A DNA stretch of 64,000 nucleotides, from the NCBI GenBank assembly GCA_012034805.1, contig JAAUOP010000007.1, positions 1,003 through 65,002 of the forward strand, in the 5' to 3' direction. Positions 1 through 64,000 of this stretch are shown here, piece by piece. Each line of letters opens with the position of its first letter. Positions within the stretch are counted from its first letter, which is position 1. Made by a program: the position numbers and the translations under genes. The stretch comes from Synechococcales cyanobacterium CRU_2_2. Lineage in GTDB: Bacteria > Cyanobacteriota > Cyanobacteriia > PCC-9006 > JAAUQQ01. The notes under the pieces are model-generated. The model was not told the DNA's origin, did no database searches, and was given only the letters and a program-made list of their open reading frames with translations.

Positions 1-114
1 GAAGAGGCCATTCAAGAGCTCGATCGCTATGTGCAAAGCTGGGCTGATAAGTACCACGTTGAGGGCGGCCAGCCAATGATTATGCAACTGGTAGTCGGCG
101 AGCGCGAGGACTAG
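1..114 (+). CDS. 3' end of an unidentified CDS (partial, runs off the left edge)
   Basis: Frame 1 is open from base 1 (...EEAIQELDRYVQSWADKYHVEGGQPMIMQLVVGERED) and ends with TAG at 112-114. A hairpin terminator follows. No family recognised. Confidence 0.4.
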   Translation, partial: EEAIQELDRYVQSWADKYHVEGGQPMIMQLVVGERED

Positions 115-179
115 TTGCCCTGATGGATCAAAGGCTCTAATCCGGACTGTGTTTAACACTGTGTTCAACAAGGCCTTAA

Positions 180-204
180 GCGACCCCATCGGGGTCGCTT
201 TTTT
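180..204 (+). terminator. Rho-independent terminator
   Basis: Stem gcgacccc / ggggtcgc (8 bp, 3-nt loop) followed directly by TTTTTT. Confidence 0.6.
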
Positions 205-283
205 ACGCAACCCGAGCGATTCGAGATCTCATCCCTCCTACTGCAGAGGTCGACGCTTCGGTGGTGTGGTGTTGAGTCTCATT

Positions 284-550
284 TCAAATAGGGCAGCACC
301 AATCGGTAGTCTTCCCCACAAGCAGGCGAACCCCATGGGGAACGACGAGACCAACAAAGCCGACTAAGCTAAGGGCTACGAGAATGCAGGGAGCTGCGAT
401 CGCCACCTCCCGCCAGCCCCGGCCATTGAGGCTTCCCACTAGCCAGTTGAGCACCGACTGCGTCCGGCTTTCTTCAGAAAATAACAGCAGAATCGACTGA
501 ATTGAACCCAACAAAGTGCTAGGCGCTACGTCTCCCAATATGGCGGCCAC
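284..550 (-). pseudogene. Remnant of a FecCD/BtuC-family iron-siderophore ABC permease
   Basis: The 88-aa ORF carries the family hallmark ...GFVGLVVPHGVRLLVGK... but lacks about 170 N-terminal and about 70 C-terminal residues. The expected continuation (D-x-R-L-x-L-P) appears only in other frames downstream of the stop. Confidence 0.6.
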
Positions 551-600
551 AGGATAGACCCGGAGAGGGCTGTAATTTCATGTTGTGTTGCAGCCTCCGC

Positions 601-2256
601 TTATTCTTGGGCGGGCTGAAGCGGCTCAGGTTCAGGTTGAGGCTCGGCTGCAGGTTCGGGTTCGTAGACGGGTTCGGGTTCATAAATCGGTTCGGGCTCG
701 TAGACGGGCTCGGGTTCGGCTACAGGTTCAGGTTCGTAGACGGATTCCGCAGCCGGCTCGACCACCGGCTCTGGGACAGGTTCAGAGACAGGATCTTCTG
801 GGATGGGCTCTGGGATAGGTTCTGCAATGGGTTCGGGTATGGGCTCTGCAACCGGCTCAAACACTGGCTCTGCAACCGGCTCAAATACTGGCTCTCCGAC
901 AGATTCGGGTGTTGCTTCTGAGGGTACAGTCGGCGGAATGATGTTTTCGGGAATGGAGAGGAATGGTTTGTCTGGTGCAGGTTCTTGGGCGGTTGGGGCT
1001 TTATCCACCGGGGCTGGTCTTGCGGCCTGCCGTTCTGCTTCTCGCTGAGCAGAGATGGCGGCGTTCTGCTCGGCTTGGCGTCGCTCTTCGGCGTTCAGGT
1101 CGTTAGCTTCGAATTTGATGCGAACGGGGCGATCGCGGTCCTCTGCGGGTTGAGACTCCAGTTGACGACGCAATTTGTCTAGAAATTCCTGCTTATCACG
1201 CTCGATGGCTGCGTCAAGTTCTGGATCGCCTGTCGATCGTTCTAAGGTCAAATCAACGAGCTTACCCTTGTCGTTGTAGACCGGGCGAAAGCGTTCGGAT
1301 AGGCCTGCGGTGACGCGATCGCCACCTCTGCGTTGATAGCCGACATTGGAAGACTTTCGGGGCTTTGGCCTCGCGGGTTCAGCTTCGCGGATCGCGACGG
1401 GTTTGGGCGGCTCGGGTCTGGGCGGCTCAGGTTTAGGTGGTTCGGGTTTGGGCGGCTCGGGTTTAGGTGGCTCGGCTGCGTCGGAGCTGGCTGCATCGGA
1501 GCTGGCTGCGTCGGAGCTGGCTGCGTCGGAGCTAGCTGCATTGGCCGTGCTTGTCTTGGAACTGGCTGACTCGGTAACGATATCTGAATCTGTCTCTCTT
1601 GCAACTTCAGACAACGCCTCCGACGAAGACACTTTCGTTGGTGCAATATCCGTTGGTGCAACATCCGTTGGTGCAACATCCGTTGGTGCAATATCCGTTG
1701 GCGCAACATCCGTTGGCGCAATATCCGTTGGCACGACTTCTGATAACGCTTCGGGGGGAGACGTATCCGCCTGTCGAGCCGTCTCAGGAGAAACTTCCGG
1801 TGGCGGCTCGGCGGCGGCCTGAGGCGGTAGTGGAACTTCTTGCGGCTGGACAGTGCTCTCTGGGAAAGTCTCAACAGGACTGGTAGCAGTGGCTAGGGTC
1901 TCCGTTTGCGTCCGAGGCGAGACTTCTGGAAGGGATGCAGATTCGGGCTTAGATTCTGTCTCTGGCGCAAACTCAAACGCTTCAATAATAATTTCTTTGG
2001 CTTCCGGTTCTTGAGGCTGCTGCGACGAACCGATGCTGGTGCTCAGCACACCTCCATGCAACGCCAGTGAACCCACGACGGCTGCGCCCAAAAACCGATG
2101 CAACGATCGCGCCTCTTGCCATCGCTGAGCCGCGATCTGTCTGGCGATGTGAAATTGTGCCTCACCGACTTCGCATTGAATCTCAGTTTGTGATGAATGG
2201 GTGGTTTCGGATGCTGGTTTTTGGGGATCGGACGAATCGGCAGAGTGAACCGGCAT
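601..2256 (-). CDS. TonB-like energy-transducer protein, highly repetitive, with a long acidic C-terminal extension
   Basis: N-terminal TM anchor ([17 protein letters not shown]). (EPPKP)x5 Pro-rich spacer typical of TonB. A segment with [11 protein letters not shown] resembles the TonB C-domain. Lies next to exbB/exbD and a TonB-dependent receptor. Extra repeats: (APTD[IV])x7, (ASSDA)x4 and an EP/YEPEP tail. Confidence 0.65.
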
Positions 2257-2553
2257 AGTGCTTCCTGAAGGGTATTCACCCTCGGATCTACTTATCTTTG
2301 ACGTGCCTTCTGGAGGATGCGCTGTCTAGGGTAGATGCGTGCAGGCGGCTTGTGTGCAAGCGGTGTGGATGATTCCATGCACAGACGCTTCCATCATCTG
2401 TATCAGAGCTGTATCAGAGCCTTCCTAAGAGTACATCCCAGTAACGTAGAAGGCAACGGATCCGTTTATCCTAACGCAGGGCAACGCTTTCGGCGATCGG
2501 CTAATGGTCTCTCCTGCTATCTGGCCTCGAACTCGGGCTTGGTTTTCATGACT

Positions 2554-2579
2554 TAGTTGCAATTATTAGTTGCAATTAT
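2554..2579. promoter_or_regulatory. Perfect 13-bp tandem direct repeat (tagttgcaattat x2), candidate operator upstream of exbB
   Basis: Read directly. AT-rich and about 95 bp upstream of the exbB ATG, in the divergent tonB-like/exbB intergenic region. Loosely resembles a Fur-box hexamer array. Confidence 0.3.
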
Positions 2580-2672
2580 ATGTCATTTGCGCTTGAATCG
2601 ATTATCGGGTTGAGTGTAATTACCTAAAAAAGCGCGAAACGCCGTGACGAGACATCTTTGGGATTTGCCGCG

Positions 2673-3320
2673 ATGAGACACCTTTGGGATTTGCTGTTGG
2701 CTTCGGGGTGGACGGCTGCGCCTCTGCTTCTGTTTTCTGTGGTGGCAATCGCCTGTGCCGTGGAGCGGGGATTATTTTGGAGCCGTTTATCGAAGCGCCA
2801 GCCTCAGGTGATGCGCAGCGCCTTGAGTGCTTTGGATTCGTCGCCGGAGTTGGCGATGGAACAGCTACGCCGCAATATCAATTTGCCGGTGGCGCGTTTG
2901 TTTTTGGAAGCAATGGCCCTAGAGGACGCAAGCCCAGAGGAGTTCGCTTTGGCGGTGGAGGCTGGAGTTCAGGCTGAGCTTCCAGGCCTGAAGCGATTCA
3001 CGAATGTGTTTGATGTGATTGTGTCGTTGTCACCGCTGTTGGGTTTGTTGGGAACGGTCTTGGGGCTGATTCGCTCCTTTGCTTCGCTCAATTTAGGCGA
3101 TATTGGTGGCAGCAATTCCCTGGGGGTAACAGGGGGTATTAGCGAAGCATTGCTCTCGACGGCATTTGGGCTGATTGTGGCGATCGGAACGCTATTTATC
3201 TCCAGCATTTTCCGGGGCTTCTATGTGCGGGAGTTAGCCACGATTCAGGAATATGCCGCCAAGTTTGAGCTGCTTCATCGCCGTCGGGCAAAGCCGGAGG
3301 TCTATGCGACGTATTCATGA
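2673..3320 (+). CDS. exbB: MotA/TolQ/ExbB proton-channel protein
   Basis: Motifs PLLGLLGTVLGLIRSF and ALLSTAFGLIVAI. Three predicted TM segments. ATG at 2673 within ORF 2658..3320. Overlaps the exbD start. Confidence 0.85.
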   Translation: MRHLWDLLLASGWTAAPLLLFSVVAIACAVERGLFWSRLSKRQPQVMRSALSALDSSPELAMEQLRRNINLPVARLFLEAMALEDASPEEFALAVEAGVQAELPGLKRFTNVFDVIVSLSPLLGLLGTVLGLIRSFASLNLGDIGGSNSLGVTGGISEALLSTAFGLIVAIGTLFISSIFRGFYVRELATIQEYAAKFELLHRRRAKPEVYATYS

Positions 3321-3714
3321 TGAGCTGATCGATCGGCGGCCCGAGATTAACATTGTGCCGATGATCGATGTAACGTTTGCGCTGTTGACATTCTTTATTT
3401 TGGCGACGCTGTTTCTAACCAAGTCGGAGGGGTTGCCGGTGAATCTGCCAGTCTCCTCCCAGGCACGGTTGCAGCAGGAACCGGTGCGGATGACGATTTC
3501 TGTCGATCTTGCCGGGAAGGTCTACGTGGATAAGACGGAAGTTGCTGTTTCGGCTTTGGGCCCGCAGTTGGCGGAGGCGAAGCGAAAAAATCCGAATACG
3601 CTGGTGGTTTTGAATGCGGATGGTGGAGTGACCCACGACCGGGTGGTGGCAGTGTTGGATCAGATTCGCTCGGTGCCGGGGCTGAAGATGGCGATCGCCA
3701 CCAAACGACCTTAG
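3304..3714 (+). CDS. exbD: Biopolymer transport protein ExbD/TolR
   Basis: EINIVPMIDVTFALLTFFILAT is the typical ExbD N-terminus. ATG at 3304 overlaps the exbB end by 17 nt. Confidence 0.85.
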   Translation: MRRIHDELIDRRPEINIVPMIDVTFALLTFFILATLFLTKSEGLPVNLPVSSQARLQQEPVRMTISVDLAGKVYVDKTEVAVSALGPQLAEAKRKNPNTLVVLNADGGVTHDRVVAVLDQIRSVPGLKMAIATKRP

Positions 3715-3798
3715 GCAGAAGGTGTTGCCTCCAAGGGGCTGCGCCCCGAGAGAAGGTGCACCCGAATATTTGCAAACGTTTTTTTGAGGGTGTGGATA

Positions 3799-6365
3799 AT
3801 GAAAATGAAACGCGTTCAATTTTGTGCCGCGTTGGCGACGAATGCTGTGGTGTTGGGTTTGGGGATGGCGACGGCCCAGGCGGTGGAGGGCATAGCCAGC
3901 CTGGGTTTAGAGCCAGACCTAGAGAATACTGTGGCCCAGATAGAGAAGTTGCCGACCCTACAGACGCCAACGCTAGAAGCTGAGGTCACAGCAGTGCAGC
4001 TCAACTGAACGGCAACGGGCTTAGAGATTGTGTTGCAAACAGCGGATGGGCAACCGCTCAAGATTGATACGGCAATGTTTAGGACGGAAGGCAATGCCCT
4101 GATCGCGGAGATTCCAGCGGTATTGAAGTTGCCGGATGATGGAGCGTTTGCCGCAGAAAATTTGGCAGCAGATATTATGTCAGTCCAAGCCGTTCAACAA
4201 GATAGCGACACGATTCGGATCACAGTTCTGGGGATGGGGACTGTGCCTCAGACCCCAGTTTCATTGAAGACAGGAGGATTTACCTATGCGCTCAAGCCGA
4301 TGACGGATGAGATCGATGAGGTGGAAGAAGAAGAAATTACAGTGACGGCAGAGCGGAAGGTGGACGGCTATCGGGTGCCGAATGCCAGCAGTGCCACAGG
4401 TACCGATACCCCAATTTTGGAAACACCTTTTTCGATCCAAGTCATTCCCCAGGAAGTGATTCGAGATCAACAGGCAACAGCAATTAAAGATGTTTTGAGG
4501 AATGTTAGCGGAGTCAGCTATCGCGGTGATGTTCAGAGTCGAAGTGGCGACACGTTTATCCTACGCGGGTTTTCCGGTGTACCAGTCCTGCGTAATGGCG
4601 TGCGGCGATTTGGTGGTAGTGGCGAAGTCTCTATCCAGCCTGTGAACGAAATTGCCAATATTGAGCAAATTGAAGTGCTTAAAGGGCCAGCTTCAATTCT
4701 TTATGGCGCGATCGAACCCGGTGGATTGATCAATATCGTCACGAAAAAACCATTGTCACAGCCCCTGTTTGAGACCGAACTACAACTGGGGAATCGGGGT
4801 TTAGTTCGACCACGTTTTGATATTTCTGGCCCTTTGACTGCCGACAAAAGCATACTCTTCCGGCTCAATGGTCTCTATCAAACCGTTGACAGCGTTCGCG
4901 CGCTAGAACAGCGCGATGAGAAATTCTTGGCGGCCCCGGCACTGACATGGAGGCTAGGCGATCGCACAACGCTAAACCTTGCAGCAGAGTACGTAAAAAC
5001 AAATCGTCCGGCTGATTTTGGCCTGCCCGCAAAAGATGGTCAGGTAATCGATGTATCAATCGATCGCGTGACCAATGACCCGAGCGATTCGGTGATCAGT
5101 CGATCGTTTACCACGGGCTACACGCTAGATCATCAGCTCAGCGAGCAATGGAAACTCAAGAACAGTTTTAACTATTCCTATAGTGATTACGATTTTGGGG
5201 TAGTTTTCTACCACTTAGCTTTGATGCTGATACCGATACAGTTTTTCGAGTTCCCGCTTCTCAAGACTCGCAAACAAGAAACTATACGCTGCAAACAAAT
5301 CTAGTGGGCGAATTTGCGACAGGCAATGTTGAGCACAAGCTTCTGGCAGGCTTTGACTATACTCGCCAGATGAGTCAAGTTTTCTCAAAGGTCGATTTTA
5401 CGCCAAGTTTTCTTGATATATTCAATCCTGTCTACGCTGAATTAAAGCCGGACGAATCAACTTTGCCTGACTTTGGCGGCGATGAGGTCAAAGCAAGTAA
5501 CTGGGGCTTTTTTCTCCAAGATCAAGTTTCGCTATTCAAAAATTTGAAGCTGCTGGCTGGCCTACGCTACGATACACTGTCCCAAAAAACCGTCAACCGA
5601 CCTGGCTCCTCGATCGAAGCGGGGACAACGGAACTGGATGAGACGGCACTCACACCGCGTTTGGGTTTGTTATATCAACTGACAGATAATTTATCGCTCT
5701 ACGGCAGCTACTCGCGATCATTCACCCCCAACATCGGTAGCACCGCCACAGGTCGTCCTCTTGATCCACAAAAGGGCAAAGGGTATGAATTTGGGATTAA
5801 GACTGAACTATTCGACAGGAAGCTACTAACAACGATCGCCTACTTTGACATCACCAAGCAAAATGTCGTCGGCACGGATCCCGATTTTCCGCTCTTTTCG
5901 ATTGCGACCGGTGAGCAGCAAAGTCGTGGCATCGAACTTGATGTCGCAGGTGAACTTGCACCCGGCTGGCAGGTGATTGGATCATACGCCCATACGAACG
6001 CTAAAGTTACAGAAGATAGCGACCCAGCCAATGTCGGCAAAAAGTTATTTGGTACGCCCGACAATGCGGCTAGCCTTTGGAGCACTTACGAAATTCAGCA
6101 GGATAATTTCAAAGGATTGGGCTTTGGCCTCGGATTGAATTATGTTGGCGATCGTCAGGGTGATAACGCCAACACTTACCGTTTAGGTAGCTATGTGACG
6201 GCAGATGCGGCATTGTTTTATAAACGCGATCGCTGGCGGTTGGGCCTAAACTTAAAAAATATTGGCAATGTCAAATATATTGAAAGTAGTTTTGGTGATA
6301 ATGCATCTGGGAGCAACTTTGGCCCACCATTTACGGTGATTGGCTCCCTGTCAGTTCAGTTTTAA
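3799..6365 (+). pseudogene. TonB-dependent siderophore receptor with an N-terminal AMIN-like domain, disrupted by an in-frame TGA (4006-4008) and a frameshift near 5193-5200
   Basis: Signal peptide MKMKRVQFCAALATNAVVLGLGMATAQA. The reading ...TAVQLN*TATGLEIVLQTADGQPL is continuous across the stop. Plug motifs are present (ITVTAER..., ETPFSIQVIPQEVIRDQ). Frame 1 switches to frame 3 at a TTTTGGGG run (...DYDFG / ...FDADTDTVFRVPASQDSQTRNYTLQTNLVGEF). Ends in a terminal aromatic (SLSVQF). Confidence 0.8.
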
Positions 6366-6402
6366 TTATCATTTTCGATCCATTTCTTTAAACAAAACTA
6401 AG

Positions 6403-7074
6403 ATGCTGATGAATCGACTAATTCTAGGTTTGACCCTGATGATTAGTAGCATAATGGTAGCAGGATGCCAGCCTCCTGACTCCACGGCGATCGCTCCCAC
6501 AACTAATCCACCTGCTGCCACAACGCCTACTCCAACCACGCCCACTCTAGCAACACCATTACCCAGTTTAGCTCCCCCCATCGCTCCGCAGGTGATTTCC
6601 CCTAACGCCTACAAAGTGCCTTACCTTGGCTTCAATGGCATGTTTATGCTGAATGCCGACCAAGCCAGCTCTGTCAACGATCCGCGTAATCCCAAGCGGA
6701 TTGGTATTTCAAAAATGGAGCAAATCACATTCTACAAAGACGCCACTGGCAAAGATGCGATCGCCCGCAACTGCGAATATGTCTACATGGGTGCCGCGGG
6801 CGATCCGAAATACTATGTCGAGTTCAAAGCAACCTGGGAAATGTTTGAACTGGCCCAAGATGAGAAGCAAGATCCAGCTTGTAAGAAGTTTCAGTATCTT
6901 GTTCTGACGGCTCCCCACGGCGAGCCGACTCACATGCACATGCGATACGGGGATCAAGTATCGAGCTTTGCTGTACTCCTCAAGATGAGCAACGAGGCTG
7001 AAGATGCTGCCACATTCAATCCTTGGTTTGCGACATACTGCGGTGCAGGTAAGACCAGATGTGGCGAAGGTTAA
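6403..7074 (+). CDS. Hypothetical lipoprotein in the iron-uptake cluster
   Basis: MLMNRLILGLTLMISSIMVAGC has a signal peptide plus lipobox. A P/T-rich linker is followed by a Cys-containing globular part. No family recognised. Confidence 0.6.
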   Translation: MLMNRLILGLTLMISSIMVAGCQPPDSTAIAPTTNPPAATTPTPTTPTLATPLPSLAPPIAPQVISPNAYKVPYLGFNGMFMLNADQASSVNDPRNPKRIGISKMEQITFYKDATGKDAIARNCEYVYMGAAGDPKYYVEFKATWEMFELAQDEKQDPACKKFQYLVLTAPHGEPTHMHMRYGDQVSSFAVLLKMSNEAEDAATFNPWFATYCGAGKTRCGEG

Positions 7075-7116
7075 TCGATTTGCATGATTTTTTGAGCAAT
7101 TGGAGGAGAAATCACC

Positions 7117-8235
7117 ATGAAAGCGCGCCAACTGATGGTTAGGGCTCACGGTTTAATTGGGATTTTGATGGGATTATTCATCATCGTGGTTAGCCTCACG
7201 GGTTCGGCGATCGTCTTTCAAGCAGAACTCGATACTTTCCTCAACCGATCACTGTTTCAGGTTACGCCACAGAATCAAGTTGTTTCGGTCGATACAGTCC
7301 TCGACTCTGCCCGGTCAGCACATTCAGAATTGCCTCTATCGTTTATCCAAGTTCCAAAGACGTCTGATGCCAGCTATATTATCAACCAGCAATTGCCCCA
7401 TGAGCAGCGCTTGCAGACGTTTGTCGATCCTTATACAGGCAATGTTCTAGGATCACGAGTCTGGGAACGATCGCTTATCGGTTTTATATATGCTGTTCAT
7501 CACAATTTGTTGGCTGGCCTCACCGGGCAGATTGTCGTCGGTGTCGTCGGATTAGGGTTATTATTCATCGCGATTTCGGGCACAATGTTATGGACGGGGT
7601 GGCGGAAGCTAGCGATCGGATTCAAAATTCGTTGGAACGCGCCCTCGGCGTTACTCAACTATGACTTGCACAATGTCGGAGGATTGCTCTCGACTGTGTT
7701 TTTGGTAACAGTTGCCGCGACAGGAGTCGCGATCGTTGCATTACACTTATTGCCGATGTTGGCTCCCAGTGTAGCAACAAAAACTGCCCCAAATCAGCCG
7801 ACGCTGGCACTGAGTTACCTGATCGAAAAAGCAAATGCTGCCATGCCAGAGGGCAAGATCACTACGATCGAATTCTCGGCGCAAGATCCAGAACTACTCA
7901 CGATTCGTAAGAAACTACCGACTCAAGATACGGGACGATTCGACTTCAGCACGGTCGAGTTAAATCAATACAGCGGTGCAGTTATTGCATCGACGAAAGT
8001 TGCGAAAGCCGAAGGTCTGCATAAACTTATGACGACGATCGCTACCCTGCATTTTGGTACCTTTGGCCATCTTCCTACAAGATTTTTATATCTGTTTCTT
8101 GGATTAATGCCAACGATTCTATTCATTACAGGATTAGCCAATTTGCAACATCATCGTTTGATCGAAAATCGGCGAGAAGTCGCACTCAACTTAGCTCAAT
8201 CAGTAGAATCTTCCGTTAACTCGCACTCTGATTAA
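7117..8235 (+). CDS. PepSY-associated TM-helix (PiuB-like) iron-regulated membrane protein
   Basis: N-terminus ...AHGLIGILMGLFIIVVSLTGSAIVFQAELD, four TM segments, RBS ggaggag upstream. Context is downstream of the TonB-dependent receptor. Confidence 0.7.
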   Translation: MKARQLMVRAHGLIGILMGLFIIVVSLTGSAIVFQAELDTFLNRSLFQVTPQNQVVSVDTVLDSARSAHSELPLSFIQVPKTSDASYIINQQLPHEQRLQTFVDPYTGNVLGSRVWERSLIGFIYAVHHNLLAGLTGQIVVGVVGLGLLFIAISGTMLWTGWRKLAIGFKIRWNAPSALLNYDLHNVGGLLSTVFLVTVAATGVAIVALHLLPMLAPSVATKTAPNQPTLALSYLIEKANAAMPEGKITTIEFSAQDPELLTIRKKLPTQDTGRFDFSTVELNQYSGAVIASTKVAKAEGLHKLMTTIATLHFGTFGHLPTRFLYLFLGLMPTILFITGLANLQHHRLIENRREVALNLAQSVESSVNSHSD

Positions 8236-8308
8236 ATCATAATTGACTTAGTCTCGATACTGCCTTACAAGAGATCCATGAAGATTGCAGTAATAGAGAT
8301 AAAATAAC

Positions 8309-8689
8309 ATGGCGATAGAGGGGGAAAATCAATATGAAGTCAATCGAGATCAAGGCATTTTGCCAGCAAAAAACTACCGAGAATCACAACAGTTCTATCA
8401 AGATTTGGGATTTGCACTGAAATCGGTCGATGACGAAGTCGCCTACTTCTGCCATGACAATTGTGCGTTCTTGCTTCAGAACTTTTACCATGAAGAGTTG
8501 GCTAATCACTTGATGATGCATTTGCTGGTGGAGAATTTGGATGATTGGTGGGCACACGTACAATCGCAGGCGATCGCGGCGAAATATGCGGTGCGATTGG
8601 TGCCGCCCACGGTTCAGCCCTGGGGAATGCGGGATTTTGTGGTAGTTGACCCATCCGGAGTGCTCTGGCGAATTGGGGAAAACATTTAG
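8309..8689 (+). CDS. VOC/glyoxalase-bleomycin-resistance family protein
   Basis: ...ESQQFYQDLGF... and C-terminal PWGMRDFVVVDPSGVLWRIGE. The start is uncertain: an out-of-frame ATG at 8334 (MKSIEIKAF) would join the ORF if a T were added to a T4 run. Confidence 0.6.
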   Translation: MAIEGENQYEVNRDQGILPAKNYRESQQFYQDLGFALKSVDDEVAYFCHDNCAFLLQNFYHEELANHLMMHLLVENLDDWWAHVQSQAIAAKYAVRLVPPTVQPWGMRDFVVVDPSGVLWRIGENI

Positions 8690-8929
8690 TGAAAATATTA
8701 ATATTTAGGAATTTAGAATTGACTGCCCCCGCTCCGCATTTATGCGGCCATATCTCGGCAGTTGTGGTCGATTGATGACATTAACTTTTCCCGAGCAAGC
8801 CTATGATGAACTGTGTCAAACGAAGGAAAATATGGGTTCGATGATTGAATTCACCGATTCCGACAATCGGAGGACTTTGGGCTAGAGTTGAAGAACAGAA
8901 CAGGCCGTGAAAGATAGCCTGGGGGAATT

Positions 8930-9508
8930 ATGGCGGTGCACAATTTGGGGTTGAATGCGTTGGCGCGGCGATCGCTCGCCAGTTTGATCGTGGGTGCGGC
9001 TCTTTTGGGCGTGCCTCAGGCGATCGCCGTGCAATTCTCCGACGGCACCCGCCACTTCGCCGCTGTTCCTCGCCTCGTCAAAGTCAGCACCACCCAAAAT
9101 CAAGCCCATACCTGGGGCGGACGCTACTACATCACGGTCAGCGTGCCAGAGGATGCCAGCGAACCACTCGGCAAACTCGAGATTCGCCAAGATGAAGGCA
9201 GCGATCGCCTCGGGCCGTTTGAGTTTGACCGTACCCTGGCCTTTGTCGAGGGCGATCGCCAACGTTCTGTGCAGGTCGAGTGGGTGGAGCTCGATCGCGA
9301 TCGCCAAACCATCGCGGTGGCGTTCAATCCCCCGATTCCCCCTGGCAAAACCCTCACCCTGGGCCTCGTACCCGTGCGCACCCCCGATGCTGGTATCTAT
9401 TTGTGGGGCATTACTGCTTTTCCGGCAGGGGAGAAGGTGGCGTCCCAGTTTCTGGGCTACGGGCGGCTACATTTCTATGACGATCGCGATCGGTCGTTTT
9501 GGAGATGA
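8930..9508 (+). CDS. Exported cyanobacterial protein, DUF2808-like
   Basis: Signal peptide, then FSDGTRHFAAVPRLVKVSTTQNQAHTWGGRYYITVSVPEDASEPLGKLEIRQ, which matches my recollection of DUF2808. Confidence 0.5.
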   Translation: MAVHNLGLNALARRSLASLIVGAALLGVPQAIAVQFSDGTRHFAAVPRLVKVSTTQNQAHTWGGRYYITVSVPEDASEPLGKLEIRQDEGSDRLGPFEFDRTLAFVEGDRQRSVQVEWVELDRDRQTIAVAFNPPIPPGKTLTLGLVPVRTPDAGIYLWGITAFPAGEKVASQFLGYGRLHFYDDRDRSFWR

Positions 9509-9540
9509 CCAATTTCGGTGCTGGGCAACTTCAGCCTTGA

Positions 9541-10242
9541 CTATTTGGGCATCGGCAGCCCAAACGTCCCATGAAAATCTTCCTTGACCTTGAGGGTGAG
9601 ACGACGAGAAATTTGGCGAACCACTTGGCGGAGGAGGCGATCGCCTGTACTCTGAATCATCTGCTGGGGGAGTATTTGGATAAATCGCGGAAACTGTAGC
9701 GTTACGCCCAAATCCAGCACCCACTCCACATGGGTCATCGCCGCAACTTCCGCCTCCGTGGTCTCCACCGCACGCAGCTCTAGCACCGCCTGAAAATCGA
9801 CGCTGTAGCCCACCGACTCATACCCCGGCACGTCGATAGTGCGAATGCGATAGACCCGGTCTTCCTGGGGCAAGAGGTCTAGACCGATTTGGGGGGCGAT
9901 CGCATACCCTAGCGCCCCAAAGCTCCCAAGAGAAAGTGCATAACCCGTATTCCCGAGGGGCTTCGCTTCCATCGGAGCCGCACAGCGACGGAACCAATCC
10001 TGGTGGTTGTCGAGATAGTCCGCCACCTGCTGGGTATCCGCACACATCTCCATACAGTCTGTGAACCGACTGCGGAATTCGGTCAATGGTTTACCCTCGT
10101 CGTTACCGACTATTTGTTCCACCCCCAATCTGGCACTGGCTGCCCCCGTAGGATCCACAAAACCATTATCAACGTAATGGGATGGGTTGCGCGAGGTTGG
10201 CTGGTTTTCGAGCGGAAATTGAGAGGTGGAAGAAATTGACAT
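9541..10242 (-). CDS. DUF1997-like protein
   Basis: ...ADYLDNHQDWFRRCAAPMEAKPLG..YALSLGSFGALGYAIAPQIGLDL...RIRTIDVPG... The likely start is the internal ATG at 10242 (MSISSTSQ). Confidence 0.5.
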   Translation of the reverse strand: MSISSTSQFPLENQPTSRNPSHYVDNGFVDPTGAASARLGVEQIVGNDEGKPLTEFRSRFTDCMEMCADTQQVADYLDNHQDWFRRCAAPMEAKPLGNTGYALSLGSFGALGYAIAPQIGLDLLPQEDRVYRIRTIDVPGYESVGYSVDFQAVLELRAVETTEAEVAAMTHVEWVLDLGVTLQFPRFIQILPQQMIQSTGDRLLRQVVRQISRRLTLKVKEDFHGTFGLPMPK

Positions 10243-10578
10243 AAAACTGATGTCTGAAGTCGAACAGTGTGATTGGGACAGTGTGATTAGAACGCTTACA
10301 TCTAGAAAGACACAGTCGCTGACAGAAAGATTCCGCAACAACCACCGAAGCAAAGGGACACCTAACCTCCAGGGAAGGGACTTGGGAACGAGCCGCAGCC
10401 TTGCGACCAGAGCTGCAACTGAATCTATGAGCTGACTTCACCCTACAATGTAACGAATTTTGTAGCTTTAGCACCATAGCCGTTTTACGCAAGCCAGGGT
10501 GTCAGGCATGAACCTTACGGCTCAAGGAGACGTGAATCCACTGGCATCTGAGCCTCCAATTTGGGCGATCGCACTCTG

Positions 10579-10598
10579 CTTGAACTTTGCAGTTCAAG
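10579..10598. promoter_or_regulatory. Perfect palindrome cttgaact-ttgc-agttcaag, followed by a 20-bp tandem repeat (10604-10643)
   Basis: Read directly. Lies in the DUF1997/MarR divergent intergenic region. The palindrome is a possible MarR-type operator. Confidence 0.25.
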
Positions 10599-10832
10599 TT
10601 TTCGGGTCAGCGGCTTTGGCTTTGGGTCAGCGGCTTTGGGTCGCGGGTGAGCCATCTCGGTGAGCTCAAGATCCAGATCCACTCGCTAAACCCAAGGAGG
10701 GGGTCAAAGTCCCCATCCAATGGAGGCCTGAGCCCCCTCATCCCGCTGCCCCTGGTGGAAACTCACGACCAGTCTGATAAATTACTGGCGTTGCCCCTAG
10801 GGATAACAATCATCATTTCGGGGTTCAGTGCT

Positions 10833-11339
10833 ATGACTCGTGCGGTAGGCATCTATGACTCAATCGATCGGATCTTGGATGGCTGGGCTCAGTCTCACCC
10901 TCAACTCGACTTTTCTGCCAAAGATGTAACCCTGCGACTCCGGCGGCTCACGGCCTTGATGGAAGCGCGGTCAGCTCCAACTCTAGAACAACTCGGCTTA
11001 AAGCCCGAAATTTTTACGCTCATGGCAGAACTGCACCGCAGAGGTCACCCTTACGACAGCACACCTCGGTACCTGATGTCTTACCTGGAGATGAGTTCCG
11101 GCGGCATGAGCAATCTGCTGGATCGGGCGGAGACGAGCGACTTTATTCGGCGCGTTCCCGATCCTCTGGACGGACGCAGCGTGGTGGTTCAACTCACCCC
11201 TTTGGGGCAAGAGCGCATCGAGGCCGCACTCAAGGCTGAGACTCAGCAGGAGCAGGCTTTGTTGACCCCTTTGAGCCGTCGAGAGCGGGAAACCCTGGCC
11301 CAGCTTTTGCGTAAGCTGATTTGTGCGGCCGTGGCTTAG
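10833..11339 (+). CDS. MarR-family transcriptional regulator
   Basis: Winged-helix region ...YLEMSSGGMSNLLDRAETSDFIRRVPDPLDGRSVVVQLTPLGQE. ATG at 10833 gives a typical 168-aa MarR. Confidence 0.75.
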   Translation: MTRAVGIYDSIDRILDGWAQSHPQLDFSAKDVTLRLRRLTALMEARSAPTLEQLGLKPEIFTLMAELHRRGHPYDSTPRYLMSYLEMSSGGMSNLLDRAETSDFIRRVPDPLDGRSVVVQLTPLGQERIEAALKAETQQEQALLTPLSRRERETLAQLLRKLICAAVA

Positions 11340-11419
11340 AGGTTTAGCATCCGTATCGGCACTCATATCACTAAACTAGGTGGAGTGCTCACCTGAGCTT
11401 TGCCCTCCACGGTTGTCCC

Positions 11420-12703
11420 ATGCGTCCTCGGCAAGATCTCGCTGAACTCTTCTCAACTTTCCTGCAGCTCGAAACCGGCACTAGCGGTCGCTGGAGCCAT
11501 GAACCGACGCTCAGACGGAGCATACTTCGAGCATTGCAGCTCCAACCGAACCAGGCGGCCAAAGCGACCAACGCGTTCTGGGTTAGTTATTGGTTGGAGC
11601 AGCACCGGCAACAGCATTCATTCCCCTCGTCCGCGTCGGTCTCATCTGCGCCGACTTCATCTGGACATCGCCTCTCCCAACACCATTTACTCGCCTATAC
11701 CCAGGAAGCCTGCTATTGGGCCAGCTACCGGTTTCACAAAACAATGGCCCAGTTTGCCGCGATTTCTGATCAGACCTTGGCTGACTATTTTCAGATCGCC
11801 CAGGCCCAATTTTCCAAGGTGCTAGCTGGGTTTTCACCAGACCGGGGAGCCACCCTTGAGACCTACGCGGAGCTGGCCTTTACCCATCGTTTGAAAGATG
11901 CGGTACGACAACAGAAAACCTTGGATATTTGTAGCAACTGGTCACTGTTACGTCGAACCAGCCGAAAACAGCTTCAAGAAACCTTAGAATACCAATCTCT
12001 CTCTCCCGCTCTCCAACAGCCCTATCTGTGGGCTTGGCTCTGCTTTCGAGAGGGCTGGGTTGGGGCGTCTGCACCTGGGGCGAGGCGACGGCTGGCTCCT
12101 GCGACTGAGGATTGGCAGGCGATCGCCCAAGCCTACAACCAATCAAAACCGCCGGAGCAACCTCTGGCCACCCCCGAGCAACTCGAGCAGCGGTTAACCC
12201 AGATGGCCGCTTGGCTGCGGGCTTATCTGCATCCATCGGTTCAGTCCCTCAATCAACTGCAGTATGGTGAGGAAGGGGAAGAGCGCTTAGCAGGTCTCTC
12301 AGATCCCACCGCTTGGGCACAAAGCGAGGGTTTTGTGGGTAGCCCTTCGTTGTTGACGAATTTGATTGCCGAAGAAGAGATAAACGAACGACAACGGCAG
12401 CGATCGCAGCTCGACCAAGTTCTCGCCCAAGCGATTCAGACCCTCAAGCCCGAGTGGCAGACCGTTCTCGACTTGTACTATCGTCAGGGTCTGATTCAAT
12501 CCCAAATTGCCAAGCACATCGGGTGTTCTCAGCCATCCGTGGCGCGGTATCTGTTGCGAGCCAGGGAAGCGTTGTTGAACGCCTTGGTCACCTGGAGCCA
12601 GCAAACCTTGAATATTGTCTCGAGTCCCGATCGTATAGCCCAGCAGGGTGACGCAATGGAAGAATGGTTGATGGGGCACTATGGTTCTCAATCTAGAGAG
12701 TGA
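11420..12703 (+). CDS. Extended sigma-70-family RNA polymerase sigma factor (cyanobacterial type associated with DUF1822)
   Basis: C-terminal region 4 HTH (VLDLYYRQGLIQSQIAKHIGCSQPSVARYLLRAREAL). N-terminus MRPRQDLAELFSTFLQLE and a long insertion between the region 2-like and region 4 parts. 427 aa. Confidence 0.7.
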   Translation: MRPRQDLAELFSTFLQLETGTSGRWSHEPTLRRSILRALQLQPNQAAKATNAFWVSYWLEQHRQQHSFPSSASVSSAPTSSGHRLSQHHLLAYTQEACYWASYRFHKTMAQFAAISDQTLADYFQIAQAQFSKVLAGFSPDRGATLETYAELAFTHRLKDAVRQQKTLDICSNWSLLRRTSRKQLQETLEYQSLSPALQQPYLWAWLCFREGWVGASAPGARRRLAPATEDWQAIAQAYNQSKPPEQPLATPEQLEQRLTQMAAWLRAYLHPSVQSLNQLQYGEEGEERLAGLSDPTAWAQSEGFVGSPSLLTNLIAEEEINERQRQRSQLDQVLAQAIQTLKPEWQTVLDLYYRQGLIQSQIAKHIGCSQPSVARYLLRAREALLNALVTWSQQTLNIVSSPDRIAQQGDAMEEWLMGHYGSQSRE

Positions 12704-12712
12704 GGAGGTTTT

Positions 12713-14155
12713 ATGGCGGTCTTGAGCGAGGTGGTAGCCGATGCGCGACATTGGTGGATTCCCTTGGATCCGGAGGTCGTTCAGCGCAGCTGGCAGCACA
12801 GCCAGCGGCACAGCCAACCGGGGCGATGTTGGGATGACTACCTGGGCCGATTGTGTTTGGTTGGTCTGGCGGAGGGTTTGGCAGAATTGGAGGCGTTGGG
12901 GCTGAGCAAAATTCAACCTGGATTATCGCCAAGCCTGTCGGTTTGGACTGCCGTTTGGGAGGGAGTTGGGGGCTGCGTGCTGCGGGTTATGCCGGAGATG
13001 GTGATAGCAGAAGGTGTCACGGCTGAGGGTGTCACGGCGGAACGGGTCACGGGAAATGACAGAACGACAGACGAAATCCGGTTGGTAGTAATTCCAGGGG
13101 ATGAGATTGACGCGGAAGCCTTAGTGGTGCCCCAGGAATGGGTGGATGTGCCGGATTGGCGGGGTCACTATTATTTGGCGGTTCAGCTTTGTGGCGAGGC
13201 CGAGGCCGCCGAGGTAGGGGACGAAGAATGTGAGCCCTACGGTTTGAGAGTCTGGGGCTATGCAAGTCATCGTCAATTAAAGGAAAGGGGCGATTATGAC
13301 CCCCAGACGCGCAATTATGTTCTATCACGGCCAGACCTACAGGAGGATCTGACAGCCTTGAGTGTGACGCTGCGCCATTGCGACACCCAGGGAACTCAAG
13401 CCGTAGTGGAACCCTTAGCTGTGGTGTCAGCGGTGCAACGGGAAAATTTGCTCGAGCGCCTAGGGGATCCGGCCTTGGCATTTCCTCGGTTAGCGGTTCC
13501 ATTTGCGCTCTGGGGTGCTTTGATTCAGGATGAGGACTGGCGTAAACGGTTGTATCAGCGACGTTGTCAGGGCTGGGTGGGCCAAGTGGATGCTCAGGTG
13601 ACGCGGTTGAGTCAGTGGCTGGAGGGACAGTTTGAGCAGGGGTGGCGATCGCTCACGGATTTGCTCGGCCCAGGGACAGCATTTGCACCTCAGTTGCGCA
13701 GTGGGATGGTTGATTCGAGGGAGATTGGCCAGAGCGATCTCACCTCGGGCTTCCCGCTAAAACGCGCGAAGTCCATTATCCTGGGCGGAATTTCTGGTGA
13801 AATGACTGACGAAAGCGCCGATGATGTATCCAGAGTGATATTACTCGTTTCAGTTGTTCCCACATCAATTCAATCAGACTCAGTCTTGCAGGTGCAGGTT
13901 CAACTTCATCCTCTTTGCGGACAACAATTGCCCCCAAGGGTGCGACTCGTCTTACACGATCCAGAGCAGGTCATGGATCTACAAGCGATTGAGAGCGGGG
14001 CGGCGGATACCTATCTACAGCTCACGCCCCTCACCGGCAGGGTAGGGGAAACCTTCCAAGTGCGAATTGAGTACCCAGTCTCTAGTCAAACTCACCCCAG
14101 CCAGGAGCAAGATGCCGCAGCCCCTTGGACGGTCACTGAATTATTCCGGCTGTAA
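12713..14155 (+). CDS. DUF1822-like protein
   Basis: RBS gaggagg 6 nt upstream. The segment LVVIPGDEIDAEALVVPQEWVDVPDWRGHYYLAVQL...LRVWGYASHRQLK matches my recollection of the DUF1822 core. The stop overlaps the next ATG (TAATG). Confidence 0.6.
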   Translation: MAVLSEVVADARHWWIPLDPEVVQRSWQHSQRHSQPGRCWDDYLGRLCLVGLAEGLAELEALGLSKIQPGLSPSLSVWTAVWEGVGGCVLRVMPEMVIAEGVTAEGVTAERVTGNDRTTDEIRLVVIPGDEIDAEALVVPQEWVDVPDWRGHYYLAVQLCGEAEAAEVGDEECEPYGLRVWGYASHRQLKERGDYDPQTRNYVLSRPDLQEDLTALSVTLRHCDTQGTQAVVEPLAVVSAVQRENLLERLGDPALAFPRLAVPFALWGALIQDEDWRKRLYQRRCQGWVGQVDAQVTRLSQWLEGQFEQGWRSLTDLLGPGTAFAPQLRSGMVDSREIGQSDLTSGFPLKRAKSIILGGISGEMTDESADDVSRVILLVSVVPTSIQSDSVLQVQVQLHPLCGQQLPPRVRLVLHDPEQVMDLQAIESGAADTYLQLTPLTGRVGETFQVRIEYPVSSQTHPSQEQDAAAPWTVTELFRL

Positions 14156-16615
14156 TGGACAGGCCTATGATGGACAGCGCTTGGACGGCTCCGATACAAA
14201 CCGAAAAACAGGTCATTCTTTCCCTCGCTGGGGGGACGTTAGAGCAAGGCTTTCCAGCAGTGACGATGCAACTGAGTTCGGATCAGCCCCCGACCCAACG
14301 GCTGAAGGTAGTGGGTTCGCTCTCTCCAGCCCCCCATTTGCATCAGCTGTACCACGACTGGCGAGCTCACTATCTAGCCCTCCAGGATCGGCTCAGAATT
14401 CAGCTCGTGGCTGATCACAGCCCCAATCAGGTCTCGCGAGAACGGTTCGAACACCTGTCTGAGCGATTCGGACAGGCGTTAAATCAATGGTTGAGTCTGC
14501 CAGGATTTCATCGGATTGATCAGCAACTGCGGCTATATCTCAATCCCTCAGATCCCATTCGTCTCATTTTGGAAACCGATTGTCCACACACGCGACGGTT
14601 GCCTTGGCATTTATGGCTGTTTTTCCACGACTATCCCCAGGCTGAATTTGCCCTCGGCAGTCTCAACTACCGCCCCACTCAGGCCCCAGGTCTAGCTGCT
14701 CGCTCCAGTTCTATTCGCTCCGGTTCTATTCGCTCCGGTTCCGTGCGAGTCTTGGCAATTTTAGGAACTTCCGTCGGCATTGACGTAGAACGCGATCGCG
14801 CCCTCCTCACCCAACTCCCCCAGACGAGCTCCAATTACTGGTAGAGCCCTCGCGATCGCAACTCCACGCTGCCCTCTGGTCGGATCTAGGGTGGGATATT
14901 CTCTTCTTTGCGGGCCATAGCCAGAGCCAAGCCGGAGATAACAGCGGCCAGATTGCGATTAATGATCGCGAATCGTTGACGATTGAACAGTTGGAATATG
15001 CGCTGGGAGCGGCGATCGTCCGAGGTCTACAACTGGCCATTTTCAACTCCTGTGACGGTCTTGGCCTAGCCCGAGGCTTGGCAAATTTGAATCTTCCCCA
15101 GCTGGTGGTCATGCGAGAGCCGGTACCCGATCGCGTGGCACAAACCTTTCTGACCCATTTTTTGCAAGCGTTCTCCTCCGGGCGCTCCTTCTATGGTGCT
15201 GTGCGAGAAGCGAGGGAGAAACTTCAGGTCCTGGAAGATCAATTTCTGTGCGCGTCTTGGCTACCGGTGATTTATCAGAATCCAGCGGCGATTCCACCCA
15301 GTTGGCAAAGCTTAGCCAGTACTTCGGAGCTAGCCCTAAGCACGAATTCCCGACCTCGGACGATCGCCGCCTTGAAGTTGCACTCGGCTTTAATGCGGGG
15401 AGCGATCGCCGCGATCGTCATCCTAGGCTTACGTTACCTGGGCCTGTTACAGCCCTTTGAACTGTTAGCTTACGATCTCTTGCTCCGCCAACGCCCCGCT
15501 GAAACCACGGATCCGCGCATTTTAGTCGTGGAGGTAACTGAAGAGGACACCAACCGCTATGGCTATCCCCTAGAAGACAAACTTTTGGCTCAGTTGCTTC
15601 AAAAACTTTATCAATCCCAGCCCCGTGCGGTCGGGTTGGATATGCATCGGGCCCAGCCTCGAGGAGAAGGACGCGCCGAATTTTTAGAACAGTTTCAACA
15701 GCATCCGAGTCTGAGTACGGTTTGCTGGGGAAATCAGAATGATCAGAACTTTGCCACCCCGCCTGAATTCGATGCCGTTCAGCAAACCGAACAATTGGCC
15801 TTCAGCGATCTGTTGCCAGACCTCGCACCGTTTGCTTGGCTTTCCTCAGGAACTGTGCGTCGCCAGCTGCTTTCCGTCGATCCAAACCTAGGAGAACTCT
15901 CGGCCTGTACTGCGGTTCAGGGGCTCAGTCTAAGGTTGGCTCAAGTGTTTCTGAGCGCTGAACAGCGAACGATTCGTGTGGACGGGCAAAGACAACTGGG
16001 GTTTTGGATCAAAACGACCTTCTACCAAAGCCTGCCCCGACGAGTTGGAGCCTACCAACACCTAGATGGGCTGAGCAGTCAGATCTTGATCAACTACCGC
16101 TCAGCGCAACCCGGACAACGCGTGAACCTCGAGCAGGTATTGTTGGAGCAACTGCCACCGGAGATGGTGCGCGATCGCATTGTCCTCATCGGCACCACAG
16201 CCCCCGTGGGCGGAGATATCAAGCAAACACCTTTGGGTGAAATGCCAGGCGTTTGGGTTCATGCCCATCAGCTCAGTCAGTTGCTCAGTGCCGTTCTCGA
16301 CCAGCGCCCGCTCCTGGGGACGTTGCCCCAGTGGAAGGATTTCCAGTGGGGAGATGGGCTATGGGTAATGGTTTGGACATTCCTCGGGAGTGGCCTGGGC
16401 TGGGGTTTGAGCTGTGGCCCGACACAGCATTTACGACGCGTCCAGTCGTTGATTTGGGGAACTGGGCTGGGGGGGTCGTGGTGTTGTATGGCATGAGTTT
16501 GGGGGCGATCGCCAGGGCCTTTGGTTGCCCCTGGTTCCCTCTGTTCTCGGTTGGGGGGTGGGTTATGCCGCTAGCCTTCGTCCTAGTTTTCGTTCCGGTT
16601 TTCGTTCCGGTTTAG
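14155..16615 (+). pseudogene. CHAT-like (caspase-fold) domain fused to a membrane CHASE2 sensor domain; reading frame broken twice at homopolymers
   Basis: Candidate His/Cys dyad ILFFAGHS and LAIFNSCDG. TM helix AIAAIVILGL, then the CHASE2 signature LQPFELLAYDLLLRQRP...ILVVEVTEED...AVGLDMH, then C-terminal TM helices. Frame 1 to 3 at C5 (14817-14821). Frame 3 to 2 at G7 (16469-16475). Confidence 0.75.
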
Positions 16616-16648
16616 TCACTCCAGAAATTCACCATCCATAGGTTTGCC

Positions 16649-17409
16649 ATGAATACGACAATTCTCCCTCTCGTCAAGCACACCCCTCTGGTCAGAATTC
16701 TGAAGGGTTTAGCACTATGGACTCTAGCCTGTGGTTTTGGGACTCAGTTGATGCAACCAGCCGTTGCTCAATCAACTGTACAGCCAGCTGAGCGAAGAAC
16801 TCATCAGATTAGCCAGTCTAGACCCGCTCGATCGCGACCCTCTACCCCCAAACCACCCCGCAGTCAGCGACCCAACCAAACCCGAGCCGGGGGCTCACTG
16901 AGTGAATCCTGTTCGCGTTCTCAGCAAGTTCTGTCTGCCCTGGTTCCGACTCAAAACCCAGTCACCACTCGCAAATCCCAACCCACCGTTTGGGTTTATG
17001 TACCCTACACACCCGCTGAGATTCAACAGGCAGAGTTTGTGATCAATGTTGGGATTGCGGAAAAGAACGGTTGTATCGACAAGCGATCGCCCTTCCTCCA
17101 ACCCCTGGATTTGTCGGCCTGACCTTGCCCGCTGAAGTGAGCCTAAAACCCGGTATTCCCTATCGCTGGTACTTGACGCTGCAATGCGTCGGGCCTAAAG
17201 CTACGGCCCAGTTCAGTGTGGATGCAGGCATTCAGGTGGTTGGATCGGAACAGGGGGAGGGGACGATCGCTTGGTATGACGAGGTGGAGGCGATCGCCCA
17301 GCAGTTGCAGTTGCAGCCGGAGAATCGAGAGGTGCGCGATCGGTGGCGTCAGCGCTTGGCAGAACTCGGGCTGGCAGAACTTGCCAATCAGCCGTTACAG
17401 AAGCTTTAG
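16649..17409 (+). pseudogene. DUF928-like exported protein, one frameshift near 17061-17073
   Basis: Signal peptide. QPTVWVYVPYTPAEIQQAEFVINV... continues in frame 1 as LYRQAIALPPTPGFVGLTLPAEVSLKPGIPYRWYLTLQC, the pattern I associate with DUF928. Confidence 0.6.
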
Positions 17410-17450
17410 CCCCCGAGACTGAACCTGAGCTGTATGGGTGCATTCGCTGT

Positions 17451-17495
17451 CTATTACAACCCATTCTATTACAACCCATTCTATTACAACCAATT
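17451..17495. repeat. 15-bp tandem repeat x3 (ctattacaacc[c/a]att) spanning the stop codon of the TPR-CHAT gene
   Basis: Read directly. The third copy contains the last codons plus the stop (NWL*) of the minus-strand gene that ends at 17484. Confidence 0.9.
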
Positions 17496-20171
17496 GCCCA
17501 CCAGCACATAGGTTGCCCACACATGGGGCGTTGTATAGCCCTCCTCCAGCAACGATAACTGCGCCGATCGCAGGGCCTCCGCCCGACTGATTGCTGGATT
17601 TTGCAACGCCTCATAAAACCGTAGCATCAAAGCCGTATTCGGCACATCCTGAGCCTCCCATAGCGTCGAAACCACACTCTGAGCTCCTGCCTGCACTGCC
17701 AACCCCGCCATGCCCAAAACAGCTCGGTTATCTCCTTGAGCCGTAGAACAGGCACTCAAAACTAATAGCTCCACCGGACTCGGCGTACCTGTTCTGGCAT
17801 CGCGCCCCCGCAGCAAAGGGCCTAGTTCTTGCCCTTTGAGCAACCCTTCGTAGGCCACCACAAAGGTTTCTTCTGGATCTGAGCTAAAAACACCGTGGGT
17901 TTTGAGATGAATCGCTGAAAACGATTGGCTAGAGAGCGACTGGGTTAAATTGGCTTTGGTGAACAACTCATTGACCAAGGGCTGGGGTGTGGCAAAGAGA
18001 TTGCGAATGCCTTCGAGTTCTGGTGCGAGGTTGGCGATCGCCGGAAAACTGCGCCCTTCTAGCTCCTGGGGCCGACCCACACCACCCAAAAATACGGAGA
18101 GATTGCGCGATCGCCGTTTGGGATCAAACAATTGCAGCCGAGGCGACAAAGCCACCGCATAGCGGCTAATGAGATAATCCTCCCCGTCGTAGAGCGCGGC
18201 CATCGGAATATTGCGCAAATCTCCATCCAAGACAAACACTAAGGTTTCAACCGACTGGTCTGTGAGGGCAGACTCAAAGGGTTTGATCAACCAGTCATGA
18301 ACCGTGGTGAGGCCTGCGATCGCGTCCGGCGTCCGTCCGGGTGTGGCTAAGTCGTATCGAAGTTGTTGCAGTTGTACCTGCATATCTTTGCGTCCTAGAC
18401 GCACTTCAGTATATTGCAACGGCTGCTGGCCAGGGGGCTCTAGGATAATGACGAGGCGATCGTCCAGAATGAGCGGGTAAAGCTTGGCCGCTTTCGGATC
18501 AACGGCCACGGCCCCGAGAGCCACCGTTTGCGCCAGCTTACAACCGAGGAAATTTTCGAGTTCTGCCAGTTGCAAGGCATCAACCTGTTGAATGGCCTGT
18601 TTTAGGACAGTTTGACTGGGATTGCCGTCCTTGGCGATCGATTCGTCCAACAGCAGCGCAACTAACTCTCGGTAAACGGGCTCTACATCGTCACGGAATG
18701 AAAACTGTAATTCTGGATTACTGGAGAGTAAATCACCGCGAATAGCCGCCAAACTCGTGACCGCATCGCGATAGAGGGCGATCGCCCCTGGCAAATCCTG
18801 CTGCTGGCGCAACAGTCGTCCCAGTTGCCACTCCCAACGATAACGCAAACTTGAAAGTTGTAAGGGATCCAAGGTCAGAAGCGCCTGTTCTGTCCAATAT
18901 TGGGCCTGGGCCCATGCGCCTTGCTGCTCTAACCAGGCTCCCCGCTGACCCAAGGCATGGGCGATCGCGGCAGGATCCGCAAGGGCCTTGGCCTGTCGTA
19001 GGGCAGATTGTATCAAGGGCTCTGGATTTTGTTTGAGCTGGATCAGGCTTTCAGCCAGGTTCAGCTGGGCTTGGACAGTGGCGCGGCTGGCTGGCTGGCT
19101 GGCGAGGTAGAGCGGTAGTTGAGTCTGGAACTGGGAGGCGATCGCGATCGCCTCTGGGGCGTCCATCTCGACCAAAAGGGCCAAACGATTTAATCGACTT
19201 TGCCATTGCAACGGATGGTCTTGGGACAGGGTTTCGGATTGCCGATAAAACTGCAATGCGCTCTGTTCAGCAGCTTTAGCCTCTGCCTGTTTCCCCAAAG
19301 CTTGCCATCGGGTGCGCAAGACCTGGGCACCATTGCCCAGCTCTAGGTATGTTTTGGCTTGTTGATCGATCGCCTCTGGCGGAATCAGGCCGAGGCTTTC
19401 CTGCAGAATCTCTTGCGATCGCTGGGGTTTCCCGATCTGTCGCAAGACAGTGCCGAACAACTGCAGACCCGTGGCCCTTACGTTGGCACTCCAGGGAACT
19501 CCCTTTTGCGATGCTTGGAGTTGCTGATAGCTTTCCTCCAACTGTTCCTCGGCTTGGCCATTGAAGCCCAATGCCATCAGGGCTTGGGCATGATTAAGGC
19601 GCGTTAGCAGCTGACCCTCTGAATCGCCCGCCTCCCCATAAAAAGCCTGGGCAGACTGCCAGGCTTGCTGGGCCTGCTCTATTTTTCCCTGTGACCAATA
19701 CAATCGCCCCTGGACATTGAGAATTCGGGCTTGAATGGATGGCTTGCTGAGGGCAAGAGACGCGTTTGCAGAATCAGTTGTGACTAGGGTTTTGGCTTGT
19801 TTGAGATGAACCTCAGATTGATTCCATTGCCCGAGCTGCTGTTCGGCCAGGGCCAGATAGCTCAGGAGTAGGGCTTGGTGTTGCGGGTGAAGTTTTTGCT
19901 GTTCGAGGGCTGTTTGCCAAAGGGCGATCGCCGCTTGGAAATTTCCCTGTCCGTAGCGTTGAAGACCTTGCTCCCATACTTGTGTTGGGAATCGCTCACT
20001 GGGCGATCGTTCACTGGGCGATCGTTCACTGGGCGATCGTTCACTGGGTAACGGCTCACTCACTGGCTGGGCCCATGCAGGCAATCCGCTGAAGCCGTCA
20101 GCAATGCAAAGTATCAGGCCTAGGGAGCCAGCAGTCATTCGAGTCAGGCGAGACCAGCAACAAACAGCCAT
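17484..20171 (-). CDS. Secreted TPR-repeat CHAT-domain (caspase-like) protein
   Basis: Signal peptide ...GLPAWAQP, (SERSP)x4, long TPR-like helical repeats, and a C-terminal CHAT domain with AIHLKTHG and LLVLSACSTAQGD. Confidence 0.85.
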   Translation of the reverse strand: MAVCCWSRLTRMTAGSLGLILCIADGFSGLPAWAQPVSEPLPSERSPSERSPSERSPSERFPTQVWEQGLQRYGQGNFQAAIALWQTALEQQKLHPQHQALLLSYLALAEQQLGQWNQSEVHLKQAKTLVTTDSANASLALSKPSIQARILNVQGRLYWSQGKIEQAQQAWQSAQAFYGEAGDSEGQLLTRLNHAQALMALGFNGQAEEQLEESYQQLQASQKGVPWSANVRATGLQLFGTVLRQIGKPQRSQEILQESLGLIPPEAIDQQAKTYLELGNGAQVLRTRWQALGKQAEAKAAEQSALQFYRQSETLSQDHPLQWQSRLNRLALLVEMDAPEAIAIASQFQTQLPLYLASQPASRATVQAQLNLAESLIQLKQNPEPLIQSALRQAKALADPAAIAHALGQRGAWLEQQGAWAQAQYWTEQALLTLDPLQLSSLRYRWEWQLGRLLRQQQDLPGAIALYRDAVTSLAAIRGDLLSSNPELQFSFRDDVEPVYRELVALLLDESIAKDGNPSQTVLKQAIQQVDALQLAELENFLGCKLAQTVALGAVAVDPKAAKLYPLILDDRLVIILEPPGQQPLQYTEVRLGRKDMQVQLQQLRYDLATPGRTPDAIAGLTTVHDWLIKPFESALTDQSVETLVFVLDGDLRNIPMAALYDGEDYLISRYAVALSPRLQLFDPKRRSRNLSVFLGGVGRPQELEGRSFPAIANLAPELEGIRNLFATPQPLVNELFTKANLTQSLSSQSFSAIHLKTHGVFSSDPEETFVVAYEGLLKGQELGPLLRGRDARTGTPSPVELLVLSACSTAQGDNRAVLGMAGLAVQAGAQSVVSTLWEAQDVPNTALMLRFYEALQNPAISRAEALRSAQLSLLEEGYTTPHVWATYVLVGNWL

Positions 20172-20235
20172 CGGTCATATTCCGTGAGACAACACGCGTA
20201 TGCTCAATCTGTGTTCTCAGCTTAGCATTCTTAGT

Positions 20236-20259
20236 TTTTGTCCGAAATTTTGTCCGAAA
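20236..20259. promoter_or_regulatory. Perfect 12-bp tandem repeat (ttttgtccgaaa x2) upstream of the TPR-CHAT gene
   Basis: Read directly. Lies 65-88 bp upstream of the start at 20171, in the 96-bp gap after the FHA-like gene. Confidence 0.3.
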
Positions 20260-20267
20260 GTGTAAGT

Positions 20268-23200
20268 CTAATCCAACAGCTTGCAATGTTTGACCTGCGT
20301 GGAGGTTGTGGACTTGGCTGCAAGGATGATTTGTCCCTGGGCGTTGACGTCCCAGTGTGTGGCTTCAGCAAGCGGGTTGGGCACGGGAGTCCTGCTGGAG
20401 TGGACTTGTACTTGTGAAGCATTGAGCCCAGGGGGCAGTCGGAGATCGTCGAGGATGCTGGTACTGGTGAGGGGGGCGCTGGGGTTGGGAGGGAGGCCAC
20501 CCCGTCCGGTGACGAAAAACTCACCTTGGCTTGTTTGTCCTGTGGTGTTGGTCGTTTGGCAACCCTGGCTGGGTTGGGGAATATTGGTAGTGCTGGGGAG
20601 TTGAATCGCACCTTGGGCCGGATTGACATTCAGTCCTACTAAATTGAGGGTACCGTTGCTGCCAAACTCTGAGCTCGCGCTGATATCATTGGTCGCTTGT
20701 TGCCGTAATTGATTAAACGTTTTGCCCTTGTCGTTCAGCGTGAAATTGAGGATGCTGTTAGCATTGATGGTGACATTACCACCCCGACCCGTGAAAGCAT
20801 TGGCAATGATATCATTGTTCTCACCAGGCAAGGCCATAACAAAGGGAGCATTAATGGTGATATTGCCACCATCTCCACCGGACTGAGCCGTGCCTGCAGT
20901 GGCAGAAATCAGGCTACTTTGGTGCATGAGCAAGACATCTCTCACTCCCAAGTCAATGTAGCCACCCTGTCCAAAATCTGTGGAGGCTAGAAGTTGGCCC
21001 TCGCTATCCAAGGTTAATTGATTGGATTGAACGGAGAGGGTGCCAGCCGCTCCAGTTGCTGGTCGGGTTCCTATGAGAATACCGGTGATATTTTTGAGGG
21101 TGTTTGTAGCCAGATTAAGATCAGATGCACTCCCGGAGGCAACTGTTATCGTAGCGCGATCGCGCACCTGAACAATGGGCGATCGCACAATTAAATCGCC
21201 AGCCTTCCCTTGATCCGTCGTCTGAGCGTATAAACCACTGGCAAAGCCATCTGGATCGGTACCTTGCACTAGCAATTTTTCTGAGGCTACGACACTCAAC
21301 GTCCCGCCTTGACCTGTGGCAAATGTAGATGCTGAGATTGCGCCCCATTTTGGATTGTAAGTTGAGGTGTGGTGACGCTCAAATCGCCCGCATTACCGAT
21401 GCCAAATGTATCGGTTGAAAATGCTGTTGGCGTTCGGCCTGTGGGGGACAGAATCGATCCATCCAGACTAATCGACTCGGCGGCATTGACCGTCAAGTTA
21501 CCCCCCTGCCCCCTGCCAAATGCTGAAGTAGATAATATGCCTCCTGTCTGCAGAATGACCTGACCCGCGTTCACCGTTAAATCTCCAGCTTTACTGGGAC
21601 TAAAACTAGATGTTGCTAAACGGCTGGGAGACTTGCCATCGGGTGAGATGCCGCTAATATCGACGACACTTGCTGTAATGTTCACATTGCCGCCAAGCCC
21701 TGCTGGAGAGTCAATTGCATTAACATCGCCCGTTGTCGAGGCAATGATAGCGCCATCCCGCAATTGTAAGTGTCCCGCTTCGATCGCTACATTCCCGCCA
21801 TTCCCGGCACCAAGTGTATTAGCGACAATCTGAGACGATTGGCCTGTAGCCGATGTACCTGCCAGGGTTAGACTATCTGTAGCGACAATCGTAATGTCAC
21901 CGCCACGACCCGCCCCTACGGTACCGGCCACAATGTTGGTACCATTCTTGAGGCTGATGGTAGGAGCGCTGAGGCGAATCTCACCCGCCTGCCCTGCGCC
22001 TGCTGTACCACTATTGATCTCGCTATCCGTGAGGGCGATCGCTCCTGCTTGAATGGTGATCGCCCCGGCTTGCCCCGTTCCCGCTGTACCCGTAAGTAAA
22101 CGGCTGTTACTGGAAGCAAACGTGCCCTCATTCGTGATTTGGATATTGCCTCCATTCGCATTGCCAAAGGTCGCAGCATTCAGACTCGAGGTTGTAATAT
22201 TGCCGCTTGGGGCGAACAGTTGAATCGATCCAGCTCCTCCAGCCGCAGAGTCAGTCCGAACAAGTCCTTGGGTGGTGATATCACCGCTGGTACTGGTCAA
22301 GCGAATATCGCCCCCCTGACCCAAGCCAAAACTCCCTGAATCAATGGTGTCTTGCGTAGTAATATCTTGTGCTGCTGTGATAGCGATTGCTCCACCATTC
22401 CCGAACTGGGAGGTTGTCGTTAATTGACCCGTAATATTGACCCTGCCCGTTTCACTAGTCAAGCGAACCGTTCCTCCTGATGCCGATGAAAAGGAGATGG
22501 CTGTGAGAAATCCGGCCACAATATCGCTATATCCTGTGAGCGATATATTTCCGGGTATCAATCCATTTACATCAATGAGAGATGTCTCAATCCCCCCACT
22601 CCGACTGAGCAGTCGAATCGAACCACTAGGGGGGCCACCGAGGCCAAAGGACCGTATTGCAAAGATGCGAACATTATCCTTCGCCAAAACTGTGACATCC
22701 CCACCCCTGCCTGAGTCACCAAAAGGCCCCCGTGCTGCTATGGCACCGATATTAGCACCGCCGCGTGAATCAATCACCACAGTCCCTGCATTACCGGGAA
22801 AGCCATCTACATCAATCTCTCCCTCGACCTGAATCGAGCCACTGAGGGCAGAGTTTGGGGCGTACTGATTCGTTAGAAAAACGAGGCGATCGCTAATATC
22901 ACCGCCGTTGGCTGCTCCAATACTCCCGATCACAATGTCGGTGCTGGTTGGGGTACCTGTACTTGTGGGGGGTGGCGTAAAGCCAAGGGGAGATCCTGTC
23001 AAACTGGGGTTGCCAAAGGCAGTTGTGCCTGCCCGGATATCTAGGGTGGGACGAGCACTTCCATCGATCGCCAAGGTTGTTCCATCGGAGAGAGTCACGG
23101 TTTCCTGAAGCGACGTTGCTGGCGTACCCGCTCCTGTGAGAGTGACACGATCGGAAATCGTGACACTGCCCCCTGCCAGAATATGCAGAGATGTGCCCGT

Positions 23201-24175
23201 ATAGCTCGCAAAACTGACATCGCCGCTGGCACGAAGTACCGGGTCGTGGGGACTGACTAAACTTCCCAAAGCGCCATCCAGTTGCTCAATCCGCAGATTA
23301 CCGCCCGCTTGCCCATGGATATCTCCCAGAACTGGATTTGCGGATCGCCAGATCATATCCCTACCGGACCATAGGCCACTTTGGGGATGATTCAGGGCAG
23401 TCATTTCGACTTGGCGATCGCCTTGAATCAAAAGCTGTCCCTGTGCCGCGACCTGCAAGGGCTGCGTCAGGCTATCGCGGAGTTGCACAGTATCCGAAGC
23501 ATACAAAACTAAATCGCGTCCAGCTTGTATTTGTCCCCGCCCATCAATGCGGCTTGCCGCTAGGGTTAAGTTCTGGGGAGACTGAAGTTGCGCTCCCTCA
23601 ATTACCAAAGCTCCCGAGGCGTTCCCCCACTGCAATCCTGGTGTAACGTTCAAGGTTAGCAATGGTGGTGCTTGGGGATTTGTGGCACTGAATTTGCTGC
23701 CATTGCCAAACGTCAATGCATTAGCTGTGGTTGCCAGGAAGGAACCACCAATATCCAGCGCAGCATGGGAACCGAAGAGAATTCCATTGGGATTGAGCAG
23801 AAACAAACTGGCGCTGCCATTGGCCTTAATCAGCCCATCAATGCTGGAGGGATTACTACCTGTAACTCGAGTAAAAATCGCTTGAATTTGTGAGTCGTTA
23901 TCAAACCACGCTTGTCCCCCTGCAGGAATCGAGAATTCCTTAAAACTGTGGAACAGATTGGAACCTCGGCTCGTGCCGCCATTGATGGTGCAACCTCCTG
24001 TGCAGGGGGCGATCGCAGAGCCATTCACCTGTGTTGACAAGGTTCCATCTCCGGTGATTTGTGCCAGAGCTACAGCTGGTGAGGTGGCTAAAATAACACC
24101 ACCAAGTATCCCTAATCCGCCGCCTTTCGTAGACTGAAACCTTTGTTTTTGAAGCATATCCAGCATCCAGGTCAA
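20268..24175 (-). pseudogene. Giant TPS-domain (filamentous-haemagglutinin N-terminal domain) beta-helical exoprotein, copy 1; one frameshift near 21335-21345
   Basis: TPS motifs NLFHSFKEFSIPAGG and FLLNPNGILFG. G/T/S-rich beta-helix repeats. ORFs 21296..24175 and 20268..21299 join as ...LTIQNGAQ/ISASTFATGQGGTLSVVASEKL once one base is restored. Confidence 0.8.
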
Positions 24176-24265
24176 TAATATTACTGAGTGGGTGAAGGTA
24201 TTTTACTACTAGTAATAACGCGCGAAAGTATATGACTTCTGGCAGCCACAGCCAACCTAAGTTTT

Positions 24266-24298
24266 GTAAGGTAGTAGGGTGAAGCCCTACTACCTTAC
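24266..24298 (-). other. 14-bp stem-loop between the RTX gene and FHA-like gene 1
   Basis: gtaaggtagtaggg-tgaag-ccctactaccttac. No clear U-tract, so it may be a processing or weak termination signal. Confidence 0.35.
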
Positions 24299-24341
24299 TT
24301 ATGCTAACTGCTAACTCAACTCAACCTAGCATCACAGCAAG

Positions 24342-25235
24342 CTAGACAAAGATGAAGTCACGGGACATACTCACGTTTGTGGTGTCCTGGATAACAGCAA
24401 TCAAATCGCTATTGGAATAGACAAGGGTGTCTGTTGCAGCGCTACCGGCCAAGTTGCCGGTGCCGAGAGAATAGCTGGAGTTACCAGTAACCTCCACAAA
24501 GTCACTCGTCCAGTCCCAGTCTGCGATCGTGGCATAGCCAAAGCCCTGATAGGAAACACCCCAACCGCCACCCAGGATAAACGTGTCAGAGCCGGCACCA
24601 CCATAGAGTGTGTCGTATTCCACGCCTGACGTTGCATAACCATCAATGCGGTCATTGCCATCCCCACCGACCAAGGTGTCATCGCCACTCATGCCCAGCA
24701 GGGTATCGTTACCACCACCTCCGTACAAATAATCATGACCTGTTCCGCCATTGAGGTAATCATTGCCCTCGTAGCCACTCAGTGTGTCGCTCCCGTCACC
24801 GCCGTAAAGCGTGTCGTCTCCGTAGCCACCGAGTAGGTAATCATTGCCAGCTCCACCATCCAGGTAATCGGGTGTAAAGGCAAAGCTGCTGACCAATCCA
24901 CCATCAATGTGGTCATCGCCATTGCCACCATACAGACTGTCACTGCCATATCCGCCATAGAGTGTGTCATTACCTGAACCACCCTCTAGAATGTCGGCAC
25001 CATCTCCCCCATCCAAGTAGTCATTGCCTGACTCTCCTTGAAGCAGGTCATTACCGTAACCGCCGTAGATTGTGTCGTTGCCAGAGAAGCCTTTGAGCGT
25101 GTCGTCACCACTCAACCCATCAATGTAATCATTGCCGGAGCCTCCCCAGATAAAATCGTTGCCGGAGGTACCCGTTGCGACGAGGTCATCACTACCGAAG
25201 AAGTTGATATTGGAACCGGTTTGGTAGGTTGTCAT
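24342..25235 (-). CDS. RTX-type (haemolysin-type calcium-binding repeat) protein
   Basis: More than 15 consecutive nonapeptides of the form GGxGxDxLx (GGSGNDYIDGLSGDDTLKGFSGNDTIYGGYGNDLLQ...). 297 aa. Confidence 0.85.
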   Translation of the reverse strand: MTTYQTGSNINFFGSDDLVATGTSGNDFIWGGSGNDYIDGLSGDDTLKGFSGNDTIYGGYGNDLLQGESGNDYLDGGDGADILEGGSGNDTLYGGYGSDSLYGGNGDDHIDGGLVSSFAFTPDYLDGGAGNDYLLGGYGDDTLYGGDGSDTLSGYEGNDYLNGGTGHDYLYGGGGNDTLLGMSGDDTLVGGDGNDRIDGYATSGVEYDTLYGGAGSDTFILGGGWGVSYQGFGYATIADWDWTSDFVEVTGNSSYSLGTGNLAGSAATDTLVYSNSDLIAVIQDTTNVSMSRDFIFV

Positions 25236-25402
25236 TGCTTTATCCCTGCTGTGAATAATGTGTGTTTGAAAGGAAGTTTCGCTTGGAAAACTCGATGTTC
25301 CTTGCTTGATTTCCCTTCATGTCTCCTTGTACGAAGGAGCAAGAAGCGTTATTCACCAGGTAGAAGACAAGACCAATGAAAATCAGCCTGAATACAGCCG
25401 TG

Positions 25403-25828
25403 CTAAAGGGGTTTGACCGCAGCCAATCCAATTTCCTGTCCATGGGATAGCTCCAGGGTATGGCCATCTGGGTCCCGCAAGAAAGCCCAATACCCAATCG
25501 GATAGCCAGAATCTTGGGGAGGCTGGAGCAGTACCCCATCCTGTTTTGCCCGCTCGCACAGCAGATCCATTTGCTCTCGGCTCTCACATCCAACGCCGAG
25601 GTGGGCAAGGGGAGATAACACAGGATGAACTGTAGCGGTTTGAATCAAAACAATCGCAAAGGGACGAGTGCGATCACAAAGCCAGACCACCCCCACCCCC
25701 GTTTCGCCGTCGATGCGGCGATGAATAACCTGCATAGACGCATAGGTCGCATAAAACTCGATGCTGCTGTCAATATCTGCGACCGGGAGCGCGATGTGAG
25801 TCAGGCCAAGATCGATGTTAGCGGACAT
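25403..25828 (-). CDS. VOC/glyoxalase-family protein
   Basis: LTHIALPVADIDSSIEFY...AFLRDPDGHTLELSHG is typical of the VOC fold. Starts 25 nt after the true stop of FHA-like gene 2. Confidence 0.7.
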   Translation of the reverse strand: MSANIDLGLTHIALPVADIDSSIEFYATYASMQVIHRRIDGETGVGVVWLCDRTRPFAIVLIQTATVHPVLSPLAHLGVGCESREQMDLLCERAKQDGVLLQPPQDSGYPIGYWAFLRDPDGHTLELSHGQEIGLAAVKPL

Positions 25829-25852
25829 AAAGACCTCAAGTTCAAGATCGGT

Positions 25853-28800
25853 TTAGTTCAAAAGTTTGCAACGATTTACACCTGGAGCGGTCATGGGTTG
25901 GGCAACAAGGGTAACTTGCCCCTGAGCGTTCATTTTCCAGTGTGTGGCCTCAGCGAGCACAGAGAATGCAGGCACAACAGAAGAATCAGCGACTGAAGCA
26001 TTGAGTCCAGGAGGAATCCGCAAGTCGTCGAGGATGGTAGCGCTGTTGAGGGGGTCGCTGGGGCTAGGGGGGAGCCGCCGCGTCCAGTGGTGAAAAATTC
26101 GGCTGGGGTGGTTGGGCCGTTGCTACGAGTCGTCTCGCAGCCTTGGCGGGGTTGGGGGGTATCGGTGGTGCTCGGGAGCTGTCCAACCCCTTGAGCCGGA
26201 TCCACATTGAGCCCAGTTAAATTGAGGACACCATCGCTACCGAACTCTGAGCTGGCACTGATGTCATTGCTAGGTTGATTTCGCAACTGATCAAAGGTTT
26301 TCCCCTTGTCGTTGACGGTGAAGTTGAGGATATCATTTGCATTAATCGTAATATTGCCACCGGTGCCGCTGAAGGCATTGGCAATGATGTCGTTATTCTC
26401 GCCAGGAAGGGAGATGACAAAGGGAGACGCGATCGCAATATTGCCGCCGTTGCCTGCGCCTTGGGCACGGCCAGCCGTAGCGCTGAGCAGACTGCCATTG
26501 CGCATGATGAGGGCTTGGTCGAGGGCCAAGGTAATGTCGCCACCATTGGCGGTATTGGAATCCGCAACGATTTCACCGCTGTCAAGGAGGAGGCGAGGGG
26601 GAGTGCCGAGGTCACCGATGATGATGTTGCCAGCAGCTCCGGTTGCGGTGGAACGAACGTAGATGCCACTGTTGGGGCTAATGGGCGTGATCGGAGGAAC
26701 ACGGCTACCAAATTGGGCGCGTCGAGCGGCATAAGCGGGGTCACGACCCACGATGCGAATGTTATCTGTGACGTTGATAGCGACTGTCCCCGCCGAGCCG
26801 CTGCTATCACTCGTGGAGAGGATTTGGCCACCGTTGAGGATTGACAATTCCCCAAGCTTGAGCGTGATATCGCCGCCAGCTTGGCTGTTGATAGTCCGAG
26901 AATCCATCACAGCTCCATTGCTGATTTGAAGCTGCGCGGCCGTGAGCAAGATGTCGCCCCCTGCACCTGTCCCTGTGCTGGTGCCGATGCCTGTCCCCGC
27001 CTCCGGTGTACCATTGCCCGCGAAGATTGTGCTAGAGCGCCCGTCTAGAGGGTTGATACCATCTAGCAGAATGTCACGACCGGCTACAATCCTTATATTC
27101 CCTGCATTCCCGTCGCCACGGGTATTGGACAAGAGTGCAGCGCCATCACGCACTTCTAGTCTACCGGCTGTGGTAATCTCGACATCGCCGCCTTTACCTT
27201 TACCGCCAAATCCGACACGGCTGGCAGCGGAGCTAACAGATTCGCCATTGGGGGTAGTGCCTTGAAACAGAACGCGATCGCGGGCGTTGATGGCGACATT
27301 TCCCGCATTCCCCTCGCTAAACGTCGTGGCTGTTAGTCGAGCCCCATCCCGCACCTCTAGACTACCGGTATTAATCTCAATGTTGCCACCTGCCCCCTTG
27401 GCTCTAAATTCCACACTGCTAGCGGCAGCGCTGACAAATCCACTGGCACTACTGCCCTGAAACAGAACGCGGCCAGTTTCTCCAGACTCCGCAGAATCGC
27501 GGGTGTTGATGACAATGTTCCCAGCATCCCCCTCACCGCGGGTATTGGCCAAGAGTTGGGCCCCATCGCGCATCTCCAGGCTGCCAGTATTAATTTCAAT
27601 ATTCCCGCCCTTGCCCTTAGCCCTCACCTCAACGGTGCTAAGAGCAGCTGAAGCACCCTGGAACAGAACGCGACCGGTTTTACCAGGCTGTGTAGAGTTG
27701 AGTGTGTTAATAAGCACGCTTCCCGCATCGCCTGTCCCAAACGTACTCGCACTTAACTGTCCTCCATCTCGCACCACGACCTGTTGTGCCCGCACCTCAA
27801 CATCACCACCCCGCCCCGTTGCCCCAGGTCCGATCTGATTTGCAACCTGACTAAGGTTGCCTGCCACTGTGACCATACTCGTGGCATCGAGTCGTACCGT
27901 TCCCGCTTGGCTACTCGGTGTCCCCAACCCTCGTAAAATTCCCCCGCTTAACACGCTTGCCCCACTGACCTCAATATCCCGCGCCGTAATTGAAATATCT
28001 CCACCACCTACCCCCGCAACAAAGACCCCGGCCCCATTCTCAAACCTGACATCTCCCCGCGCTAGCCCACCGACAAATCCCAGCCCTCCATCCGATGACA
28101 ACAGCACCGTTTCCGGCTCTGCGGTGGGCCCCGCCAAGCTCCGAAGCATCGCCCCAAGTTCAACCCGTCCACCCAACGCGACCAAACGCCCCCGATTAAC
28201 CACCACCTCACCGCCTAATAATCGCAAATTCTGGGTATCAGAAACGCGCAAAACGCCTTCATTGACCGAAATTCCTGGGATCGGACGCGACGTGATCCCA
28301 AAACCACTCGGATCCCCCACAATTCGCAATAAGGGTTGGGCGTTACCTGGGTTTATCGCATCAAAGCGACTCCCGTCAGGCCACACGATCGCATCCAGTG
28401 TCGTCGCCGTAAAATCCCCCCGAGTCGTGCCCCCAATATCAAGCTGGGCATTTGGCCCAAACACAATCCCAGCTGGATTAATCAAAAAGAAATTGACCGC
28501 TGGACTCTCTGTAAAAATCAGCCCATCAATCGATGAAACCGATCCACCCACCACTCGCGCCAAAATGTTACGAATTATTGCTGAGCTTTGAAATCCAACC
28601 TGCTCACCTGTTGCCAAATTAAATCGCCCAAGACTATGGAACAAATTTCTACCAACAGTCGTTCCATCCGCCTGCTGAATCAGATAGTTTGGGCCATTTC
28701 CAAGGATCCTTGCGGATCCTAAGCTGCTATCCAGCGTGATGGTTTGTGCCACCACAGAAGATTCCAAGAATACATGTGTCCCCAGCCATATCCCAAGAAT

Positions 28801-28854
28801 CCATCTGTGTAACACTTGTGAATGACAACAAACTCGAGGACACCCCAGTATCAT
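25853..28854 (-). pseudogene. Giant TPS-domain beta-helical exoprotein, copy 2; C-terminal frameshift at a G5 run (26050-26054)
   Basis: TPS motifs NLFHSLGRFNL and FFLINPAGIVFG. After ...GRGGSPLAPATP, the paralog-matching sequence LNSATILDDLRIPPGLNAS...AEATHWKMNAQGQVTLVA...RCKLLN* continues in another frame to a stop at 25853-25855. Confidence 0.8.
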
Positions 28855-28997
28855 CGTTGTTCTCCTGAGTGATGGATCGAGAAAATAGGATCTCGCAACA
28901 CCTATTTCCGTTTATTCTACAGAACTGAGCTTCTAATGGCATCTAAGGAAGACAGAAGTATCAACCCGCAAAAATCAACAAGCTTTAATCCATGCTC

Positions 28998-29834
28998 TCA
29001 AATTTGCCAACAGTCCCTGTCGTCAGTCAACCTCGTGACAAAGCAAGTGGATTTAAGGGGCTCAAGCCGACTTGAAAAACGAATTAGCTCACGAGCATGG
29101 TTCAGAAATTCGCTATCCTCGGACAGCTGTGCAATTCCTTGTTTTGCCTCCCGCGCTAGTCGCTGGTGGTCGCTGTCATTGTCCGATCGCAACCGATCGA
29201 TCGCCGTCAAGGCCTGGGACAGTTCGCTCCGCATCTGCCGAGAAAATTGCTGTGACTTCTCCACCCAAGATCCCTCATACTCCGGGTCAAGTTGTTGCTC
29301 TAGCATCTTTGTCGTCGTTTCTAGGCGTTCCAGGCGATCGCGCAATTCCAGCACATCCTCCCGAGGATAGCGAAACTCCTGGCGAATCGAGTGCAGTCGT
29401 TGCGCCAAATACTCATAGCCTTGCAGCGTAGGCCGTAGTCCGGTCAGCAACAATGCGGCTCCAGAGCTGAGATAGCCGATGGCACTAATACCCGTGGCCG
29501 CTAGACCATAGAGCACCGCCGCCGAAAGCAGGTGCAAGATAATGGCCACCCCGAGCGATCGCCGAGCCAGGGTTGCGGCATAGCTGAGCTTTTCGGGGGC
29601 GATCGCAATCTGTCTCTCCTGGGACTGTTCCGCCTCAACCAACACATCCCGCGCCTGCAAGTGGATATTCCAGGGCACCGTCGTAATCAGCAACAGCCAC
29701 TGAAAACTCAGCCCGCCAATCACCCAATCCAGTAAGCTGCCAGTGGGCACCTGGAACCACTGCAGTACCGAAAACAGCAGCAATAAAAACAAGCCAAGCC
29801 CGAGACTCGATGGCCAGAAAGAACCGAAGAACAT
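28998..29834 (-). CDS. Hypothetical membrane protein with a C-terminal coiled coil
   Basis: Four hydrophobic segments (MFFGSFWPSSLGLGLFLLLLF...), then a heptad-like region (LELRDRLERLETTTKMLEQQL). Start chosen at the internal ATG 29834. Lies directly upstream of FHA-like gene 2 on the same strand. Confidence 0.45.
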   Translation of the reverse strand: MFFGSFWPSSLGLGLFLLLLFSVLQWFQVPTGSLLDWVIGGLSFQWLLLITTVPWNIHLQARDVLVEAEQSQERQIAIAPEKLSYAATLARRSLGVAIILHLLSAAVLYGLAATGISAIGYLSSGAALLLTGLRPTLQGYEYLAQRLHSIRQEFRYPREDVLELRDRLERLETTTKMLEQQLDPEYEGSWVEKSQQFSRQMRSELSQALTAIDRLRSDNDSDHQRLAREAKQGIAQLSEDSEFLNHARELIRFSSRLEPLKSTCFVTRLTDDRDCWQI

Positions 29835-30212
29835 GAGTAAGGCCTCTAACGACGATAGATCGAGGGTGGCTGACACAACTCCAAGTTCAGCCCCAGACTG
29901 TGCTAGTTTTCGATTTGGCCTTGAAACAGCCCTCTGATACCCACCCCTCCCATACCCACAAGGAAAAAAGGGGACTGTTCGTATTCGTGTTGGGGGTCTA
30001 TTGTGTTGGGGGTCTATCGTACAGACACAATTACTTGAGGATTCGAGGGTCACCCCCTTGACGAATCTGCCGTAATTGTTATAGTTCATGCCAAATACAG
30101 ATATCGCCGCAGATATCGCCGCGCGATCGCCCCTCTCGCTCATTCGTCATAACATCGACACTTGCACTTCAGCTGCAGAGTCTGAATCGGGGAGAGTCCG
30201 CTACGGACACTC

Positions 30213-30275
30213 CTTAATCTTTTCATAACCGAAAATTACCCTAGTCTTATTGAGTTGATTCCGTAGCCTTAATCT
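30213..30275 (+). promoter_or_regulatory. Candidate Pho-box half sites (CTTAATCT at 30213 and 30268) upstream of pstS
   Basis: Both octamers fit the cyanobacterial SphR/PhoB consensus PyTTAAPyPy(T/A). The adjacent repeats at 11-bp spacing are weak. Confidence 0.25.
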
Positions 30276-30434
30276 ATTTGGTTTTAGCTGTTACAAGTGT
30301 CACCTGTAAACACACTGAGGGTTTGCCGTTGCGCACAACCCTGTGTTTGAGATGGGTGTAATGGTTTGCCATCGCGCCCAGTGGCCCCCCGGTGGATTTG
30401 TGATTCTTTTGGTTTTGAGAAATAAGGTCAAGTC

Positions 30435-31361
30435 ATGACTCCTAAGATGAATACCCTGAAAAAAGTTGCAGCAGCTTCCGCTCTTGTCGGTGCGGTTGCT
30501 CTGGTGCCAGTGATGAGCGTCGCACAGTCCTCCAAGATTGTGAAGATAGATGGTTCCAGTACCGTTTTCCCGATTACGGAACGTGTCGCAGAAGGATTTC
30601 AGAAGGCGAACAAAGCAGTCAAAGTAACCGTGGGTGTTTCTGGCACCGGCGGCGGCTTCAAAAAATTCTGCGCTGGCGAAACGGATGTTGCCAATGCTTC
30701 TCGCCCAATCAAGGATTCTGAGAAGAAGCTTTGTGCTGAAAAGGGGATTAAGTACGTCGAGCTAGCAGTCGCACTCGATGCGCTCACCGTTGTGGTCAAC
30801 AAGAAAAATACCGCTGTTAGCAACCTGACGACTGCCGAGCTGAAGAAGATGTGGGCACCGGAAGCCCAGGGAAAAGTTACGACCTGGAACCAAGTGCGTG
30901 CAGGTCTTCCTAAGGGCAAGATGCGCCTGTTTGGCCCCGGTGCGGATTCTGGTACGTTTGATTACTTCACCGAGGAGATCAATGGTAAGGCTGGTTCTAG
31001 CCGTAAAGACTACACAGCTAGCGAAGATGACAACACCCTCGTACGCGGTGTAGAGAACGATGCGAATGGAATTGGCTACTTTGGCTATGCCTACTACCTG
31101 GCTCACAAAGATAAGCTTAAGGCTGTCTCGATCAATGGTGTTCAGCCCTCGGATGACAATGTGCTCAATGGCAAGTACAAGCCTTTGTCTCGCCCGCTCT
31201 ATATCTACGTCAGTCAGAAAGCTGCGAAGAAAGCAGAGGTTCGTTCCTTCGTGGAGTACTATCTGAGCAACGCTGGGGGAATTGTCGATAAGGTCGGATA
31301 TGTTCCTTACAAGGCAGCCTCCTATCAGCAAACCCTAGGTAAGTTCAAGACCTTCAAATAG
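30435..31361 (+). CDS. pstS: Phosphate ABC transporter substrate-binding protein PstS
   Basis: Signal peptide, KIDGSSTVFPITERVAEGF, SGTGGGFKKF. Followed by pstC, pstA and pstB. Confidence 0.9.
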   Translation: MTPKMNTLKKVAAASALVGAVALVPVMSVAQSSKIVKIDGSSTVFPITERVAEGFQKANKAVKVTVGVSGTGGGFKKFCAGETDVANASRPIKDSEKKLCAEKGIKYVELAVALDALTVVVNKKNTAVSNLTTAELKKMWAPEAQGKVTTWNQVRAGLPKGKMRLFGPGADSGTFDYFTEEINGKAGSSRKDYTASEDDNTLVRGVENDANGIGYFGYAYYLAHKDKLKAVSINGVQPSDDNVLNGKYKPLSRPLYIYVSQKAAKKAEVRSFVEYYLSNAGGIVDKVGYVPYKAASYQQTLGKFKTFK

Positions 31362-31443
31362 AGTTCGTAGTCCAGGGATTGCCTGAGGGCGAAGAGCAAA
31401 ATTTAAAGCGTTGTGAGCGCGCCAAAGGCCGGGAGAACTGAAA

Positions 31444-31486
31444 ACCCATTCAAGGGGTGGTAGGATTACTGCCCCCTTGAATGGGT
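31444..31486 (+). terminator. 14-bp hairpin between pstS and pstC (attenuator or partial terminator)
   Basis: acccattcaagggg ... ccccttgaatgggt, followed by a short T-containing tract. Confidence 0.45.
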
Positions 31487-31568
31487 ATTGTGTTGATGGA
31501 CTTTATGAATGGGTTTTGTTGATGGAGATTCTCGAGATGTTTTGCCGATATAGTTTGCTGATGTTGTC

Positions 31569-32492
31569 ATGAATGCTCAACCCTCTCCCCCCACCTCGGA
31601 TCTAGAGTATCGCTGGGGCCGCAATTTTCAGGAAAAGGCAATTGAGGCCATGCTTTTTCTAGCTGCTTTTTTGGCCGTTGCCGTGACAGCCTCCATCATG
31701 GTGATTCTCGTCACTGAGTCGGTCGGTTTATTTCAAACCGTCTCGATTGTTGAGTTTCTCACCGGAACCGAGTGGGCTCCGATGTTTGAGCCGCCCACCT
31801 ACGGGATTTTGCCCTTGGTGTGTGGCACACTCATGACATCCCTGATTGCCTTGATCGTCGCCATTCCCATGGGGACGTTGTCGGCCATGTATTTGAGTGA
31901 GTTTGCCTCACTTCGCGCACGCGAGTGGATTAAACCGAGCCTAGAGATACTGGCGGGAATTCCTACCGTTGTGTATGGCTACTTTGCGCTGCTGTTTGTC
32001 ACACCCTTGCTGCAAAAAATCTTGCCGAGCTTACCGGGTTTTAATATGCTCAGTCCCGGAATCGTCATGGGAATCATGATCATTCCGTTGGTAGCCTCGA
32101 TTAGTGAAGATGCCATGCGGTCTGTGCCTCGGGAGCTGCGGGAGGGATCCTATGCAGCTGGAGCCACTCGCTTCCAAACGGCATTAAAGGTTGTCTTTCC
32201 CGCTGCGATTTCTGGCATTTCTTCTTCCTACATCTTGTCAGTTTCTCGGGCTGTGGGAGAGACGATGATTGTGGCGATCGCAGCCGGTCTGCAACCCATC
32301 ATCACCTTCAATCCCCTAGAGCCTGCAGCGACCATTACAGCTTTTATTGTCCAAGTCAGCTTGGGGGACTTGCCCCACGGTTCAACGGCTTACCAAACGA
32401 TTTTTGCTGCAGGTTTAGTCCTAGCCTTGATGACGCTGGTTTTCAATATCTTTGGGCACTTTTTGAGCAAGCGATATCGGGAGAACTATTAG
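31569..32492 (+). CDS. pstC: Phosphate ABC transporter permease PstC
   Basis: Six TM helices, EAA-like loop ...ISEDAMRSVPRELREGSYAAGATRFQT. Confidence 0.9.
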   Translation: MNAQPSPPTSDLEYRWGRNFQEKAIEAMLFLAAFLAVAVTASIMVILVTESVGLFQTVSIVEFLTGTEWAPMFEPPTYGILPLVCGTLMTSLIALIVAIPMGTLSAMYLSEFASLRAREWIKPSLEILAGIPTVVYGYFALLFVTPLLQKILPSLPGFNMLSPGIVMGIMIIPLVASISEDAMRSVPRELREGSYAAGATRFQTALKVVFPAAISGISSSYILSVSRAVGETMIVAIAAGLQPIITFNPLEPAATITAFIVQVSLGDLPHGSTAYQTIFAAGLVLALMTLVFNIFGHFLSKRYRENY

Positions 32493-32493
32493 A

Positions 32494-33429
32494 ATGGCGA
32501 TCGCGCTCCCTGAACAGGGCCTTATTGCCCTACGCAAGTCCGTTTCTCGGCGGCAACTCTACAGCAATCTGTTCGCAATTGTTGGACTGATCTCCATTTT
32601 GGTCGCCCTGGTTGTTTTGGTCGCTTTGATTATTCACCTCTTATCTCAGGGCCTCACCAGTATAGATTGGCAGTTTCTCACTTCACCCGCCAGCAGTGAT
32701 GCCGAAGAGGCTGGGGTATTTATTGCCCTGGTGGGAAGTGGCCTGGTGATGCTCGTGACCACGACCCTAGCGGTTCCAGTGGGAATTGCGGCTGGAATCT
32801 ACCTGGAAGAATACGCCCGCAAAGGTTGGTTGGCCGACTTGATTGAAATCAATGTCACCAACCTGGCCGGTGTCCCATCGATTGTCTATGGCTTGTTGGC
32901 ACTCGGTCTATTTAAGTACGCGTTGAACCTGGGTGAAAGTATCATCACCGCTGGTTTAACCCTGGCTTTGTTGGTGTTGCCGGTCGTGATTGTAACGACC
33001 CGAGAAGCCATGCGTGCCATTCCCAGTAGCTTACGGGAAGCCGCCTATGCCCTGGGCGCGAGCAAGTGGCGCATGGTCAAAGACCACATTTTGCCCTACT
33101 CCATGGGCAGTATTTTGACAGGGATTATCATCGGCCTATCGCGGGCTATCGGCGAGACTGCACCTTTGGTCACCATTGGCGCGCTCACCTTCATCACCTT
33201 CTTGCCCGACTCCCCCATTCAGCCAACCTTCCCGTTCATTTCGTTCTCCTGGTTGCTGTCGCCTTTCACCGTGTTGCCGATTCAAATGTTCAGCTGGGTT
33301 TCTCGGCCTGATTTGGCCTTTGAAGCCAAAGCAGCGGCGGCGGGTGCGGTGCTGCTGGCTCTGACATTGCTCATGAATGGTTTTGCAAGTTTTCTGCGTT
33401 ATCGTCTCCGCAAAGGTATCAAATGGTAA
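32494..33429 (+). CDS. pstA: Phosphate ABC transporter permease PstA
   Basis: ...[27 protein letters not shown]... Starts 1 nt after the pstC stop. Confidence 0.9.
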
Positions 33430-34229
33430 GTGAAACATCTGGACATCGTTCTCAGTCTGGGATCGCCCACAAAGCCAAAGTTGAAGCCGTTAATTTGAGT
33501 TTTTACTATGGCGGTAGCAAAGCGGCAATTAAAAATGTCAGTTTAGCGATTCCTGAAAAGCAGATTACGGCCCTAATTGGCCCATCAGGCTGTGGAAAAA
33601 CGACGCTTCTGCGTTGCTTCAACCGCATGCATGATCTATACGATAACAACCGCTACGAGGGTAAAATTCTCCTTGATTCGACGGTCAATCTGATCTCGAC
33701 GAAGATTGATCCCATTGAAGTGCGGATGCGGGTTGGCATGGTTTTTCAACGGCCCAACCCTTTCCCCAAATCGATCTATGAGAACGTGGCCTATGGTCTA
33801 CGGATACGAGGTGAAAGTCGGCGACGCGTCATTGATCAAAAAGTGGAACAGTCGCTTCAACAGGCGGCCCTCTGGAACGAGGTCAAAGACCGGCTCAATG
33901 ACCAGGCTTATGATCTATCCGGCGGACAGCAGCAACGTCTTTGCATCGCCCGTGCGCTGGCCACAGACCCAGAATTGATCTTGTTTGACGAGCCAACTTC
34001 TGCGCTAGATCCGATCGCCACGGCCAATGTCGAGCAATTGATGCTGCAACTTAAAGACAAAGTCACCATGCTGGTGGTCACCCATAGTATGCAACAGGCA
34101 GCTCGCATTTCGGACTACACCGCGTTCATGTATTTGGGTGAACTGGTGGAGTTTGATCAAACCTCTAAAATCTTCAGTGCTCCGGCCCAGGAGAAAACCC
34201 GCGATTACATTGGTGGCCGATTTGGCTAA
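33423..34229 (+). CDS. pstB: Phosphate ABC transporter ATP-binding protein PstB
   Basis: Walker [10 protein letters not shown], signature [14 protein letters not shown], Walker [13 protein letters not shown]. Confidence 0.92.
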
Positions 34230-34241
34230 GCAACGAGGATT

Positions 34242-34484
34242 AAATTAACGTGAGTTCGAATTGACGAATTGCACCTCGATACCACCCGAGGTTTAAAACC
34301 CCAGGCGAATCGAAACCGCTCACGAAAGGAACTCCAGCCAGTTCCCAGCCAGATTCTTTTACCCAATCAGCGCGACTAAACCTCTCTGGGTTTCCGCCAA
34401 ATGAGCCCTCGGCTTGCAACCCAGGTCGGTGCATGGACTCTCACTAGAGCAATGGTGTCGATCCGGTCGAACTCACGTTATTTT
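34242..34484. other. 243-bp element bounded by a perfect 14-bp inverted repeat (MITE-like element or structured ncRNA)
   Basis: taacgtgagttcga at 34246-34259 pairs with tcgaactcacgtta at 34467-34480. Several internal hairpins (ggaact/agttcc, aaacc/ggttt). T-run after the right arm. No convincing ORF. Confidence 0.4.
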
Positions 34485-34677
34485 AGTTGCCTGAATTAGC
34501 ACGATACAGAATCAAACATTAACCCAAAATTAACCTTGACTGGTGACTCGCTTAATCTCTGCGTGGTGAACTGTATCTAGGTTTACTTTTCAGGTTTCCC
34601 TGACATCACTGCTGGGCGCTAGATTTTTGGTGTCTGCGCTTTGTTTTGTGTCCCGAGTTGTTACGAGCGAAAATTTA

Positions 34678-34896
34678 ATGTCTTTGCAGAACGAGGAGTT
34701 GCTAGCTCAGGCTCAGGCTTGGGGGTTTCTATGTGGGGTAGATGAGCTCGGTGAATCGGTGATTATGCCAGAGACGGATGATTGGCGAATTCAGTCTAGG
34801 GCCGATCGCTGGGTTTTGGTCGTCAGCGGTGCCTCGCAAGTTAACTTCTATCCTGAAGATGTCCTCAAGTTTCTAGAGCGTCGTCGCAAGCGCTAG
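34678..34896 (+). CDS. Small hypothetical protein (72 aa)
   Basis: ATG at 34678. MSLQNEELLAQAQAWGFLCGVDELGESVIMPETDDWRIQSRADRWVLVVSG... Strong palindromic terminator downstream. Confidence 0.45.
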   Translation: MSLQNEELLAQAQAWGFLCGVDELGESVIMPETDDWRIQSRADRWVLVVSGASQVNFYPEDVLKFLERRRKR

Positions 34897-34992
34897 GCAT
34901 CTTACTTTTAGAAATGTTGCTTTTAGGAACATTACCTTGGCGACCGTTGCAACGAAATTAACAAAGGCGAGTGATTAGCAAATCCAACCAAC

Positions 34993-35033
34993 CACCTAGA
35001 AGGAGCTAGCGACTCGCTAGCTCCTTCTAGGTG
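34993..35033. terminator. Bidirectional terminator hairpin between convergent genes
   Basis: Near-perfect 41-bp palindrome cacctagaaggagctagcga-c-tcgctagctccttctaggtg. Confidence 0.6.
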
Positions 35034-35075
35034 ACAGGGCTGTTTCTTAAGCGCGAAAACACCTGAGCAAGAATC

Positions 35076-36152
35076 CTACTGAACCGCTGCCAGGGCTTGT
35101 TCTGAACGGAACGCTTTCATGAAGAACAGGGAGGCAAAGATAGTACCGTTAGAGGCATACAGTGGTAGCTTCTGAAGCAACTTGAGAGGGGCGATCGCAC
35201 CCGACTCTTCAATCTTTGCGATCTTGAGATTGTTCTGAACGCAATTTTCTAGCTGCTCATAGAACTTCGGGTGATCCACATCCAAAATCACCGGAAAGAC
35301 TCGACCAGCAGTCTCATTGGTCTTTTTGATCACGTACTTGTCGTACTCGCGGGCGTCTAGGCCCAGGGCCTCGTAGAATTCCTTGCGCTGGACGTCGCGA
35401 ATATACATGGTCGCAAAAACAGCAAGCAGAAAGAACTTGCACCAGAGGCGCGATCGCAGCCCGTTCACGGTCCAAGGCACCGCCTTCATCACCGCATCAA
35501 AGAAATCGCCGTGGCGGTTTTCATCCTGACACCAATTTTCGAAGAAATTGAAAATTGGATAGAGGCGATTTTCGGGGTGCTGTTCCAGATGGCGATAGAT
35601 CGCAATATAACGCCAGTAGCCAATTTTCTCGGAAAGATAGGTGGCGTAAAAAATGTACTCAGGCTTGAAGAAGGTGTATTTCTTGTTGGCAGTCAGGAAG
35701 CCCAAGTCGAGCTGCATCCCAAAATCGCTCATGGCTTTGTTCAAAAAGCCCGCATGTCGTGCTTCATCCCGAGACATGAGACCAAAGCATTCGGCTAGTA
35801 GCGGATTCTTGGTTTTGAGCTTGCGGCTGAGTTCCTTGTAGAGCAAAAAGCCCGAAAACTCAGAGGTACAAGACTGCTCTAGAAACTCAACAAACACCTT
35901 TTTCGTGGCGGGATCAAGCCCTTCGGTGGATCCGTCGAATTCGGGAGTGCGCACAAAGTGGTGGCGGTTATAGTCAGCCTGGAATTCTTCTAGGATGGCC
36001 CACAGCTCATCTTCGTTGGGCGACAGATCCATCTTGGCCATCGCTTCAAAGTCGGTCGTATAGAAGCGAGGGGTAAGGATGGTGTCCTTAGCGGGTACCT
36101 TGACCCCAGGACGGATCTCTTCAGCAATGGGCTTTCTAAGGGAATCTACCAT
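35076..36152 (-). CDS. acsF: Mg-protoporphyrin IX monomethyl ester (oxidative) cyclase
   Basis: [42 protein letters not shown]..., di-iron motifs [12 protein letters not shown] and [10 protein letters not shown]. 358 aa from the ATG at 36152. Confidence 0.93.
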
Positions 36153-36402
36153 GGGGATTTTTAGAGAGTTGAGCGGCATTCATCCCCCACTCTACCAAGG
36201 GAGGACGGACTTGAGATAGACCCGCTGTGAAGAGTTGCAATATTTTGTCATGCTCTGTAACACAGTTGACCATCCCAGGCTGGGCTGCTCCGGGGTGGGC
36301 TGCTGCAGGACACGCTATCGTAAATTCCGCACCTCTGACCCGGAGCCTCGCCAGCTCAGATTCGCCACAATAGAATAGAAGATATGAGCATCTGTAGAAG
36401 CC

Positions 36403-36978
36403 ATGAGGCTCACGTCGCGTCTGTTTCGTCCACGAATGAGTTTGTCCATGAACCAGCTCAACTCGCCTCCGCAGAATAATAGTACGACCGCGATCGCCCC
36501 ATCCCAAGACGGACGCCTCACCAGCAGCTATCTGTTTTGGCTACTGTTCCTCATGGGATTTGGTGGCATCCACCGGATTTACAATGGTAAGGTTCTTACC
36601 GGCGTGCTTTGGTTTTGCACCTGGGGATTTTTTGGCATTGGCCAACTGGTCGATCTGCTCTTGATCCCCGATATGGTCGACACCCGTCGAATGCAGCTTT
36701 TGCGCGCCAACGGTGGGATTCAGCCCGGCACAATGGGTTCACAAGTCGTAGCGGCCCAGACGGTACAAGCGCCGACACGGGAGCAGCTGATGGTGCAGAT
36801 TTTGGCGGCGGCGCGATCGCACCAAGGCAGACTCACGGTTCCCCAGGCTGTTCTGGCAACGCACCTCGGCTTTGACGAAGTGGAAGGCCTCCTACTGGAA
36901 ATGCACCGTAAGGGCTATGCCTCCATGGAGAACGACATGGATACGGGTGTGATTATTTATCACTTTGTGGGGCTATAA
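36403..36978 (+). CDS. TM2-domain membrane protein
   Basis: YLFWLLFLMGFGGIHRIYNGKVLTGVLWFCTWGFFGIGQLVDLLLIPD is the TM2 signature. The start may be 36436 or 36448. Confidence 0.65.
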   Translation: MRLTSRLFRPRMSLSMNQLNSPPQNNSTTAIAPSQDGRLTSSYLFWLLFLMGFGGIHRIYNGKVLTGVLWFCTWGFFGIGQLVDLLLIPDMVDTRRMQLLRANGGIQPGTMGSQVVAAQTVQAPTREQLMVQILAAARSHQGRLTVPQAVLATHLGFDEVEGLLLEMHRKGYASMENDMDTGVIIYHFVGL

Positions 36979-37094
36979 AAAGCTGGTGCACCCTGACAGC
37001 GCACCAACTCATCTTGCTCGGGGTTATTCAGATGGTCTCGAAAGAGCATGATGCCCGATAGTGTCCAGCCTGTGTCACCCAGAAGCCAACCCGT

Positions 37095-37322
37095 CTAAGG
37101 GGTTTTGCCAGCGCAAGGCTTCGCACCTGCACAGGGTTGCTTACCGGCACAAGGAGCAGCACCCGCGCAGGGAGCCTTACCGGCACAGGGAGCAGCAACC
37201 TCACCAGACGTTTCTCCACCAGCCTCAGGGGTTGTTCCACTTGAGCAGCTCGTCGCCAAGCCACTAACACCAACACTCAACACAGAAAATGCGGCAAGAG
37301 TTGCCCAGGTTTTAACGCGCAT
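37095..37322 (-). CDS. Small exported Cys-repeat protein, probable lipoprotein, (x-P-C-A-G-x)x5
   Basis: Signal peptide ending GLATSC, then APCAGKAPCAGAAPCAGKQPCAGAKPCAGKTP, encoded by 18-bp DNA repeats. 75 aa. Confidence 0.55.
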   Translation of the reverse strand: MRVKTWATLAAFSVLSVGVSGLATSCSSGTTPEAGGETSGEVAAPCAGKAPCAGAAPCAGKQPCAGAKPCAGKTP

Positions 37323-37555
37323 ATGCTTTCTCTCGATTTACTGAAGGGTGGGCTGCTGCACAGACAGGGGGAAGACCAAAGCTGTAGCCTTGGCATCGCA
37401 GTGCAGTGGCCCACATGTATATTTGGCCGGGTGAATCTGGTTTTTTGCTGAAACCCTCCCTAACTTTCCATAAGAAACTGAGGCTCAGCAATTCAGAATT
37501 CGTTCAGTAGTGTGCGGAATGAGCGGGTACTTGTCAATCTATAAGATGGCCTTAT

Positions 37556-37637
37556 CTGGCATTATCTTTAGAATCAGGCATTGCCTTTAGAATCAGGCAT
37601 TGCCTTTAGAGCCTGGCATTGCCTCAAATTCTGGCAG
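37556..37637. repeat. Direct repeat array of about four 19-bp units (core ggcattgcctttagaatca)
   Basis: The core GGCATT recurs at 37558, 37577, 37596 and 37615, with a partial copy (GGCA) at 37633. Lies in the divergent region between the Cys-repeat protein and the cupin/two-component genes. Confidence 0.85.
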
Positions 37638-37787
37638 ACGGCTTCCTCGAGTAAGCAGATTTTCTTGAGTATCTCAGCAAACGTTCAGGATTCCGTCAGG
37701 CTTGCATCAGGCAAATGAGATTGGATGGGGGGGCTCTAGTTTAAGCCTCGTTCCCAAGGCTGGCTTGGTCCTCAGGCTGGCCAGGTT

Positions 37788-37824
37788 CTCAGCCTTGGTT
37801 TCAATTCCGGAAACCAAGGCTGAG
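37788..37824. other. Perfect 15-bp stem-loop (ctcagccttggtttc / gaaaccaaggctgag)
   Basis: Read directly. About 100 bp upstream of the cupin ATG. Flanked by related aaggctgg motifs. Confidence 0.5.
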
Positions 37825-37922
37825 GGCGATCGCACGATCAGCTATGAATCAAGATATTTCCTAACCCCTCTAGAATTGTGAAATCATCCGCACTATCTGC
37901 TAAGCCCTATCGGAGACCGACC

Positions 37923-38528
37923 ATGACGAACCAAGACTGGCATGTCACCCAAGTGGGACAGTGCATCATTCCGAGTCGGGAAGTGTTGGTTTCAGAGCCG
38001 ATCGTGCCCTATCGCCTCTATCGTTTTTTGACGGATTTGGAGGAGATTTTGCTCAAGGAGAGCGACGACGCGATCCGACTTCAGCAGATCTGCCCCCTAG
38101 TACGGCATTTGCTCGACCATTCTCCTTGGATTGAGCTGCAATTTCTGATGCCGGATCCGGAAACCGGTTGGTCTGTGAATACACTCTATGACGAGCCAGA
38201 CTACCCCCTAACCATTCAGATCGTGAGCTGGATGCCGGGGGTGAAGTCTTCGATTCATAATCATGCAACCTGGGGACTGGTAGCGGTTTTGGATGGTCAG
38301 GAAAAAAATACATTTTGGCAACAGGCGACCACTGAAGGCCTTCCCCTCAAAAAGACTGGCGATCGCATCCTAGATCCCGGCGACATCATCACCTTTATGC
38401 CCAATGCCATCCACCAGATTGAAGCCCTGGGAGACGATCCTGTGATTAGCTTGAACCTATATGGAGAGACCGAGTTTGAACAACGTTTCCAATTTGATCC
38501 AGACACCGGTGCCGCAACCTTGTTTTAG
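37923..38528 (+). CDS. Cupin-fold protein (cysteine-dioxygenase-like / COG5553-type metal-dependent enzyme)
   Basis: SSIHNHATWGLVAVLDGQEKN and GDIITFMPNAIHQIEALG are cupin motifs 1 and 2. ATG at 37923. Confidence 0.55.
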   Translation: MTNQDWHVTQVGQCIIPSREVLVSEPIVPYRLYRFLTDLEEILLKESDDAIRLQQICPLVRHLLDHSPWIELQFLMPDPETGWSVNTLYDEPDYPLTIQIVSWMPGVKSSIHNHATWGLVAVLDGQEKNTFWQQATTEGLPLKKTGDRILDPGDIITFMPNAIHQIEALGDDPVISLNLYGETEFEQRFQFDPDTGAATLF

Positions 38529-38544
38529 GGACAGGCATCTTGGC

Positions 38545-40002
38545 TTGGGTCGGAAGCCGTGGGGGAGAGCACGCTCTCTACGGGCTCAGTTGACCTCGCA
38601 AGTGGCAATCTTAGCTGCCTTGGGGCTAGGCAGCATGACCGCTTGGTCTGCGTGGCAAATGCGCAGCCTTTTGCTGGGTTCTCATCAGCGAACCTTGGAC
38701 GATGTGGGCGGTCGCTTTACTCACGATTTTTCGGTGGCCCTGGCCCAAGGTTCGGGCCTGGATACCGCAGCGGTCACCGCTATTCAGGCAGCTGTTCAAA
38801 CTGCCTCCACCAAAAACATTTTGCTGTGGGTTGAGAATCCGCAGATGGAGCTGGTGGCCAGTTCTGTGGTGGCTTCTGCCGATGCCATACAGCTCCAGGA
38901 CCTCAGAACCCACGTGAACTTTTCGAGTAAAAGCCATTTGGTGCCCATGGGCGAGCCAAGCCGATATCTGGTGGTTTGTGGCGTTGCTCTGGAGAATCAG
39001 CAACAAACTGTCGGCAACCTCTATTTGGCCTACGACGTCAGCTCCCAACACCAGGCCTATACCACCTACTTGCGCCATTTGATGATGGCCAGTCTATTGC
39101 TGTTGGGGCTATTGACCGGGGCGATTGCCCACTGCGTTCGTCAGGTCACCCAACCCCTCAAGGCCATCAGCGACACCGCCAGCAAGCTTTCTGCAACTGA
39201 TTTGAGCCCAATAACCCTTGACCAATCCCCTGAAGAGATCGCGGGCCTCATCGAAGCCTTCAACGCCATGCTGCTTCGCCTATCGGAAGCTTGGGAGAAA
39301 CAACGCCAGTTCATCAATGACGCCTCCCACGAATTGCGAACGCCCTTGACCGTCGTAGATGGTTACTTACAGAGTATTTTGCGGCGTAAAGACAACCTCA
39401 ATCTACTTCAACAAGAAGCGCTTGGTACCGCCGCCGAAGAAACCCAGCGCACGATTCACATGGTAGAGGAAATGCTGGAAATTGCCCGTGCAGACAGTGG
39501 GCAACTGGTTTTTGATCTAAAGCCAATTGTCTTATACCCCCTACTGCAGAAGACACTTCAAACCATCCAAGCGCGTCATCTGCGATCGCTCATCCTCCGA
39601 GATCCCCCAGGCCCCATCATAGTCTTGGCAGACCCTAAATATCTCCAACAAGCTCTGGTGCATTTACTCGAAAATGCCATCCAATATTCCGACCCTTCGG
39701 AGGCAATTTGCATTTCGCTAGCAGAACAGTTCGATCACGTTAGCATTACCGTTCAGGACACCGGAATAGGTATTGATCCGAAGCATTTGAATCATATTTT
39801 TGAACGCTTTTATCGAGCCGATCCGGCCCGTCATCGACAAGGTGGGACGGGTCTGGGGCTGACGATCGCCAAAGCGTGGGTAGAAGGTATGGGGGGTACC
39901 ATTGCCGTTCAGTCCCAAGTCAACCAGGGTTCTACATTTACGATTTCTCTACAAAACTACAATTTCTCTAAAAACCATGACGACCAGCATTCTTGTTGTT
40001 GA
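38545..40002 (+). CDS. Sensor histidine kinase (two TM helices, periplasmic loop, HAMP, HisKA, HATPase)
   Basis: H-box DASHELRTPLTVV, N-box LLENAIQYS, G-boxes DTGIGI and GGTGLGLTIAKAW. The start is uncertain (TTG at 38545, no ATG nearby; the frame is open from 38461). Confidence 0.8.
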   Translation: MGRKPWGRARSLRAQLTSQVAILAALGLGSMTAWSAWQMRSLLLGSHQRTLDDVGGRFTHDFSVALAQGSGLDTAAVTAIQAAVQTASTKNILLWVENPQMELVASSVVASADAIQLQDLRTHVNFSSKSHLVPMGEPSRYLVVCGVALENQQQTVGNLYLAYDVSSQHQAYTTYLRHLMMASLLLLGLLTGAIAHCVRQVTQPLKAISDTASKLSATDLSPITLDQSPEEIAGLIEAFNAMLLRLSEAWEKQRQFINDASHELRTPLTVVDGYLQSILRRKDNLNLLQQEALGTAAEETQRTIHMVEEMLEIARADSGQLVFDLKPIVLYPLLQKTLQTIQARHLRSLILRDPPGPIIVLADPKYLQQALVHLLENAIQYSDPSEAICISLAEQFDHVSITVQDTGIGIDPKHLNHIFERFYRADPARHRQGGTGLGLTIAKAWVEGMGGTIAVQSQVNQGSTFTISLQNYNFSKNHDDQHSCC

Positions 40003-40651
40003 AGATGAAGTCAAGCTAGCTCGGCTACTGGAGCTAGAATTGACCCAAGAAGGCTATGAGGTGACCGTAGCCCATGATGGCTTTGCGGGGCTAACTAGTG
40101 CTCGAAACAAGCTGCCCGATCTACTGATTTTGGATTGGATGCTGCCAGGTATTTCGGGTGTAGAAATTTGCCGTAGATTGCGATCGACGGGCATTAAAAT
40201 TCCGATCATTTTGCTCACCGCCAAGGACGAAGTTTCGGCACGGGTGGAAGGACTGGATGCGGGGGCGGATGATTATGTGGTTAAACCCTTCAGTCTGGAA
40301 GAATTACTGGCACGGGTGCGATCGAATTTGCGCAAGAGCCAACCCCAGGATGTAGAGCGGCTCGAATTTGACGATCTGCGGCTCGATCGGAAAACCAGAG
40401 AGGTCTGGCGGGGTGATCGCGCCATCGAACTCACGGTCAAAGAATACGACCTGCTGGATTATTTGCTCGCCCATCCTCGCCAAGTCATCACCCGTGACCA
40501 AATCCTGGAGAAAGTTTGGGGCTATGACTTCATGGGCGATTCAAACATCATTGAGGTCTATGTGCGCTATCTGCGCATCAAGCTTGAGGAACAGGGAGAG
40601 CCAAGGCTGATCCAGACGGTGCGAGGGGTCGGATACGTGCTGCGGAGTTAA
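39977..40651 (+). CDS. OmpR-family response regulator
   Basis: MTTSILVVEDEVKLARLL..., receiver Asp in LLILDWMLPG, winged helix ...LTVKEYDLLDYLLAHPRQVITRDQILEKVWG. Overlaps the kinase end. Confidence 0.9.
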   Translation: MTTSILVVEDEVKLARLLELELTQEGYEVTVAHDGFAGLTSARNKLPDLLILDWMLPGISGVEICRRLRSTGIKIPIILLTAKDEVSARVEGLDAGADDYVVKPFSLEELLARVRSNLRKSQPQDVERLEFDDLRLDRKTREVWRGDRAIELTVKEYDLLDYLLAHPRQVITRDQILEKVWGYDFMGDSNIIEVYVRYLRIKLEEQGEPRLIQTVRGVGYVLRS

Positions 40652-40753
40652 TCAGGTTGACGATCAATCGGGATTGGCCGAAAGAAGGGCCTGAAAGAGG
40701 GGCCAAAACAGGATAAGATCGCCCTCGACATCTTTTTCCAGTAGCCAGGGCGA

Positions 40754-41347
40754 ATGAACTTAAACAAAAATTCTCCCCAGCTTGTGCGCGATCGCCTTGG
40801 GCGACCCTACGAAATGGTTGTAACCCTCGACGGGCCAGTGAGTCGCTTTCGTCTCTATGATCGCAAAACCTTGGTGGGCGAGGCAAAGTGTCTGCGGTGC
40901 TCTGTAGCGCGGATGGAATTAGGAGATATTGCGATCGCCAACGAAGCCATCCCCACCCCCGCGAATGCTCTGATGCAGCGGTTGCGCCAGATTCCCGGCT
41001 GCCAGCATGCCCCCGTCAACTATCGAGGTCGGGGATTGGGAACAGTGTTGCTTCAGCATCTTGTGAATCATGCGCGATCGGCAGGGGCTCAGGAACTCTG
41101 GGGTGAGGTGTTTCAGCAAGATATCGAAAATGATCCAGGCTTACTCAACTGGTACCAGAACTTTGGGTTTGAACGCCATTCTCCTTCGGCTGAGGTGGGG
41201 GAAGATGTAGTGGCACTGATTTGTTTTGCACTAGATACAATAAAGTCGAACGCAACGAAATTGGATGCAACAAAATCGGATGCAACGAAATCGGACGCGA
41301 TAAAATTGGATGCAACGAGATCAGATGCAAAAACATCTATTTCCTAG
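40754..41347 (+). CDS. GNAT-family N-acetyltransferase with a repetitive C-terminal tail
   Basis: Acetyl-CoA loop YRGRGLGTVLLQHLVNHA...NFGFE. The tail (D-A-T-K-[SL])n is encoded by 15-bp repeats at about 41234-41335. Confidence 0.65.
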   Translation: MNLNKNSPQLVRDRLGRPYEMVVTLDGPVSRFRLYDRKTLVGEAKCLRCSVARMELGDIAIANEAIPTPANALMQRLRQIPGCQHAPVNYRGRGLGTVLLQHLVNHARSAGAQELWGEVFQQDIENDPGLLNWYQNFGFERHSPSAEVGEDVVALICFALDTIKSNATKLDATKSDATKSDAIKLDATRSDAKTSIS

Positions 41348-41360
41348 GCTAATTTCAAGG

Positions 41361-41929
41361 TCATGCCTCAGGTAAAACCGGTCGGGCTTCGCCGTTGAGC
41401 AACATAAAGTAAAGCTCAACGATCAGTTCTGGATGGTGCTGCTTAACCTGCTGATAGGCCTGGTTTAAATATTGAGTGTGAATCTGTTGCTCAGCCTCCA
41501 GATCATCTTTTGGCATGATTTCAAACTTACTCGCGTAGGCCCCACAATCTTGGTGGTCGAGAATGATCACCTTGCTAATTCGGTGGATTTTTTTGAAAGA
41601 GCCAGTTGATCCCAAAAGGCTTCGGCCTCAGCGGCATGGGGGAAGCCAGTCAGGGCTAGAGATGCACCGGCGAGTGCAACCCAGTCGTATGCTTGCTTCA
41701 GATTCTGACTCTCTAGAAATGATTGTTCGAAAGTAATAAAACGAAAATCAATGCAGCTCAATACGAGTGCCCTGGCCTGATAGTCAGCGGCCAGAACCGG
41801 TTTGCCTGTGAGCCAAAACCAACTCGCGATCGCCCCTCCCAGACCAGCCGCTCGCAAGAAAGCACGACGATTGAATTGATCAGAGCATCGATGACGAGAG
41901 CACTCACATGTATCAAAACACTCCCTCAT
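41361..41929 (-). pseudogene. Tat-signal beta-carbonic-anhydrase-like protein, frameshift in a T7 run (41588-41594)
   Basis: Twin-arginine motif NRRAFLRAAG. Beta-CA zinc motifs SCIDFR (CxDxR) and HQDCGA (HxxCG) are split between ORFs 41567..42076 and 41361..41615. Confidence 0.5.
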
Positions 41930-42486
41930 AGCACCAACCACCCAAACACATCCGCCACTACCAAATTCAACGTCAACTCTGGCAAGGGCGGCACGATCGC
42001 GTCTCCTCGAAAAATGCGTAGTCGCTGGGATCGATCTACAACTAAGATAGTTTCCTCTTCTGGATCTAGCAGCCAACCCAACTCTGTACCCTGCTCCGAG
42101 CAGTGCAACAAATTATCCAATGCCTTCGTCTGGCTTTGCCCAGGTGACAAAATCTCAATGGCCCAATCTGGACGAATTAAAAAGCGATGGGCCACTCGTC
42201 CCGCCTCTGTCCGAGGGATACGCCCCCAGCGGAAGACCGACACATCCGGAATCAGCGATCGCCCCCCAAACGAGCACCGCAACTCCGGGAACGCATAGAA
42301 CACTCGACCCGGCTGTCCGGCTTGATTCAGTACCTTACACAACTCAACCTGTAAACAGCTGTGTTCTCCCTGAGGCATCGGTTTTTGCCAAATTTCACCA
42401 ACCACAAACTCCGCAGGGGGCTTCGTCTCCGGCAGAGCCAGAAACGCATCTAGGGTCAATCGTGGCCGTACTATGCTGTTCGTCAT
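41926..42486 (-). CDS. Uma2-family (DUF820) endonuclease-fold protein
   Basis: ...FVVGEIWQKPMPQGEHS...PDVSVF...RPDWAIEILSPG... The stop overlaps the downstream ATG (ATGA). Confidence 0.75.
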   Translation of the reverse strand: MTNSIVRPRLTLDAFLALPETKPPAEFVVGEIWQKPMPQGEHSCLQVELCKVLNQAGQPGRVFYAFPELRCSFGGRSLIPDVSVFRWGRIPRTEAGRVAHRFLIRPDWAIEILSPGQSQTKALDNLLHCSEQGTELGWLLDPEEETILVVDRSQRLRIFRGDAIVPPLPELTLNLVVADVFGWLVL

Positions 42487-42650
42487 CGATTTTGCCCAGA
42501 CTCTACGAAGACTGTCCTAATTTTGGCACAAATTCAAAAGTCTCAAACGAAGGGTCTTGAATGAAGGTCTTGAAGGTAATGAAATCCTAAGAATTGACCC
42601 AGGGGCGATCGCCCCCGGCTACGCTGGTTCTGATCTGCTCTGGTAAATCC

Positions 42651-43936
42651 ATGCCATCGCTGCTGTCTGATGCTAACCTCCGCCTTGATGAAGCGCTCAA
42701 ACATGTTCAGCTTTCGGAAGACGCAATTTTGCGACTGCGATCGCCCAAAACCAGCCTCAGCGTCTCCATTCCCCTGCGCCGGGACGATGGCTCCCTGGAA
42801 ATCTTTCAGGGCTATCGCGTTCGCTATGATGACACACGCGGCCCCACCAAAGGAGGCGTTCGCTTTCATCCCAATGTCTCCATCGACGAAGTCCAGTCCT
42901 TGGCCTTTTGGATGACCTTCAAGTGCGCCGTTCTCGATTTACCCTACGGCGGCGGTAAGGGCGGCATCACAGTTGATCCCAAAAACCTGTCTCGTCTGGA
43001 GCTTGAGCGCTTGAGCCGGGGCTATATCGACGCGATCGCAGATTTCATCGGCCCCGATCGCGACATTCTCGCCCCTGATGTTTATACCAACGCGATGATT
43101 ATGAGTTGGATGATGGATCAATACAGCATCATCCAGCGCCAGTTTTCGCCAGCGGTGGTGACGGGTAAGCCGATCGCAGTGGGTGGTAGTCGAGGGCGAG
43201 ATACCGCGACGGCCATGGGTGCATTTTTGCGATCGAAACCCTGATGCCCAAGTTCGATCGGCGACCCCAGCAAACTCGAGTGGCAATTCAAGGGTTTGGC
43301 AATGCTGGAGCAACCTTGGCCCAGCTTTTGTTTGAGTCTGGGTACAAAGTCGTTGCAGTCAGCGACTCTCAGGGAGGAATCTATGCCCCTCTCGGATTAG
43401 ACATTCCCAGTGTTCAAGCCCACAAAAACGCTACTCGCACCATGAAGGCTGTGTACTGCGAAGGTAGCGTTTGCAATTTGGTTGAGCATCGCACTATCAC
43501 CAACGCCGAGCTGCTCGAACTGGATGTTGATATTTTGATTCCGGCAGCGCTAGAGAATCAAATCACGCCTGCCAACGCTGCCCAGATCAAAGCTCCGCTC
43601 ATCTTTGAAGTTGCCAATGGCCCGATTACAGCGGCGGCAGACGCCATTTTGCAAGCCCAGGGCTGTTGGGTGTTTCCCGATATTTTGATTAATGCCGGGG
43701 GAGTCACAGTCAGTTACTTCGAGTGGGTACAAAACCGTAGCGGCCTCTACTGGAGCGCAGAAGAGGTCGCCTTACAACTGAAGCGACGCATGGTAAAAGA
43801 AACTGAAGCAATCTGGCACATTGCCCAATCGCGCAACCTCTCGTCCCGTACCGCAGCCTATGTCCATGCCCTAGAGCGTCTGGGCGAGACCATCGAAGCC
43901 AAGGGCACCCGCGATTATTACCAGGGAGGTCGTTAG
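42651..43936 (+). pseudogene. gdhA: Glu/Leu/Phe/Val dehydrogenase (glutamate dehydrogenase), frameshift near 43218-43228
   Basis: KGGVRFHP, LPYGGGKGG (catalytic Lys box), then RVAIQGFGNAGATLA (Rossmann) in the next frame. The junction lies at ...ATAMG / IFAIETLMPK. Confidence 0.8.
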
Positions 43937-43993
43937 GTGCGCAAGCGGTAATCAGAAACCCGTCGGCCTGGCGAGTGACCGGTTTGCTGACTC

Positions 43994-44302
43994 TCAGAAC
44001 TTGGGTTGACTCCAACAGCGATCGAGATGTGAGATCAGCACCTCGCGCTGAGCAGACAGGGTCTGCAAAATGCTCCAGACTTGGAGCATCTGACCGGGGC
44101 TGTCCACTTGAATGAGAAGGGGTTGATAGGCCTTACATTGACACGTTAAGCCCAACTCAACTAAACGGCGATAAGCCTGCCATCGATCGGGGCAGTCCAC
44201 TGGAGTCAAGATCTGGGTCGGGTTCGAACTCTGATGAGGGCTGAGATTGAGCTCAGAATTTAGGTCGGAACCATTGAGAATGGGGGTTGTATCTGGGTTC
44301 AT
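43994..44302 (-). CDS. Small hypothetical protein
   Basis: ORF with the internal ATG at 44302. ...CPDRWQAYRRLVELGLTCQCKAYQPLLIQVD... Probably a conserved cyanobacterial small protein, but the family was not confidently recalled. Confidence 0.4.
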   Translation of the reverse strand: MNPDTTPILNGSDLNSELNLSPHQSSNPTQILTPVDCPDRWQAYRRLVELGLTCQCKAYQPLLIQVDSPGQMLQVWSILQTLSAQREVLISHLDRCWSQPKF

Positions 44303-44570
44303 AATTGGGATCTCCAGGGGCGTCAGGGTGTTTAAAAGGGGTGGCTCGCGAAAAGGCAAGGAAATGGGGGAAAGGGGTGAGCGATCGCGGCAATATCTTC
44401 AGGATTAAAATGCGGCACTAAAATACGTGCAGCAGCAAATTTGATCAATATTTTTCTATTGAAACCAGCTTGCAGTGACAGGCTCAGAATTGAGCCTATT
44501 TCCGCACTCTAGATGGACGCAATGCACAACCAGATCATGAAAAAGATCTTGCTGATCAACAGATGAGCAT

Positions 44571-44852
44571 TCATGCCTCATTCCCTGGCTTATGGTCCTC
44601 TTCTGAGGCTTGAATCTCACGAACCCATAGAATAATTGTGTTGTGGCTAATCCCCGTCATTCGTTCAATTTCTCGATATTTCATCCCATTCTTTCGCATT
44701 CTAATACAGATTTGTCTGACCTCATGCGAGTATCCTCGCGGATAATGAGCCTCTAAAAACTGACGTCCACAACCTTTGCAGATATAGTTTTGTCGCCCTC
44801 CTCGACGACCATTTTTACTAGTAGATTGGGACCCACAATGAGGGCAGTTCAT
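44571..44852 (-). mobile_element. Solo IS1-family InsA-like ORF (zinc ribbon plus HTH), with no transposase ORF or terminal repeats found
   Basis: MNCPHCGSQSTSKNGRRGGRQNYICKGCGRQF (CxxC...CxxC), then an HTH ...YREIERMTGISHNTIILWV. No InsB-like ORF downstream (44360-44570). Confidence 0.6.
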
Positions 44853-45086
44853 GATTCAGTTGTGCAGCTTAAAAATATCTTTAGATTCAATCATTAGCAA
44901 ACTCTAAACCTGCTGATGAGAGACCTTCTTATCCCCATCAAAACAGCCCACAACGATCCTCCAGATTTTCAAAAGAAGCTGTTAAGATTCGGGAAGGATA
45001 GCAAAGACCGACCTGAATGATTCACAGCTCTCGGTCGTTCAGTCCAGTTCAACCATGACTTAGGGTTGCAGCCCAAGGGAGATGCC

Positions 45087-45623
45087 ATGCTTACTGTCCA
45101 AACACCCCTACGTGCCTTCGGCCAAGTCGGAGAAAACGTCGTCCTCCTCGATAACTCCACAACGGAACCGATCTGCGAGGGACTCAATATTGCTCTCGCC
45201 AGTTTTCAGGGCCTCTATCTTCAATATCAAAAGCATCACTTTTCTGTGGAGGGGGCAGAGTTTTACGGCCTACACGAATTTTTCGAGGACAGTTACAAGG
45301 CCTGTCAAGGCCATGCCCATGATGTGGGCGAACGCCTAGATGGCCTAGGTGGCGTCACGGTAGCCAGTTTCACCAAGCTAGGGGAACTCTGCTGCTTCAC
45401 TCCCGAGGAAGATGGCGCATTTTCCTGTCGCCAGATGGCCGAAAACGATCTGGCGGCGGAACAGGTGGGAATTCAGATGTTGCGGCGTCACGCTGCTCAA
45501 GCGGAAAGCCTGGGCGATCGCGCCACTCGCTACCTCTACGAGCAAATTTTGCTCAAAACCGAGGAGCGTGCCTACCACCTGTCCCACTTCTTGGCACCGG
45601 ATACCCTGGTGATTCGCCGCTAG
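45087..45623 (+). CDS. dps: Dps-family DNA-protection / ferritin-like protein
   Basis: [26 protein letters not shown]...AHDVGERL are ferroxidase-centre residues of Dps. Confidence 0.85.
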
Positions 45624-45711
45624 GGCTTTATTGCTCTCTGATAGGGACTATACCCTTATTGCAAGAGCTTGTCACTAGCTTGGACAAGTTTATTGGCCAT
45701 GCCTCGAAGTA

Positions 45712-45747
45712 AAAAGCGCTGAAATCCTTGTGTTTCAGCGCTTTTTT
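45712..45747 (+). terminator. Rho-independent terminator after dps
   Basis: aagcgctgaaa-tccttgtg-tttcagcgctt followed by TTTT. Confidence 0.7.
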
Positions 45748-45968
45748 GAGATTGAAGTCCCTGAATTGCCGATCGCACTTCTTTACATTCAAGCTGGATA
45801 GTAGGCTGCTTGTACGTCAGATCATGGTTACTACTTTTGAGTTTGAGGGAGAGTTATCGGGAGGGCGATCGCACGCCTGTAATGCCCAGAACTCCTTTCC
45901 ATAAGACTTTTAAACTTTTTGAACTAATCTAGATCTGCCACGCCCGACAATTAAACCACCAAATCTAC

Positions 45969-45998
45969 TTGACAGTAACTCTCAAGTAAAATTATACT
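45969..45998 (+). promoter_or_regulatory. Near-consensus sigma-70 promoter (TTGACA-18 nt-TATACT)
   Basis: Read directly. It would start transcription near 46005, about 450 nt upstream of the next credible ATG (46456). Confidence 0.45.
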
Positions 45999-46455
45999 CG
46001 GCCTCAGGCGTAGCTTACCGATAACCATTAGCAACTTTCTCGACCCAAGGCTTTGGCGCTCTCTTTGTCTTAGATCTGCTCCCCTTCGTTGTTGAGATGG
46101 GATTACAACTGATGAACCTGCTGGCTGTTAAATTTCCAATTCAGGCACTTGCCCCACCTCGCCTTGGGCAACCTCGCTTCGAATTATCCCAAGCTGAGTC
46201 GCCCAAGGGGCGTTCGTTCACGAACGCCCCCTTGAAACCTTTCCGACTTCGTCCTCCCAGTTTGATCCCAATGCCTGGGATCATTGGCTACTTTTGGTTG
46301 TGGCACTGGGCTTCTCCATTTGGGTTTTGCGAACCTCCTGGTCTTGGCGGCAAGATTCAAAGCAGAACCGCTCGCTTCCCCATCGCTCCTCCAGTTTTCG
46401 GCGTTAGGAGCAAGCCGCGTGTTTCGTCCCTTCGCCTTGTAATGGCTAAGTTCCT

Positions 46456-47058
46456 ATGAGTTGCTCCGAGACGTTCAGCTTTAATTTAGTGGGTCAGTTT
46501 TTGGGCTATGAACTCAAAGGCTACAAACTTTATCGGATTCATCTGGGCAATGCCCAAGGTGAATATCGTCTGAAACTGAGTGGCGAAGCTCGAGATGATC
46601 TGCTTCGTGCTGCCCTGCAAGGCAACCTCCAGGTGGGGGACTGGATGCAGGTCTTTGGTCTGCAAGAGATCAAGGCCAGCGATGGCAGCACCAAGTTCAA
46701 GGTGCGTTCGATTGAGCGAACCTTGGAGCCGCCCCAGAGTCATTTGCGCACGTGGGTGCCACCGACGCTTCCAGGCCCCAAAACACAAATTTTGGTTTGC
46801 CAAAAGTCAAGCTGCTGCAAGCGAGGGGGAAAGGCGATCTGCCATGCCCTCAATCAGATGCTGAACGAACGGGGGTTGGGCGATCGCGTACACCTCAAAG
46901 CCACCGGCTGTCTTAAGCAGTGCGGCAAAGGCCCCAATCTCATCGTCGGCAAGACGCGTCACCATCAGGTGAAAGTTGGCGATATTCCCCAGATTTTGGA
47001 CGCTCACTTCCCCCCCTTGGAAGTGGAGGCAAAGCAATGTGCCGTTGCGAAGACCTAG
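46456..47058 (+). CDS. Thioredoxin-like [2Fe-2S] ferredoxin-domain protein (IdiC-like)
   Basis: ILVCQKSSCCKRGG and ATGCLKQCGKGPNLIV form the four-Cys cluster pattern of this family. Lies between dps and isiA. Confidence 0.65.
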   Translation: MSCSETFSFNLVGQFLGYELKGYKLYRIHLGNAQGEYRLKLSGEARDDLLRAALQGNLQVGDWMQVFGLQEIKASDGSTKFKVRSIERTLEPPQSHLRTWVPPTLPGPKTQILVCQKSSCCKRGGKAICHALNQMLNERGLGDRVHLKATGCLKQCGKGPNLIVGKTRHHQVKVGDIPQILDAHFPPLEVEAKQCAVAKT

Positions 47059-47187
47059 AACATCGCAATCCAATTATTTCTGTCCGAGTCGTCTTCAAGC
47101 CGATGATCAGATTTACTTGAGAAAAAATTCATTAATGTTGAAGTTTAAAACGGAGATTAACGCAAAAGTTTTCTATTTTCTCTCGAA

Positions 47188-47225
47188 ATAGCCGCAGGCC
47201 TTCCCCAGCCTGTGGCTATTTTTTG
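47188..47225 (+). terminator. Rho-independent terminator
   Basis: atagccgcaggc-cttcccca-gcctgtggctat followed by TTTTTT. Confidence 0.65.
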
Positions 47226-47372
47226 GTTATTTCTTTCAGCTGTTGCTCAATTCGTCCTTTTTGGCCACTTCCGTAAAAGCCTTTTCCAGCAAAGATTAAG
47301 AGTATTCTTGCAATTAAGATCCAGCTCAAAATAGTTATCTAGAGTACAAAATAAAATAAAACTTCATCGTTA

Positions 47373-47432
47373 CTTATTGAGAAAGATTCTAAACTAAGTT
47401 TTATCGAGCTAATGAAGTTGATTCTCAATAAG
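47373..47432. promoter_or_regulatory. 11-bp perfect inverted repeat (cttattgagaa ... ttctcaataag) in the AT-rich isiA upstream region; candidate iron-regulator site
   Basis: Read directly at 47373-47383 and 47422-47432. Each arm contains gattct. Confidence 0.3.
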
Positions 47433-47503
47433 GTTCTCGTGTCTTCTAGCTAGATGTCCCCGAGCCTTGAGGATTCTTGATCCAGTCGATACTCTCCTCT
47501 CTC

Positions 47504-47548
47504 CCGTTTGGGGGTCTGGCTTGCAAGCGACTCCCAAACGGCTTTTTT
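47504..47548 (+). other. Terminator-like hairpin plus T6, 27 nt upstream of the isiA start codon
   Basis: ccgtttggg(gg) ... cccaaacgg followed by cTTTTTT at 47543-48. RBS aggaga follows at about 47561. Confidence 0.5.
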
Positions 47549-47574
47549 CAATACGTTCGCAGGAGAACTTTTTT

Positions 47575-48606
47575 ATGCAGGCTTACGGCAACGGAACCGT
47601 TCGATATGATTGGTGGGCGGGCAACGCCCGTTTTGCGGATCGCTCTGGTTTATTTATTGCGGCTCACGTGGGGCAAGCCGCCCTGACCATGCTCTGGGCT
47701 GGCTCCTTTACACTGTTTGAACTCTCTCAATACGATGCCTCAATCCCGATGGGAGACCAGGGACTGATTTTGCTCCCTCACCTGGCGACCTTGGGTTTGG
47801 GCGTCGGGGATGGCGGTCAAGTCGCAGATTTGTATCCGTACTTTGTTGTGGGCATGGTGCACCTGATTTCTTCTGCTGTTTTGGGTGCAGGCGCTTTGTT
47901 TCATACCCTACGCTGCCCTCAAAAACTCAGCGAGGCCAGCGGTAATGCCAAAAAATTCGACTTTAGCTGGGATGACCCCAAGCAACTGGGTATGATTTTG
48001 GGTCATCATCTCCTGTTTCTGGGAGCTGGGGCATTGTTGTTTGCCTGGAATGCGTCCCACTGGGGCGGTTTGTATGATGCCAATCTGCACCAAGTTCGTC
48101 TGGTCACCGAGCCCACGCTCAACCCTGCGGTTATCTATGGCTATCAAACCCACTTTGCTTCCATCAACAATCTTGAGGATCTAGTGGGCGGTCATATCTT
48201 TGTGGGTTTAATGCTCGTAGGCGGTGGTGTTTGGCATATTTTGGTGCCACCGATGGCTTGGGCCAAGAAAGCATTGATCTTCTCGGGTGAGGCAATCCTG
48301 TCCTATTCCCTAGGCGGCATTGCCTTGGCCGGGTTCGTCGCAGCTTACTTCTGTGCGGTGAATACCCTGGCCTACCCATCGGAGTTCTACGGCGCGCCCC
48401 TTGTGATCAAGTTCGGTGTCTGCCCCTATTTTGCAGAAACGGTCGATTTGCCCAATGGTGCCCATAGCGCTCGAGCCTGGCTAGCCAATGCACACTTTTT
48501 CTTGGCATTCTTCTTCTTGCAGGGTCACCTTTGGCATGCGCTGCGGGCAATGGGGTTTGACTTTCGCAAGGTTGAAGCGTGGCTGAATGAGACGGCTAGC
48601 GCTTAG
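47575..48606 (+). CDS. isiA: Iron-stress-induced chlorophyll-binding protein IsiA (CP43')
   Basis: [24 protein letters not shown], ...[31 protein letters not shown]. 343 aa. Followed by flavodoxin. Confidence 0.9.
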
Positions 48607-48677
48607 TAAAAAGCTTTGCAGTACAGTCGTTGTTTCAACAACCTAAGTTTGGGGCCATCCATGCATGTTGTCCCCTT

Positions 48678-48711
48678 GCCTGAGCGAACTGCGGCTCCAA
48701 TTCGCTCAGGC
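48678..48711 (+). other. 11-bp stem-loop between isiA and isiB
   Basis: gcctgagcgaa-12 nt-ttcgctcaggc. Could set the isiA:isiB transcript ratio. Confidence 0.45.
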
Positions 48712-48809
48712 GACCTGAGGAATTGAGCCCTGACTCCGACACAGCTTCTGGTAGCTCAGTTCCTCTTTCTTCTTGATTGTTTCGCTCATTCTGTTTTTCT
48801 AGATTTTTT

Positions 48810-49325
48810 ATGATGATGATTGGATTATTTTACGGTACACAAACTGGCAACACTGAGACGATCGCAGAACAAATCCAGGTTGCTTTTGGCGGTGATGGCA
48901 TCGTGACCCTGCACGAAATTTCTGACTCTGATGCCAGCACCTTTGGGCAGTATCAGCAGATTATCATTGGCTGCCCGACCTGGAATATTGGTGAGTTACA
49001 AAGTGACTGGGATGATTTTTATGAAGGCGATTTGAATCAAATTGATTTTTCGGGTAAGCAGGTCGCTTACTTTGGCCCTGGGGATCAGGTCGGTTATTCA
49101 GACAATTTTCAGGATGCCATGGGCCTGCTTGAAGAAAAAATTTCGGGCCTGGGTGGGGAAACAGTGGGACATTGGCCTACGGATGGGTACGAACATGATG
49201 CTTCTAAGGCAGTGAAAAACGGTAAATTTGTCGGCCTTGCCCTAGATGAAGACAATCAGCCAGAGCTGACAGACTCACGCATTCAAGCTTGGGTGGGTGA
49301 GCTCAAGCTTATTTTTGGGGTCTAG
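48810..49325 (+). CDS. isiB: Flavodoxin IsiB
   Basis: MMMIGLFYGTQTGNTETIAEQI is the FMN phosphate loop. Long-chain flavodoxin length (171 aa). Confidence 0.92.
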   Translation: MMMIGLFYGTQTGNTETIAEQIQVAFGGDGIVTLHEISDSDASTFGQYQQIIIGCPTWNIGELQSDWDDFYEGDLNQIDFSGKQVAYFGPGDQVGYSDNFQDAMGLLEEKISGLGGETVGHWPTDGYEHDASKAVKNGKFVGLALDEDNQPELTDSRIQAWVGELKLIFGV

Positions 49326-49426
49326 AGGCATGAACACTCTAGCATTTCGATCGAGCAGACAAGAATCGTTTTCGGCATAGCCCTCCGGATCCAAACAGTC
49401 CTGGTATCTTCCTAAAGGTATTCCCG

Positions 49427-50215
49427 ATGAAACCAATGATCAATACTCAGGATGACAGTTGCGGTGTTAACAATAGTCCCATAGGGCAACACCTCCCCCT
49501 CGCTCCAACCGATGCCCTGTGGGTCAACCTCAGCCCCAATTTGTCGGTGTTTGACCAACCCCTTCTGCGAAATTTGGCCAAGCGCAGTTGTATTTCCCAG
49601 TGGCAATATATCCAGGAGGCGGATGAAGCTTGCGCGATCGAAGTTGCCCTCACACTTCTTCATGACCACCTCAAGCGCCGTGCCCAGCCGGTGCATTTGT
49701 TGGGCCATGGCGTGAGCGGGGCGATCGCCCTACTCTATGCCCGACTCCACCCCGAGCGAGTGCGATCGCTCACCCTCCTGGGCGTTGCCGAGCAGCCCGC
49801 CGTGACCTGGCACGCCCACTACTACGTGCAGCGCCACCTACTTCCCTGTGCCCAAAGCTGCGTGCTCGCGCAATTGGCCAAGAGTTTGTTCAATGACGAA
49901 CGTCCCTACCCGGCAGCGGCTTTGGTTCAGATTTTAGCGAAGGACTTGGCGCGATCGCCTCTCCTCCATTCTCTCTTTGACATTCAATCCTTGCCCCAGG
50001 GAGGTGTGCAGGTGCCCCTGATGGTGTGTGGTGCAACCCAAGATGCCATCGTTCATCCACCAGCCCTACAGGAGTGGCAACGCTGGCTCAAGCCCGGCGA
50101 TCGCCAATGGCTCTGCGAGCAAGGCGGACACTTTTTCCACTATTTTCAACCCCAGCAGGTGGGGCGGGAGGTGAGCCGGTTTTGGCGATCCTTAGCTCCG
50201 ATTCCCCAGCGCTAA
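49427..50215 (+). CDS. Alpha/beta-hydrolase-fold protein (position equivalent to isiC)
   Basis: VHLLGHGVSGAIALLYARLHPERVRSLTLLGV is the nucleophile-elbow region. Directly downstream of isiAB. Confidence 0.6.
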   Translation: MKPMINTQDDSCGVNNSPIGQHLPLAPTDALWVNLSPNLSVFDQPLLRNLAKRSCISQWQYIQEADEACAIEVALTLLHDHLKRRAQPVHLLGHGVSGAIALLYARLHPERVRSLTLLGVAEQPAVTWHAHYYVQRHLLPCAQSCVLAQLAKSLFNDERPYPAAALVQILAKDLARSPLLHSLFDIQSLPQGGVQVPLMVCGATQDAIVHPPALQEWQRWLKPGDRQWLCEQGGHFFHYFQPQQVGREVSRFWRSLAPIPQR

Positions 50216-50230
50216 TGTTGCCGCGTTTGA

Positions 50231-50249
50231 TAAAATGATAATCATTATC
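50231..50249. promoter_or_regulatory. Fur box
   Basis: taaaATGATAATCATTATC. The 15 bases at 50235-50249 are identical to positions 5-19 of the classical consensus GATAATGATAATCATTATC. Lies 78 bp upstream of the Crp-family gene start. Confidence 0.7.
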
Positions 50250-50326
50250 GTTTTATTAAGCTTCATAGAATGCTGCTGTTAGGCAACTGTATTTCGAAGC
50301 TATACTTCTCCGAGGTTTCTAGCACC

Positions 50327-50982
50327 ATGACCCGTTTTGCCTATGCCGAACCGCTTCCGGCGGTGGCTTTAAGCCTTGTTCGTGCGCCCGCTCCAGATAA
50401 ACCCAGCGGTTTCAATCAACCTGGTGAGGTAGAGCCACCCTTTCGCAAGCATTTGCGGCGTCGCGAACGGTTGCCCCTGGACTCTAGGGCGCTGTGGGAG
50501 ATTGAATCTGGTTTTTTCGGTCGCTCACCTGGGATGAAGAGGGAAATCTCACCACTCTGGGGATTTGGGGGCCAGGAGAACACATGTCGATCGCCTTCTC
50601 CACGCTTTCGCCCTTGCATTTAGAATGTCTTACCTCCGGGTGCATCCGCCAGATCTCGAACGCAATGGACAATGCTAGCCATGATGAGATTGGAGAGCTG
50701 ATGCGTTTGAGAGCCCAACGTACCGAAGAGCTGCTCTATTTTCTGCAAATTCGCTGCACTCAAACGCGTATTCGCAGGATCTTAGGGTGGCTCGCCCAGC
50801 GTTTTGGTCGCTCAACATCCACGGGCATCTTGTTGCCCTTGAGGCTGACCCACCAAGAATGGGCGGATTTGATCGGCTCGACACGGGTTACTGTAACTCG
50901 ACTGATGAAGCAGCTACAACAGCAAGGAGAATTGGAACTTTGTGGCCGCTCTTTGATCGTCCACGGCTCGCTCGTGAATTAG
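50327..50982 (+). pseudogene. Crp/Fnr-family transcriptional regulator (IdiB-like), frameshift in a T6 run (50512-50517)
   Basis: ...RALWEIESGF / FRSLTWDEEGNLTTLGIWGPGEH... (cNMP-like barrel), then the HTH LRLTHQEWADLIGSTRVTVTRLMKQL. Confidence 0.7.
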
Positions 50983-51062
50983 ATGGATGCGGATAGCGGG
51001 AAAAACTAACCTTCGTCCAGGCCGAGCCCGAGATGGCAAGCGTGGGATAAGATGGGGCACGA

Positions 51063-51758
51063 TTGTCTTGCAGGCTATCCATGACAAGAACCCACTCTAG
51101 GCTGAGAATGCGGATGAGCGTGACGCAGTTGAGCGTGACGGTAGCTAGAACATTGGTCATCACCCTGGCGATCGCCGCCTGTAGTACACCTACAACCGAC
51201 CTACCTAAAGCAGGCCCGTCCAAAACCGGCCAGCTCAAAACCGATACAGCGAGACCGAGACTCCCAGCAGTCACCGGAACACCAGCGGCTGCACCGACAG
51301 CAAGCGAGGGCGATCGCGCCAAACCCTCCCAACCCCCAGCCGAACCTTCCCAGCTCCCGGCTCATAACGTCTCCGGGCAACCAGCCGCTTCACCCAAACT
51401 AGAAGCCTCCGCTCCAGCGGCACCCGGCAAGGTTGAAGTAAAAACAGCACCCACCCAAATTGCCATCAACGCCAGCGTTTGCGGCGCGGGCGGGCAAGCT
51501 GCCTACTTCGAAACCAAAAGCCAAGCGATCTACATTTGCCGTAGCGAAAACCAATCACTCACCTACATCGCAACGCCAAAGAAACAAGGCAATTCAATTT
51601 TTTTGCCCGCCACCGCGATTCCAGACGGCGATGAAACCGCCTACATGGCAGAAGACGGAGCACGCAGGTTTTTGATCGGCCCTGTCGGCTATCGGCTCGA
51701 AGAAAACGGTAAGGCGATCGCCCAAGAAAAGGTCATTCGCGATCGCCAATTTCCCTAA
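51063..51758 (+). CDS. Hypothetical exported protein or lipoprotein
   Basis: LVITLAIAACS lipobox-like, then a P/A/T-rich linker and a globular C-terminus. The start is ambiguous (Met codons at 51081, 51108 and 51114). Confidence 0.45.
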   Translation: MSCRLSMTRTHSRLRMRMSVTQLSVTVARTLVITLAIAACSTPTTDLPKAGPSKTGQLKTDTARPRLPAVTGTPAAAPTASEGDRAKPSQPPAEPSQLPAHNVSGQPAASPKLEASAPAAPGKVEVKTAPTQIAINASVCGAGGQAAYFETKSQAIYICRSENQSLTYIATPKKQGNSIFLPATAIPDGDETAYMAEDGARRFLIGPVGYRLEENGKAIAQEKVIRDRQFP

Positions 51759-52141
51759 TGTATCGAAACCGTATCCCAGCCACCGCCCTCTTCGCCAATG
51801 GCCAAGGTCGTCACCTCAAATGGGGGTTTGATCGGATGTTCGGGCTGCTCAATGGGCAGGGGATGAGGAATGGGCTTGGGCAGAGGTCTTGGGAAGGGCG
51901 GATGAGTGGGCCGACAAATCGGAAAGGGAGGACGAATGGGGAAGCCGGGGAAGTGGCCGCCTTCTTCTCCCAGCATTTTTGTCGTTGCGATCGATAAGCC
52001 GCCACTCACCGCAGCCGCGCCACCGGAGCCTGATGAGGAATGACTCGAAGAATCATCTGGCGTTGGACGGCCTTGCGCAGGCTGCTCCAAGGACTCACAG
52101 AGCTCTAGGTCAGCTAATTCGAAGGAAAAGGGATGTCTCAT
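51755..52141 (-). CDS. Pro-rich 128-aa hypothetical protein with a duplicated TT-x-[AM]-[LI]-GEEGG motif
   Basis: RBS gaggaag upstream. MRHPFSFELADLELCESLEQ..., TTKMLGEEGG ... PFPICRPTHPPFPRPLPKPIPHPLP ... TTLAIGEEGGG. No signal peptide. Same strand as, and downstream of, the lipase/Dev operon. Confidence 0.45.
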   Translation of the reverse strand: MRHPFSFELADLELCESLEQPAQGRPTPDDSSSHSSSGSGGAAAVSGGLSIATTKMLGEEGGHFPGFPIRPPFPICRPTHPPFPRPLPKPIPHPLPIEQPEHPIKPPFEVTTLAIGEEGGGWDTVSIH

Positions 52142-52273
52142 GAAGGCTTCCTCGTCAAAGGGTCGTTCAAACGTGATTGACCTGACTTTAGCGAAATGCC
52201 CGATTTGCGGGTTGCCATCCTGGCAGAAGTTTTCGCAAGATCTAGACCCAACTCCCCAACTCCTCCTAAAGAC

Positions 52274-54061
52274 TTACCTGACGAACCGAGGCTCTTCTAA
52301 GAGCGTAAAGAGCAAGTTATTGAGAATGGCCGTATCTCGGACGAGCTTGGCGTGCTCCTGCACATAAAAACTAATTCGACTCCAAGCGATCGGAGACTCC
52401 ATCCAGGACTGCTGCTGCGTGGGGAGCTGTTCCTCCAGTAGGGCATTCCTTCTCAAAACAACGCCGTCTCCCGGCCCTTGTTGAACCATTTTGAGTTTTC
52501 CTTTGGGATCAATCGCCACGACAGCAGGCGTCAAAAAACCATCCCCGGCAATGAGTTGTAAGTTCAACCCATCCGGCAAAGAAGCAGGGCGATCTAGGGC
52601 TTGGGTGAATCGCTCAGCCCGCTTCAAACAGCGCGACAGGTACTGTCGGGCGATCGCCTGACGCGCACTGACGCCCACTACATCGGGCAGCAAATAGCGC
52701 AACACTGGGTCACTTTTGGGGGAGAGCAACCCCCAGTGCATCCGCTCCCAGAGGGAGAGGTCAAATAAATTTGCAGCCGTTTGTGTTGGGGGCTTGGTCT
52801 CACTCAGTTCTAACACAGACTGATGTCGGGTTCGAGGCAACATCTGATAAAGTGATGGGAATGTTCCCCAGGTTGCCACCATCTTATCCGGTTTGCCTGG
52901 GCCAATTCCAACTTTACCCAGCCAAGAGCCCAAGTTCATCAGGGGATCGCTACCGGGTTTAGGAGGGTTGAGAAACTTTCCTTGGGTTAATTGAACCAAT
53001 GTTTCTAAGGTTCCCCCATTGGGGGGGCCGAGTAAAATAACGCGATCGACATAGCGTGCTCCAGCCCAAGTTATTTCTGGTAGAGGCCCTTGATCCGGCA
53101 AGGGGCGATCGCCATACAGGAGAAAATATCGTGTCAGCAATCCCCCCATCGAATGGGCGATAATATCAAATTTAATCTCAGCGGGCTCAAGACCCCAACG
53201 CTCCCTATATTCTTGGCGTAAGTACTCGCTTTTTTCTAAAATAAATTCGTTTAGAAGTTGTGCATTTTCGGCATTGTCCCTGCGCCAGTCATAGGCAAAT
53301 TGAAAGCGATCAAAATTATCATCTTTAGAACGGGCTTGCCGATCATTAGCTTGTTGATGGCTAGTTTTTTGATGACTAGCTTTTTGGTTGTTGACTTGTA
53401 CTTTGGTTTGTATTGAAGAGAGCGACTTTGAAGAATCGAGATTTGAAAATTGTGATTCTGCCTCTTTTTTGGCTACATTTGCTGCATTCTGGTTTGGGTT
53501 TGGGTTTGGGTTTGGGTTTGGGTTTGAATTTGAGTTTGAATTTGGATTTGGGTTTAGGCTCTGAAAATTTAGATCTTGTAAATTTCGATCTAATGAAGAC
53601 TGACTTGAGATTGAAAGACTACCATTGACAGTGCCTAGGGCCTCAATAATTTGTCGGTAGGAGTCTCTCTCCCAAATCCATCCCAATAGATTTGTTTTGC
53701 GACTAGGCTCAACTCGGTCAAATCTAACTGTATCCGAGATTGAATTATTGTGAATCGGCAGCGCAAGTTGGGTGAAATCGCTCTTGAGACTAAACTCGCC
53801 CCAAACTTTTTCATATTTGGTATTGACGAGACTAGAACCAAACATTCCTGGAATCAAAATAACTGGATTACGAATTTTTCCAGATCGTTGGATTAAATTA
53901 GTATAAACTCTCTGTAGCTCAACATTTACTTCAGGCGATTGTTCAGGCCAAGGTATAGAAATCCGATTCGAGCCGATCACAATTAATAGAGTCAAGAGAA
54001 ACAGGAGCTTTGATGTTTGCTTAATTCGGATAAATTTGAAGACTTTTCGGATTTTATTCAA
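52274..54061 (-). CDS. Membrane-anchored alpha/beta hydrolase, LCAT/PGAP1-like lipase or acyltransferase
   Basis: N-terminal TM helix. VILIPGMFGSSLVN (oxyanion region) and DIIAHSMGGLLTRYF (GxSxG). Low-complexity insert (NP/NS repeats). Confidence 0.65.
   Translation of the reverse strand: MNKIRKVFKFIRIKQTSKLLFLLTLLIVIGSNRISIPWPEQSPEVNVELQRVYTNLIQRSGKIRNPVILIPGMFGSSLVNTKYEKVWGEFSLKSDFTQLALPIHNNSISDTVRFDRVEPSRKTNLLGWIWERDSYRQIIEALGTVNGSLSISSQSSLDRNLQDLNFQSLNPNPNSNSNSNPNPNPNPNPNQNAANVAKKEAESQFSNLDSSKSLSSIQTKVQVNNQKASHQKTSHQQANDRQARSKDDNFDRFQFAYDWRRDNAENAQLLNEFILEKSEYLRQEYRERWGLEPAEIKFDIIAHSMGGLLTRYFLLYGDRPLPDQGPLPEITWAGARYVDRVILLGPPNGGTLETLVQLTQGKFLNPPKPGSDPLMNLGSWLGKVGIGPGKPDKMVATWGTFPSLYQMLPRTRHQSVLELSETKPPTQTAANLFDLSLWERMHWGLLSPKSDPVLRYLLPDVVGVSARQAIARQYLSRCLKRAERFTQALDRPASLPDGLNLQLIAGDGFLTPAVVAIDPKGKLKMVQQGPGDGVVLRRNALLEEQLPTQQQSWMESPIAWSRISFYVQEHAKLVRDTAILNNLLFTLLEEPRFVR
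53491..53556. repeat. Hexanucleotide microsatellite (ggtttg)x6 plus degenerate copies inside the lipase CDS
   Basis: Read directly. Encodes the NPNPNPNPNPN / NSNSNS tract on the minus strand. Confidence 0.9.
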
Positions 54062-54230
54062 GTGAATAGGCGAAAAAATCTAAGCTGAGAATTCAAAGAT
54101 TTTCGACGAAAAAAATGTTTAATAAAACCATAATCTACTAGAATCGTGACTTTTCTATGAAAATTAATAATTTTAGGACGATTTTGAGATCTGACCTGAT
54201 GCGACATTCGGATTTACCTTCTCTTTGTTT

Positions 54231-54932
54231 TTAATTAAATTTTGACAAGTTCACGACTTTTAAGCAGCCATCTTCTAAATTAATAATGCGATCAGCAATA
54301 TCTAAAATCCGATTGTCGTGGGTCACAATCAAGATCGTGCAGTTTTGTTGCTTTGCAAGCTGCTGCATGAGCTCTACGATCGCCCGACCACTCACTTTAT
54401 CCAAAGATGCTGTGGGCTCATCGGCTAGAATCAGCTGAGGTTGATGTACCAGGGCACGGGCAACAGCAACTCTCTGGTTTTGTCCGCCGGAAAGCTGATG
54501 AGGATAGGTGTTGCAGTAAGCACCTAAACCAACCTGAGTGAGAATTTGTTGCGATCGCCACACTGCCTCCTCCATCCCCATCGAATTGCTCAATACCAGA
54601 GGCATTTGAACATTTTGCTGAGCAGTCAGCGCTGTGAGTAGATTGTGAGCTTGGAAGATAAAACCAATCTTCTGCCGGGTGCGCTCTAAAATCTTTTCTG
54701 AGGCTCCCTGAATCGGATGACCTAAAACCTCAAGACTTCCCGCTTGTACAGATCTTAAACCACCAATTAAAGACAGTAACGTGCTTTTTCCCGAGCCAGA
54801 GGGGCCGTTCATAATCACAATTTCGCCGGGGTGAATATCCAGATCAATCTCAAAGAGAATCTGTTTGCGTAGGACAGACTTACCGTAGTAGTGATTCAGT
54901 TTTCTGGCGCTGATGATGGGCTTTAGGGACAT
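54231..54932 (-). CDS. DevA-family ABC exporter ATP-binding protein
   Basis: Walker A GPSGSGKST, signature LSGGQNQRVAVARAL, Walker B LILADEPTASLD. MacB/LolD-like. Confidence 0.85.
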   Translation of the reverse strand: MSLKPIISARKLNHYYGKSVLRKQILFEIDLDIHPGEIVIMNGPSGSGKSTLLSLIGGLRSVQAGSLEVLGHPIQGASEKILERTRQKIGFIFQAHNLLTALTAQQNVQMPLVLSNSMGMEEAVWRSQQILTQVGLGAYCNTYPHQLSGGQNQRVAVARALVHQPQLILADEPTASLDKVSGRAIVELMQQLAKQQNCTILIVTHDNRILDIADRIINLEDGCLKVVNLSKFN

Positions 54933-54979
54933 AGGTCTAACAGATCAAGATTGGGAAAGATTGGCGATCGCTGTGAAGT

Positions 54980-56173
54980 TCAGCCATAAACATCAGCGGG
55001 GTCAAGGCGACGAAGCTTCTGGGACGCCAAGAAACCGGAAATTAGACACATCGACATTGTCAACAGAAAAACAAGATGAACCGTATTTGAGCTGGTACTG
55101 AGCACTAGTCCTGTCGCATTAGAAATTAGACGACACAACAAAACACTCAGCCAAAATCCGGGAATAAATCCAGCAATGGCAACTGTCATCGATTGGAGCA
55201 AAACGACTTGAATCAGATATAAGCGAGGATAGCCGATCGCCCGTAATGTTCCGTACTGAGGTACATTTTCATCTATGTTCGTATAAATAATATTATAGAC
55301 CATGACAATACCGACAACAAAGGCAAGCCCAGTACCCATTTCAAAGATAAAGCCAATGGCCGTCGAACGGATCCAAAATTTCGCTTCTTCTTCGAGTAGA
55401 CGCTGTTTCGTTTTGACAATAACATCTGTCGGCAATTCTTGATTTAATGCCTGAACAACTTGCTCAATATCGGCATTCGACTTGAGCTTAATTAGGCCCA
55501 GATCAACCTGTTGCGGTGAGGCTCGAATATTGCCTGCAATACCCGAGGGCTGGCTAACAAATAAATTAAAAAATGTCTGATCTCCCATGATTAAGTTGCC
55601 TTCAGCAACGAAGTTTGAACCCAGAGTAAATGTATCAGTAATCAGTACTGAATGGCCTGAAAGCTCTGCCTGTATACCAGAGTTGAGTGAACCATAAACT
55701 GCTTTTGAGCGACTATCTGCGAGAGTCGTGTAGCTTGTTTTCAGGCTTAGCTGCGCACGTTTGATCTCAGGAGTTAGAAAGACTGGGTACTCGGGATTAA
55801 AGGCAAAGATTCGAATCGGACGCTCTTCGCGGGCATTCAGGGCTCGCCAACTACCCAGCGTAATGTACAGCGGATAGGCATTTTTCACTGCTGCCATGCC
55901 TCTGGCTTGGTAGAGGCGGCTTTGGTCAAAGGTAATTTCTAGATGACTAACCCGTCGATTGCGGTGAACCATGATCAAATCGGCATCGAGCTCTCGAATA
56001 AAGGCAGCACTCGTGCTCGACACGGCGTAGCGAAAGCTGAGTTGGGAAAACATCAAAAAGACGACAAAGGCGATCGCCATTAATGCCGTCAGAAATTGAT
56101 CTCGGCGCTCAAACAAATTGTGCCAAGCGATAGAGCACTTAAAGAGAACAACCGGGATGCGCCTAAAAAACAT
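54980..56173 (-). CDS. DevC-family (FtsX-like) ABC exporter permease, copy 2
   Basis: N-terminus ...IAWHNLFERRDQFLTALMAIAFVVFLMFSQLSF. C-terminal FtsX 3-TM bundle with LRAIGY. Start at 56173 overlaps the upstream gene by 11 nt. Confidence 0.8.
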   Translation of the reverse strand: MFFRRIPVVLFKCSIAWHNLFERRDQFLTALMAIAFVVFLMFSQLSFRYAVSSTSAAFIRELDADLIMVHRNRRVSHLEITFDQSRLYQARGMAAVKNAYPLYITLGSWRALNAREERPIRIFAFNPEYPVFLTPEIKRAQLSLKTSYTTLADSRSKAVYGSLNSGIQAELSGHSVLITDTFTLGSNFVAEGNLIMGDQTFFNLFVSQPSGIAGNIRASPQQVDLGLIKLKSNADIEQVVQALNQELPTDVIVKTKQRLLEEEAKFWIRSTAIGFIFEMGTGLAFVVGIVMVYNIIYTNIDENVPQYGTLRAIGYPRLYLIQVVLLQSMTVAIAGFIPGFWLSVLLCRLISNATGLVLSTSSNTVHLVFLLTMSMCLISGFLASQKLRRLDPADVYG

Positions 56174-57323
56174 TGGCAGGATCCGCAGTAAAAATGCGAC
56201 GGGCAGCCCAACAGCCAGAGGTGCCACACATAGTCAAAGACAAGCCAAAAATCAGTCCCACTCGCCCGAGGGTCATGGCAATGGGCAATCGAGTGCTTAT
56301 CCAAATCAGCTGATAAAGCCCCAGCGAAACAAGAAAGCCGGGCACAAACCCGAGCAGCGCTAAAATTACCGCCTCCTGCAAAACAACATTAAACAAACGT
56401 TGATTGCTAAATCCGATCGCCTTGAGCACGGCATACTCTTGCAGATGCTCGCTGACGTCAGCATGGAGGACTTGATAGACAATCACACCCCCCACTAAAA
56501 CTGCCATCACAGCTCCGACACTGATCACAAAGCCTGTAGAAGTTGTTTTGACCCAGTAGGTTTGGTCTTTGGCGATCGCCTCCTGACGGCTCAAAATATT
56601 CACATTCAGCGGTAACTTTTCGCGTAAAGTTGCTAAAACAGCATCACCATCAGCTCCAGGTTCTAGTTTGATCAATCCCAAGTTAATCGCACTGAGGGAA
56701 CGTCCGGGGTGTAAACGGCTAAAGTTTTGGTCGCTGGTCAGCACAGTGCCATTGGCTCGAAGCGTATTGCTAAGGCGAAATTGACCAACAATTTCCACCA
56801 CGCGACCGCGTAGTTCTGTCCTGACACCAAGGGAGCGATCGCCAAATTCTGGCCTCGAAAACTGATTGATCAGCACCGTATCTTGGCGCTGGAGTTGAGT
56901 GGAGGAATGACTGAGTTCAAGATTTCTAAAAACAGAGTCTTGGGGCTTAAATCCAAGAATCATAATGCCCCAATTTTCCTGACTGGTCGGATTTCGCCAA
57001 GGTCCAAAGGAAATGTAAATTGGGGTCACCGCAGCAATCCCTTGAGCTCCAGCCGCCTGATAGAGAATTCGCTGATCGAACGGGTTAGAGAAACTCGCCT
57101 CCAAGGATTTGGAAGAAAGCAGCACAATGTCAAAATCTAAAGTGTCGTAGATCAAGCTCGCGGATTTCTTCACGGCTCCGAGTAAGCCGATTTGCAGAAA
57201 CATCAGAGCGGAAGCAAAGCTAATAGAAGAGACCGCCACTGCCAAACGTACTTTGTTTTGGGTCAAATTATGCCAAGGCAGGGCTGGCCCTCGCCAAGGA
57301 CGCCGCCTGATGCCGCTGGTCAT
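56163..57323 (-). CDS. DevC-family (FtsX-like) ABC exporter permease, copy 1
   Basis: LPWHNLTQNKVRLAVAVSSISFASALMFLQIGL. C-terminal LKAIGFS and 3 TM helices. ATGA overlap with the DevB-like gene. Confidence 0.8.
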   Translation of the reverse strand: MTSGIRRRPWRGPALPWHNLTQNKVRLAVAVSSISFASALMFLQIGLLGAVKKSASLIYDTLDFDIVLLSSKSLEASFSNPFDQRILYQAAGAQGIAAVTPIYISFGPWRNPTSQENWGIMILGFKPQDSVFRNLELSHSSTQLQRQDTVLINQFSRPEFGDRSLGVRTELRGRVVEIVGQFRLSNTLRANGTVLTSDQNFSRLHPGRSLSAINLGLIKLEPGADGDAVLATLREKLPLNVNILSRQEAIAKDQTYWVKTTSTGFVISVGAVMAVLVGGVIVYQVLHADVSEHLQEYAVLKAIGFSNQRLFNVVLQEAVILALLGFVPGFLVSLGLYQLIWISTRLPIAMTLGRVGLIFGLSLTMCGTSGCWAARRIFTADPANVF

Positions 57324-58492
57324 GATTCTTTTCCCGATGGGGGGGGCTCAAGCTCAATCTCGACATCAACCTGCATGTTGCTGAGCTGAGCAACGGGCTG
57401 GCTTTGATCCAGCTTGAGGGTCACTTCGACGACCCGTGCATTGGTTCGCGCGGTGGGATCGTCTCCCAAGATGTCGTTTTTAAAGACGAGTTGCCCGACT
57501 TGAACCACTTGTCCGGTGAGAGATTGGGCGAGGGCTGGGCTGGTAATTTGGGCCTTTTGCCCCAAGCGGATCAAATTCACGTCGGTTTCGAAGACTTCGG
57601 CCACAGCAACCATCCGTTGCGTATTGCCCAAGGTTAAAATGCCTTGGGCATTCACGGCCTCGCCGGGCTGGGTCAGAATTTGCAGGACTTGGCCCGGTTG
57701 TTTGGCCCGAATGATGGCTTGCTCGAGTTGGGAGGCGGCGAGGGCCTGCTCCTGTTGCGCAGTTGCTAATCCCTGGTTGATCAACGCAAATTGGGCCGTC
57801 GCCTGCTCCACACTGGTTTGAGCACTGTCAAGGGTTGTACTACGAGCCGAAATCAGTTGGGCTAAGGTCGCTTTTGCCTGACTCAAGTTTTCGGTGGCTT
57901 GGCTAACGACGAGTGATTTTTGATCGATCTCCTGTCGAGAAATTGCGCCTTGTTGGTAAAGCTGGTTGTGGCGATCGCGAGCCTGAACCGCCTGAGTCCG
58001 TTCAATTTCGAGCCTTCGCACCACAGCTTCCTGGGCCTCAATTTGCAGAGCCTGGGGACGATCAATTTGCTGGACTTGCGATCGCGCCTGACGAACCGAA
58101 ATCTGATTTAAGGCCTGCTCATGCTTAATTTTTGCCTCTAGCTCCTGCACCCGACTCTGGGCCAATTGAAGCCGGGCCTGCATTTCTGGATATTGATTCA
58201 AATAGGCCAGGATCTGGTTGGGCTTGACCCAATCGCCTGACTTGACCGCCAATGAGGCGACAGTGCTGCCCACCGGAGCCGCAATTTTAATCACCCCCCC
58301 GTCGGGTTCGACCCGACCCCGAGCGACCACCCTGGAACGAATAGTATCGTATGATACAACTGAAGCCAGGTTGTTCTGAGCGGGTCTCAGGGACTTGACG
58401 AGTACGAAAGCGGTGACCAGCAGCAACCCACAAGTCACGATGCCGCCGAGGAGGGAGAAGGGTTTTCGATCCGGAAGAGCGACCATATCCAA
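57320..58492 (-). CDS. DevB-family (HlyD-like) membrane-fusion protein
   Basis: N-terminal TM helix, lipoyl-like hairpin, long coiled coil (LQLAQSRVQELEAKIKHEQ...), beta-barrel C-terminus. Confidence 0.8.
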   Translation of the reverse strand: MDMVALPDRKPFSLLGGIVTCGLLLVTAFVLVKSLRPAQNNLASVVSYDTIRSRVVARGRVEPDGGVIKIAAPVGSTVASLAVKSGDWVKPNQILAYLNQYPEMQARLQLAQSRVQELEAKIKHEQALNQISVRQARSQVQQIDRPQALQIEAQEAVVRRLEIERTQAVQARDRHNQLYQQGAISRQEIDQKSLVVSQATENLSQAKATLAQLISARSTTLDSAQTSVEQATAQFALINQGLATAQQEQALAASQLEQAIIRAKQPGQVLQILTQPGEAVNAQGILTLGNTQRMVAVAEVFETDVNLIRLGQKAQITSPALAQSLTGQVVQVGQLVFKNDILGDDPTARTNARVVEVTLKLDQSQPVAQLSNMQVDVEIELEPPPSGKES

Positions 58493-58760
58493 ACGTTATT
58501 CAATAATTTTAAGATTTGGTCTTGAGTTCAGAACACTTGTAACCGAAGTCAGTCTCAATTTTCAGTCTCAATAAATTCAACTGAGACCCATCATTGAGTC
58601 AAGCGTCTGATAGATACTAATTTTTACTTGGCAAGACAGTGCTTTCACGGCATTTACTTTGGCTTTGTCAAAAGTTTAAGGGTTTCTAAATTTACGTCTA
58701 TCTCGCAGGCGTACCCTTGCTGACAACCCAACAACGCCTCTGCGGCACACGCCGTCCTAG

Positions 58761-58797
58761 CAAAACGCACCAGTCCCAAGATGGGAGATGGTGCGTT
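58761..58797 (-). terminator. Putative terminator of clpB
   Basis: On the minus strand, aacgcacca-16 nt-tggtgcgtt followed by TTTG. Lies 55-90 nt after the clpB stop. Confidence 0.45.
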
Positions 58798-58850
58798 GCG
58801 GATTGGATTTTGGGGTTGTGGTTTAGCCGGGTTTGGCGGGTGCGACCCCA

Positions 58851-61478
58851 TTACGGGGTTGTCGTAGTGGCGATTTCAGCCCGGAGAGCATTAAAGGCTA
58901 GGCGCTCGTTTTCCACGTCCACAAAGATGGTGTCACCTTCGCTGAACTCACTGCGGAGGATTTTCTTGGCGATCGCCGTTTCCAACTCCCGCTGAATCGC
59001 CCGCTTCAGCGGCCTTGCCCCATACACCGGGTCAAAGCCCACCTCGGCCAGAAAGTCCAAGGCTGCATCGGAGAGCTTGAGGGAGAGCTTGCGATCGTCC
59101 AACCGCTTCGCGAGTCGCTGAACCTGAATCTTGACAATCTCGCGCAGCTCCGTCTTCTTGAGACCATGGAAAATGATGGTTTCATCAATCCGGTTCAAGA
59201 ATTCTGGACGGAAATGGCCGCGCATGGCATCCATCACCCGACTGCGCATTTCCTCGTACTGGTCTTCGCCGCTCACATCCAAGATGTATTGCGAACCAAT
59301 ATTGCTCGTCATGATGATGATGGCATTGGTGAAGTCCACCGTGTGGCCCTGGGCATCGGTCACGCGGCCATCGTCCAGGATTTGCAGCATGACATTGAAG
59401 ACATCGGGGTGAGCCTTTTCAATTTCGTCGAACAGGATGACCGAGTAAGGGCGACGACGCACGCTTTCGGTGAGTTGGCCGCCTTCGTCATAGCCGACGT
59501 AGCCCGGAGGCGCGCCAATTAGCCGCGCAACAGAGTGTTTCTCCATGTATTCAGACATGTCGATGCGCACCATCGCTTCTTCGGTATCGAACATGAACAT
59601 CGCCAGAGCTTTGGCGAGTTCGGTTTTGCCGACGCCGGTGGGTCCTAGGAAGATGAAGCTGGCGATCGGTCGGTTGGGGTCTGAAAGACCGGCGCGCGAT
59701 CGCTGAATGGCATCTGCAACAGCTGTCACCGCGTCATCTTGGCCAATGACTCGCCGATGCAACTCATCTTCTAAGTTAAGCAATTTCTGCATCTCCGAAG
59801 CCACGAGCTTGCTGATCGGAATGCCAGTCCATTTGGAAATAATCTCGGCAATATCCGCCTCGGTCACCTCTTCGCGCAGCAGCGTTGCACCACTGGTTTG
59901 GGCCTCACTCAGCTGGGCTTCGGCGTCCTTGAGCTGTTGCTGAAGGGCCGTCAGGTTTCCATACTTCAGTTCAGCGGCTTTTTGCAGGTCATAATTGCGC
60001 TCAGCTTGCTGAATCTCGACATTGACCCGATCGATTTCCTCCTTAATGCCCTGAAGCTTACCAATTACGTCTTTCTCCGATTGCCACTGGGCACTCAAAG
60101 TACTCTGTTCTTCCTTGAGATCGGCGATTTCCTTGTCGAGGCGATCGAGGCGATCGAGCGAGATTTGGTCGCTTTCTTTCTTGAGCGACAGCCGCTCCAT
60201 TTCCAGTTGGAGGATCTTGCGATCGATCTCATCTAACTCCTCAGGCTTGGAGGTAATCTCCATCTTCAGCCGCGCTGCCGCCTCGTCCATCAGGTCAATG
60301 GCCTTGTCGGGGAGGAAGCGATCGCTGATGTATCGGGTCGAAAGGGTTGCTGCTGCGACTAACGCATTGTCAGAAATATTCACCCCATGGTGAACCTCAT
60401 AGCGCTCGCGCAACCCTCGCAGGATCGAAATCGTATCTTCCACCGTGGGCTGATCGACAAACACCTGCTGGAAGCGCCGCTCGAGGGCCGCATCCTTTTC
60501 AATATATTTGCGATATTCATCCAGGGTTGTTGCGCCAATGCAGCGCAACTCGCCCCGTGCCAACATCGGTTTGAGCAAATTGCTCGCATCCATCGATCCC
60601 TGGGAAGCACCCGCACCCACCACCGTGTGAATTTCGTCGATGAACAAAATAATCTGCCCCTCCGACTCCGTCACTTCCTTCAGCACCGCCTTGAGGCGTT
60701 CCTCAAACTCACCCCGGAACTTGGCACCGGCAATCAGAGCACCCATGTCCAGCGAAATCAGCTGGCGATCCTTGAGCGATTGGGGCACATCACCGCTGAT
60801 AATGCGTTGGGCAAGGCCTTCGGCGATCGCCGTTTTACCCACACCGGGCTCACCAATCAGCACCGGATTATTCTTGGTTCGGCGCGAGAGAATCTGAATC
60901 GTACGGCGAATTTCGTCATCCCGGCCAATCACCGGGTCAAGCTTGCCTGCTTTCGCTGCCTCAGTCAGATCGCGACCATACTTTTCGAGGGACTCGTATT
61001 TGCCCTCCGGATTTTGGCTGTCCACTTTTTGACTCCCCCGAATTTGTGTAATGGTCTCATGCAGCTGGTCTTCGGTGACACCGACTTCCCGCAACATCCC
61101 TTTGCCAAAGCGGCCATCGCCAGGGTAACCCAGGAGCAGGTGTTCCACGGAAATATAGTCATCTTTGAACGCCTTGCGGCAGTTTTCGGCACGATCGAGC
61201 AACGTGTCGAGCGATCGCCCCAAATAAATCGAATCATTGCCACCCGAAACCTTCGGCTGCTTGGCAATCTGCTGCTCGGTGAACGCCCGCAACCGTTCCA
61301 GGCTGACGCCCAGCTTACTAAAAATGCTGGTGGCTAAGCCTTTCTCCTGCTCGAGGAGCGCTTTGAGCAGGTGCTCGCTCTCGATGTGTTGGTGTTGCGC
61401 TTGTTTGGCGACCTCGGGAGTTTGCGCGATCGCGGCCCAAGCCTTCTCAGTAAATTGATCAGGGTTATTGGGTTGCAT
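58851..61478 (-). CDS. clpB: ATP-dependent chaperone ClpB
   Basis: Two AAA+ modules ([25 protein letters not shown]), a middle coiled coil and a Clp_N domain. The start is taken at 61478 ([14 protein letters not shown]). Confidence 0.95.
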
Positions 61479-61676
61479 GGGGCATTCATCAGAGATTTTA
61501 GGGATGTCACCATTGTAAAAAGACTGTCGCATTTGTCAGGGTCGGTCTCCACACCCTAGATTATTGGGTATCGCCGCACCAGAAACCCAAGGCGAGGTTT
61601 GAGTTCATCTGTACTTCAGTTATGATCTAAGGAGCTCAAAAGAGTACCGTAAGCACGACCCCGTGAGGGCAAAGCC

Positions 61677-62261
61677 ATGGCCGTCGCCGTTCAGCGTTTT
61701 ACGCTCGAGGAGTATCTCAAATACGATGATGGCGAAGACGGTCGCTATGAGCTGGTCGATGGGGAGCTTATCCCGATGAGCTTGGGCACGGGTCAGCATG
61801 GCAGAGCCATGAGCTGCGCAGAAAAGCGACTTCGGCAAGAGATCGACCAGGAGGAACGGCCTTGGATCGCGGAGAAAGGTATTATTGGCGTGCAATCGCC
61901 TCGGGGAACGCGATGGGACACGGTGCGGATTCCAGATGTCGTGGTGATGCTCGCGGAACAATGGGACGGCATGGAAAACCGAGAGGCCGTTATTTTGCTC
62001 AATGAGCCGCCGCCATTACTGGTGGTTGAGGTGGTCAGTGAATCAACCAAGAGGGTGGACTATCGCAGTAAGTTGTCAGAGTATGCGGTGTTGGACATTT
62101 CAGAGTACTGGATTGTCGATCCGTTGCGAGAGCGGGTGACGATTTGTGTTTTGGTGGATGGGTTGTATGACCAAGTGGTGTTTGCAGGGGAGGAGGCGAT
62201 CGCCTCAACAGTCTTCCCGAACCTGACCATGACCGCAGCCCAGATTTTGGCTGGGCGTTGA
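61677..62261 (+). CDS. Uma2-family (DUF820) endonuclease-fold protein, copy A
   Basis: FTLEEYLKYDDGEDGRYELVDGELIPM...PDVVV...LLVVEVVSEST...DYRSKLSEYAVLDISEYWIVDP. Confidence 0.8.
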   Translation: MAVAVQRFTLEEYLKYDDGEDGRYELVDGELIPMSLGTGQHGRAMSCAEKRLRQEIDQEERPWIAEKGIIGVQSPRGTRWDTVRIPDVVVMLAEQWDGMENREAVILLNEPPPLLVVEVVSESTKRVDYRSKLSEYAVLDISEYWIVDPLRERVTICVLVDGLYDQVVFAGEEAIASTVFPNLTMTAAQILAGR

Positions 62262-62291
62262 TGGGCTGGTTTTTGTGCAGATCGCGTTAGT

Positions 62292-62440
62292 CTAGCTTGT
62301 TTGGCTGAGGGCGATCGCGAAGCAGAGGTGGGCGGGGATACGGGCGTTATAGAGGCCTGTGCTAGTGGCGTTGGAGTGGAGGTTGGCTTTGGCGAAGACG
62401 GGGGTGTTGTGAGGCGGGATGAGGCGCTCGGGCTTCCTTG
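62292..62440 (-). pseudogene. C-terminal fragment paralogous to the 3' end of the degraded gene at 63071-63726
   Basis: The minus-strand frame reads ...FAKANLHSNATSTGLYNARIPAHLCFAIALSQTS*, compared with ...LAKTNLHPNATSTALYNARIPNHLCFAVALTD... in the other copy. No start codon. Confidence 0.5.
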
Positions 62441-62489
62441 AAACTGGAGTAGAATGAGCGTAGTCATGCTAGGTAGAGGCGATCGCACC

Positions 62490-63074
62490 ATGACGTTCAC
62501 TAAACCCCGGTTTGCCAGTTTTGAAGCGTATCTGATGGCGGAAGCATCCAACCTGCCAGAGGGTCGTTGTGAGTATTGGGATGGGGAATTGGTTTCGGTT
62601 ATGTCTGAATCGTTGGAGAATGAAGCGATCGCAAACTATCTTTACCTGCTGCTTGTCCAAACGGGAGTCTATCACAAACTTCTCAGCCCTGGTAAGGTCG
62701 AGATCGTCGTCAACGGTAGACCGAGAACCCGCTTTCCAGACCTAACACTCTTGGATGATGCTCATTTGGTTCTGATGGAGAGTAGTACCCGGCTGGGTGC
62801 GGCGATGCCACCGCCCCGGTTGGTGGTTGAGGTTGTTTCACCAGGTGACGAGAATTCTGAGAACTATATCCGTGACTATCAAGACAAGCGGAACCAATAC
62901 GCCGATCGCGGTATCCCTGAGTATTGGCTGATTGACCCACAGCGTTCATGGGTGATGGTTGGAACCCTAGTCTCCGGTACCTATCAGTTCGTGACCTATC
63001 AAGGCGATGATGCGATTGCATCTCCCACGTTCCCAGAGTTGAACCTGACGGCAGCGCAAGTGTTAGCGGGTTAG
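62490..63074 (+). CDS. Uma2-family (DUF820) endonuclease-fold protein, copy B
   Basis: FEAYLMAEASNLPEGRCEYWDGELVSVM...PDLTLL...RLVVEVVSPGDENSENYIRDYQDKRNQYADRGIPEYWLIDP. ATG at 62490. Confidence 0.8.
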   Translation: MTFTKPRFASFEAYLMAEASNLPEGRCEYWDGELVSVMSESLENEAIANYLYLLLVQTGVYHKLLSPGKVEIVVNGRPRTRFPDLTLLDDAHLVLMESSTRLGAAMPPPRLVVEVVSPGDENSENYIRDYQDKRNQYADRGIPEYWLIDPQRSWVMVGTLVSGTYQFVTYQGDDAIASPTFPELNLTAAQVLAG

Positions 63075-63726
63075 GGGATAGTTTGAGCGATTTTGGGGGC
63101 AAGGCTGTCGGTGAGGGCAACGGCGAAGCAAAGGTGGTTTGGAATTCGGGCGTTATAGAGGGCTGTGCTGGTGGCGTTGGGGTGGAGGTTGGTTTTGGCG
63201 AGACGGAGGCATTGGGTGGCGTAGTTTTGGAGGATTTGGGGGTGAGAATTGCGAATTCGGAGAAGTGGAGGTGGGCTTCGCCGCGCATTCCGAGGCCGGG
63301 TTCAAGGTTGAGGATGGTGGCAATGGCGTTGAAGCTGATGCCGTTTTGACTGGTATTTTGATAGATGGTGAGACTGCCCTGTTGTTGGAGTTTGGTGAGG
63401 GTGGTTTTGAGGTAGTGGCTGAGGGCTGGGCGGTTTTGGCAGAGGTTTGGGGGTCGGTAGTTGTCTGAGGCTGGGGTTTTGATGGTTTGGGTGATGGCTT
63501 CGATGATGGCTTGGATGGTGTCATCGTTGAGAGTGGTGTAGTGGCGATCGCTGATCTGGATGTCCTGCCCGTGACCGATGTGGATGTTGTATTTACTGTC
63601 GAGTTGCTGGAGAATTTAGGGGTTAGGGGTGGTGAGGTGTTGGCGCAGGGTGGTGAGGTCGGCGGGGGTGTGGGTGACGGTTTCGATGCGTTCTAGGATG
63701 ATGTGTAGTTCACTGGGGAGGGCCAT
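63071..63726 (-). pseudogene. Degraded hypothetical gene with an in-frame TAA (63616-63618) and a frameshift at a G5/C5 run (63238-63242)
   Basis: MALPSELHIILERIETVTHTPADLTTLRQHLTTPNP*ILQQLDSKYNIHIGHGQDIQISDRHY... The SKYN-IxIGxGQDIQI-DR motif recalls short N-terminal modules of cyanobacterial STAND/conflict proteins (a recollection, not verified). The stop overlaps the Uma2-B stop (TTAG). Confidence 0.4.
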
Positions 63727-63862
63727 GTGATCTCGTCAGTTGGTGAGTGAGTCATGTTGGAATTGCCACTATTGTAGCTAGATCACTCATTTCTCTCTGT
63801 TTCGAGCCTACGGCGATGCAGGATGAGCTATTGTCCTTGAACGACTGCTAACTTTGTCAAAG

Positions 63863-64000
63863 CTAGACTGAAGGGCAATCTCGCTGAATCAAGCATTGAA
63901 ACCATTTTTGATCCTTTCGATAATCGATACCGAAGGCACTCGAATGAAACCAGTGCAGCGCCTGCTCGTAGCAGCGTTCTCCCAGACCTAAGGCATTTAG
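63863..64000 (-). CDS. 3' end of an unidentified CDS (partial, enters from the right edge)
   Basis: The minus-strand frame is open from 64000: LNALGLGERCYEQALHWFHSSAFGIDYRKDQKWFQCLIQRDCPSV*. No family recognised. Confidence 0.3.
   Translation of the reverse strand, partial: LNALGLGERCYEQALHWFHSSAFGIDYRKDQKWFQCLIQRDCPSV

What the first reader, a model, noticed from the sequence alone, without database searches (positions are those of the whole stretch)
37095..40651. Cys-repeat (PCAG x5) exported mini-protein next to a cupin and a kinase/OmpR pair: a possible undescribed metal-sensing or buffering module
The 75-aa product has a signal peptide ending GLATSC, followed by five evenly spaced cysteines in A-P-C-A-G-K/A units. 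This arrangement resembles a periplasmic thiolate metal-binding peptide more than any enzyme.

Divergently transcribed are a cupin with a cysteine-dioxygenase-like His motif and an overlapping sensor kinase and OmpR-type regulator. That gene order recalls cyanobacterial copper or nickel two-component modules, but the accessory proteins differ.
Basis: inference. Interest (0 to 1): 0.6.

Follow-up and report, generated by a model that had tools for sequence, protein, structure and literature searches.

The report
Exported cysteine-repeat lipoprotein with sensor module
The small gene is real: it encodes a membrane-anchored peptide carrying five evenly spaced cysteines, and it belongs to an apparently undescribed cyanobacterial gene module (cysteine-repeat exported proteins, a thiol-dioxygenase-like enzyme and a two-component sensor) whose trigger, a metal or a redox or sulfur stress, is still unknown.

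Summary
Window 37095-37322 (-) encodes a 75-aa pre-lipoprotein: a signal peptide, a lipobox cysteine, and five [A/Q/K]PCAG[K/A] hexapeptides.

It is the smallest form of a conserved exported module, made of an MKVKYLATLAA..S.LSLG..GC leader followed by (N/D/A)PCA[GAS]x repeats.
- A profile of the module hit 44 of 401 sampled cyanobacterial genomes.
- The module occurs alone, or fused to a periplasmic thioredoxin-fold domain or a YHS (seleno)protein domain. A CcdA/DsbD-type gene often lies beside it.
- A Nitrosomonas homologue sits beside a SoxA/TsdA-like cytochrome c, a thioredoxin and a DsbD_TM gene.

The module is tightly linked to the neighbouring cupin.
- 40 of the 44 module-positive genomes carry the cupin, and about 32 carry it within 3 kb.
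- 33 of 38 dereplicated cupin loci carry a cysteine-repeat partner.

The cupin has a thiol-dioxygenase fold and the 3-His site, but its Ser-His-Tyr triad reads Ser-Asn-Tyr. The cupin-kinase-regulator operon carries a conserved operator-like array with 11-bp spacing; in the window it lies at 37674-37709.

I found no paper describing the repeat motif. The function is inferred, not shown. The likeliest role is a sensor-controlled layer of reduced thiols in the cell envelope that captures soft metals such as Cu(I). Redox or sulfur buffering is nearly as likely.

The parts
37095..37322 (-). Gene for the 75-aa pre-lipoprotein with five PCAG[K/A] repeats (stop codon included). The signal peptide is residues 1-25 (37248-37322). 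The lipobox cysteine is Cys26 (37245-37247).
   Evidence: ORF. Homologues P0002 and P0003 and 15 more share the same architecture. The Atlas nearest cluster is named 'putative Lipoprotein', Cyanobacteriota.
37104..37193 (-). Five hexapeptide repeats [A/Q/K]PCAG[K/A] (residues 44-73). P-C-A is invariant across the family.
   Evidence: A relative shows an in-frame 36-nt deletion (37132-37167).
37432..37453 (-). Weak look-alike of the conserved operator box (TTTCAGCAAAAAACCAGATTCA), 110-131 nt upstream of the small gene's ATG. Similar sequences lie in the same place in the nearest relatives L035, L036 and L080.
   Evidence: It is the second-best PWM score in the window, but it is not above what shuffled sequence gives, so it is only suggestive.
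37554..37624 (.). Three to four 19-bp direct repeats (ATCAGGCATTGCCTTTAGA). Their role is unknown.
   Evidence: They were also noted in earlier finding e1-2781298.
37674..37709 (+). Candidate operator of the OmpR-type regulator: four TCA half-sites at exact 11-bp spacing (TCAGCAAACGTTCAGGATTCCGTCAGGCTTGCATCA), facing the cupin operon.
   Evidence: It is the only match in 64 kb, with 0.01 expected by chance. It corresponds to the box TTCAGCAAAAATTCATCT..ATTAGG..ATCATCTAG, found 75-439 nt upstream of the cupin gene in 48 of 80 related loci.
37788..37824 (.). Perfect 15-bp inverted repeat with a 7-nt loop, lying between the candidate operator and the cupin start. Its role is unknown.
37923..38528 (+). 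Thiol-dioxygenase-fold cupin (201 aa, no signal peptide). The 3-His site is H112, H114 and H164. The triad is S176-N178-Y180.
   Evidence: Pfam CDO_I scores 20.7 bits, below the cut-off of 23. A profile against PDB hits MDO 3uss at E 9.5e-17. The AF2 model has pLDDT 90, and Foldseek gives 4tlf, 8vni and 6xb9 at TM 0.72. Invariant residues are listed.
38545..40002 (+). Sensor histidine kinase: TM, a periplasmic domain of about 150 aa, TM, HAMP, HisKA and HATPase. The start is probably TTG 38545; the longest ORF starts at 38461.
39977..40651 (+). OmpR/PhoB-family response regulator. The start is probably ATG 39977, which overlaps the kinase gene by 26 nt.
   Evidence: The best NCBIfam match is NblR at 281.7 bits, below its cut-off of 300.

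Best explanation
**What is there.** The 75-aa product is exported by Sec. It is probably lipidated at Cys26 and tethered to a membrane facing the periplasm. It presents a flexible, intrinsically disordered chain of five cysteine thiols (PCAG[K/A] x5).

It is the minimal member of a family of exported PCA-repeat modules. In other cyanobacteria these are fused to periplasmic thioredoxin-fold or YHS domains and sit next to a CcdA/DsbD-type gene, which would supply reductant.

**Proposed mechanism.**
- The adjacent kinase senses an envelope stress.
- The OmpR-type regulator binds 11-bp-spaced direct repeats in the shared 600-bp intergenic region. It then induces both the cupin-kinase-regulator operon and the divergent cysteine-repeat gene.
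- The reduced thiolates capture a thiophilic species in the periplasm, most likely Cu(I) or another soft metal ion. This would resemble the way the PcoE/SilE, CopM or bufferin 'sponges' work.
- The cytoplasmic thiol-dioxygenase-like cupin deals with a thiol on the inside.

**Shown:** the gene, the family, its three architectures, the genetic linkage to the cupin and the two-component system, the cupin fold and metal site, and the conserved operator-like box.

**Inferred:** lipidation, the reduced state of the thiols, regulation by this two-component system, the nature of the signal, and metal binding.

**My split of the odds for the species captured or buffered:**
- soft metal: about 0.35
- oxidant, or sulfane sulfur or thiosulfate: about 0.3
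- cysteines enzymatically modified before export: about 0.15
- something else: about 0.2
For: **The gene and the family are real.**
- Homologues share the leader, the lipobox and the PCA repeats.
- A profile of the module hits 44 of 401 sampled cyanobacterial genomes.

**Linkage to the cupin and the two-component system.**
- 40 of those 44 genomes carry the cupin, against 95 of 401 overall. About 32 carry it within 3 kb.
- 33 of 38 dereplicated cupin loci have a cysteine-repeat partner within 2.6 kb, and 28 of 38 have the kinase directly downstream.
- In Calothrix/Rivularia-type loci the cupin is followed on the same strand by a stand-alone small gene with no two-component system.

**A reducing context.**
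- Thioredoxin-fold fusions carry WC[PSA][AG]C active sites and resemble TrxA, TlpA, DsbE and ResA.
- DsbD_TM genes occur in 30 of 80 loci.
- The Nitrosomonas homologue lies beside a thioredoxin and a DsbD_TM gene.

**Hints towards a metal.**
- The kinase's best curated family is the heavy-metal sensor kinases, TIGR01386.
- YHS is a domain that Pfam links to copper proteins (the copper link is from my knowledge of the Pfam description).
- Acidic repeat variants (DPCAGE, DPCAAA) would favour cations.
- The closest described analogues, bufferins and the EGKCG-repeat oxazolins, are signal-peptide-bearing cysteine-repeat copper binders (PMC12452194, PMC11626156).

**Regulation.**
- A conserved operator-like box with four half-sites at an 11-bp period lies upstream of the cupin operon in 48 of 80 loci.
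- The same box occurs uniquely in the window at 37674-37709.
Against: - No metal-resistance gene (efflux pump, P-type ATPase, multicopper oxidase) recurs near the module.
- The kinase and regulator fall below the heavy-metal family cut-offs.
- The kinase's periplasmic domain is poorly conserved.
- One cysteine every six residues, each preceded by a proline, is not a known chelating motif such as CxxC or CxC.
- The partner domains (thioredoxin, YHS selenoprotein family, SoxA/TsdA-like cytochrome, thiol dioxygenase) point at least as much to thiol redox or sulfur chemistry.
- This genome has no cysteine-repeat thioredoxin fusion next to the small gene. How its thiols would stay reduced is therefore open.
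- The candidate regulator box in front of the small gene is not statistically significant on its own.
- Expression evidence is limited to one 221-nt contig from a relative in an RNA library.
Confidence: 0.4

Rival explanations
1. **Periplasmic redox or sulfur buffer.** The repeated cysteines act as sacrificial or carrier thiols. They would either scavenge oxidants such as H2O2 or HOCl, or carry sulfane sulfur or thiosulfate in the way the SoxY cysteine arm does. Thioredoxin and CcdA would recycle them. The cupin would oxidise a surplus cytoplasmic thiol or persulfide. The two-component system would sense thiol, sulfide or oxidative envelope stress.
For: - The repeats are fused to thioredoxin-fold and YHS (seleno)protein domains.
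- DsbD_TM genes lie in 30 of 80 loci.
- In Nitrosomonas the small gene is followed by a SoxA/TsdA-like cytochrome c. In P0012 the repeats are fused to that same domain.
- The cupin belongs to the thiol-dioxygenase fold.
- Carriers are largely mat, biofilm and stromatolite cyanobacteria such as Microcoleus, Phormidium, Leptolyngbya, Chamaesiphon and Spirulina, where sulfide and oxidant swings are common (the ecology is from general knowledge).
Against: - No sulfide:quinone reductase, rhodanese, persulfide dioxygenase or peroxiredoxin recurs in the loci.
- The charge of the repeats varies from Lys-rich to Asp/Glu-rich, so a conserved anion-binding site is unlikely.
- The cupin lacks the triad histidine of active thiol dioxygenases.
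Confidence: 0.3
2. **Cupin-modified peptide (RiPP-like).** The cytoplasmic 3-His iron cupin would oxidise or otherwise modify the PCA cysteines of the precursor before Sec export. The unusually conserved leader MKVKYLATLAA..S.LSLG would serve as a recognition element. The product would be a lipid-anchored modified peptide, for example a metallophore. This is analogous to bufferins and oxazolins, but with a cupin in place of an MNIO enzyme.
For: - The cupin and the cysteine-repeat genes stay linked even where the two-component system is absent; in those loci the cupin is followed by the small gene on the same strand.
- The leader is far better conserved than ordinary signal peptides, across all three architectures and many families.
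- The cupin's substrate-binding positions differ from those of small-molecule thiol dioxygenases: the Arg60/Gln62 position is not conserved, and LYDEP is invariant.
- There is precedent for signal-peptide-bearing cysteine-repeat precursors modified by iron enzymes (PMC12452194).
- No MNIO gene was found in this genome, so another enzyme would be needed.
Against: - The cupin is co-transcribed with the kinase, not with the peptide, in most loci.
- Many Nostocales genomes carry the cupin without an adjacent repeat gene.
- Repeat proteins of 200-285 aa with folded domains are unusual substrates.
- The triad His-to-Asn change may mean low or different activity.
- The complex prediction gave no verdict, so it provides no support.
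Confidence: 0.15
3. **Accidental neighbours.** The small protein is a structural or spacer lipoprotein, and its link to the two-component system is incidental. The PCA repeats would be a low-complexity linker without thiol chemistry.
For: - The repeat number varies freely, from 3 to 13 units, including an in-frame two-unit deletion in a close relative.
- In the fusion proteins the repeats sit where a linker would sit, between the leader and the folded domain.
Against: - P-C-A is invariant in every repeat of every member, while the flanking residues vary.
- Stand-alone forms have nothing to link.
- Linkage to the cupin holds across about 20 cyanobacterial families.
- The own genome's YHS lipoprotein uses an Ala/Ser/Thr linker without cysteines, so cysteines are not needed for spacing.
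Confidence: 0.1

Closest known systems
Bufferins and EGKCG-repeat 'oxazolins' (MNIO-modified periplasmic copper-binding RiPPs; PMC11626156, PMC12452194, PMC11252979)
   Same: - They are small or repeat-containing precursors with a Sec signal peptide.
- They carry regularly repeated cysteines in Gly/Lys-rich motifs.
- They occur alone or fused to extra domains, act in the periplasm, and are often under stress-responsive regulators.
   Different: - No MNIO (PF05114) or DUF2063 partner is present here.
- The repeat is xPCA[GAS]x, not EGKCG.
- The small protein has no BufA2 HMM match. The best family member scores 17 bits against a cut-off of 60.
- The linked iron enzyme candidate is a cupin. Modification is unproven.
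PcoE/SilE and cyanobacterial CopM (periplasmic metal 'sponges' encoded beside and controlled by a metal-sensing two-component system)
   Same: Each is a small, largely disordered exported protein encoded next to an OmpR-type two-component system with a periplasm-sensing kinase.
   Different: - Those proteins use Met/His ligands, not cysteines.
- Those systems sit with efflux genes, which is not the case here.
- The kinase and regulator here do not reach the curated heavy-metal family scores.
Thiol dioxygenases of the CDO_I family (3-mercaptopropionate dioxygenase 3uss/4tlf/6xb9, mercaptosuccinate dioxygenase 8vni, cysteine dioxygenase)
   Same: - The cupin has the same fold with N-terminal helices (TM 0.72, 26-28% identity).
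- It has the 3-His metal site and the conserved Ser and Tyr of the triad.
   Different: - The triad His is an invariant Asn (S-N-Y).
- The Arg60/Gln62 substrate-anchoring position is not conserved.
- There is an extra conserved N-terminal strand (MxxQDWxVT).
- The Pfam score is below the gathering threshold.
- It is genetically tied to a kinase and to exported cysteine-repeat proteins.
Scs (suppressor of copper sensitivity) and CcdA/DsbD-thioredoxin reducing pathways of the cell envelope (from general knowledge)
   Same: In the wider family, a DsbD/CcdA-type membrane electron conduit and periplasmic thioredoxin-fold proteins are encoded together. In Salmonella the Scs system is under envelope-stress two-component control and is linked to copper tolerance.
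   Different: - This window has only the stand-alone peptide and no adjacent thioredoxin or CcdA gene.
- The N-terminal PCA-repeat tail and the cupin have no counterpart in Scs.
Metallothioneins (SmtA/BmtA in cyanobacteria)
   Same: They are small and cysteine-rich, with a Cys/Lys/Ala/Gly/Ser/Pro/Asn-dominated composition.
   Different: - Metallothioneins are cytoplasmic, use clustered CxC/CxxC motifs plus His, and adopt a fold around a metal cluster.
- Here there is one isolated cysteine per six residues, the protein is exported, and there is no Pfam match.

Membership tests
Bacterial lipoprotein (Lgt/LspA substrate) | N-terminal signal peptide ending in a lipobox [LVI][ASTVI][GAS]C | tested here: met
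   - The window sequence reads ...SGLATS|C, which is acceptable at -2/-1/+1 but has Ala rather than Leu at -3.
- Homologues carry canonical boxes such as LVVGC, LVAAC and LATGC at the same position.
- Lipidation itself was not tested.
Thiol dioxygenase (Pfam CDO_I PF05995; CDO/MDO) | Cupin fold of the CDO type | tested here: met
   The AF2 model has pLDDT 90. The top 40 Foldseek PDB hits are thiol or cysteine dioxygenases, with TM 0.62-0.72. The profile against PDB gives E 9.5e-17 to 3uss.
Thiol dioxygenase (Pfam CDO_I PF05995; CDO/MDO) | 3-His iron site (HxH...H) | tested here: met
   H112, H114 and H164 are invariant in 11 family members. They align to the VHDH and VHQV segments of MDO.
Thiol dioxygenase (Pfam CDO_I PF05995; CDO/MDO) | Ser-His-Tyr catalytic triad | tested here: not met
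   The MDO segment ISIHVYG aligns to ISFNLYG. Ser176 and Tyr180 are kept, but the His is an invariant Asn178.
Thiol dioxygenase (Pfam CDO_I PF05995; CDO/MDO) | Substrate-carboxylate anchor (Arg60 in CDO, Gln62 in MDO) and a score above the Pfam gathering threshold | tested here: not met
   The Gln62 region aligns to Ser/Val, and the invariant LYDEP follows it. The Pfam score is 20.7, below 23.
Heavy-metal two-component system (TIGR01386 cztS_silS_copS / TIGR01387 cztR_silR_copR) | Score at or above the curated cut-off | tested here: not met
   The kinase scores 229.7 against 292.55. The regulator scores 227.9 against 279.2, and its best match is NblR at 281.7 against 300.
Heavy-metal two-component system (TIGR01386 cztS_silS_copS / TIGR01387 cztR_silR_copR) | Neighbouring metal efflux or detoxification genes | tested here: not met
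   The recurrent neighbours in 80 loci are cysteine-repeat proteins, DsbD_TM, DUF4079, DUF6335 and an unnamed membrane protein. No RND pump, P-type ATPase or multicopper oxidase recurs.
Bufferin/oxazolin RiPPs | Adjacent MNIO (PF05114) and DUF2063 modifying enzymes | tested here: not met
   PF05114 was not found in the own genome, which is 88.9% complete. It is also not among the recurrent neighbours.
Bufferin/oxazolin RiPPs | Match to precursor models (for example NF050166 BufA2) | tested here: not met
   The window protein has no NCBIfam hit. The relative in L016 scores 17.1 bits against a cut-off of 60.
Metallothionein | Clustered CxC/CxxC motifs and a metal-thiolate cluster fold | tested here: not met
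   The cysteines are single, spaced every six residues, and there is no Pfam match. Metal binding cannot be tested with these tools.

The most novel reading that the evidence does not exclude
The thiol-dioxygenase-like cupin (3-His iron site, S-N-Y triad) is a peptide-cysteine-modifying enzyme. It would act on the PCA repeats of Sec/lipoprotein precursors before export, using the conserved MKVKYLATLAA leader for recognition. That would define a new, MNIO-independent class of ribosomally made, lipid-anchored envelope peptides (metallophores or redox peptides). It would also be the first cupin-type thiol dioxygenase with a protein substrate in bacteria.
Probability: 0.15. Interest if true: 0.85.

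Novelty: new variant of a known kind. Interest (0 to 1): 0.66.

Why it matters
**Known systems do not cover most cyanobacteria.** Cyanobacteria need copper and other metals for photosynthesis, yet are poisoned by them. Many also live in mats with strong sulfide and oxidant swings. The known envelope defences (CopMRS/CopBAC, NrsRS) come from a few model strains that most species do not match.

**What this module adds.** It combines an exported cysteine-repeat protein, a thiol-dioxygenase-like cupin and a two-component system.
- The repeat module is present in about a tenth of sampled cyanobacterial genomes, and the cupin in about a quarter.
- I found no paper describing the repeat motif, so it has no described function.

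**What follows if it is a thiol-based trap for metals or reactive species.**
- It would add a new class of periplasmic buffer.
- It would assign a function to the widespread YHS (seleno)protein and thioredoxin fusions.
- It would provide a defined promoter-operator pair that responds to an as yet unknown envelope signal.

**What follows if the cupin modifies the peptide.** It would open a new enzyme-substrate class parallel to the recently discovered bufferins.

Tried and rejected
1. **Complex prediction.** Cupin plus small protein gave no verdict (score 0.01). It counts neither for nor against binding.
2. **Pfam and NCBIfam on the small protein.** No family was found.
3. **Literature search for the motif.** NPCAAK, NPCAGK, PCAAK and PCAGK had zero occurrences. 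Searches combining cysteine dioxygenase, cyanobacteria, two-component and thioredoxin, or sigG/sapG and cupin, or cysteine-rich, thioredoxin-like and copper, found nothing specific.
4. **CopR operator.** I looked for its sequence in PMC4182526, but the paper does not give one.
5. **Operator PWM.** A PWM built from 47 distinct sites did not give a significant hit in front of the small gene. The best score there is 9.0, within the range of shuffled sequence. Only the box facing the cupin is significant.
6. **Expression.**
   - No RNA run of this organism was found.
   - One 221-nt contig from a lake metatranscriptome, 96% identical, covers 37261-37480.
   - That contig could be DNA carry-over or a longer transcript.
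7. **Antisense ORFs rejected.** The ORFs over the repeat (37061-37267 +, 37105-37344 +, 37028-37276 -) are frame artefacts of the repeat. Only the minus-strand frame with the signal peptide is conserved.
8. **Metallothionein and MNIO/bufferin membership rejected.** See the membership tests.
9. **FGE-type modification not pursued.**
   - An FGE-sulfatase-domain gene follows the second repeat gene of this genome and one relative.
   - The repeats lack the CxPxR motif, and the association is seen in only two loci.

Full report
**1. The observation**

The minus-strand ORF 37095-37322 encodes MRVKTWATLAAFSVLSVGVSGLATSCSSGTTPEAGGETSGEVAAPCAGKAPCAGAAPCAGKQPCAGAKPCAGKTP.
- It has a positively charged N-terminus, a hydrophobic core and a lipobox-like LATS|C.
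- A Thr/Glu/Gly-rich linker follows, and then five hexapeptides [A/Q/K]PCAG[K/A] at exact register.
- The DNA shows the matching 18/36-nt period.
- A purine-rich stretch (GAGAGAAAG) precedes the ATG.
- The ORFs on the other frames and strand over the repeat are frame artefacts. Only this frame is conserved in relatives.

The divergent genes are a cupin, a histidine kinase (HAMP, HisKA, HATPase) and an OmpR/PhoB-type regulator. Comparison with homologues moves three starts:
- the cupin to ATG 37923;
- the kinase probably to TTG 38545;
- the regulator to ATG 39977.

The window comes from a cyanobacterial genome bin of a stromatolite metagenome. Its nearest relatives are labelled Pseudanabaenaceae.

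**2. The small protein belongs to a family**

Word-indexed and exhaustive searches found 3 and 18 proteins respectively. Most share the same plan:
- a leader close to MKVKYLATLAAxSxLSLGLVxGC;
- often a first NPCA unit directly after the lipobox cysteine;
- a 15-20-aa Thr/Glu/Pro linker;
- then 3-13 repeats of (N/D/A)PCA[GAS][K/A/E].

P-C-A is invariant in every aligned repeat. The flanking charge ranges from Lys-rich to Asp/Glu-rich.

Six-frame searches of 401 sampled cyanobacterial genomes gave 22 hits with the single protein and 44 with a profile. The hits spread over about 20 families.

The same leader-plus-repeat module occurs in three architectures:
- stand-alone small proteins of 55-118 aa;
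- fusions to a thioredoxin-fold domain with a WC[PSA][AG]C site (about 165-230 aa);
- fusions to the YHS (seleno)protein domain NF041384 (about 210-285 aa).

Outside cyanobacteria, a Nitrosomonas small protein (P0011) lies next to a SoxA/TsdA-like cytochrome c, a thioredoxin and a DsbD_TM gene. A metagenomic protein (P0012) has the repeats on both sides of that cytochrome domain.

The own genome holds a second repeat gene, cut by a contig end and followed by an FGE-sulfatase-domain membrane protein. It also holds a YHS lipoprotein whose linker has no cysteines. A loose search for PC[AGST] repeats finds nine ORFs in the 5.3-Mb genome. Only the two PCA-type ones are real, so chance adjacency is negligible.

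**3. The linkage to the cupin and the two-component system is conserved**
- The two nearest homologues of the small protein have the same divergent cupin-kinase arrangement. The regulator follows in L006; the L007 contig ends within the kinase gene.
- Starting from the cupin instead, 303 genomic loci encode a relative, and the 80 best were kept.
- Of those 80, 63 have a cysteine-repeat, thioredoxin-fusion or YHS-fusion gene within 2.6 kb, nearly always divergent. In 56 the kinase lies directly downstream.
- After dereplication at 85% cupin identity, the counts are 33 of 38 and 28 of 38. Three of the five exceptions are cut by contig ends.
- In four Calothrix/Rivularia-type loci the cupin is followed on the same strand by a stand-alone small gene, with no two-component system. 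Other Nostocales copies sit beside an ECF sigma/anti-sigma pair or an ArsR-type regulator.
- In the 401-genome sample the cupin is present in 95 genomes. Of the 44 module-positive genomes, 40 have it, about 32 within 3 kb. Related genomes are not independent, but the pattern spans many families.
- A DsbD_TM (CcdA-like) gene lies just beyond the thioredoxin fusions in 30 of 80 loci. DUF4079 lies there in 21, mostly Microcoleus.
- No metal efflux or detoxification gene recurs.

**4. The cupin**
- Pfam CDO_I and Cupin_2 match below threshold.
- A family profile hits 3-mercaptopropionate dioxygenase (3uss, 6xb9), mercaptosuccinate dioxygenase (8vni) and cysteine dioxygenases at E 1e-16 to 1e-5.
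- The AlphaFold model (pLDDT 90) matches these structures at TM about 0.72.
- The three iron-binding histidines, and the Ser and Tyr of the catalytic triad, are invariant. The triad histidine is an invariant asparagine.
- The position of the substrate-anchoring Arg60/Gln62 is not conserved, and an invariant LYDEP follows it.
- The protein has no signal peptide.

It is therefore a cytoplasmic member of the thiol-dioxygenase fold with an altered active-site shell. Its substrate is unknown.

**5. Regulation**
- Upstream of the cupin gene, 48 of 80 loci carry TTCAGCAAAAATTCATCT-N-ATTAGG-N-ATCATCTAG. That is four half-sites with an 11-bp period, the geometry used by OmpR/PhoB-type regulators (the geometry is established knowledge).
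- In the window, four TCA half-sites at exact 11-bp spacing occur once in 64 kb, with 0.01 expected. They lie at 37674-37709, facing the cupin operon.
- A weaker look-alike lies 110-131 nt upstream of the small gene and is shared with the nearest relatives. It is not significant on its own.
- The intergenic region also holds the 19-bp repeats noted earlier and a perfect 15-bp inverted repeat.
- The kinase has two transmembrane segments around a poorly conserved domain of about 150 aa.
- Its best curated family is the heavy-metal sensor kinases. The regulator's best is NblR. All are below cut-off.

**6. Interpretation**

Firmly supported:
- a real exported cysteine-repeat lipoprotein gene;
- a family with three architectures;
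- a conserved genetic unit with a thiol-dioxygenase-fold cupin and a two-component system;
- partners that form a reducing pathway (CcdA-type conduit and thioredoxin fold).

This argues that the cysteines function as reduced thiols in the envelope and are produced on demand. What they meet is not shown.
- *For a soft metal, with Cu(I) first:* the kinase's family resemblance, the YHS domain, the acidic repeat variants, and the analogy to PcoE/SilE, CopM, Scs and the copper-binding bufferins and oxazolins (PMC11626156, PMC12452194).
- *For redox or sulfur chemistry:* the thioredoxin, YHS-selenoprotein and SoxA/TsdA-like partners, the thiol-dioxygenase fold, and the mat habitat.
- *A third reading:* the cupin modifies the cysteines before export. 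The cupin-small-gene operons, the unusually conserved leader and the absence of an MNIO gene keep this open. The complex prediction gave no verdict.

**7. Novelty**

The motif strings do not occur in the paper library, and no curated family covers the repeat module. The scan had noted a cupin-kinase-regulator operon in another genome (e1-2900018; a first-reader note that I did not check) and the 19-bp repeats here (e1-2781298).

I rate this as a new variant of a known kind: a two-component-controlled periplasmic buffer or trap. The protein family is undescribed and the enzyme partner is unexpected.

**8. Limits**
- The function is inferred from sequence and gene context only.
- Expression evidence is one RNA-library contig from a relative.
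- Related genomes inflate the counts.
- The genome is 88.9% complete, so absences are provisional.

Noticed in passing
G000:C122:7917-9092 (locus L002 460-1638): A second PCA-repeat gene (...EKPCAGAAPCAGAKKPCAGAAPCAGVKPCAGR) is cut by the contig end. A membrane-anchored FGE-sulfatase-domain protein of 342 aa follows it directly. The same repeat-gene, FGE and (broken) cupin order occurs in L014.
   Followed up: partly
window 37554-37624: Three to four 19-bp direct repeats (ATCAGGCATTGCCTTTAGA) lie between the two divergent promoters. They do not match the conserved 11-bp-period box, and their role is unknown.
   Followed up: partly
window 37788-37824: A perfect 15-bp inverted repeat with a 7-nt loop lies about 100 nt upstream of the cupin start. 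An independent assembly of the same sample breaks its contigs at 37818/37819, inside this hairpin.
   Followed up: no
window 37132-37167: A roughly 90%-identical relative in another public run lacks exactly 36 nt here, which is two hexapeptide units. This shows that repeat number varies in frame.
   Followed up: partly
L115:6001-9044 (Nitrosomonas sp. PRO4 contig): A proteobacterial version of the module: an 86-aa NPCA[AS]K-repeat protein, then a SoxA/TsdA-like cytochrome c (222 aa), a thioredoxin-fold protein and a DsbD_TM protein, all on the same strand.
   Followed up: partly
L049, L050, L064, L083, L087, L095, L099 (ECF pair); L075, L078, L085 (ArsR-type): In several Nostocales the same cupin sits next to an ECF sigma factor and an RskA-type anti-sigma pair, or next to an ArsR-family regulator followed by PstS/PstC-like genes, rather than next to a kinase.
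   Followed up: no
G000:C298:11926-12579: The own genome encodes a YHS (seleno)protein-family lipoprotein whose linker is Ala/Ser/Thr-rich and contains no cysteine repeats.
   Followed up: partly
window 40754-41347: A GNAT acetyltransferase ends in a run of pentapeptide repeats (ATKLD/ATKSD/AIKLD/ATRSD).
   Followed up: no
window 36403-36978: A TM2-domain membrane protein lies downstream of the small gene. The synteny (AcsF, TM2, small gene, cupin) is kept only in the closest relatives (L006/L036, L035), so it is probably not part of the module.
   Followed up: partly

Follow-up and report, generated by a model that had tools for sequence, protein, structure and literature searches.

A Dev-type exporter module with an attached LCAT-like hydrolase next to a plesiocin-like graspetide precursor gene in Synechococcales cyanobacterium CRU_2_2

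The DevBCA-HgdD system of Anabaena sp. PCC 7120 exports heterocyst glycolipids, and related pumps are known in the clusters of lipidic natural products such as the bartolosides. The same three families occur in the same gene order in the 64,000-nucleotide stretch of Synechococcales cyanobacterium CRU_2_2 DNA analyzed here (the window), and as in Anabaena the TolC-like duct is encoded elsewhere in the genome, which holds one TolC-like gene. The window differs from DevBCA-HgdD in having two paralogous permeases instead of one, the second (DevC2) scoring under the equivalog cut-off, in having an LCAT-like gene attached, and in the absence of nearby hgl genes; no heterocyst link was found. A precedent for two permeases is the lipoprotein-releasing transporter LolCDE of the MacB superfamily, a heterodimer of paralogous four-helix MacB-type permeases with one ATPase species whose acylated substrate resides in the inner membrane's outer leaflet. 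LolCDE itself works with neither a membrane fusion protein nor a TolC partner, and its sequence is not closely related; DevA of the window scored 205 bits against the LolD model (cut-off of 307.75).

The attached enzyme shares the α/β-hydrolase fold, the AHSMG nucleophile elbow, and the Ser-Asp-His triad with LCAT and lysosomal phospholipase A2 (LPLA2) (PF02450; PDB 4X90, 5TXF) and with the T6SS effector Tle4 (PDB 4R1D), at sequence identities of 13 to 21%. Unlike these proteins, it has a bacterial N-terminal anchor, a disordered, low-complexity insert of 100 residues found in its lineage only, and a 22-residue insert that the aligned cyanobacterial proteins have in common, the unlinked P0003-P0005 among them; the immunity and VgrG genes expected for a Tle4-type effector are absent here. 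The last gene of the block resembles the PsnA2 precursor of plesiocin, a group 2 graspetide made by the macrocyclase PsnB, in that repeated TTxxxxEE cores follow an N-terminal leader. The window precursor differs in its leader (MxHPFxL..DLE, not LFIEDL), in its Pro-rich spacers, and in the location of the ATP-grasp ligase, which is found on a different contig both here (G000:C101) and in the congener and which, at 152.8 bits against TIGR04187, is below the NCBIfam cut-off of 350.

A Dev-type pump with two permeases

The six minus-strand ORFs of the block are present at 51755-58492. Compared with a related metagenome contig (L005), all six exhibited dN/dS values of 0.08 to 0.23, by which measure they are real genes under purifying selection. 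The first encodes a DevB-type membrane fusion (periplasmic adaptor) protein of 390 aa (57320..58492; TIGR02971, 262 bits, cut-off 129) containing HlyD_3 and HlyD_D23 domains. It overlaps by 4 nt the gene for DevC1 (56163..57323), a first-position FtsX/MacB-type permease of 386 aa (TIGR01185, 327.6 bits, cut-off 290.35). The second-position FtsX/MacB-type permease, DevC2 (54980..56227), gave 273.4 bits, just below the same cut-off. Its length is 415 aa from a GTG or 397 aa from an ATG at 56173, the latter being the recorded form and the likely start; the overlap with devC1 is 11 to 65 nt depending on this choice. After a gap of 47 nt follows the gene for the ABC ATPase DevA (233 aa, 54231..54932; TIGR02982, 339.8 bits, cut-off 295.8). 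DevA has no GAF domain and a cyclic-nucleotide domain is absent in the window; DevA-GAF fusions occur in the sister loci of Nostoc. With all pump parts matching Dev families, the initial annotation as an exporter of the DevBCA type that has two different permeases is supported. Its mention of heterocyst glycolipid export finds no counterpart here, as nothing ties the pump to these glycolipids specifically.

DevC1 and DevC2 are 32% identical to one another, and the nearest relative of DevC2, from a Phormidesmis metagenome-assembled genome (MAG), is 55% identical. We built a tree of 55 permeases that drew on 23 two-permease loci from Cyanobacteriota and Planctomycetota. Position-1 and position-2 permeases formed separate clades (support 100/99) of congruent internal topology, and the single-permease DevC proteins formed a third. 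DevC1 fell in the position-1 clade as sister to the Phormidesmis position-1 permease, and DevC2 fell in the position-2 clade (100/99); in both permease trees the pumps of the window and of Phormidesmis were sisters (100/99). Read from these trees, the two permeases descend from one ancient duplication. Because the two positions form separate, congruent clades, an obligate heterodimer is indicated, and the suggestion that DevC1 and DevC2 pair with one another is probably correct. Genes ran in the B-C-C-A order at the 17 closest loci, some of them truncated at contig ends, and at 39 of 63 more distant ones. The window and Phormidesmis pumps belong to a well-supported clade of four, together with lipase-linked (Lipase_3) pumps of Nostoc and Acaryochloridaceae.

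The LCAT-like hydrolase and its probable coupling to the pump

The hydrolase gene begins 169 nt beyond devA and encodes 595 aa from a TTG start (52274..54061, minus strand), with an N-terminal hydrophobic helix and a PF02450 score of 28.9 bits (cut-off 21). Ser304 (in AHSMGG), Asp532, and His570 are invariant across the alignment of the LCAT-like family, and the best Foldseek matches of the AlphaFold model were LPLA2, LCAT, and Tle4 (E values of 9e-10 to 2e-7). Of the membrane-anchored AHSMGG hydrolase originally described, the nucleophile and fold thus hold; the anchor does so only with the TTG start at 54061. The start recorded in the protein database (523 aa) would cut off the anchor together with the invariant RNPVILIPG motif. 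A homopolymer frame difference lies immediately upstream of the TTG, and the start is itself uncertain. The enzyme probably faces the periplasm. Its lineage-specific low-complexity insert (about residues 145-248; 53318..53629) occurs in no other family member, is hypervariable relative to an 81% identical relative, and is predicted with pLDDT <50 over residues 144-248; this part of the coding sequence, the block's most AT-rich, contains a GGTTTG microsatellite of 10.8 copies (53491-53555, minus strand; Tandem Repeats Finder).

Lipases are a classic cargo of ABC-dependent secretion. Given the signal-like segment at its N terminus, the hydrolase might itself be exported by Sec into the periplasm and then by the Dev pump and TolC across the outer membrane, and MacB-type pumps are able to expel periplasmic proteins and peptides. 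We regard this reading as very improbable: the known protein cargoes of MacB-type pumps are small whereas the hydrolase is ∼65 kDa and would already be folded in the periplasm, the LCAT-like homologues of other phyla bear lipoprotein signal sequences and so are retained in the membrane, and the class-3 lipase at the Nostoc sister pump has no signal sequence.

A working link between pump and lipase or acyltransferase, as first proposed, is supported by the neighborhoods of related pumps. In the Phormidesmis MAG, which holds the nearest pump, the order is DevB-C-C-A-LCAT and the LCAT-like gene overlaps devA by 4 nt. The next sister pumps (Nostoc and Acaryochloridaceae) adjoin genes for a class-3 lipase, FAAL (as FAAL-ACP-TE), PKS, and WS/DGAT, so that a lipase-family gene is the pump's direct neighbor in every one of the four lineages that make up the immediate subclade. 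The Dev-linked LCAT proteins of the window and Phormidesmis grouped together in the LCAT tree (support 86/89), concurring with the permease trees. Because lipase, FAAL, PKS, and WS/DGAT genes lie beside the sister pumps, these results support a lipid reading, and the cargo of the module is probably a lipid. The LCAT-like family is generally not associated with Dev genes, which were found in 0 of 80 metagenome loci and 0 of 6 other loci. The case for coupling comes from two LCAT lineages together with lipases from a different family, and since the class-3 lipase of Nostoc lacks a signal sequence the two types of lipase may differ in their job.

A different view would make the pump a paralogue for general efflux of drugs or metabolites and the lipase gene an unrelated, uncoupled passenger. 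Several DevBCA paralogues of Anabaena do serve drug resistance rather than lipid export, most two-permease Dev operons are isolated among unrelated neighbors, and the LCAT family usually lies apart from Dev genes. We consider this view unlikely in light of the adjacency in four of four subclade lineages, one of them translationally coupled, of the lipid-related genes in the sister loci, and of the window-Phormidesmis pairing found alike in the LCAT and permease trees.

The block was originally described as AT-rich and compatible with horizontal acquisition. Among 2447 long ORFs of the genome, the GC/GC3 percentiles were 1.8/1.9 for the LCAT-like gene, 2.0/3.3 for devA (GC of 46.0%), 2.1/2.3 for devC2, and 6.0/5.6 for devC1, placing the GC3 of three of the five module genes among the lowest 2 to 3% of genes. 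The AT richness is confined to the central ∼3.5 kb: devB (GC of 55.2%, genome-typical; 35/27) and the C-terminal half of the LCAT-like gene (17/12) were unremarkable, and the 128-aa gene had typical GC (64th percentile) with a lowish GC3 (13th percentile). Neither an LCAT-like gene nor a DevC2 match above 35% identity was found in the congener or in six genomes of the same family; this absence and the low GC3 make horizontal acquisition of the module plausible. The case for a recent foreign origin is weakened because devB is of typical composition and the density of HIP1 sites in the block equals the genome mean.

A plesiocin-like graspetide precursor

The 128-aa Pro-rich protein (51755..52141, minus strand) is assigned as a plesiocin-like graspetide precursor by its family alignment and by the ATP-grasp genes next to its relatives in other genomes. 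It consists of a leader (MRHPFSFELADLE...VSGG), core 1, a Pro-rich spacer, and core 2. Both cores fit the TTxxxxEE motif, which is the core as defined for plesiocin: TTKMLGEE (residues 53-60; 51962..51985) and TTLAIGEE (residues 111-118; 51788..51811), in which T53, T54, E59, E60, T111, T112, E117, and E118 are (nearly) invariant (alignment A1). The family alignment shows a conserved leader, the GG site, and TTxAxGEEGG repeats, and the precursor gene has a dN/dS of 0.18. The ORF itself matched no library family. Nevertheless, it is not the orphan that it was taken for: its family, for which a library of 1.84 billion proteins yielded 18 representatives, occurs in 24 of 401 cyanobacterial genomes and includes one member listed among the RODEO-predicted graspetides. 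In all 19 of the other cyanobacterial genomes compared, the relatives adjoin an ATP-grasp ligase that is 50 to 58% identical to that of contig C101. The best solved-structure match of the latter is PsnB (E value of 5.5e-29), and orthologous ligases are kept in both this genome and its congener.

The lack of a library match and the non-adjacent ATP-grasp gene in this genome would also suit a structural, Pro-rich repeat protein that merely resembles a modified-peptide precursor. We give this alternative very little credence given the ATP-grasp adjacency elsewhere, the conserved architecture of leader, GG site, and cores, and the orthologous ligase retained here and in the congener.

A conserved non-coding region with the inverted repeat TGCCAGGATGGCA lies 5' of the precursor gene (52142..52245, minus strand). 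It is ∼96% identical to L005 over ∼100 nt, more conserved than the synonymous sites of the neighboring genes, and blocks of it are shared with the congener (G001) despite a different upstream gene there. It is probably the precursor's own promoter, operator, or 5' UTR.

Two probably independent adjacent units and a proposed mechanism

The precursor gene lies 132 nt beyond the LCAT-like gene. We favor, as the likelier account, that the block is not a single extended operon but two independent same-strand units side by side. Unit A (52274-58492) is made up, by family assignment, of DevB, DevC1, DevC2, DevA, and the LCAT/LPLA2-like serine hydrolase, and unit B is the plesiocin-like precursor (51755-52141) together with a conserved 5' region of its own. 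In the congener the precursor occupies the same genomic position, convergent to the same lipoprotein gene, with an FKBP gene in place of the Dev-LCAT module as its upstream neighbor; it shares the 5' element; and we did not find a precursor gene at the Phormidesmis Dev-LCAT module. Because of these three observations the units appear independent, and the reading of the 128-aa gene as an extension of the operon is not supported.

The competing proposal is that the six genes form one system, in which the Dev pump, in place of a C39-ABC exporter, carries the graspetide across the outer membrane and the hydrolase modifies the peptide or cleaves off its leader. All six genes share a strand, a terminator scan predicted none between them (transcription may run on from the lipase gene into that of the precursor), the leader is of the export type with a GG site, and the arrangement is preserved in L005. 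In a published survey, HlyD-family adaptors, ABC ATPases, and α/β hydrolases were recurrent at ATP-grasp loci, and pumps of the MacB type reportedly secrete toxins and other small proteins, such as dispersin of enteroaggregative Escherichia coli. Yet the synteny with L005 carries little weight because L005 is a close relative (Dev proteins 94 to 97% identical), the conserved 5' element of the precursor predates the junction, and each unit occurs without the other in the congener and in Phormidesmis. Furthermore, a DevB-C-A set was present within 10 kb of the precursor at 0 of the 19 other precursor loci, whereas C39-ABC transporters were near it in 9; the genome of the window has three C39 ORFs. 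A single system is therefore improbable.

The best explanation, which we hold with moderate confidence, is a lipid-handling Dev-LCAT export module and a separate plesiocin-like graspetide precursor. The module probably came from another cyanobacterium and lies between clpB and a pre-existing gene. Two copies of DevA would power a heterodimeric MacB-type permease of DevC1 and DevC2, which DevB would link to the genome's one TolC/HgdD-like duct in the outer membrane. The enzyme tethered by its N terminus, an LCAT/LPLA2-like serine acyl-hydrolase or acyl-transferase that probably faces the periplasm, may make or trim a lipidic substrate (e.g., a lyso-lipid, free fatty acid, or acylated product), which the pump would pick up at the inner membrane's outer face and then expel. 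Separately, the C101 ATP-grasp would recognize the MxHPF...DLE leader in trans and form Thr-Glu ester rings in both TTxxxxEE cores. A C39-peptidase ABC transporter, rather than the Dev pump, would then most likely cleave off the leader at the Gly-Gly site and export the peptide.

The gene block and its base composition

Six minus-strand ORFs were found in the block at 51755-58492, bearing out the gene content that the initial annotation had proposed from the sequence by eye. The block lies downstream of clpB on the same strand and opens with DevB (57320-58492; TIGR02971, 262.2 bits versus a cut-off of 129), followed by two permeases, DevC1 (56163-57323; TIGR01185, 327.6 bits versus a cut-off of 290.35) and DevC2 (54980-56227), the latter scoring 273.4 bits, below the same TIGR01185 cut-off, and falling inside the Dev permease tree. 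DevA (54231-54932; TIGR02982, 339.8 bits versus a cut-off of 295.8) and an LCAT-like alpha/beta hydrolase (52274-54061; PF02450, 28.9 bits versus a gathering score of 21), here called the lipase, complete what we term the Dev-LCAT module; the last ORF, encoding 128 residues (51755-52141), had no library match in the profile searches. A closely related metagenome contig (L005) showed the identical gene order of clpB, devB, devC, devC, devA, LCAT, and the 128-residue gene, and comparison with the window gave dN/dS values of 0.08-0.23 for the six genes, which indicates that all of them, the 128-residue gene included, are real coding genes. The DNA sequencing runs for this DNA were stromatolite and plastisphere metagenomes, and a scan for promoters and terminators was uninformative, yielding fewer sites than in shuffled sequence.

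The recorded 523-residue start of the lipase looks too short because it would delete the N-terminal hydrophobic helix and the invariant RNPVILIPG motif, both of which are retained with a TTG start at 54061. An upstream ATG is in frame in L005 and out of frame in the window, with a one-base difference in a T run (54062-54206, minus strand) that reflects an error in the assembly or else a genuine frameshift. The upstream extension is probably noncoding, as it evolves fast and is absent from other family members.

Composition was ranked against the 2447 long ORFs of the genome (5.32 Mb in 332 contigs, 88.9% complete, 54.9% GC). The block had been described as A/T-rich; its composition is a gradient, not uniform AT-richness. 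The GC content was 55.2% for DevB (about the 30th percentile), 49.5% for DevC1 (6th percentile), 46.2% for DevC2, and 46.0% for DevA, with the last two genes in the lowest 2-3% for both GC and GC3. The N-terminal half of the lipase had 38.7% GC and its C-terminal half an unremarkable 53.0%, with the whole gene in the lowest 2%; the 128-residue gene reached 57.6% (about the 64th percentile for GC and the 13th for GC3). The description thus applies to the central ∼3.5 kb and fails for DevB, the C-terminal half of the lipase, and the 128-residue gene. AT-richness peaked in a lineage-specific low-complexity insert of the lipase, which carries a GGTTTG microsatellite, and in the devA-lipase spacer. 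HIP1 palindromes occurred at 1.45 per kb in the block versus 1.50 per kb genome-wide, and the idea of a HIP1-free zone marking the AT-rich segment was rejected, with sites at 54551 and 54964 and a density equal to the genome mean.

Horizontal acquisition, also proposed initially, is favored by the AT-rich center and by the lipase, for which searches of the congener and six same-family genomes gave no homologue, and is disfavored by the normal HIP1 density. A foreign module would have come from a different cyanobacterium that also bears HIP1, or else its transfer was not recent. Direct or inverted repeats that would mark an insertion were sought in the flanks, and only HIP1 palindromes and the microsatellite turned up. 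Lateral acquisition of the module is plausible, not proven. In a Phormidesmis MAG, a DDE transposase fragment of the IS240 type (L096:2402-2797) lies just upstream of the Dev-LCAT module, a position compatible with mobility of the module.

The two-permease pump and its probable lipase partner

A maximum-likelihood tree of 55 permeases resolved three clades, comprising the first-position copies (support 100/99), the second-position copies (100/99), and the single-copy DevC proteins (98/94). The internal topologies of the first- and second-position clades, which span 23 loci, matched one another; separate clades with matching topology are what a single ancient duplication and subsequent co-inheritance should produce, as in an obligate heterodimer. 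The comparative evidence supports a predicted DevC1-DevC2 heterodimer, as had been suggested from the presence of two distinct permeases, and within the MacB superfamily LolCE is a known heterodimeric precedent.

Operons with two permeases in the order B-C-C-A are common. They were present in 2 of 40 sampled relatives, with unrelated neighbors, and a scan of species genomes found the arrangement at all of the 17 loci nearest to DevC2, some of which contig ends truncate, and at 39 of the 63 loci farther away, eight of these from Planctomycetota. The Planctomycetota MAG loci with this arrangement were L141, L146, L149, L154, L160, L167, L168, and L171. In the tree, the Planctomycetota two-permease pumps were nested within cyanobacterial diversity, a branching that suggests transfer between phyla. 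No published description of two-permease Dev operons was found in a literature search. DevA-GAF fusions of ∼440 residues occur in two-permease pumps of Nostoc and several other cyanobacteria (loci L097, L101-L111, L114, and L115), whereas the DevA of the window has no GAF domain.

The genome encodes one TolC/HgdD-like outer-membrane factor (a single ORF on contig C145, in which the PF02321 repeat occurs twice, at 105 and 89 bits). In Anabaena, one TolC/HgdD-like duct has been described as completing several Dev paralogues, and by analogy the lone gene could complete the Dev pump here. No hgl genes were present in the neighborhood of the block, and the putative substrate class of the pump is deduced solely from the neighboring lipid enzymes.

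The lipase belongs to a widespread bacterial LCAT-like family of about 475 residues, in which Ser304 (of AHSMGG), Asp532, and His570 were invariant across nine aligned members. Its AlphaFold model (core pLDDT 80-93, overall 65) gave lysosomal phospholipase A2, LCAT, and the lipase effector Tle4 as the best Foldseek matches, with E values of 9e-10 to 1e-8 and target-normalized TM-scores of 0.45-0.57 against solved LCAT/LPLA2 structures. Sequence and model point to an LCAT/LPLA2-family protein with predicted phospholipase A or acyltransferase activity. Family members of other phyla carry lipoprotein signals at their N termini and the cyanobacterial ones a hydrophobic helix, so the enzyme is likely membrane-tethered and extracytoplasmic.

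The proposed synteny of this lipase with Dev-type exporters looks weak from the lipase side and strong from the pump side. Dev genes were found at none of 80 metagenome loci of the LCAT family and at none of six other lipase loci (L008, L010, L090, L091, L092, and L093), and association of the LCAT family as a whole with Dev was rejected on these counts. The gene downstream of the L008 lipase, a 50% cyanobacterial LCAT homologue, was considered as a relative of the 128-residue gene and rejected as unrelated. From the pump side, the closest relative of DevC2 (55% identity) belongs to the Phormidesmis MAG, where the order is DevB-C-C-A followed by an LCAT-like gene (PF02450, 32.1 bits) that overlaps devA by four bases. 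The window and Phormidesmis were sisters in both permease trees (100/99), and the Dev-linked LCATs clustered in the lipase tree (86/89), with a long Phormidesmis branch. This pair was in turn sister to the pumps of Nostoc and Acaryochloridaceae (97/83 and 100/97), which have a class-3 lipase directly upstream and adjoin FAAL-ACP-thioesterase and PKS genes; the Acaryochloridaceae locus also contains a wax-ester synthase/DGAT gene, and FAAL-like genes follow devA at two more loci of the wider pump clade. Every lineage of the four-lineage pump clade therefore has a lipase-family neighbor, drawn from two different families, and this constancy supports a lipidic compound as the pump substrate, one that the enzyme would make or trim. 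The predicted coupling of pump and lipase around such a compound, already suspected in the initial annotation, is supported by these comparisons.

The 128-residue protein as a predicted graspetide precursor

The 128-residue Pro-rich protein had been called an orphan; an exhaustive profile-free search recovered 18 related representatives. Members share a leader of the form M-x-HPF-x-L...DLE and an acidic stretch ending V-G-G-G-L-S, followed by two to four TT-x-A-[LI]-GEEGG repeats with Pro-rich spacers between them. The window's protein has cores at residues 53-60 (TTKMLGEE) and 111-118 (TTLAIGEE), in columns that are conserved across 13 members of the family. The TTxxxxEE motif also marks the cores of plesiocin, a group 2 graspetide whose Thr residues are each esterified to a Glu by an ATP-grasp ligase; the family-conserved leader M-x-H-P-F...D-L-E differs from the plesiocin leader motif, LFIEDL. 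The family was present in 24 of 401 cyanobacterial species genomes (17 of 169 genera), and the precursor gene directly adjoins an ATP-grasp ligase in each of the 19 other genomes whose flanking DNA sufficed, as well as on two metagenome contigs. One member appears in the RODEO set of predicted graspetides, so the class was already catalogued. Literature searches found no experimental work on this precursor class, and a search of paper texts for the GEEGG core gave chance matches only. A second subfamily (P0128-P0133) has four to eight TTLA[VL]GEEDGG repeats and a different N terminus, MxGIFNYQVPG, and one of its members, of 381 residues, carries an extra C-terminal domain.

The precursor is not adjacent to a ligase in the window's genome, where the sole graspetide-type ATP-grasp lies on contig C101; in the congener G001 the ligase is likewise on a separate contig from the precursor. 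The C101 ligase is 50-58% identical to ligases adjoining family precursors, its top NCBIfam matches are all RiPP maturases, all below cut-off (TIGR04187, 152.8 bits versus 350), and its best PDB match is the plesiocin macrocyclase PsnB (E 5.5e-29). A complex prediction for this ligase with precursor residues 1-66 scored 0.29 against a mark of 0.34, giving no verdict and no evidence either way. By homology and gene context, the 128-residue protein is predicted to be a trans-encoded, plesiocin-like graspetide precursor that would carry Thr-Glu cross-links.

A 314-residue secreted protein is encoded beside the C101 ligase, and the same pairing is seen in at least six other genomes. Proteins of this type (about 290-314 residues, with a hydrophobic segment at the C terminus and basic residues after it) recur next to the ATP-grasp ligase or the precursor on C101 (L011:2289-3233; L095:11353-12297) and at L014, L012, L061, L063, L064, L074, and L094, and possibly act in the graspetide system as partners or in processing. 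A C39-peptidase ABC transporter, the usual partner for Gly-Gly leaders, lay within about 6 kb of the precursor in 9 of 19 other genomes, often with a cyclic-nucleotide domain; three C39 ORFs occur in the window's genome, including one on contig C101 with the ligase. PPIase genes adjoin graspetide genes in two lineages (PpiC type, L014:4949-5713; FKBP type, L080:5306-5554, in the congener), and these neighbors recall published PPIase-associated graspetides; the spacers of the precursor family are Pro-rich.

The gene had been read as an extension of the Dev operon; a joint function of all six genes is improbable. Against the operon extension, G001 keeps the precursor, convergent to the same lipoprotein gene as in the window, with an FKBP-type gene as its upstream neighbor and no Dev-LCAT module, and the Phormidesmis Dev-LCAT module has no precursor gene. 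Over the ∼100 nt upstream of the precursor, the window and L005 share about 96% identity, more than at nearby synonymous sites, and blocks of this region, including TGCCAGGATGGCA, are common to G001, which suggests that the precursor has its own regulatory region. A perfect inverted repeat, TGCCA-GGA-TGGCA, lies in the noncoding segment at 52142-52245 (minus strand) and in its congener counterpart (L080:5167-5310), and the segment is a possible operator or 5′ UTR element. Most likely, to judge from these comparisons, the precursor is an independent neighbor of the Dev-lipase module. The convergent gene (51063-51758, plus strand; 4-nt stop overlap) encodes a 231-residue predicted lipoprotein (lipobox LAIAAC) without a family match, whose C-terminal 94 residues share 80% identity with its positional counterpart in the congener (L080:3931-4659); its membership in graspetide loci elsewhere was rejected, as it was found in the congener only.

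Implications for lipid export and graspetide discovery

DevBCA-like pumps are numerous in cyanobacteria, and substrates are known for very few. We offer one overall scheme, which we regard as unlikely to hold in full: the two-permease pumps would form an old, undescribed heterodimeric MacB-type branch in Cyanobacteriota and Planctomycetota, one clade of which repeatedly recruited unrelated lipases (LCAT-like, and class 3 in Nostoc) as a general "lipase plus pump" machine that would cut acyl lipids at the inner membrane and eject the product to the cell surface. In the lineage of the window, this machine was perhaps placed for coexpression with, and help in the release of, a trans-matured graspetide. 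Should the two-permease form prove to be a distinct heterodimeric branch of ancient origin, LolCE would lose its place as the sole heteromeric MacB-type permease. The association of one clade with lipases and lipid-building enzymes would offer a concrete route to assigning a substrate class, and this lipase-linked clade is relevant to how lipids reach or cross the outer membrane in cyanobacteria. Graspetide precursors, to judge from the 128-residue gene, can be encoded far from their ligase, and genome mining that starts from the ligase would overlook them there.
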